Below, piece after piece: positions 1 to 8,305 of a stretch of 8,305 bases of DNA. The position numbers were made by a program, and so were the translations under genes. Position 1 is the stretch's first letter. The number at the start of each line of letters is the position of its first letter. This stretch comes from a virus. Lineage: Duplodnaviria > Heunggongvirae > Uroviricota > Caudoviricetes. Location: the IMG/VR virus record IMGVR_UViG_2711768023_000009, one strand, 5' to 3'. The notes beneath the pieces were generated by a model. The model searched no databases and was not told the origin of the DNA. It saw nothing but the letters and a program-made list of their open reading frames with translations.

Positions 1-570
1 GCTAAAATTTCTTTTTTTCATTGGAGCACCTGTGTTGTTCTGAGGTGAGCATATCACCTCTGTTCAGGTGGCCAAATTCAGTGTGCCACTTCATTGTCGG
101 TCAGGTTACGTAGTGAACCTCTGGCAGGGGACTGATAATGCATCATTCTGGTGTTGTAAATATCTCTTCGGACAACTTACAAAATATTCTAAGCAAACCC
201 CGGGAACACACTCTTAACTGCCTTGGCTGGCGGTTTTTTGTACAGTGCTCGGTATGTGTGAGCTGGAAATCAGATTTTGCATGGACTGGAATCATGCTGT
301 TATTTAGGGGCGAAGAACTGGCTTTTTCTTCCGCCTTCTCACCAGTAACGATTAGAAAAATAATGAAATGCCCCCCTCCGGGGAGGAGGACCGTAGAAAA
401 AAGGACCCGCCAGCAAAAACATTGGGGATGAACAGCTTTCGCTACTCAGATTGCTGGCGGGTAAAGTTCCTCATGAATTAAGAATGCTACGCGATCTTTT
501 TTAATGGAAATGAAAATTATTGTCAATTAGTCGTGCGTGTTTTTTCATACAATATTGGTAAAGGTGATTC

Positions 571-606
571 AGGCCATCAGAGTTTTGCTGATGGCCTTTT
601 TTCTTT
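571..606 (+). terminator. Rho-independent terminator (possibly the late-operon tR'-like terminator)
   Basis: Perfect 10-bp inverted repeat aggccatcag (571-580) / ctgatggcct (588-597) with a 7-nt loop, followed directly by tttttcttt on the + strand. Assignment as the late terminator is inference from its position upstream of the lysis genes. Confidence 0.6.
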
Positions 607-625
607 CCGATAGCACAGGTCTGTC

Positions 626-999
626 GGGGGGGTGCCCCTATTAAGTTGTCAAGCATGTTATGACCCCTGCGGGGTATAAAAAGTCCCGTCGCGCATCATG
701 GCGAACAGAACGTCGCAGCGTCGTCTCGCCAGGGCGATAAGCGCCTGATTGTGTCGTTTTCCCTGACTCATTTTGCGGGTGTAGTAAGCCCTGGAGAGCG
801 GATCCCTGAGCGCGGCGAAGGCCGACAGGAACAACGCCCGTTTGAGAGCTTTATTACCCCGTCGCGAGGGATGCTCACCGCGTATTGACGAGCCGGATCG
901 CCGAGTTACCGGCGCAAGGCCAGCATAAGCAGCGAGATGTGCGGCAGAGGCGAAGGCGCGGCAGGCGACCTCGGTGAGGAGTCTGGCTGCGGTCCTGAC
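626..999. repeat. Exact direct duplicate of 1054-1426 (IS110-family element 3' terminus plus 3' end of its transposase gene), abutting an N run
   Basis: Read directly: from the G-run at 626-632 through 999 the sequence is identical base for base to 1054-1426. The minus-strand ORF 658-1083 is the duplicated transposase C-terminus running into the Ns. Confidence 0.95.
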
Positions 1000-1053
1000 N
1001 NNNNNNNNNNNNNNNNNNNNNNNNNNNNNNNNNNNNNNNNNNNNNNNNNNNNN
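1000..1053. other. Assembly gap (54 N)
   Basis: Run of N. Confidence 0.99.
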
Positions 1054-1084
1054 GGGGGGTGCCCCTATTAAGTTGTCAAGCATG

Positions 1085-2281
1085 TTATGACCCCTGCGGG
1101 GTATAAAAAGTCCCGTCGCGCATCATGGCGAACAGAACGTCGCAGCGTCGTCTCGCCAGGGCGATAAGCGCCTGATTGTGTCGTTTTCCCTGACTCATTT
1201 TGCGGGTGTAGTAAGCCCTGGAGAGCGGATCCCTGAGCGCGGCGAAGGCCGACAGGAACAACGCCCGTTTGAGAGCTTTATTACCCCGTCGCGAGGGATG
1301 CTCACCGCGTATTGACGAGCCGGATCGCCGAGTTACCGGCGCAAGGCCAGCATAAGCAGCGAGATGTGCGGCAGAGGCGAAGGCGCGGCAGGCGACCTCG
1401 GTGAGGAGTCTGGCTGCGGTCCTGACACCGACTCCGGGCATACTGGTCAGGACCGGGTAAAGAGGGTGAGCAAGAACTCGCTGTTCTACCTCAAGCGCCA
1501 CCTCGTCTCTTTGCTTACGCAGCGTGATGAGCTGGAGTGCCAGACGTGGCAGTACTACGGCAGCGGCATTCGTGCCGGGAACGACGACGGTTTGTTCGGC
1601 CAGTGCCTGAGCTATGTCTGCTGCAAGGCGTTTACCCAGACGAGGCGCAAGTTTGCAGAGCTGGGCTGCCAGCTTCTTCTCACCCAGCGAAGCGAGTTTT
1701 TCTGGTGAGGGATATCGCTGGAGAAGATCGAGTACCGCCGGGTGCTCAAGTCTCGGACCGAGAACGCGCTCCAGTGCCGGATGTATCTGGGTCAGAAGGC
1801 CGCGGATACGGTTGCTGGCCTGCGTTGTCTGTGCGGCAAGATCATCATCGAAGCCGCAGAGCATGGAGAGTTCGGCGATTTGCTCGTCAGCCAGTTTCAG
1901 CGTGCGTAGCGCGTGAGGCAGGGTACGGGCAGCTTCGGCAATGATGGCAGCGTCACGAGCATCAGTTTTAGCTTCACCGGCGTGTAAGTCGGCTATGCGG
2001 CGCATGGCCAGTCCAGGGAGGTATCCGACAAGGACTCCTTCTGAGCGGGCAACGGCGACAGGTAACGCACCGATGGTAGCTGGCTGATCAACAACCAGCA
2101 GTATCTGACCATGTTGTTTCAGGTCAGATATTAGCGACCTGAGTTTGTTTTCGTCGTTGGGTAATGCTTTATCGAACAGGCGTTTACCTGAACGATTAAT
2201 GGCAACAGCGTGATGCGTATCTTTACCGACATCAACGCCGATAAAGACCTGGACGGATTCGTAATCGCTGGATTCGGTCAT
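1085..2281 (-). CDS. IS110-family transposase/recombinase (DEDD-type), 398 aa
   Basis: ORF of 398 aa. N-terminal RuvC-like DEDD motifs (VFIGVDVGKDTHHAVAI; KTDARDAAIIAEAAR) and C-terminal Transposase_20-type region (PGVGVRTAARLLTEV; YAGLAPVTRRSGSSIRG...RRGNKALKRAL with the conserved Ser). Shine-Dalgarno-like gggag lies 5 nt upstream of the ATG on the minus strand. I do not recognise the specific IS name. Confidence 0.9.
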   Translation of the reverse strand: MTESSDYESVQVFIGVDVGKDTHHAVAINRSGKRLFDKALPNDENKLRSLISDLKQHGQILLVVDQPATIGALPVAVARSEGVLVGYLPGLAMRRIADLHAGEAKTDARDAAIIAEAARTLPHALRTLKLADEQIAELSMLCGFDDDLAAQTTQASNRIRGLLTQIHPALERVLGPRLEHPAVLDLLQRYPSPEKLASLGEKKLAAQLCKLAPRLGKRLAADIAQALAEQTVVVPGTNAAAVVLPRLALQLITLRKQRDEVALEVEQRVLAHPLYPVLTSMPGVGVRTAARLLTEVACRAFASAAHLAAYAGLAPVTRRSGSSIRGEHPSRRGNKALKRALFLSAFAALRDPLSRAYYTRKMSQGKRHNQALIALARRRCDVLFAMMRDGTFYTPQGS

Positions 2282-2292
2282 TCTGTCTCCCT

Positions 2293-2512
2293 TGTATATG
2301 GGTTAACCAGATAACCACGGGGAGCAGGTACCGGCATCCACGTTACAGACGGTCCCGGCAAAAGTGCCTGACCTGACCCCTATTAGCGGTTACCAGCGCC
2401 CCACCAGACCCGGTGACATCACCCCCCGGATCATGGACGACTGGGGGCAGTAATCATGCCGGGTCTGGCTGGCTAACACCCCATTATAAGGGGTACGAAT
2501 AAAGTAACGGGG
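2293..2512 (-). ncRNA. Candidate bridge RNA / structured 5' non-coding RNA of the IS110-family element (truncated by gap)
   Basis: About 220 nt of GC-rich non-coding sequence immediately 5' of the transposase. Several hairpins are visible, e.g. cccgg-at-catg ... catg-ccggg (about 2428-2467), ggtgacatcacc (about 2418-2429) and cccc-attataa-gggg (about 2483-2497). A 9-mer cccctatta (2377-2385) also occurs at the opposite IS terminus (635-643). IS110-group elements are known to encode a bridge RNA in this position. Boundaries are unknown. Confidence 0.3.
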
Positions 2513-2996
2513 NNNNNNNNNNNNNNNNNNNNNNNNNNNNNNNNNNNNNNNNNNNNNNNNNNNNNNNNNNNNNNNNNNNNNNNNNNNNNNNNNNNNNNNN
2601 NNNNNNNNNNNNNNNNNNNNNNNNNNNNNNNNNNNNNNNNNNNNNNNNNNNNNNNNNNNNNNNNNNNNNNNNNNNNNNNNNNNNNNNNNNNNNNNNNNNN
2701 NNNNNNNNNNNNNNNNNNNNNNNNNNNNNNNNNNNNNNNNNNNNNNNNNNNNNNNNNNNNNNNNNNNNNNNNNNNNNNNNNNNNNNNNNNNNNNNNNNNN
2801 NNNNNNNNNNNNNNNNNNNNNNNNNNNNNNNNNNNNNNNNNNNNNNNNNNNNNNNNNNNNNNNNNNNNNNNNNNNNNNNNNNNNNNNNNNNNNNNNNNNN
2901 NNNNNNNNNNNNNNNNNNNNNNNNNNNNNNNNNNNNNNNNNNNNNNNNNNNNNNNNNNNNNNNNNNNNNNNNNNNNNNNNNNNNNNNNNNNNNNNN
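2513..2996. other. Assembly gap (484 N); hides the 5' end of the IS and the region just upstream of the holin
   Basis: Run of N. Confidence 0.99.
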
Positions 2997-3006
2997 GGGG
3001 CGGGAT

Positions 3007-3222
3007 ATGTATCAGATGGAAAAAATATCAACAGGCATTGCCTACGGCACCTCCGCCGGCAGTGCCGGCTACTGGTTTTTGCAGTGGTTGGATCAGGTCA
3101 GTCCATCACAGTGGGCTGCGATTGGTGTGCTGGGAAGTCTGCTTCTGGGGCTTCTGACTTATCTGACAAATCTGTATTTCAAAATAAGAGAAGACAAGCG
3201 TAAGGCTGCGAGAGGTGAATAA
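3007..3222 (+). CDS. S: Holin/antiholin, phage-21 S-like pinholin, 71 aa with dual-start motif
   Basis: 71-aa [74 protein letters not shown], near-identical from recollection to the phage 21 S pinholin. Met1 and Met4 give the 71/68-aa dual-start arrangement, and there are two hydrophobic helices and a charged C-terminus. The stop overlaps the next start (TAATG). Confidence 0.9.
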
Positions 3223-3595
3223 TGTCGCCATCATTACGCAAGGCTGTTGCAGCTGCTATTGGTGGTGGGGCTGTTGCTATAGCATCTGTGTTAATCACTG
3301 GCCCAGGTGGTAACGATGGTCTGGAAGGTGTCAGCTACATACCATACAAAGATATCATTGGTGTATGGACTGTATGTCACGGACACACCGGAAAAGACAT
3401 CATGCTCGGTAAAACGTATACCGAAGCAGAATGCAAAGCCCTCCTGAATAAAGACCTTGCCACTGTCGCCAGACAAATTAACCCGTACATCAAAGTCGAT
3501 ATACCGGAAACAACGCGCGGCGCTCTTTACTCGTTCGTTTACAACGTGGGCGCTGGCAATTTCAGAACATCGACGCTTCTTCGCAAAATAAACCA
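3222..3595 (+). CDS. R: SAR endolysin (phage-21 R-like lysozyme), 3' end lost in gap
   Basis: N-terminus [30 protein letters not shown] is a Gly/Ala-rich signal-anchor-release domain, followed by lysozyme core motifs ([10 protein letters not shown]...[11 protein letters not shown]...). Matches the phage 21 SAR endolysin from memory. Start is translationally coupled to the holin. Truncated by the N run at 3596. Confidence 0.85.
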
Positions 3596-3925
3596 NNNNN
3601 NNNNNNNNNNNNNNNNNNNNNNNNNNNNNNNNNNNNNNNNNNNNNNNNNNNNNNNNNNNNNNNNNNNNNNNNNNNNNNNNNNNNNNNNNNNNNNNNNNNN
3701 NNNNNNNNNNNNNNNNNNNNNNNNNNNNNNNNNNNNNNNNNNNNNNNNNNNNNNNNNNNNNNNNNNNNNNNNNNNNNNNNNNNNNNNNNNNNNNNNNNNN
3801 NNNNNNNNNNNNNNNNNNNNNNNNNNNNNNNNNNNNNNNNNNNNNNNNNNNNNNNNNNNNNNNNNNNNNNNNNNNNNNNNNNNNNNNNNNNNNNNNNNNN
3901 NNNNNNNNNNNNNNNNNNNNNNNNN
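3596..3925. other. Assembly gap (330 N); hides endolysin 3' end and the starts of Rz and Rz1
   Basis: Run of N. Confidence 0.99.
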
Positions 3926-4102
3926 GCAGTCTGTCAGTCAGTGCGTGAAGCCACCACCGCCTCCGGCGTGGATAATGCAACCAGCCCCCGACTGGCAGAC
4001 ACCGCTGAACGGGATTATTTCACCCTCAGAGAGCGGCTGATGACGATGCAGATGCAACTGGAAGGGGCACAGGAGTATATCCGCACTCAGTGCATTAAGT
4101 AG
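3926..4102 (+). CDS. Rz: Rz i-spanin, C-terminal part (5' end in gap)
   Basis: Frame ending at TAG 4100-4102 translates to ...AVCQSVREATTASGVDNATSPRLADTAERDYFTLRERLMTMQMQLEGAQEYIRTQCIK, closely matching the lambda Rz C-terminus as I recall it. Confidence 0.85.
   Translation, partial: AVCQSVREATTASGVDNATSPRLADTAERDYFTLRERLMTMQMQLEGAQEYIRTQCIK
3927..4040 (+). CDS. Rz1: Rz1 o-spanin, C-terminal part, embedded in the +1 frame of Rz (5' end in gap)
   Basis: Translation QSVSQCVKPPPPPAWIMQPAPDWQTPLNGIISPSESG is almost identical to the lambda Rz1 C-terminus, including the proline-rich segment. The lipobox cysteine would lie in the gap. Confidence 0.8.
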   Translation, partial: QSVSQCVKPPPPPAWIMQPAPDWQTPLNGIISPSESG

Positions 4103-4144
4103 CCTTTTTATCGTGGTAAACATTTCGCAGGGTATGAGGTATTT

Positions 4145-4495
4145 ATGCCATCACTAATCCCACGTGCCTGCCGTAAGCGTGGATGTGCAGGTACAACCAC
4201 AGACAGTTCGGGTTACTGCGATAAACATCGCGGTGAAGGCTGGGTGCAGCACCAGCGCGGACTGAGCCGCCACCAGCGTGGCTATGGCTCAAAATGGACG
4301 GTGATTCGTGCCCGTATTCTGAAGCGCGATAAAGGTCTGTGTCAGTTGTGTCTGCGTGTCGGTGTGGTGAGCGAGGCGAAAACCGTCGACCACATCATCC
4401 CGAAAGCGCATGGCGGAACAGACGCAGACAGCAACCTGCAGAGTCTGTGCTGGCCCTGCCATAAAGCGAAAACAGCGCGCGAACGAATCCGGTGA
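4145..4495 (+). CDS. Phage HNH endonuclease (terminase-associated, HK97 gp74-like), 116 aa
   Basis: HNH motif DHIIPKAHGG...N...LCWPCH plus an N-terminal Cys cluster (CRKRGCAG...YCDKH). Shine-Dalgarno gaggt 6 nt upstream of the ATG. Sits immediately upstream of the terminase genes, as in HK97-type packaging modules. Confidence 0.85.
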   Translation: MPSLIPRACRKRGCAGTTTDSSGYCDKHRGEGWVQHQRGLSRHQRGYGSKWTVIRARILKRDKGLCQLCLRVGVVSEAKTVDHIIPKAHGGTDADSNLQSLCWPCHKAKTARERIR

Positions 4496-4616
4496 TAATT
4501 ATTCTCACTTGTAGGGAGGGGCGGGGCAAATCCCTGTGACCTGACGTCTTCCGGACTGCCCGCCCCATCGTTTTTTTATACCCGCGAAAAATGAAATTTA
4601 ACCAGGAGTGCCGCAT
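4496..4616. promoter_or_regulatory. Putative cos (packaging) site region between the HNH and small terminase genes
   Basis: In HK97-like phages cos lies between the HNH gene and terS. The region carries a GC-rich imperfect dyad ggggcggggc (4518-4527) / gcccgcccc (4558-4566) followed by ttttttt, then an A/T-rich block (cgaaaaatgaaattta). The segment aggggcggggcaaatcc loosely resembles the lambda cosN core GGGCGGCGACCT. Exact cleavage site is not determinable from sequence. Confidence 0.3.
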
Positions 4617-5111
4617 ATGGCTGGAACGGCGGGGCGTTCCGGGCGTCGCCCCAAGCCAACGGCGCGCAAGGCGCTGGCCGGAAACCCCGGCAAGCGAGCC
4701 CTGAACAAAGATGAACCTGTTTTTACGCCCATCAAAGGTGTTGAGCCACCAGAGTGGTTCGCTGAAGAAGATCTCCCTCTCGCCACGATCATGTGGCAAC
4801 TGACAACCAAAGAACTCTGCGGTCAGGGCCTGCTGTGCGTGACTGACCTGGCGGTACTTGAGCGGTGGTGCGTGGCCTATGAGTTCTGGCGACGTGCCGT
4901 GAAAAATATTGCCATACAGGGCAACACCATCACCGGTGCAATGGGCGGCAGGGTCAAAAATCCGGAGCTGACCGCCAAAAAAGAACAGGAGTCCGAGATG
5001 AGCAGCACGGGGGCAATGCTCGGACTCGACCCCAGCAGCCGCCAGCGTCTGATTGGCCTGGCGGGGCAGAAGAAAGCCACTAACCCGTTTCTGAAAATTA
5101 TCGAATCATGA
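4617..5111 (+). CDS. Terminase small subunit (P27/HK97-type)
   Basis: ATG at 4617 is preceded by aggag (4604-4608); the ORF track's 4608 start is an in-frame GTG. The stop overlaps the large terminase start (ATGA at 5108-5111), indicating translational coupling. Size (about 164 aa) and position fit HK97/P27-family small terminases. Confidence 0.8.
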
Positions 5112-6841
5112 GCCGGAAATCTTACCCCAACGTAAATGCTGCAAATCAGTATGCCCGGGATGTCGTGCGCGGAAAGATTGTTGCCTGCCAGTTTGTGATT
5201 CAGGCCTGCCAGCGCCATCTTGATGACCTGATGGCGGAAAAAAGTAAGTCGTTTCGTTACCGCTTCGACAAGGACCTGGCTGAACGGGCCGCGAAATTTA
5301 TTCAGCTGTTGCCGCACACCAAGGGGGAGTGGGCATTCAAACGGATGCCCATCACGCTGGAGCCGTGGCAGCTATTTGTGATCTGCTGTGCGTTTGGCTG
5401 GGTCAATAAAGGCACCCGGTTGCGCCGCTTCCGGGAGGTGTACACCGAAATCCCCCGTAAGAACGGCAAATCAGCAATCTCTGCCGGTGTTGCCCTGTAT
5501 TGTTTTGCCTGTGATAACGAGTTTGGCGCGGAAGTGTATTCCGGTGCCACGACAGAGAAACAGGCGTGGGAAGTCTTTCGCCCGGCGCGACTGATGTGTA
5601 AACGCACACCCATGCTGACGGAAGCGTTCGGGATTGAGGTTAACGCCTCAAACATGAACCGTCCGGAGGATGGCGCGCGGTTTGAACCGCTGATCGGCAA
5701 CCCAGGTGATGGTTCATCACCCCACTGTGCCGTGGTTGATGAATATCACGAGCATGCCACCGATGCGCTTTATACCACAATGCTTACCGGGATGGGGGCG
5801 CGACGTCAGCCACTGATGTGGGCCATCACCACCGCCGGGTACAACATTGAGGGGCCGTGCTACGACAAGCGGCGGGAAGTCATCGAGATGCTCAACGGCT
5901 CGGTGCCTAACGATGAACTGTTCGGGATCATCTATACCGTTGATGAAGGTGACGACTGGACCGGCCCGCAGGTGCTGGAAAAAGCCAATCCAAATATTGG
6001 CGTGTCGGTTTATCGCGAATTTTTGTTAAGTCAGCAGCAGCGTGCGAAAAATAACGCCCGTCTGGCAAACGTCTTTAAAACAAAACACCTCAATATCTGG
6101 GTGTCGGCGCGTTCGGCGTATTTCAACTTGGTGAGCTGGCAGAGCTGCGAGGATAAATCACTGACCCTTGAGCAGTTCGAGGGGCAGCCGTGCATTCTGG
6201 CCTTTGACCTGGCGCGTAAGCTGGATATGAACAGCATGGCGCGACTTTATACCCGCGAGATTGACGGTAAAACGCATTACTACAGTGTGGCCCCGCGTTT
6301 CTGGGTACCGTATGACACGGTGTACAGCGTCGAGAAAAATGAAGATCGACGGACAGCCGAACGCTTTCAGAAATGGGTGGAAATGGGCGTTCTGACCGTT
6401 ACCGATGGTGCGGAGGTGGATTATCGCTACATCCTCGAGGAGGCCAAAGCGGCGAACAAAATCAGCCCGGTCAGTGAGTCACCCATCGACCCCTTCGGGG
6501 CGACCGGGTTGTCACATGACCTTGCTGATGAAGACCTGAATCCCGTCACTATCGTCCAGAACTTCACCAATATGTCCGATCCGATGAAAGAGCTGGAAGC
6601 AGCGATTGAATCGGGACGTTTTCATCATGACGGCAATCCCATCATGACCTGGTGTATCGGCAACGTGGTCGGCAAAAACATGCCGGGTAACGATGATGTG
6701 GTGAAACCCGTCAAAGAGCAGGCGGAAAACAAAATCGATGGTGCAGTTGCGCTGATTATGGCGGTTGGCAGAGCCATGCTGTACGAGAAAGAAGACACGC
6801 TGTCTGACCACATTGAGTCCTACGGGATCCGCTCGCTTTAA
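5108..6841 (+). CDS. Terminase large subunit (HK97 family), 577 aa
   Basis: Long ORF directly coupled to the small terminase gene. The sequence is typical of HK97-family large terminases, with an N-terminal ATPase region and a C-terminal nuclease region (e.g. [22 protein letters not shown]). Called from recalled family similarity. Confidence 0.92.
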
Positions 6842-6852
6842 CTGAGGTAATT

Positions 6853-7035
6853 ATGATCATGCTGATTCTCGCGCCTCTGGTGGGCGTGCTGGGTGCGCTT
6901 TTGCTGGCGTATGGTGCCTGGCTGATTTATCCCCCGGCGGGTTTTGTTGTTGCCGGGGCGCTGTGCCTGTTCTGGTCGTGGCTGGTGGCGCGATATCTCG
7001 ACCGTACACGGCAGTCTGTCGGCGGAGGTAAATAG
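6853..7035 (+). CDS. Hypothetical small membrane protein (60 aa, two predicted transmembrane helices)
   Basis: [63 protein letters not shown]. Shine-Dalgarno gaggt at 6844-6848. Codon usage resembles neighbouring genes. It fills the terminase-portal intergenic space, and its 3' end carries the GGAGGT ribosome-binding site for the portal start at 7035. Confidence 0.45.
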
Positions 7036-8191
7036 TGTTCTTTTCGGGATTATTTCAACGAAAAAGCGATGTGCCGGTGACCACGCCAGCAGAACTGCTG
7101 ATGCTATCGGGCTGTCATACGACACCTATACCGGAAAGCGGATCAGTAGCCAGCGGGCCATGCGCCTGACGGCGGTCTATTCTTGCGTCAGGGTGCTGGC
7201 AGAGTCTGTTGGTATGCTGCCCTGCAGTCTCTACAAAATCAGCGGTACCCTGAAAACACGGGCGGTGGATGAACGACTGCATAAGTTGGTTTCGGCAAAA
7301 CCTAATGGCTACATGACACCGCAGGAATTCTGGGAGCTGGTTATTGTCTGCCTGTGTCTACGGGGGAATTTTTACGCCTACAAGGTAAAGGCACTGGGAG
7401 AAGTGGTGGAGCTTCTTCCGATAGATCCGGGCTGTGTGGAACCGAAGCTGAACAGCCAGTGGCAGCCGGTTTATCAGGTGACGTTTCCGGATGGTTCCGT
7501 GGATGTGTTGACCCAGAATGAAATCTGGCATGTGCGCACCCTGACGCTGGATGGACTTGTCGGGCTGAATCCCATTGCGTATGCGCGTGAGGCCATTTCA
7601 CTGGCAGCGGCAACCGAGGAGCACGGTGCCAGGTTGTTTAGTAATGGTGCGGTGACATCCGGTGTGTTGCGTACGGAACAAAAGCTCACGCCGGATGCTT
7701 ACGAGCGTCTGAAGAAAGATTTTGAGGAGTGTCACACGGGGCTTGGCAATGCTCACCGCCCGATGATTCTGGAAATGGGGCTGGACTGGAAGTCGATGGC
7801 GCTGAACGCCGAGGACAGTCAGTTCCTGGAAACCCGCAAGTTTCAGCTGGAAGAAATCTGTCGTCTGTTCCGGGTGCCGTTGCACATGGTGCAGAACACC
7901 GATCGCGCCACCTTCAACAATATCGAAGAGCTGGGGCTGGGATTTATCAACTATTCACTGGTGCCGTATCTGACCCGCATCGAACAGCGGATCAACACCG
8001 GACTGGTACGAAAAAGTAAGCAGGGCGTTTATTACGCCAAATTTAACGCCGGGGCGTTACTGCGCGGGGATATGAAGTCCCGTTTTGAAGCCTACGCCAC
8101 CGGGATCAACTGGGGAATTTACTCTTCCAATGACTGCCGCGACCTGGAAGATATGAATCCGCGTCCCGGTGGTGTAATGCCGATCAGTTAA
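7035..8191 (+). CDS. Portal protein (HK97 family) with an apparent one-base frameshift near the 5' end (possible pseudogene or sequencing error)
   Basis: GTG at 7035 is preceded by a strong Shine-Dalgarno (ggaggt 7024-7029, 5-nt spacer) and opens a portal-like N-terminus MFFSGLFQRKSDVPVTTPAELLMLSG..., which hits TGA at 7167-7169. The rest of the portal (…YDTYTGKRISSQRAMRLTAVYSCVRVLAESVGMLPCSLYK… to stop 8189-8191) is in the -1 frame. One extra G in the run at 7109-7111 would fuse them into a 385-aa protein. The ORF track's 6944 start overlaps the small ORF and translates to implausible Cys/Arg/Trp-rich sequence. Confidence 0.8.
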
Positions 8192-8224
8192 GGATCAGTT
8201 GACCGATCCAGTGGCTGTGTAAGA

Positions 8225-8259
8225 ATCCGGAAACGCTCACTTGTTTCCGGATTTTTTTA
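8225..8259 (+). terminator. Rho-independent terminator downstream of the portal gene
   Basis: 10-bp stem atccggaaac (8225-8234) / gtttccggat (8243-8252), 8-nt loop, followed by ttttttt (8253-8259). Oriented for the + strand only. Confidence 0.6.
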
Positions 8260-8305
8260 TGCACATTGGACAGGCTCTTGATCTGGTATCCCGTTACGAT
8301 TCTCT

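What the first reader, a model, noticed from the sequence alone, without database searches (positions are those of the whole stretch)
2293..2512. Candidate bridge RNA in the 5' non-coding region of an IS110-family element
The transposase at 1085-2281 (minus strand) has only about 30 bp of non-coding DNA on its 3' side but at least 220 bp of GC-rich, hairpin-rich non-coding sequence on its 5' side before the N run. That asymmetry is what is expected for IS110-subgroup elements, which encode a bridge RNA upstream of the recombinase to specify target and donor DNA. A 9-mer, cccctatta, occurs both at the IS 3' terminus (635-643, again at 1062-1070) and inside this region (2377-2385), which could reflect a donor-binding guide matching the element end. 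Rough chance expectation for a 9-mer shared between these two specific short regions is a few percent, so this is suggestive, not proof. The element cannot be fully delimited because its 5' end is in the gap.
Basis: partly seen in the sequence, partly recalled or inferred. Interest (0 to 1): 0.6.

Follow-up and report, generated by a model that had tools for sequence, protein, structure and literature searches.

The report
Bridge RNA of insertion sequence ISEc20

Summary
The element on the minus strand is ISEc20 (IS110 group), found in 1463 of 5426 complete E. coli genomes. Its left end is complete, not lost in the gap: the insertion sequence (IS) ends at window 2510-2512. In 46 relatives from Proteobacteria and Actinobacteria, the 231-nt left non-coding end keeps a 5' hairpin and two long stem-loops, each with a large internal loop. 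96.9% of cells pair, 18 of 28 pairs show compensatory changes, and 0 of 500 shuffles reach this. A G/A change there tracks the same change in the right end (47 G/G, 14 A/A, 3 discordant; probably two separate switches). The 3' side of that loop complements the left-end start. The first loop matches the insertion target, a C tract (CCCC|CCCCC). Occupied and empty sites place the crossover at a 2-nt core, AC in the donor and CC in the target. With that junction, a conserved TTGACA lies 17 nt from TACTTT, forming a promoter. Durrant et al. 2024 (Supplementary Table 5) already list a left-end bridge RNA for the ISSfl4/ISEc20 cluster. No expression data were available.

The parts
1059..2510 (-). 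ISEc20 core to core, about 1452 bp. The right end is written a second time at 632-999 because of the scaffold duplication.
   Evidence: 100% identical to RefSeq copies annotated as IS110-like element ISEc20. Boundaries come from alignment of four copies and from occupied/empty site pairs.
1085..2281 (-). DEDD recombinase (transposase), 398 aa.
   Evidence: Pfam DEDD_Tnp_IS110 and Transposase_20.
2282..2512 (-). Left non-coding end, 231 nt. 2511-2512 (CC) are probably target-derived, 2509-2510 (CC) are the core copy, and 2504-2508 (GTTAC) start the right-donor half.
2501..2506 (-). TACTTT, the predicted -10 box of the promoter that forms only at the circle junction.
   Evidence: Lies 17 nt from the right-end TTGACA when the junction is GGGGCAC-GTTAC. 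The -35/-10 arrangement is conserved in relatives. Inferred from sequence; not tested.
1074..1079 (-). TTGACA, the predicted -35 box in the right end (second written copy at 647-652).
   Evidence: TTGAC(A/G) is conserved at this place in nearly all relatives' right ends (L017 is an exception).
2318..2494 (-). Predicted bridge RNA transcript, about 177 nt, from the inferred start site (A at 2494) to the end of the second stem-loop.
   Evidence: MFE -82.6 kcal/mol, z = -2.27, giving a 5' hairpin plus two long stem-loops. IS621 has the same layout and length (177 nt) and starts 15 nt into its left end. The transcript ends are inferred.
2478..2494 (-). 5' hairpin ACCCCUUAUAAUGGGGU.
   Evidence: By eye in A3 the stem changes on both sides (ACCCC/GGGGU, GCCUCG/CGAGGC, ACCUUGA/UCAAGGU); this was not counted formally.
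2403..2469 (-). First stem-loop, the target-binding loop. The outer stem is 2459-2469 paired with 2403-2413.
   Evidence: 11 pairs, 6 with compensatory changes, 98.2% of cells paired.
2443..2449 (-). Left target guide UGCCCCC (possibly extended 5' by AC at 2450-2451), on the 5' side of loop 1.
   Evidence: Same sense as the left flank plus core: CCCC in 17-18 of 18 ISEc20 sites at positions -4 to -1, and C or G at -5 in 15 of 18. The yecD site ATG-CCCCC matches all 7 nt.
2420..2427 (-). Right target guide GGGGG, core complement GU, and one handshake G, on the 3' side of loop 1.
   Evidence: Complementary to the right junction top strand CA-CCCCCC (inverted repeat I4). The right flank is CCCCC at positions +2 to +6 in 15-17 of 19 sites. 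Nearly invariant in relatives.
2320..2401 (-). Second stem-loop, the donor-binding loop. The outer stem is 2387-2401 paired with 2320-2333, and the inner stem-loop is 2351-2373.
   Evidence: The outer helix has 12 pairs, 8 with compensatory changes. The inner helices have 5 pairs, 4 compensatory.
2374..2385 (-). Left donor guide UAAUAGGGG(U)CA, on the 5' side of loop 2.
   Evidence: Identical to the right-end top strand TAATAGGGG-CA (1060-1070, also 633-643). The seventh position (G or A) covaries with the right end: 47 G/G, 14 A/A, 3 discordant. The A-type elements form two groups that are each closer to G-type elements than to each other.
2338..2346 (-). Right donor guide GUAAC, core complement GU, and handshake GG, on the 3' side of loop 2.
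   Evidence: GUAACGU is the exact complement of AC-GTTAC, the donor core plus left-end start. GG complements the CC that precedes the core in the left flank. Invariant in 46 relatives, so there is conservation but no covariation.
1059..1070 (-). Left donor half TAATAGGGGC plus donor core AC (second written copy at 632-643).
621..631 (-). Right half of the insertion target, CCCCCC-GACAG, upstream of the prophage holin. The left half is the reverse complement of 2997-3018 (...ATATCCCGCCCC).
   Evidence: Same insertion, complete, in L101. Uninterrupted site in L006 and L007.

Best explanation
Window 2282-2512 (minus strand) is the complete left end of ISEc20. It encodes an IS110-type bridge RNA of about 177 nt.

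Proposed mechanism, by analogy with IS621:
1. Excision joins the right end to the left end as ...TTGACA-N17-TACTTT... across a junction GGGGC-AC-GTTAC. This creates a sigma-70 promoter that fires at the first base of a 5' hairpin.
2. The RNA then forms two stem-loops, each with a large internal loop.
3. The second loop holds the donor. Its 5' strand, (UA)AUAGGGG(U)CA, has the sense of the right-end top strand and so pairs with the bottom strand. [quoted passage not shown]
4. The first loop holds the target. Its 5' strand, UGCCCCC, has the sense of the left target half plus core. Its 3' strand, GGGGG-GU, pairs with the core plus a CCCCC right half.
5. The DEDD recombinase exchanges strands at a 2-nt core, AC in the donor and CC in most targets. 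The G and GG that follow the core complements act as handshake guides for the incoming strand.

The preferred target is therefore a C tract of about 9-10 nt, (G)CCCC|CCCCC.

Shown here: element identity and limits; the conserved, covarying fold; all guide-to-DNA matches; covariation between the left donor guide and the right end; the crossover position; and the conserved junction promoter motifs.

Inferred only: transcription, the RNA ends, binding to the recombinase, and the chemistry.
For: - **Identity and limits.** ISEc20, 100% identical to RefSeq copies. Ends defined by four copies.
- **Fold.** The RNAalifold consensus gives two long stem-loops. For the 28 stem pairs I specified, 96.9% of cells pair, 18 pairs have changes on both sides, 0 of 500 shuffles reach any measure, and slid controls fall to 29-52% paired.
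- **Donor guides.** The loop-2 5' strand equals the right end, and G/A covaries (47 G/G, 14 A/A, 3 discordant). The two A-type groups share at most 81% protein identity with each other but 83-87% with G-type elements. The loop-2 3' strand GUAACGU complements AC-GTTAC.
- **Crossover.**
  - The empty yecD site is GATG-CCCCC-T-CCCCC-GCT. The occupied site is GATG-CCCCC|GTTAC...GGGGCA|C-T-CCCCC-GCT.
  - AC is retained at the left junction in L031 and L086, and CC appears at the right junction in L028.
  - Deletion junctions read GGGGCA|CGTTAC.
- **Target logo.** CCCC before GTTAC and CCCCC after GGGGCA-C, in 18/19 ISEc20 flanks and 55/41 flanks of relatives.
- **Promoter.** TTGAC(A/G), 17-18 nt, then TAC(T/C)(T/A)T, conserved in nearly all relatives checked, but only if the junction carries a single C.
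- **Literature.**
  - Strand rules and the two-loop model come from PMC11208160.
  - Handshake guides come from PMC11208158.
  - The IS621 RNA is 177 nt and starts 15 nt into its left end.
  - Supplementary Table 5 lists ISSfl4 (cluster ISEc20;ISSfl4) with the bridge RNA in the left end.
Against: - No transcript, binding or activity data were available.
- No Rfam family matched, even at E <= 10.
- The target guides and the right donor guide are invariant across the family. Their pairing therefore rests on complementarity and on the target logo, not on covariation.
- The 4 variable nucleotides 5' of the C run in loop 1 do not clearly track the flanks.
- Donor core (AC) and target core (CC) differ, unlike IS621, where both are CT. 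The left donor guide reaches the core only with one bulged U.
- The uninterrupted site for this very insertion has 6 C (L006) or 4 C (L007), but the model implies about 10 C. This needs an unseen longer-tract progenitor.
- The thermodynamic z-score is modest (-2.1 to -2.3).
Confidence: 0.9

Rival explanations
1. The left end is only a structured 5' leader or promoter region that controls transposase expression, for example by translational occlusion or attenuation. It has no guide role, and the sequence matches to the element's ends are incidental.
For: The second stem-loop ends 38 nt before the ATG, and a GGGAG ribosome-binding site follows it. The hairpin-1 loop carries TATAAT/GATAAT in proteobacterial members. 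Conserved stems alone would also fit a leader.
Against: A leader gives no reason for the loop-2 5' strand to change G to A together with the right end, 1.4 kb away, apparently twice. It also does not explain why the four unpaired strands match, in the IS621 strand orientation, the right end, the left-end start and both halves of the target.
Confidence: 0.05
2. The 9-mer shared between 2377-2385 and the right end is a chance repeat in a GC-rich element, or a short subterminal repeat bound by the protein, rather than an RNA guide.
For: Five other 9-10-mers recur within 560-2512. One of the three reported occurrences is an assembly duplicate.
Against: The ATAGGGR core of the match is kept in 61 of 64 related loci and covaries. 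It sits exactly on the 5' strand of an internal loop flanked by covarying stems. The repeat is direct, not inverted, which is what an RNA of top-strand sense needs but not what a symmetric protein site needs.
Confidence: 0.03
3. The guide RNA lies 3' of the gene, as in the IS1111 subgroup (seekRNA type), and the left-end structure is something else.
For: None found. This was considered only because the family contains both arrangements (PMC11187229).
Against: Only 26 nt lie between the stop codon and the right-end core; in some relatives the stop codon lies inside ATAGGGGCA. Durrant 2024 Supplementary Table 5 places the cluster in the IS110 group with the RNA in the left end.
Confidence: 0.01

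Closest known systems
IS621 bridge RNA (Durrant et al. 2024, PMC11208160; Hiraizumi et al. 2024, PMC11208158)
   Same: - A DEDD recombinase with the RNA encoded in the long left end.
- A -35 box in the right end and a -10 box in the left end, joined only in the circle.
- An RNA of about 177 nt that starts about 15 nt into the left end with a 5' hairpin.
- A target loop first and a donor loop second.
- 5' strands with top-strand sense, and 3' strands complementary to the top strand.
- A 2-nt core, with handshake positions after the core complements.
- A left donor guide that matches only the first core base: IS621 ACAGUAUC-A against ACAGTAT-CT, and here ...GGGG(U)C-A against ...GGGGC-AC.
   Different: - There is no detectable sequence similarity; I aligned nothing to IS621 beyond comparing layouts.
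- The recombinase is 398 aa, against 326 aa for IS621.
- The target is a C homopolymer-like tract, not a REP-type sequence.
- The donor core (AC) and usual target core (CC) differ.
- The target guides are nearly invariant across 46 relatives from two phyla, so the family looks fixed on one target rather than diversified.
ISSfl4/ISEc20 entry in Durrant et al. 2024, Supplementary Table 5
   Same: It is the same element cluster. The table reads 'Detected Bridge RNA End: LE; IS110 Group: IS110; Clustered Elements: ISEc20;ISSfl4'.
   Different: In the parts I read, the table gives only the end in which a covariance model hit was found. The guide assignment, core, target motif and junction promoter given here are my own derivation.
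ISEc21 seekRNA (Siddiquee et al. 2024, PMC11187229)
   Same: An IS110-type element of E. coli with an upstream non-coding region. That region is needed for circle formation and insertion, and a promoter forms at the joined ends.
   Different: The recombinase belongs to a different size class (358 aa, cluster range 345-385 aa). The functional RNA is described as short (58-74 nt). The target lies in IS3-family transposase genes. No comparison of sequence or fold was made here.

Membership tests
IS110 family, IS110 subgroup | DEDD (RuvC-like) N-terminal domain plus a C-terminal Tnp domain. | tested here: met
   PF01548 at 6.9e-49 and PF02371 at 7.1e-22.
IS110 family, IS110 subgroup | The left non-coding end is much longer than the right non-coding end (the reverse holds in IS1111). 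| tested here: met
   231 nt against 26 nt. Durrant 2024 Supplementary Table 5 lists the cluster as IS110 with the RNA in the left end.
IS110 family, IS110 subgroup | No long subterminal inverted repeats and no target duplication beyond the core. | tested here: met
   No terminal or subterminal inverted repeat was found between the ends. The yecD occupied/empty pair shows that only one base is shared.
Bridge RNA (IS110-type guide RNA) | Two internal loops, each closed by conserved stems that covary. | tested here: met
   18 of 28 pairs compensatory, 96.9% of cells paired, 0 of 500 shuffles.
Bridge RNA (IS110-type guide RNA) | [quoted passage not shown] Both reach the core. | tested here: met
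   UAAUAGGGG(U)CA against TAATAGGGGCA, with G/A covariation. GUAACGU against ACGTTAC. The left guide reaches only the first core base, and only with one bulge.
Bridge RNA (IS110-type guide RNA) | Target loop: the 5' strand equals the left target half plus core, and the 3' strand complements the core plus the right target half. | tested here: met
   UGCCCCC and GGGGG-GU against the target logo (G/C)CCCC|CCCCC and empty sites C5-T-C5. The guides are invariant, so there is no covariation test.
Bridge RNA (IS110-type guide RNA) | Identical core dinucleotide in donor and target. | tested here: not met
   The donor core is AC. Most targets have CC, and some have TC or AC. Only the second base is shared. 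IS621 tolerates some core mismatches according to PMC11208160, so this is a difference of degree.
Bridge RNA (IS110-type guide RNA) | A promoter is reconstituted across the right-end/left-end junction of the circle. | tested here: inconclusive
   TTGACA-17 nt-TACTTT is present and conserved by sequence. No circle junction or transcript was observed.
Bridge RNA (IS110-type guide RNA) | The RNA is expressed, binds the recombinase and is required for recombination. | not testable with these tools
   No expression or biochemical data were available.
Bridge RNA (IS110-type guide RNA) | A hit to the published covariance models. | not testable with these tools
   Rfam 15 gave no hit at gathering score or at E <= 10. 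The authors' own models are not available here, but their table reports a left-end hit for this cluster.

The most novel reading that the evidence does not exclude
The ISEc20 family is a natural 'fixed-guide' bridge system, with three distinctive traits.
- Both target guides are frozen (CCCCC / GGGGG) from enterobacteria to actinobacteria, so every member aims at C tracts of about 9-10 nt.
- Donor core (AC) and target core (CC) differ by design. This leaves either base at either junction after replication.
- The donor loop can also capture genomic CGTTAC pseudo-sites next to the element, producing RNA-guided adjacent deletions such as the ~580-bp ibsA-mdtA deletion.

This would be a variant of the IS621 scheme in which target choice rests on a hypermutable homopolymer rather than on a unique sequence.
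Probability: 0.45. Interest if true: 0.4.

Novelty: already known. Interest (0 to 1): 0.25.

Why it matters
The practical gains are small.
- It gives exact limits, core, guides and junction promoter for ISEc20.
- It gives a target rule, C tracts of about 9-10 nt. This explains the element's low copy number and why it sits in homopolymer tracts inside genes (yecD, dgcE, rtcB) and upstream of a prophage holin.
- It warns that the N runs and the duplicated right end in this scaffold are assembly artefacts.

The mismatched core and the deletions at pseudo-donor sites could interest people who engineer bridge recombinases, but they need experiments.

Tried and rejected
- **Rfam.** Searches at gathering score over the whole window, and at E <= 10 over 2200-2512, gave only chance-level plus-strand hits to snoRNA and CRISPR-repeat models.
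- **Literature.** Searches for ISEc20 and ISSfl4 found no paper describing the RNA of this element.
- **Crossover models considered and rejected:**
  - (A) The element ends in CACCCC plus a CC core. This was rejected because the yecD pair shows the right-hand Cs, including an internal T, come from the target.
  - (D) A 5-6-nt C-run overlap. This was rejected for the same reason, and because it would put the -35 and -10 boxes 21 nt apart.
  - (E) A CA core with CGTTAC as the right donor half. This predicts left junctions 2 nt longer than those observed.
- **Specificity of the variable loop-1 bases.** I looked for covariation between the 4 variable bases 5' of the C run in loop 1 and the left flanks, and found no clear signal beyond a G or T just before the run.
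- **rtcB and dgcE empty sites.** These were uninformative because the C-rich stretch varies in length between strains, with 7-11 extra nt.
- **Coding alternative.** The left end looks translatable upstream of the start codon in many relatives ('PSVTWMPRL'). This is nucleotide conservation, not coding: ISEc20 has an in-frame stop, and the alignment has 1-nt indels and paired substitutions.
- **ORF 2390-3031(-).** This ORF runs through the N run and is spurious.

Full report
**What is in the window.** The window is a scaffold of an E. coli lambdoid prophage late region. It carries a P21-type holin, lysozyme, HNH endonuclease, small and large terminase subunits and a portal protein. Three N runs lie at 1000-1053, 2513-2996 and 3596-3925.

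On the minus strand lies a 398-aa ORF (1085-2281) with the two Pfam domains of IS110-family recombinases. The 1459 bases at 1054-2512 are 100% identical to RefSeq copies annotated 'IS110-like element ISEc20 family transposase'. Matches occur in 1463 of 5426 complete E. coli genomes, at 2387 places, with a median of one per genome.

**The observation.** The asymmetry is real. 231 nt (57% GC) lie 5' of the gene, and 26 nt lie between the stop codon and the right-end core. CCCCTATTA is at the three stated places; whole-window shuffles expect 0.03 matches.

Two cautions apply:
- 627-999 is an exact copy of 1054-1426. One right end has been written twice around a gap, so the 9-mer has two independent occurrences, not three.
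- Five other 9-10-mers also recur inside 560-2512, so the repeat is not persuasive by itself.

Four complete copies diverge from each other exactly upstream of CCCCGTTAC, which is window 2512-2504, and downstream of ...AATAGGGGCACCCCCC. A complete genome (CP179952.1, locus L101) has this same insertion, with left flank CATCTGATACATATCCCGCCCC|GTTAC. That flank is the reverse complement of the contig starting at window 2997. The 484-N run therefore hides no element sequence.

**A conserved fold.** A protein-based scan of one genome per species returned 80 loci. These were ISEc20 copies in E. coli and Shigella, plus relatives at 73-82% amino-acid identity in Burkholderiales, Oxalobacteraceae, Microbacteriaceae and others. 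I aligned 46 left ends (A3).

RNAalifold predicts two long stem-loops. I kept only the 28 stem pairs outside the conserved unpaired blocks and counted them:
- 96.9% of cells form a standard pair.
- 18 pairs have changes on both sides (108 cells).
- No shuffle out of 500 reaches any of the five measures.
- Sliding the 3' partners by 1-3 columns drops pairing to 29-52%.

Each stem-loop has an outer covarying stem, a large internal loop of nearly invariant sequence, and a small apical hairpin. A short hairpin precedes them; by eye its stem also changes on both sides. The single-sequence fold of 2318-2494(-) gives the same picture (-82.6 kcal/mol, z = -2.27). ISEc20 has an in-frame stop upstream of its ATG, and the alignment has 1-nt indels, so the conservation is not coding.

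**Donor loop.** According to Durrant et al., the 5' strand of each bridge-RNA loop pairs with the bottom DNA strand, so it reads like the top strand. The 3' strand pairs with the top strand, and the core is included (PMC11208160).

In relatives the shared part is ATAGGGR. Elements with ATAGGGA in the loop have ATAGGGA in the right end, and elements with ATAGGGG have ATAGGGG. The counts are 47 G/G, 14 A/A and 3 discordant, two of which have visibly decayed right ends.

The A-type elements fall into a Duganella group and an actinobacterial group. These share at most 81% protein identity with each other but 83-87% with G-type neighbours. The paired change therefore probably arose twice.

The 3' strand of loop 2 is GUAAC-GU-GG (2346-2338). 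It is the exact complement of AC-GTTAC, the donor core plus the left-end start, and it is invariant in all 46 sequences.

**Where the crossover is.** C runs flank both junctions, so I compared occupied and empty sites.
- *yecD.* The empty allele is GATG-CCCCC-T-CCCCC-GCTAAAG (L090). The occupied allele in CP179952.1 is GATG-CCCCC|GTTAC ... GGGGCA|C-T-CCCCC-GCTAAAG (L100). The element thus contributes GTTAC...GGGGCA plus one C, and the Cs to the right, with their internal T, belong to the target.
- *ibsA.* The ibsA-proximal site has the same C5-T-C5 empty allele (L091).
- *Base before the shared C.* This base varies. The left junction usually has CC-GTTAC but sometimes AC- or TC-. The right junction usually has GGGGC-AC but has CC in L028. 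That is what a 2-nt overlap with AC in the donor and CC in the target would leave after replication of the heteroduplex.

I therefore place the core at [A/C]C. On this reading the left donor half is ...ATAGGGGC, the right donor half is GTTAC..., and the circle junction is GGGGC-AC-GTTAC.

Two independent right junctions read GGGGCA|CGTTAC... next to unrelated DNA. One is in mdtA of E. coli and Shigella (L013 and L015, one locus), where the flanks are 881 bp apart in an intact strain. The other is in Cupriavidus (L052). They look like deletions ending at CGTTAC pseudo-sites, and they fix the same crossover point.

**Target loop.** Across 18 distinct left and 19 distinct right flanks of ISEc20:
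- Positions -4 to -1 before GTTAC are C in 17-18 cases, and position -5 is C or G in 15.
- After GGGGCA-C, the next five positions are C in 15-17 cases, with T the usual exception.
- The 55 left and 41 right flanks of relatives give the same logo.

The 5' strand of loop 1 is (AC)UGCCCCC (2449-2443). The 3' strand is GGGGG-GU-G (2427-2420), the complement of C-AC-CCCCC. So the loop reads (G)CCCC|CCCCC, with the core complement GU identical to that of the donor loop.

The single G after GU can pair with the last base of the left donor half, and the GG after GU in loop 2 can pair with the CC before the target core. These are the positions of the handshake guides described for IS621 (PMC11208158).

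Both target guides are invariant or nearly so in the family. Support for them therefore comes from the logo and the empty sites, not from covariation. The four variable bases 5' of the C run do not clearly follow the flanks.

**Junction promoter.** With the junction GGGGCAC-GTTAC, the right-end TTGACA (1079-1074) lies 17 nt from TACTTT (2506-2501). Seven bases further on is the A that opens the 5' hairpin (2494).

TTGAC(A/G), often overlapping the stop codon, and TAC(T/C)(T/A)T are conserved at 17-18 nt spacing in nearly all relatives checked. A junction with five Cs would give 21 nt. IS621 has the same arrangement, and its 177-nt RNA starts 15 nt into the left end. This part rests on sequence only.

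**Comparison with what is known.** The anatomy matches the IS621 bridge RNA point for point, except for three things:
- the unequal cores;
- the homopolymer-like target;
- the frozen target guides.

Membership in the IS110 subgroup is met on every feature tested.

Durrant et al. 2024, Supplementary Table 5, already lists 'ISSfl4 | LE | IS110 | ISEc20;ISSfl4'. A left-end bridge RNA has therefore been detected by covariance model for this cluster. I found no paper giving its guides, core or target. Rfam 15 returned nothing.

**Open points.**
- The uninterrupted alleles of this window's own site have 6 C (L006) or 4 C (L007) where the occupied site implies about 10. The tract is clearly length-polymorphic, but I did not find the long allele.
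- No expression or activity data exist here.

**Verdict.** The finding is correct and well supported by comparative evidence, but it describes a known kind of RNA in an element for which it had already been predicted. Interest is low to moderate.

Noticed in passing
window 627-999 and 1054-1426: The two stretches are exact 373-nt duplicates flanking the 54-N run. They are one ISEc20 right end written twice by the scaffolder, not two elements.
   Followed up: yes
window 2513-2996 (N run): CP179952.1 (L101) has the same insertion with the holin-side flank directly abutting CCCC|GTTAC. The 484-N gap therefore probably stands for little or no real sequence.
   Followed up: yes
window 626-631 and 2997-3000; loci L006, L007, L101: The C tract upstream of the P21-type holin varies in length between strains: 6 C, 4 C, and about 10 C implied by the occupied site. 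The long allele that the insertion model needs was not found.
   Followed up: partly
L013 and L015 (about 2390-2430), L091, L052 (about 2415-2440): The ISEc20 right end is joined directly to CGTTACC inside mdtA, and about 580 bp present in an intact strain are missing. An independent GGGGCA|CGTTACTAC junction occurs in a Cupriavidus relative. These may be deletions guided by the donor loop at pseudo-sites.
   Followed up: partly
alignment A3 (46 loci, L012-L086): The unpaired loop strands are almost invariant from Enterobacteriaceae to Microbacteriaceae, while the recombinases are only 73-82% identical to the window's. The whole family seems fixed on the same C-tract target, and very similar elements occur in two phyla.
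   Followed up: partly
window 2483-2488 (minus strand): The loop of the 5' hairpin reads TATAAT (GATAAT in Burkholderiales relatives). I found no good -35 box at 17 nt. It could be an internal promoter for the integrated state, or a protein contact.
   Followed up: no
L090 (yecD) and L091 (ibsA-mdtA intergenic): Two unrelated E. coli chromosomal sites used by ISEc20 share the motif CCCCC-T-CCCCC.
   Followed up: partly
L088, L089 (dgcE) and L005 (rtcB): The C-rich stretches where ISEc20 inserts in dgcE and rtcB differ in length between strains by several bases. The dgcE alleles in the two strains fetched are annotated as frameshifted (L088) or carrying an internal stop (L089).
   Followed up: no
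window 8160-8305: The portal ORF ends at 8191. It is followed by a hairpin with a T run (about 8228-8258), and the sequence after that looks unrelated to the phage morphogenesis genes. It may be a junction or a scaffold join.
   Followed up: no

What the first reader, a model, noticed from the sequence alone, without database searches (positions are those of the whole stretch)
7035..7170. Portal gene split by a one-base frame shift near its N-terminus
The portal-like N-terminus with a strong ribosome-binding site (GTG 7035) runs for 44 codons and stops at 7167, while the remaining roughly 340 codons of the portal continue in the -1 frame. A single missing G in the run at 7109-7111 (tcgggctg to tcggggctg) would give a continuous protein reading ...AELLMLSGLSYDTYTGKRISSQRAMRLTAVYSC.... 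This is either a homopolymer sequencing error in a draft assembly or a genuine inactivating mutation, which would make this a defective, non-packaging prophage. The exact indel position is my inference; it could lie anywhere between about 7095 and 7160.
Basis: partly seen in the sequence, partly recalled or inferred. Interest (0 to 1): 0.5.

Follow-up and report, generated by a model that had tools for sequence, protein, structure and literature searches.

The report
Frameshifted, IS4-cut prophage portal pseudogene
The portal gene of a decayed prophage, found in identical form in Shigella sonnei genomes, really has lost one base near its start and is also cut by an IS4 insertion near its end, so it is an ordinary dead phage gene and not a sequencing error.

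Summary
A 44-codon ORF (GTG 7035 to TGA 7167-7169) carries the native portal start, and the rest of the portal continues in the -1 frame.

Intact relatives (phages SfIV and SfII, E. coli prophages, K-12 e14 BeeE) all start at the same GTG and read ...AELADAIGLSYD... in one frame. The window lacks one G of an ancestral CTG-GCT, at 7097/7098. The GGG at 7109-7111 is unchanged. The predicted intact sequence GAACTGGCTGATGCT exists in two natural contigs.

It is not a sequencing error. The same 136-mer is present in 18 distinct NCBI assemblies, including the S. sonnei Ss046 chromosome, and the deletion is also in 6 IMG/VR contigs.

A second lesion was missed. IS4 is inserted at 8175 (12-bp target GTCCCGGTGGTG) and removes the last 33 portal codons. 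In the complete chromosomes sampled, the IS4 is followed by host genes or another IS, not by head and tail genes.

No slippery heptamer is present and no relative is split, so programmed frameshifting is very unlikely.

Verdict: a real, lineage-fixed pseudogene in a prophage remnant of the e14/SfII/SfIV kind. This is a known kind of decay and of low interest.

The parts
5108..6841 (+). Large terminase subunit gene, intact, 577 aa. It provides context and served as the anchor for finding the same prophage elsewhere.
   Evidence: ORF. The identical product is indexed in 4305 blocks of the collection, with TerL_ATPase and TerL_nuclease Pfam domains.
6853..7035 (+). ymfR-like small (60 aa) gene. 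Its TAG stop shares one base (7035) with the portal GTG.
   Evidence: Annotated 'ymfR: protein YmfR' or 'membrane protein' under the homologous DNA.
7024..7028 (+). Shine-Dalgarno sequence GGAGG of the portal gene, 6 nt upstream of the GTG start.
   Evidence: Sequence. It is invariant in SfIV, SfII and the E. coli relatives.
7035..7169 (+). Truncated product of the native portal start: 21 native codons ([21 protein letters not shown]), then 23 out-of-frame codons, then TGA.
   Evidence: The same start is annotated in SfIV, SfII, A36, C311 and K-12 beeE.
7097..7098 (+). Site of the 1-base deletion. One G of ancestral CTG|GCT is missing at the codon 21/22 boundary.
   Evidence: DNA alignments. 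The intact version GCAGAACTGGCTGATGCTATC is found in L019 and L030.
7098..8174 (+). Remainder of the portal coding sequence (ancestral codons 22-380) in the -1 frame relative to the start. It contains the full Phage_portal / portal_HK97 core.
   Evidence: PF04860 at 359.8 bits. TIGR01537 at 263.7 bits covering profile positions 3-343 of 343. 91% identity to the SfIV portal.
7160..8191 (+). The 343-codon ORF that gene callers report (ATG 7160). Its last 5 codons and its stop lie inside IS4. There is no good SD upstream. The ATG lies 5 nt upstream of the stop of the 44-codon ORF.
   Evidence: The exact product is indexed in 1695 blocks of the collection.
8163..8174 (+). IS4 target sequence GTCCCGGTGGTG, the left copy of a 12-bp target-site duplication.
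   Evidence: In L036 the same 12-mer directly follows the right end of IS4 and continues into the portal 3' end.
8175..8305 (+). Left end of IS4: terminal inverted repeat TAATGCCGATCAGTTAAG..., with the insG start at 8259. It runs off the end of the window.
   Evidence: 100% identical to DNA annotated 'insG: IS4-like element IS4 family transposase'. A 1426-bp element with inverted ends in L007. Transposase matches NF033592.

Best explanation
This is the portal gene of an HK97-type head module. It belongs to an e14/SfII/SfIV-like prophage whose sequence is identical to that in Shigella sonnei, and it is a pseudogene with two independent lesions.

(1) One G was lost from the GG at the codon 21/22 boundary, CTG GCT to CTG CT, at window 7097/7098. 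Ribosomes starting at the native GTG 7035, which has a good GGAGG site, read 21 correct residues and then 23 wrong ones. They stop at TGA 7167.

(2) IS4 transposed into codon 381 at window 8175, duplicating GTCCCGGTGGTG. This removed the last 33 residues.

Both lesions are in every assembly and contig examined that carries this allele. In the complete S. sonnei chromosomes sampled, the DNA beyond the IS4 is no longer the head-tail module. The locus is therefore a non-packaging remnant regardless of the frameshift.

Shown: the deletion, its position, its reproducibility, the IS4 and its target duplication, and the missing downstream genes at this locus.
Inferred: that no functional portal is made, and that the deletion arose by simple replication slippage or error.
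For: - All intact relatives are 413 aa in one frame and start at the same GTG: E. coli A36, ESC818, STEC316, DCE7, C311 and CE0007a, and phages SfIV and SfII. K-12 e14 BeeE has the same start.
- DNA alignments place a single 1-nt gap at column CTG-GC.
- The exact predicted intact sequence occurs in metagenome contig L019 and IMG/VR contig L030, and encodes AELADAIGLSYD.
- The 136-mer 7035-7170 is exact in 20 of 20 loci, representing 18 distinct NCBI assemblies. These include CP000038.1, which is S. sonnei Ss046 (PMC5447701), and CP022457.1, which is S. sonnei 2015C-3566 (PMC6456863). Six IMG/VR contigs carry the deletion.
- IS4 evidence.
- The right flank of IS4 is raiA-pheL-pheA or another IS.
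Against: - The window is a gapped draft scaffold with three N runs, so on its own it would be weak evidence. The case rests on the other assemblies.
- The organism was checked for only two accessions. The rest are assumed to be S. sonnei.
- Both lesions lie just outside the conserved Pfam/TIGRFAM core. ATG 7160 lies 5 nt upstream of the stop of the upstream ORF, so some expression of a core fragment by reinitiation cannot be excluded.
- One scaffold (L036) shows the head and tail genes still attached beyond the IS4. 'Remnant' may therefore not hold for every carrier, or the other half may sit elsewhere in S. sonnei chromosomes after an IS4-mediated inversion.
Confidence: 0.94

Rival explanations
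1. Sequencing or assembly error: the real genome has an intact reading frame at this point.
For: The window is a draft scaffold with three N runs and a 373-bp stretch duplicated across a gap, so local quality is not high.
Against: The identical deletion is in 18 independent NCBI assemblies, including complete chromosomes, and in 6 IMG/VR contigs. The site is a GG dinucleotide, not a homopolymer run. The longest runs in the ORF are T4 and A5, and both are elsewhere.
Confidence: 0.02
2. The split is functional: a portal, or a portal core, is still produced. One route is a programmed -1 ribosomal frameshift. The other is termination-reinitiation at ATG 7160, which lies 5 nt upstream of the TGA of the 44-codon ORF. 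The product might interfere with related superinfecting phages.
For: The -1 frame is open across the whole overlap. The ATG 7160 / TGA 7167 arrangement is the kind that permits coupling. The 343-aa ORF keeps profile positions 2-321 of 321 of PF04860.
Against: There is no X XXY YYZ heptamer in 7035-7169. No relative has a two-frame arrangement, and every portal examined that covers this site, apart from this allele, is in one frame. Homology to the solved HK97 portal begins at residue 27, upstream of M43. The C-terminus is destroyed by IS4 and the partner head genes are absent at the locus.
Confidence: 0.03
3. There is no frameshift at all: the portal naturally starts at ATG 7160 and the 44-codon ORF is a separate small gene.
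For: The TIGR01537 profile begins matching at residue 39, and gene callers report the 343-aa product.
Against: In all relatives the first 42 codons are in frame with the rest. They are conserved at the protein level even where the DNA has diverged, as in DCE7, which uses ATG rather than GTG. Residues 22-44 of the window's short ORF match nothing in these proteins, whereas the -1 frame does.
Confidence: 0.01

Closest known systems
Portal proteins of Shigella flexneri serotype-converting phages SfIV (YP_008766867.1) and SfII (YP_008318482.1)
   Same: Same gene order: TerS, TerL, small membrane protein, portal. Same GTG start overlapping the upstream stop. 91% amino-acid identity over residues 1-380 once one G is restored.
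   Different: Those genes are intact 413-codon genes in complete phage genome records. This one has a 1-nt deletion at codon 22 and an IS4 in codon 381.
beeE, the portal fragment of the E. coli K-12 cryptic prophage e14 (with ymfN' and ymfR)
   Same: Same module (terminase, ymfR, portal) and the same N-terminus, [30 protein letters not shown]. It is likewise a decayed portal in a cryptic prophage.
   Different: In e14 the portal frame is intact at codon 22 but the portal-homologous sequence ends after about 134 codons, next to the jayE pseudogene. Here the damage is a frameshift plus an IS4 insertion.
HK97 portal protein gp3 (PDB 8cez / 8fql), family PF04860 / TIGR01537
   Same: Clear family membership: E = 9e-52 to 8cez aligned from residue 27, and TIGR01537 at 263.7 bits against a cut-off of 112.
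   Different: The HK97 protein is a distant relative. The sequence here cannot be translated as one polypeptide.
IS4 (insG) insertions in E. coli and Shigella genomes
   Same: The 131 bases in the window are 100% identical to IS4. In L007 the element is 1426 bp with terminal inverted repeats. A 12-bp target duplication is present.
   Different: Nothing unusual. The right flank differs between genomes, indicating later IS-associated rearrangement.

Membership tests
HK97-family phage portal protein (PF04860 / TIGR01537) | Profile match above the curated cut-off over the whole domain | tested here: met
   PF04860 at 359.8 bits (cut-off 39.1), profile positions 2-321 of 321.
HK97-family phage portal protein (PF04860 / TIGR01537) | Position in a head module directly after the large terminase and before the prohead protease and major capsid genes | tested here: inconclusive
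   The upstream half is met: TerS, TerL, ymfR, portal. Downstream is IS4 in the window. Protease and capsid follow in the relatives and in L036, but not in complete S. sonnei chromosomes.
HK97-family phage portal protein (PF04860 / TIGR01537) | One uninterrupted ORF of about 413 codons (a functional gene rather than a pseudogene) | tested here: not met
   A 1-nt deletion at 7097/7098 and IS4 at 8175. It is a pseudogene derived from this family.
Programmed -1 ribosomal frameshift | The two-frame arrangement is conserved in homologues | tested here: not met
   Every portal examined that covers this site, apart from this allele, is in a single frame.
Programmed -1 ribosomal frameshift | Slippery heptamer X XXY YYZ within the frame overlap | tested here: not met
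   None in 7035-7169 in any phase.
Programmed -1 ribosomal frameshift | Downstream stimulatory RNA structure | not tested
   Not pursued, because the two preceding features failed.
Homopolymer sequencing error | The indel lies in a homopolymer run and varies between independent assemblies | tested here: not met
   The site is a GG dinucleotide. The same sequence is present in 18 NCBI assemblies and the deletion in 6 IMG/VR contigs.
IS4 insertion sequence | IS4 transposase, terminal inverted repeats, about 1.4 kb length, and a target-site duplication of 11-13 bp (the range is from memory) | tested here: met
   NF033592 at 303.8 bits. insG DNA 100% identical. Inverted ends 1426 bp apart, outer end to outer end, in L007. 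The 12-bp GTCCCGGTGGTG is on both sides, in the window and in L036.

The most novel reading that the evidence does not exclude
The native start, with its strong ribosome-binding site, is kept, and the 44-codon ORF ends 5 nt after ATG 7160. Termination-reinitiation could therefore still yield a 343-residue portal core lacking its N- and C-terminal tails. Such a fragment, 91% identical to the portals of SfI/SfII/SfIV-type phages, could poison head assembly of related superinfecting phages and so act as a domesticated exclusion factor. Nothing here tests expression or phenotype. The perfect conservation is equally explained if the carriers are closely related, which all the identical copies suggest.
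Probability: 0.02. Interest if true: 0.5.

Novelty: already known. Interest (0 to 1): 0.08.

Why it matters
The practical value is for annotation. This locus should be marked as one portal pseudogene (frameshifted and IS4-disrupted). It should not be annotated as a 343-aa or 414-aa 'portal protein', as several public gene calls have it. Prophage-completeness tools should not count it as a working portal. It is one more documented case of prophage decay by a point indel plus IS insertion in Shigella. It opens no new biological question.

Tried and rejected
- **Species-representative genomes.** Two exact-pattern scans, one allowing both the deleted and the restored version and one for the restored allele only, found nothing. 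The likely reason is that the collection holds one genome per species, so no S. sonnei genome is in it.
- **E. coli complete genomes.** These hold no close allele. The best match is about 94% identical and all matches are intact.
- **Apparent lysozyme-Rz1 fusion.** A 272-aa ORF at 3222-4040 was looked up. It turned out to be an artefact of translating through a 330-base N run.
- **Right-hand IS4/portal junction.** Searching IMG/VR for it found only L036. A 63-mer from the portal 3' end found, apart from L036 itself, 15 other portal loci about 88% identical to the window (13 shown intact at the site), and not the missing half of this prophage.
- **L036 as a witness.** It looked like a frameshift without IS4. 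The contig has an N at 2819, an inverted hairpin loop at the IS4 edge, and a 386-bp stretch duplicated with 3 mismatches. The IS4-free copy is therefore probably a scaffold chimera, and I do not rely on it for the order of events.
- **Large protein-database searches and structure prediction.** Not used. DNA-level comparison answered the question.

Full report
**What is in the window**

The right-hand part of the window is the start of a phage late operon on the + strand. The genes, in order:
- HNH endonuclease, 4145-4495.
- Small terminase of the P27 type, 4608-5111.
- Large terminase, 5108-6841.
- A 60-codon ymfR-like gene, 6853-7035.
- A portal gene.

The native portal start is GTG 7035. It is preceded by GGAGG at 7024-7028 and shares base 7035 with the TAG stop of the ymfR-like gene. 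From that start the frame closes after 44 codons at TGA 7167-7169. The -1 frame is open from 6944 to 8191 and carries the Phage_portal domain.

**Where the shift is**

Homologous DNA in complete E. coli genomes is 84-94% identical over this stretch. There it is annotated terminase large subunit, YmfR or hypothetical protein, then a 413-aa phage portal protein that starts at the position equivalent to 7035. The closest sequenced phages include the Shigella flexneri serotype-converting phages SfIV, SfII and SfI, at about 94-95% DNA identity, with the same start. The K-12 e14 fragment BeeE has the same N-terminus.

DNA alignments show exactly one 1-base gap:
- Relatives read GAG CTG GCG/GCA GAT/GAG GCT ATC GGG.
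- The window reads GAA CTG -CT GAT GCT ATC GGG.

The lost base is one of the two Gs of an ancestral CTG|GCT, next to G7097.

That ancestral sequence is not hypothetical. GCAGAACTGGCTGATGCTATCGGGCTGTC occurs in a metagenome contig (L019) and in an IMG/VR contig (L030). The L019 portal was translated and reads ...TTPAELADAIGLSYDTYTGK....

With that G restored, the window encodes 380 residues colinear with the SfIV portal, 91% identical and without gaps. The protein alignment shows the handover directly. Frame 1 matches residues 1-21, and the -1 frame matches from residue 22 on.

**Error or mutation**

The window itself is a gapped draft scaffold. It has N runs at 1000-1053, 2513-2996 and 3596-3925, and a 373-bp stretch repeated across the first gap. 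A sequencing error was therefore a fair suspicion.

The other assemblies rule it out:
- The exact large-terminase product is indexed in 4305 blocks of the public assembly collection.
- The 343-aa portal ORF is indexed in 1695 blocks.
- I read 20 places, representing 18 distinct NCBI assemblies. alone includes 7 complete chromosomes. All 20 contain the exact 136-mer 7035-7170.
- One is CP000038.1, S. sonnei Ss046 (PMC5447701). Another is CP022457.1, S. sonnei 2015C-3566 (PMC6456863).
- Six IMG/VR contigs carry the same deletion.
- The site is a GG dinucleotide. The only longer runs in the short ORF are T4 and A5, located elsewhere.

This is a real mutation, present in every copy of this allele examined.

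**A second lesion**

Homology to intact portals stops at 8174. From 8175 the sequence is the left end of IS4:
- It is 100% identical to DNA annotated insG / IS4 in E. coli.
- The element is 1426 bp with inverted ends in locus L007.
- The transposase matches NF033592.

IS4 interrupts codon 381 of 413. The apparent ending ...PGGVMPIS* is read from the IS.

In one related contig (L036), the right end of IS4 is followed by GTCCCGGTGGTG and then by the rest of the portal. After that come an S78 prohead protease, major capsid, connector, head-completion, tail-tube and tape-measure genes. The insertion was therefore a simple transposition with a 12-bp target duplication, window 8163-8174.

In the complete S. 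sonnei chromosomes, the IS4 is followed instead by raiA-pheL-pheA (L007, L008) or is itself cut by an IS3-family element. At this locus the head-tail module is gone. Whether it was deleted or moved elsewhere by inversion could not be checked with the collections available.

**How it works, or rather does not**

Ribosomes loading at the good native site make a 44-residue peptide, of which 21 residues are native and 23 are nonsense.

I tested the idea of programmed recoding. There is no X XXY YYZ heptamer anywhere in the overlap. Every portal examined that covers this site, apart from this allele, is in a single frame.

One residual possibility is termination-reinitiation. ATG 7160 lies 5 nt upstream of the TGA of the short ORF, and the 343-codon ORF still contains the whole Pfam domain. 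Three points count against a useful product:
- Homology to the solved HK97 portal already begins at residue 27.
- The C-terminal 33 residues are missing.
- There is no capsid gene next to it.

I rate this possibility at a few per cent.

**Comparison with what is known**

The gene belongs to the HK97 portal family. TIGR01537 scores 263.7 bits against a cut-off of 112, and PDB 8cez matches at E = 9e-52. The prophage belongs to the e14/SfII/SfIV group. K-12 e14 shows the same module decayed in a different way: a chimeric terminase fragment, ymfR, and the 157-aa BeeE portal fragment.

Inactivation of prophage genes by point indels and IS elements in Shigella is a familiar pattern (my general knowledge). 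This exact sequence has been public since at least the Ss046 genome. Public gene calls are inconsistent: a 343-aa product, a 414-aa product from an upstream TTG, or no product at all. That is the only practical issue.

**Verdict**

The finding is ordinary and already known in kind, and its interest is low.

Noticed in passing
window 8175-8305 (target copy at 8163-8174): The left end of IS4 is inserted in codon 381 of the portal gene. The window ends inside the IS. In L036 the same 12-mer, GTCCCGGTGGTG, flanks the other end of the IS.
   Followed up: yes
window 1000-1053, 2513-2996, 3596-3925: There are three runs of N (54, 484 and 330 bases), so the window is a gapped scaffold or is masked. 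ORFs that cross them are artefacts, for example the 272-aa 'lysozyme-Rz1 fusion' at 3222-4040 and the 213-aa ORF at 2390-3031 on the minus strand.
   Followed up: yes
window about 614-2512 (transposase ORF 1085-2281, minus strand): An IS110-family element (ISEc20-like, 99.6% identical to E. coli O145 copies; NF033542 'IS110 family RNA-guided transposase') lies between a small ORF and the holin gene. It is absent from this site in the sampled loci that cover it, L004-L011 (window 631 joins 2997 there). Its right edge is hidden in an N run.
   Followed up: partly
window 627-999 and 1054-1426: A 373-bp stretch of the IS110-like element is exactly repeated on either side of the 54-N gap. This gives a spurious extra 141-aa transposase C-terminal ORF (658-1083, minus strand). 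It is most likely a scaffolding artefact.
   Followed up: partly
L036 2433-2860 and 4197-4582: This IMG/VR scaffold carries the same frameshift. It has an apparently IS4-free portal 3' end, then an N, then IS4 starting at an inverted hairpin loop, then the same 386 bp again with 3 mismatches. It is probably a chimera with a second related prophage or a gap-closing artefact. It has 3 SNPs against the window across 5731-8172, one of which gives P instead of S at portal residue 365.
   Followed up: partly
L023, L027, L028 (large terminase gene): In some assemblies the large terminase is called as two pieces (194 + 341 aa) or as 498 aa instead of 577 aa. These are either further strain-specific decay or assembly errors.
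   Followed up: no
L004-L006, L010, L020-L024 (about 1.1 kb into IS4): In most complete chromosomes the IS4 transposase gene is itself truncated (374-380 aa instead of 442) by an IS3-family element on the opposite strand. Only some strains (L007, L008, L025) keep a whole IS4, and in L007 and L008 raiA-pheL-pheA is seen to follow it. The locus is a nest of IS-mediated rearrangements.
   Followed up: partly
window 7035-7110 versus E. coli relatives: Over 1300 E. coli records match the portal only from window 7109 onward. Their first 25 codons or so are strongly diverged at the DNA level but similar as protein (for example DCE7: MFFQGLFQRKNNTPVTAPGMLAEEVGLSYD). A mosaic boundary in this portal family therefore falls close to the deletion site.
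   Followed up: partly

Follow-up and report, generated by a model that had tools for sequence, protein, structure and literature searches.

YmfR, a predicted two-helix membrane protein encoded between the large terminase and portal genes of HK97-type head modules, appears to travel with the portal gene

In phage HK97 the portal gene follows straight after the gene for the large terminase subunit (TerL), with the two meeting in the junction TGATG. The DNA considered here shows the same order with one insertion: a 60-codon open reading frame (ORF) with two hydrophobic stretches occupies exactly this junction. An earlier note on the sequence had taken the HK97 arrangement as its standard, and rightly so, as HK97 lacks the small gene and its TerL directly abuts the portal. 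The locus thus raises the question of whether the ORF is a real gene and, if it is, what a small membrane protein would be doing in the midst of a head module.

The window (the whole stretch of DNA analysed, 8,305 nucleotides or 8.3 kb) is the late region of an enterobacterial prophage. The comparisons described below show this to be a defective prophage of the P27/e14 type and the 60-codon ORF to be a genuine late gene within it. An IS110-family transposase gene on the minus strand (1085-2281) precedes a P21-type holin (3007-3222), a phage lysozyme (3222-4040), an HNH endonuclease (4145-4495) and a small terminase of the Terminase_4 family (4608-5111). TerL is encoded on the plus strand at 5108-6841 (stop TAA at 6839-6841); it matches the Pfam families TerL_ATPase (8.2e-26) and TerL_nuclease (4.2e-33) and is 98% identical to the TerL of three of the loci compared (L004, L006 and L007). 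After the ORF comes a portal gene of the HK97 family (Phage_portal, TIGR01537), which is damaged at two points. Its true 5' end, encoding MFFSGLFQRK..., is at 7035-7097 on the plus strand, in agreement with the starts annotated in phiP27, e14 and SfII, and this N-terminus is kept across the loci compared. A three-way alignment with phiP27 and the e14 prophage of K-12 reveals a 1-nt deletion at 7096-7097 (CTGGC to CTGC) that shifts the frame, and the body of the portal (plus strand, 7097-8174; Phage_portal, 3.3e-107) continues in the frame of a long ORF, 6944..8191, which is an artefact of the deletion. Similarity to intact portals stops at about 8174, where the megablast match ends, and tblastn covers portal residues 1-379 only. 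The rest of the window (8175-8305) is the end of an IS4 element, 100% identical to annotated IS4 copies, that truncates the gene; a single E. coli genome can have this end sequence at as many as 32 places. The possibility, considered in the earlier note, that the portal starts further upstream in a way that would exclude the small ORF does not hold, since the true start, GTG at 7035, overlaps its stop codon only.

The ORF itself lies on the plus strand at 6853-7035, from the ATG at 6853 to the stop TAG at 7033-7035, and encodes 60 amino acids. Its product matches phrog_502 ("membrane protein") with E=2.8e-28 over profile positions 3-57 of 58, and it is 96.7% identical to YmfR of the e14 prophage in E. 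coli K-12 (gene ymfR, b1150, its location in e14 being confirmed) and 98.3% identical to L37 of phiP27, which is annotated as a 'putative integral membrane protein'. YmfR, L37, ST64B Sb3 and SfII gp03 belong to the same family, each with 60 aa and 96.7-98.3% identity, and have the position between TerL and portal and the TAGTG overlap found in the window. Nothing substantial separates the window from these loci apart from its portal gene, broken by the frameshift and the IS4 insertion. Together with the selection data given below, these matches show that the ORF is the orthologue of E. coli K-12 YmfR, phiP27 L37 and ST64B Sb3 (PHROG 502). It follows that the gene is already catalogued, as ymfR, L37 and PHROG 502, and that the earlier description of it as unexpected at the TerL/portal junction cannot be kept. 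It is also common: a 1-kb probe around the ORF finds matches in 1608 of 5426 complete E. coli genomes (~30%), where RefSeq places ymfR between 'terminase large subunit' and 'phage portal protein'.

The labels that ymfR carries in the databases conflict, ranging from 'membrane protein' and 'hypothetical' to the wrong 'head-tail joining protein W', and in some records the gene is not called at all. The third of these labels, given to the YmfR homologue in several phage records, can be explained by a shared position, as the 68-aa gpW of lambda (head-tail adaptor Ad1) is likewise encoded by a small gene between terminase A and portal B. Identity with gpW was considered and rejected: hhalign returns a probability of 1.4%, and gpW is a soluble protein (GRAVY -0.49) whereas YmfR is strongly hydrophobic (GRAVY +1.16). 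The gpW family is absent from the Pfam matches of the ORF protein and of YmfR family members. The label is an annotation error. Searches of Pfam and NCBIfam with the ORF protein gave no family above threshold, only sub-threshold noise from generic transmembrane-hairpin families (DUF1206, DUF2244, TctB). A profile search of the PDB gave nothing meaningful (best E-value 0.087, to Lgt), and a Foldseek search of BFVD returned uncharacterised small phage proteins only, none at E<=0.001. A two-helix hairpin is too simple for a fold search to be informative.

With 57 ORFs of at least 40 aa in the window, a length of 60 codons is by itself within chance, and conservation is thus the deciding evidence. 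Between divergent pairs of loci the dN/dS of the ORF (Nei-Gojobori, NG86) is 0.13-0.45, which indicates purifying selection, weaker than that acting on TerL (0.01-0.12) or on the portal (0.05-0.10). Across 32 distinct 60-codon alleles the summed nucleotide diversity at codon positions 1, 2 and 3 is 9.7, 7.8 and 14.0. None of the 32 alleles has either of the other sense frames open, and in the antisense frame, which is often open, diversity peaks at that frame's own codon position 1. Conservation, dN/dS and the bias toward third positions uphold the view that a real 60-aa gene lies at 6853-7035 between TerL and portal, and the dN/dS and the codon-position diversity refute the other view entertained at the outset, that of non-coding sequence that happens to be open.

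The predicted structure of the protein is simple. Kyte-Doolittle hydropathy gives two hydrophobic stretches with a dip at residues 23-27, and an AlphaFold2 model based on a 43-sequence alignment (mean pLDDT 79) is a helical hairpin of residues 2-25 and 27-56. As modelled, the protein is shown as almost wholly two tightly packed transmembrane helices with a Y-P-P-A-G turn between them. The first predicted transmembrane helix (codons 2-25, 6856-6927, plus strand) is placed by the AlphaFold2 helix, hydropathy and invariant alignment columns, and has the conserved small residues G11, G14 and G21 as well as W23. The Y-P-P-A-G turn (codons 26-30, 6928-6942, plus strand), located by the break of the modelled helix at residue 26, is the best-conserved motif in the family. 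The second predicted helix (codons 31-46, 6943-6990, plus strand), placed by alignment, hydropathy and the AlphaFold2 model, contains G35, C38 and W41-S42-W43. The C-terminal tail (codons 47-60, 6991-7032, plus strand) is basic, with R47, R51, R53 and K60 in the window protein, and ends in GG[K/E/D]; apart from this terminal GG[E/D/K] it is the least conserved segment in the family. Among close homologues G11, G14, G21, W23, Y26-P-P-A-G30, G35, C38 and W41-S-W43 are invariant or nearly so, and the motif G-x2-G...[YF]GAW-x-[IV]-[YF]-x-P-A-G-[FY]-I-x-x-G is still present in distant members. Lysine and arginine are missing from the turn in all 25 close homologues and almost entirely so in 43 diverse ones; averaged over the family, the turn has 0 of them, the C-terminal tail 2.7 and the N-terminus 0-0.7, and distant members with N-terminal extensions have K or R there. 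By the positive-inside rule, this distribution predicts that both termini are cytoplasmic and that the YPPAG turn is periplasmic. The two hydrophobic helices and the basic C-terminal tail noticed in the first reading of the sequence are thus found again by hydropathy, in the modelled hairpin and in the four basic residues of the tail. Taken jointly, the identity and the anatomy of this YmfR-family gene are as good as certain in our judgement.

At both ends the ORF is closely joined to its neighbours by translation signals. Its ATG stands 11 nt after the TerL stop in the window, and a Shine-Dalgarno sequence, GAGG, is read at 6844-6847 on the plus strand, 5 nt before the ATG. (C)TGAGG or CGAGG occurs at the same spot in 14 of 14 homologous loci examined, so the ORF does have a ribosome-binding site of its own, as had been proposed, and the site is kept. 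At the other end the Shine-Dalgarno sequence of the portal gene, GGAGG (7024-7028, plus strand), falls within the final ORF codons, 6 nt before the GTG at 7035, and most of 25 diverse loci have a purine-rich GGAGG, GGGGG or AAGGAGG in this place. The conserved C-terminal Gly-Gly is explained by this embedded signal. In the sequence TAGTG the stop TAG of the ORF and the start GTG of the portal have one base in common. The 5' junction of 14 loci at close and middle distance consists of TAA, then 11-12 nt containing GAGG, then ATG, and the 3' junction reads ...GGAGGTAAATAGTG or the equivalents TAATG and TGATG. The overlap of ORF stop and portal start is mostly 1 or 4 nt in the 25 diverse loci, and in the distant members looked up the ORF start overlaps or abuts the TerL stop. 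Where the ORF is missing, the TerL stop overlaps the portal start directly, as in HK97 (TGATG). The conserved junction signals thus mark the ORF as one link in a translationally coupled chain of late cistrons; in the order from TerL through YmfR to portal, it is the middle cistron. Stable RNA structure at either ORF junction has no support, as the folding energies computed here (z = -0.08 and -0.38) are those of shuffled sequences. A comparison of portal N-termini from loci with and without the small ORF found no diagnostic difference, both beginning with a similar hydrophobic or amphipathic motif.

The family extends well beyond the enterobacteria. A profile search of 1.84 billion representatives (E<=1e-3) retrieved 407 clusters at 50% identity, nearly all of 50-70 aa, and tblastn found relatives also in Klebsiella phages, Azospirillum phage Cd and Pseudomonas phage VW-6S. 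Seven distant members, from Salinicola, Gilliamella, a Massilia-like contig and several metagenomes, align with the window protein at ~30-50% identity. Their wider neighbourhoods vary, with a small terminase of either Terminase_4 or Terminase_2 and a protease of either S49 or S78, and all seven lie in the order TerL, small ORF, portal. Synteny was then assessed in 104 sequences, namely the window and 103 loci, 80 of which were picked from IMG/VR by a portal profile, which makes the sampling of these 80 independent of the small ORF. A family match is present in 79 of the 104, each time directly after the TerL stop and before the portal start; these 79 loci include portals down to ~30% identity and phages of alpha-, beta- and gamma-proteobacteria. 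The conservation in relatives that the earlier note had wished to see is therefore found, both as purifying selection and as an unbroken TerL-X-portal order. Presence depends on the portal to some degree. All sampled loci with portals at least 72% identical to that of phiP27 have a YmfR gene, as do many at 30-60%. Among portals sampled at 38-70% identity, six loci (L064, L068, L072, L074, L077 and L082) have no small ORF, and in five others (L067, L069, L070, L076 and L100) a divergent two-helix ORF belongs to a sister family, phrog_7105. Proteins of phrog_7105 (for example from Pseudomonas phage VW-6S and the IMG/VR loci L069 and L076) likewise have two helices, a length of 54-69 aa, the same place between TerL and portal and overlapping stops and starts. 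They differ from phrog_502 in a longer polar N-terminus and in the replacement of the YPPAG turn, and the two families show weak profile similarity, being only marginally alignable. As HK97 and some portal relatives lack the gene, it must be considered accessory to the module. By synteny, the comparison shows a TerL-X-portal position kept across a large clade of HK97-type head modules.

Being wedged between two genes, YmfR could belong with either, and the divergence data favour the portal. Close relatives of the window are mosaic. Relative to phiP27, dS is 1.38 in the 3' part of TerL, 0.04 in the ORF and 0.22 in the 5' part of the portal gene; relative to e14, the corresponding values are 0.13, 0 and 1.19. 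Recombination joints must therefore flank the ORF on either side. Among 36 non-redundant loci, which make 630 pairs, loci with similar YmfR proteins tend to have similar portals (r=0.73 between the identities) and, less markedly, similar TerL proteins (r=0.43). In partial Mantel tests the correlation with the portal given TerL is r=0.66 (p=0.0005), and that with TerL given the portal is r=0.16 (p=0.024). Where two loci share at least 90% of YmfR residues (37 pairs), portal identity is always 85% or more, whereas in 11 of these pairs TerL identity falls short of 50%. At one locus (L014), YmfR and portal are retained, and the TerL in front of them matches in its last 54 residues only. These patterns of divergence show YmfR as apparently travelling with the portal, not with TerL, and thus as the likely first gene of the portal/head module.

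What YmfR does is a matter for graded proposals. The position-locked synteny, the translational coupling to the portal and the co-divergence with it lead us to propose a function in a portal step at the inner membrane. YmfR would be made late, in amounts tied to those of TerL and portal, and would insert into the inner membrane as a hairpin with both termini inside. There it might serve a portal or procapsid step, for example by keeping the new portal or assembly initiator at the membrane. A precedent exists in T4, where the membrane-bound portal initiator gp20 needs a phage protein, gp40, which acts with the portal at the inner membrane (PMC9958956). The likeness of gp40 to YmfR is a proposed functional analogy and not one of sequence, and T4 has a different layout of head genes. 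As a mechanism for YmfR, a portal-linked membrane tether or nucleator is a tentative proposal that we would sooner expect to fail than to hold. The broader claim that YmfR hairpins may be dedicated membrane anchors or nucleators of the portal in HK97-type phages is more doubtful still. The account as a whole, of a late gene that is a coupled cistron and encodes a portal-linked hairpin, is the best explanation that we can offer, and we give it an even chance. In expression data, ymfR rises with other e14 genes during LP-600 treatment, which the paper also connects with SOS induction (PMC10012262).

Several observations count against a portal tether. The cytoplasmic tail, which alone could touch the portal, is less conserved than any other segment; what is conserved, the membrane core and periplasmic turn, would suit an action within the membrane or on the host no less well. 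HK97 assembles without YmfR, and so do portal relatives at 58-70% identity. Procapsids of the HK97 type are not known to assemble at a membrane. The co-divergence with the portal could simply mirror module boundaries: the YmfR proteins of the window and e14 are 97% identical while the dS of their portal genes is ~1.2.

The strongest alternative is that YmfR is directed at the host, as a moron-type effector whose inner-membrane hairpin blocks the entry of superinfecting DNA or alters the envelope. Morons are recognised by a promoter and terminator of their own and by a deviant GC content (PMC3594210). No promoter-like site was found on the plus strand within 500 nt upstream of the ORF in a consensus scan, which weak or non-sigma-70 promoters inside terL could escape. 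The nearest such site, a 9/12 match, is ~500 nt upstream within terL, and the nearest plus-strand terminator-like site, at 7351, is inside the portal gene. Both kinds of site are as numerous in the window as shuffling predicts. The GC content at third positions is 0.67 in the ORF and 0.65 in both TerL and portal, and sliding-window GC at the ORF is 0.56-0.57, within the range of its flanks (0.51-0.60). None of the three hallmarks examined (promoter, terminator and GC deviation) is thus seen for the YmfR gene. The SfII RefSeq record marks a "putative rho-independent terminator" inside the ORF homologue; it was considered and set aside, the equivalent RNA folding no better than shuffles (z=-0.08). 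For these reasons, and because its translation is coupled and its position is kept at 30-40% portal identity, the earlier suggestion of a moron is not sustained: the YmfR gene belongs to the head module as a long-established cistron locked in its position, and it is not a typical moron.

A host-directed reading has points in its favour. HK97 gp15 is a small superinfection-exclusion protein of the inner membrane encoded within the late structural operon of an HK97-type phage (PMC3594210), and YmfR is, by prediction, a small inner-membrane protein as well. PHROGs places phrog_502 in the category 'moron, auxiliary metabolic gene and host takeover', the conserved residues cluster in the membrane part and periplasmic turn, presence among portal relatives is patchy, and the gene is intact in decayed prophages, both in e14 and in the window with its broken portal. 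On the other side, gp15 possesses a promoter and a terminator of its own, differs in GC and is restricted in lineage, and YmfR shows none of these traits; the translation of YmfR is chained to the late genes. Its fixed position over divergence to ~30% identity and its co-divergence with the portal are unlike the horizontal scatter of morons, and the PHROG category appears to be based only on the 'membrane protein' label. No PADLOC match supports a role in defence: for eight family members, seven had no defence family at E<=1 and one had a noise-level match. In MG1655, where ymfR has been used as a neutral integration site, its deletion was reported to have no phenotype, with phage exclusion not among the traits assayed (PMC9145139). 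The superinfection-exclusion, toxin-like and lysis-timing roles named in the earlier note gained no positive evidence. We conclude that YmfR is probably not a host-directed moron. An effector acting on the host membrane, which would resemble HK97 gp15, T4 Imm or P22 SieA, is unlikely on balance.

An improbable alternative is that YmfR tunes lysis against packaging, either as a class-II-like oligomer or as a modulator of the phage's own pinholin. The predicted topology of two transmembrane helices with both termini inside and a short charged tail is that of class II holins, the small residues at heptad spacing (G11, G14, G21; G35, C38, S42) suit helix packing, the gene would be expressed late, and the window allele has Met codons at positions 1 and 3. 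This topology is all that YmfR shares with class II holins or pinholins. The gene is not beside an endolysin gene, and the prophage already has its P21-type holin and lysozyme at 3007-4040. No holin family was matched above threshold (Phage_holin_3_6 appeared in 3 of 43 members, at E>=0.09), and the position is tied to the portal even in relatives with different lysis cassettes. A dual-start holin/antiholin pair using Met1 and Met3 was also considered and rejected, as the two products would not differ in charge and the pair is not conserved, most relatives having MIL or MFL.

It is less probable again that the ORF is mainly a translational coupler, ferrying ribosomes from terL to the portal start and carrying the portal Shine-Dalgarno sequence, with a peptide of little importance. 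The stop/start overlaps at both ends, the portal signal within the last codons, the Gly-Gly that it accounts for and a dN/dS above that of the neighbouring genes would all agree with this. A coupler is, however, not needed, because TerL and portal are coupled directly, with no spacer ORF, in HK97 and other relatives. Moreover, dN/dS is well under 1, and the length of ~60 aa, the hairpin and the motif G-x2-G...YGAW-x-I-Y-P-P-A-G...G...WS persist to ~30% identity. The last alternative, a chance ORF in a non-coding spacer, is in keeping with the abundance of short ORFs in the window and has a negligible probability in view of the purifying selection, the skew of variation to the third codon position, the hundreds of homologous clusters and the conserved Shine-Dalgarno sequence.

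Although ymfR resides in the best-studied bacterium, no functional study of it was found in the literature sampled, in which it is mentioned in lists and deletions of e14 genes, in an expression table and as a neutral integration site. A search for literature on small membrane proteins between terminase and portal likewise found nothing relevant. The present analysis contributes three points, parts of which may have been published before: how widely the family is distributed, how strictly it holds to the TerL-X-portal order with translation signals embedded there, and that it is linked to the portal. If the portal-anchor reading is true, a large clade of HK97-type phages infecting Proteobacteria would start their procapsids, or run their packaging motor, in association with the membrane, as T4 does, and this small gene would count as the opening gene of the head module and not as an addition to it. 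If, instead, head assembly and packaging in these phages lack a membrane-bound step, YmfR would be a widespread small membrane effector.

The small YmfR-family ORF of the window (6853-7035, plus strand) is nearly identical to its copies in phage phiP27 and in the K-12 prophage e14, with a synonymous divergence (dS, Nei-Gojobori) of only 0-0.04. Its neighbors are strongly diverged in one comparison or the other, as the TerL gene reaches a dS of 1.38 against phiP27 and the portal gene a dS of 1.19 against e14. This pattern of a near-identical island beside divergent sequence indicates that recombination joints flank the small ORF at both ends. In Citrobacter sp. Awk 4 (locus L014, 3825-5319), YmfR and portal are kept behind a TerL that matches the window's TerL over its last 54 residues only, and here a recombination joint looks to lie within the 3' end of terL.

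The portal gene downstream carries two lesions. Relative to both phiP27 and e14, a 1-nt deletion (CTGGC to CTGC) is present at 7096-7097, and thus the N-terminal 21 codons, which begin at GTG 7035, are out of frame with the body of the gene, read in the frame of ORF 6944..8191. This frameshift may reflect either a true pseudogene or a sequencing error. Besides the frameshift, similarity to intact portal proteins ends at ~8174, corresponding to residue ~379 of 413, and the remaining nucleotides (8175-8305) match the end of IS4 at 100% identity, an element that can occur as many as 32 times in one E. coli genome. The portal gene is therefore also cut short by IS4, which has inserted into it, and the window's prophage is defective.

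Upstream, a P21-type lysis cassette followed by an HNH endonuclease gene occupies 3007-4495. The cassette comprises a holin S (PF04971) and a Phage_lysozyme protein whose N-terminus is hydrophobic and, judged by eye, SAR-like. The HNH gene, 3' of the cassette, immediately precedes TerS, the same placement as in HNH-dependent cos packaging systems. Further upstream, an IS110-family transposase (DEDD_Tnp_IS110 and Transposase_20) is encoded on the minus strand at 1085-2281. An exact 300-nt direct repeat, with copies at 627-926 and 1054-1353 (spacing 427), adjoins N-masked runs in the region 501-2281. It looks as though part of the IS end had been duplicated in tandem, unless the repeat is an artefact of assembly.

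Annotation of the small ORF's homologues in phage records is inconsistent across vB_EcoM-720R4, -689R6, -606R7, Salmonella phage As1, and SfIV, with labels including 'head-tail joining protein W', 'hypothetical protein', and 'membrane protein', and the SfIV record leaves the homologue without any annotation. The first of these labels is wrong, with no similarity to lambda gpW being found. In the SfII RefSeq record (NC_021857.1), a 'putative rho-independent terminator' is annotated within the ORF at 2370-2419 (window 6861-6910); this annotation is probably a false positive, because the equivalent window RNA folds no better than shuffled sequences (z=-0.08). Two records under Gram-positive names, a MAG labelled 'Bacillota bacterium' (L004) and 'Enterococcus phage Efm 3-10' (OR844959.1), carry sequence 94-99% identical to the window's enterobacterial prophage region, and their assignment most likely results from contamination or mis-binning.

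One copy of the small ORF, in Shigella flexneri (CP182557.1; locus L012, 4001-4216), has a frameshift that extends its reading frame to 71 codons, and the TerL and portal genes on either side of it are still full-length in alignment. This suggests that, in the Shigella prophage, the small ORF is decaying or dispensable.
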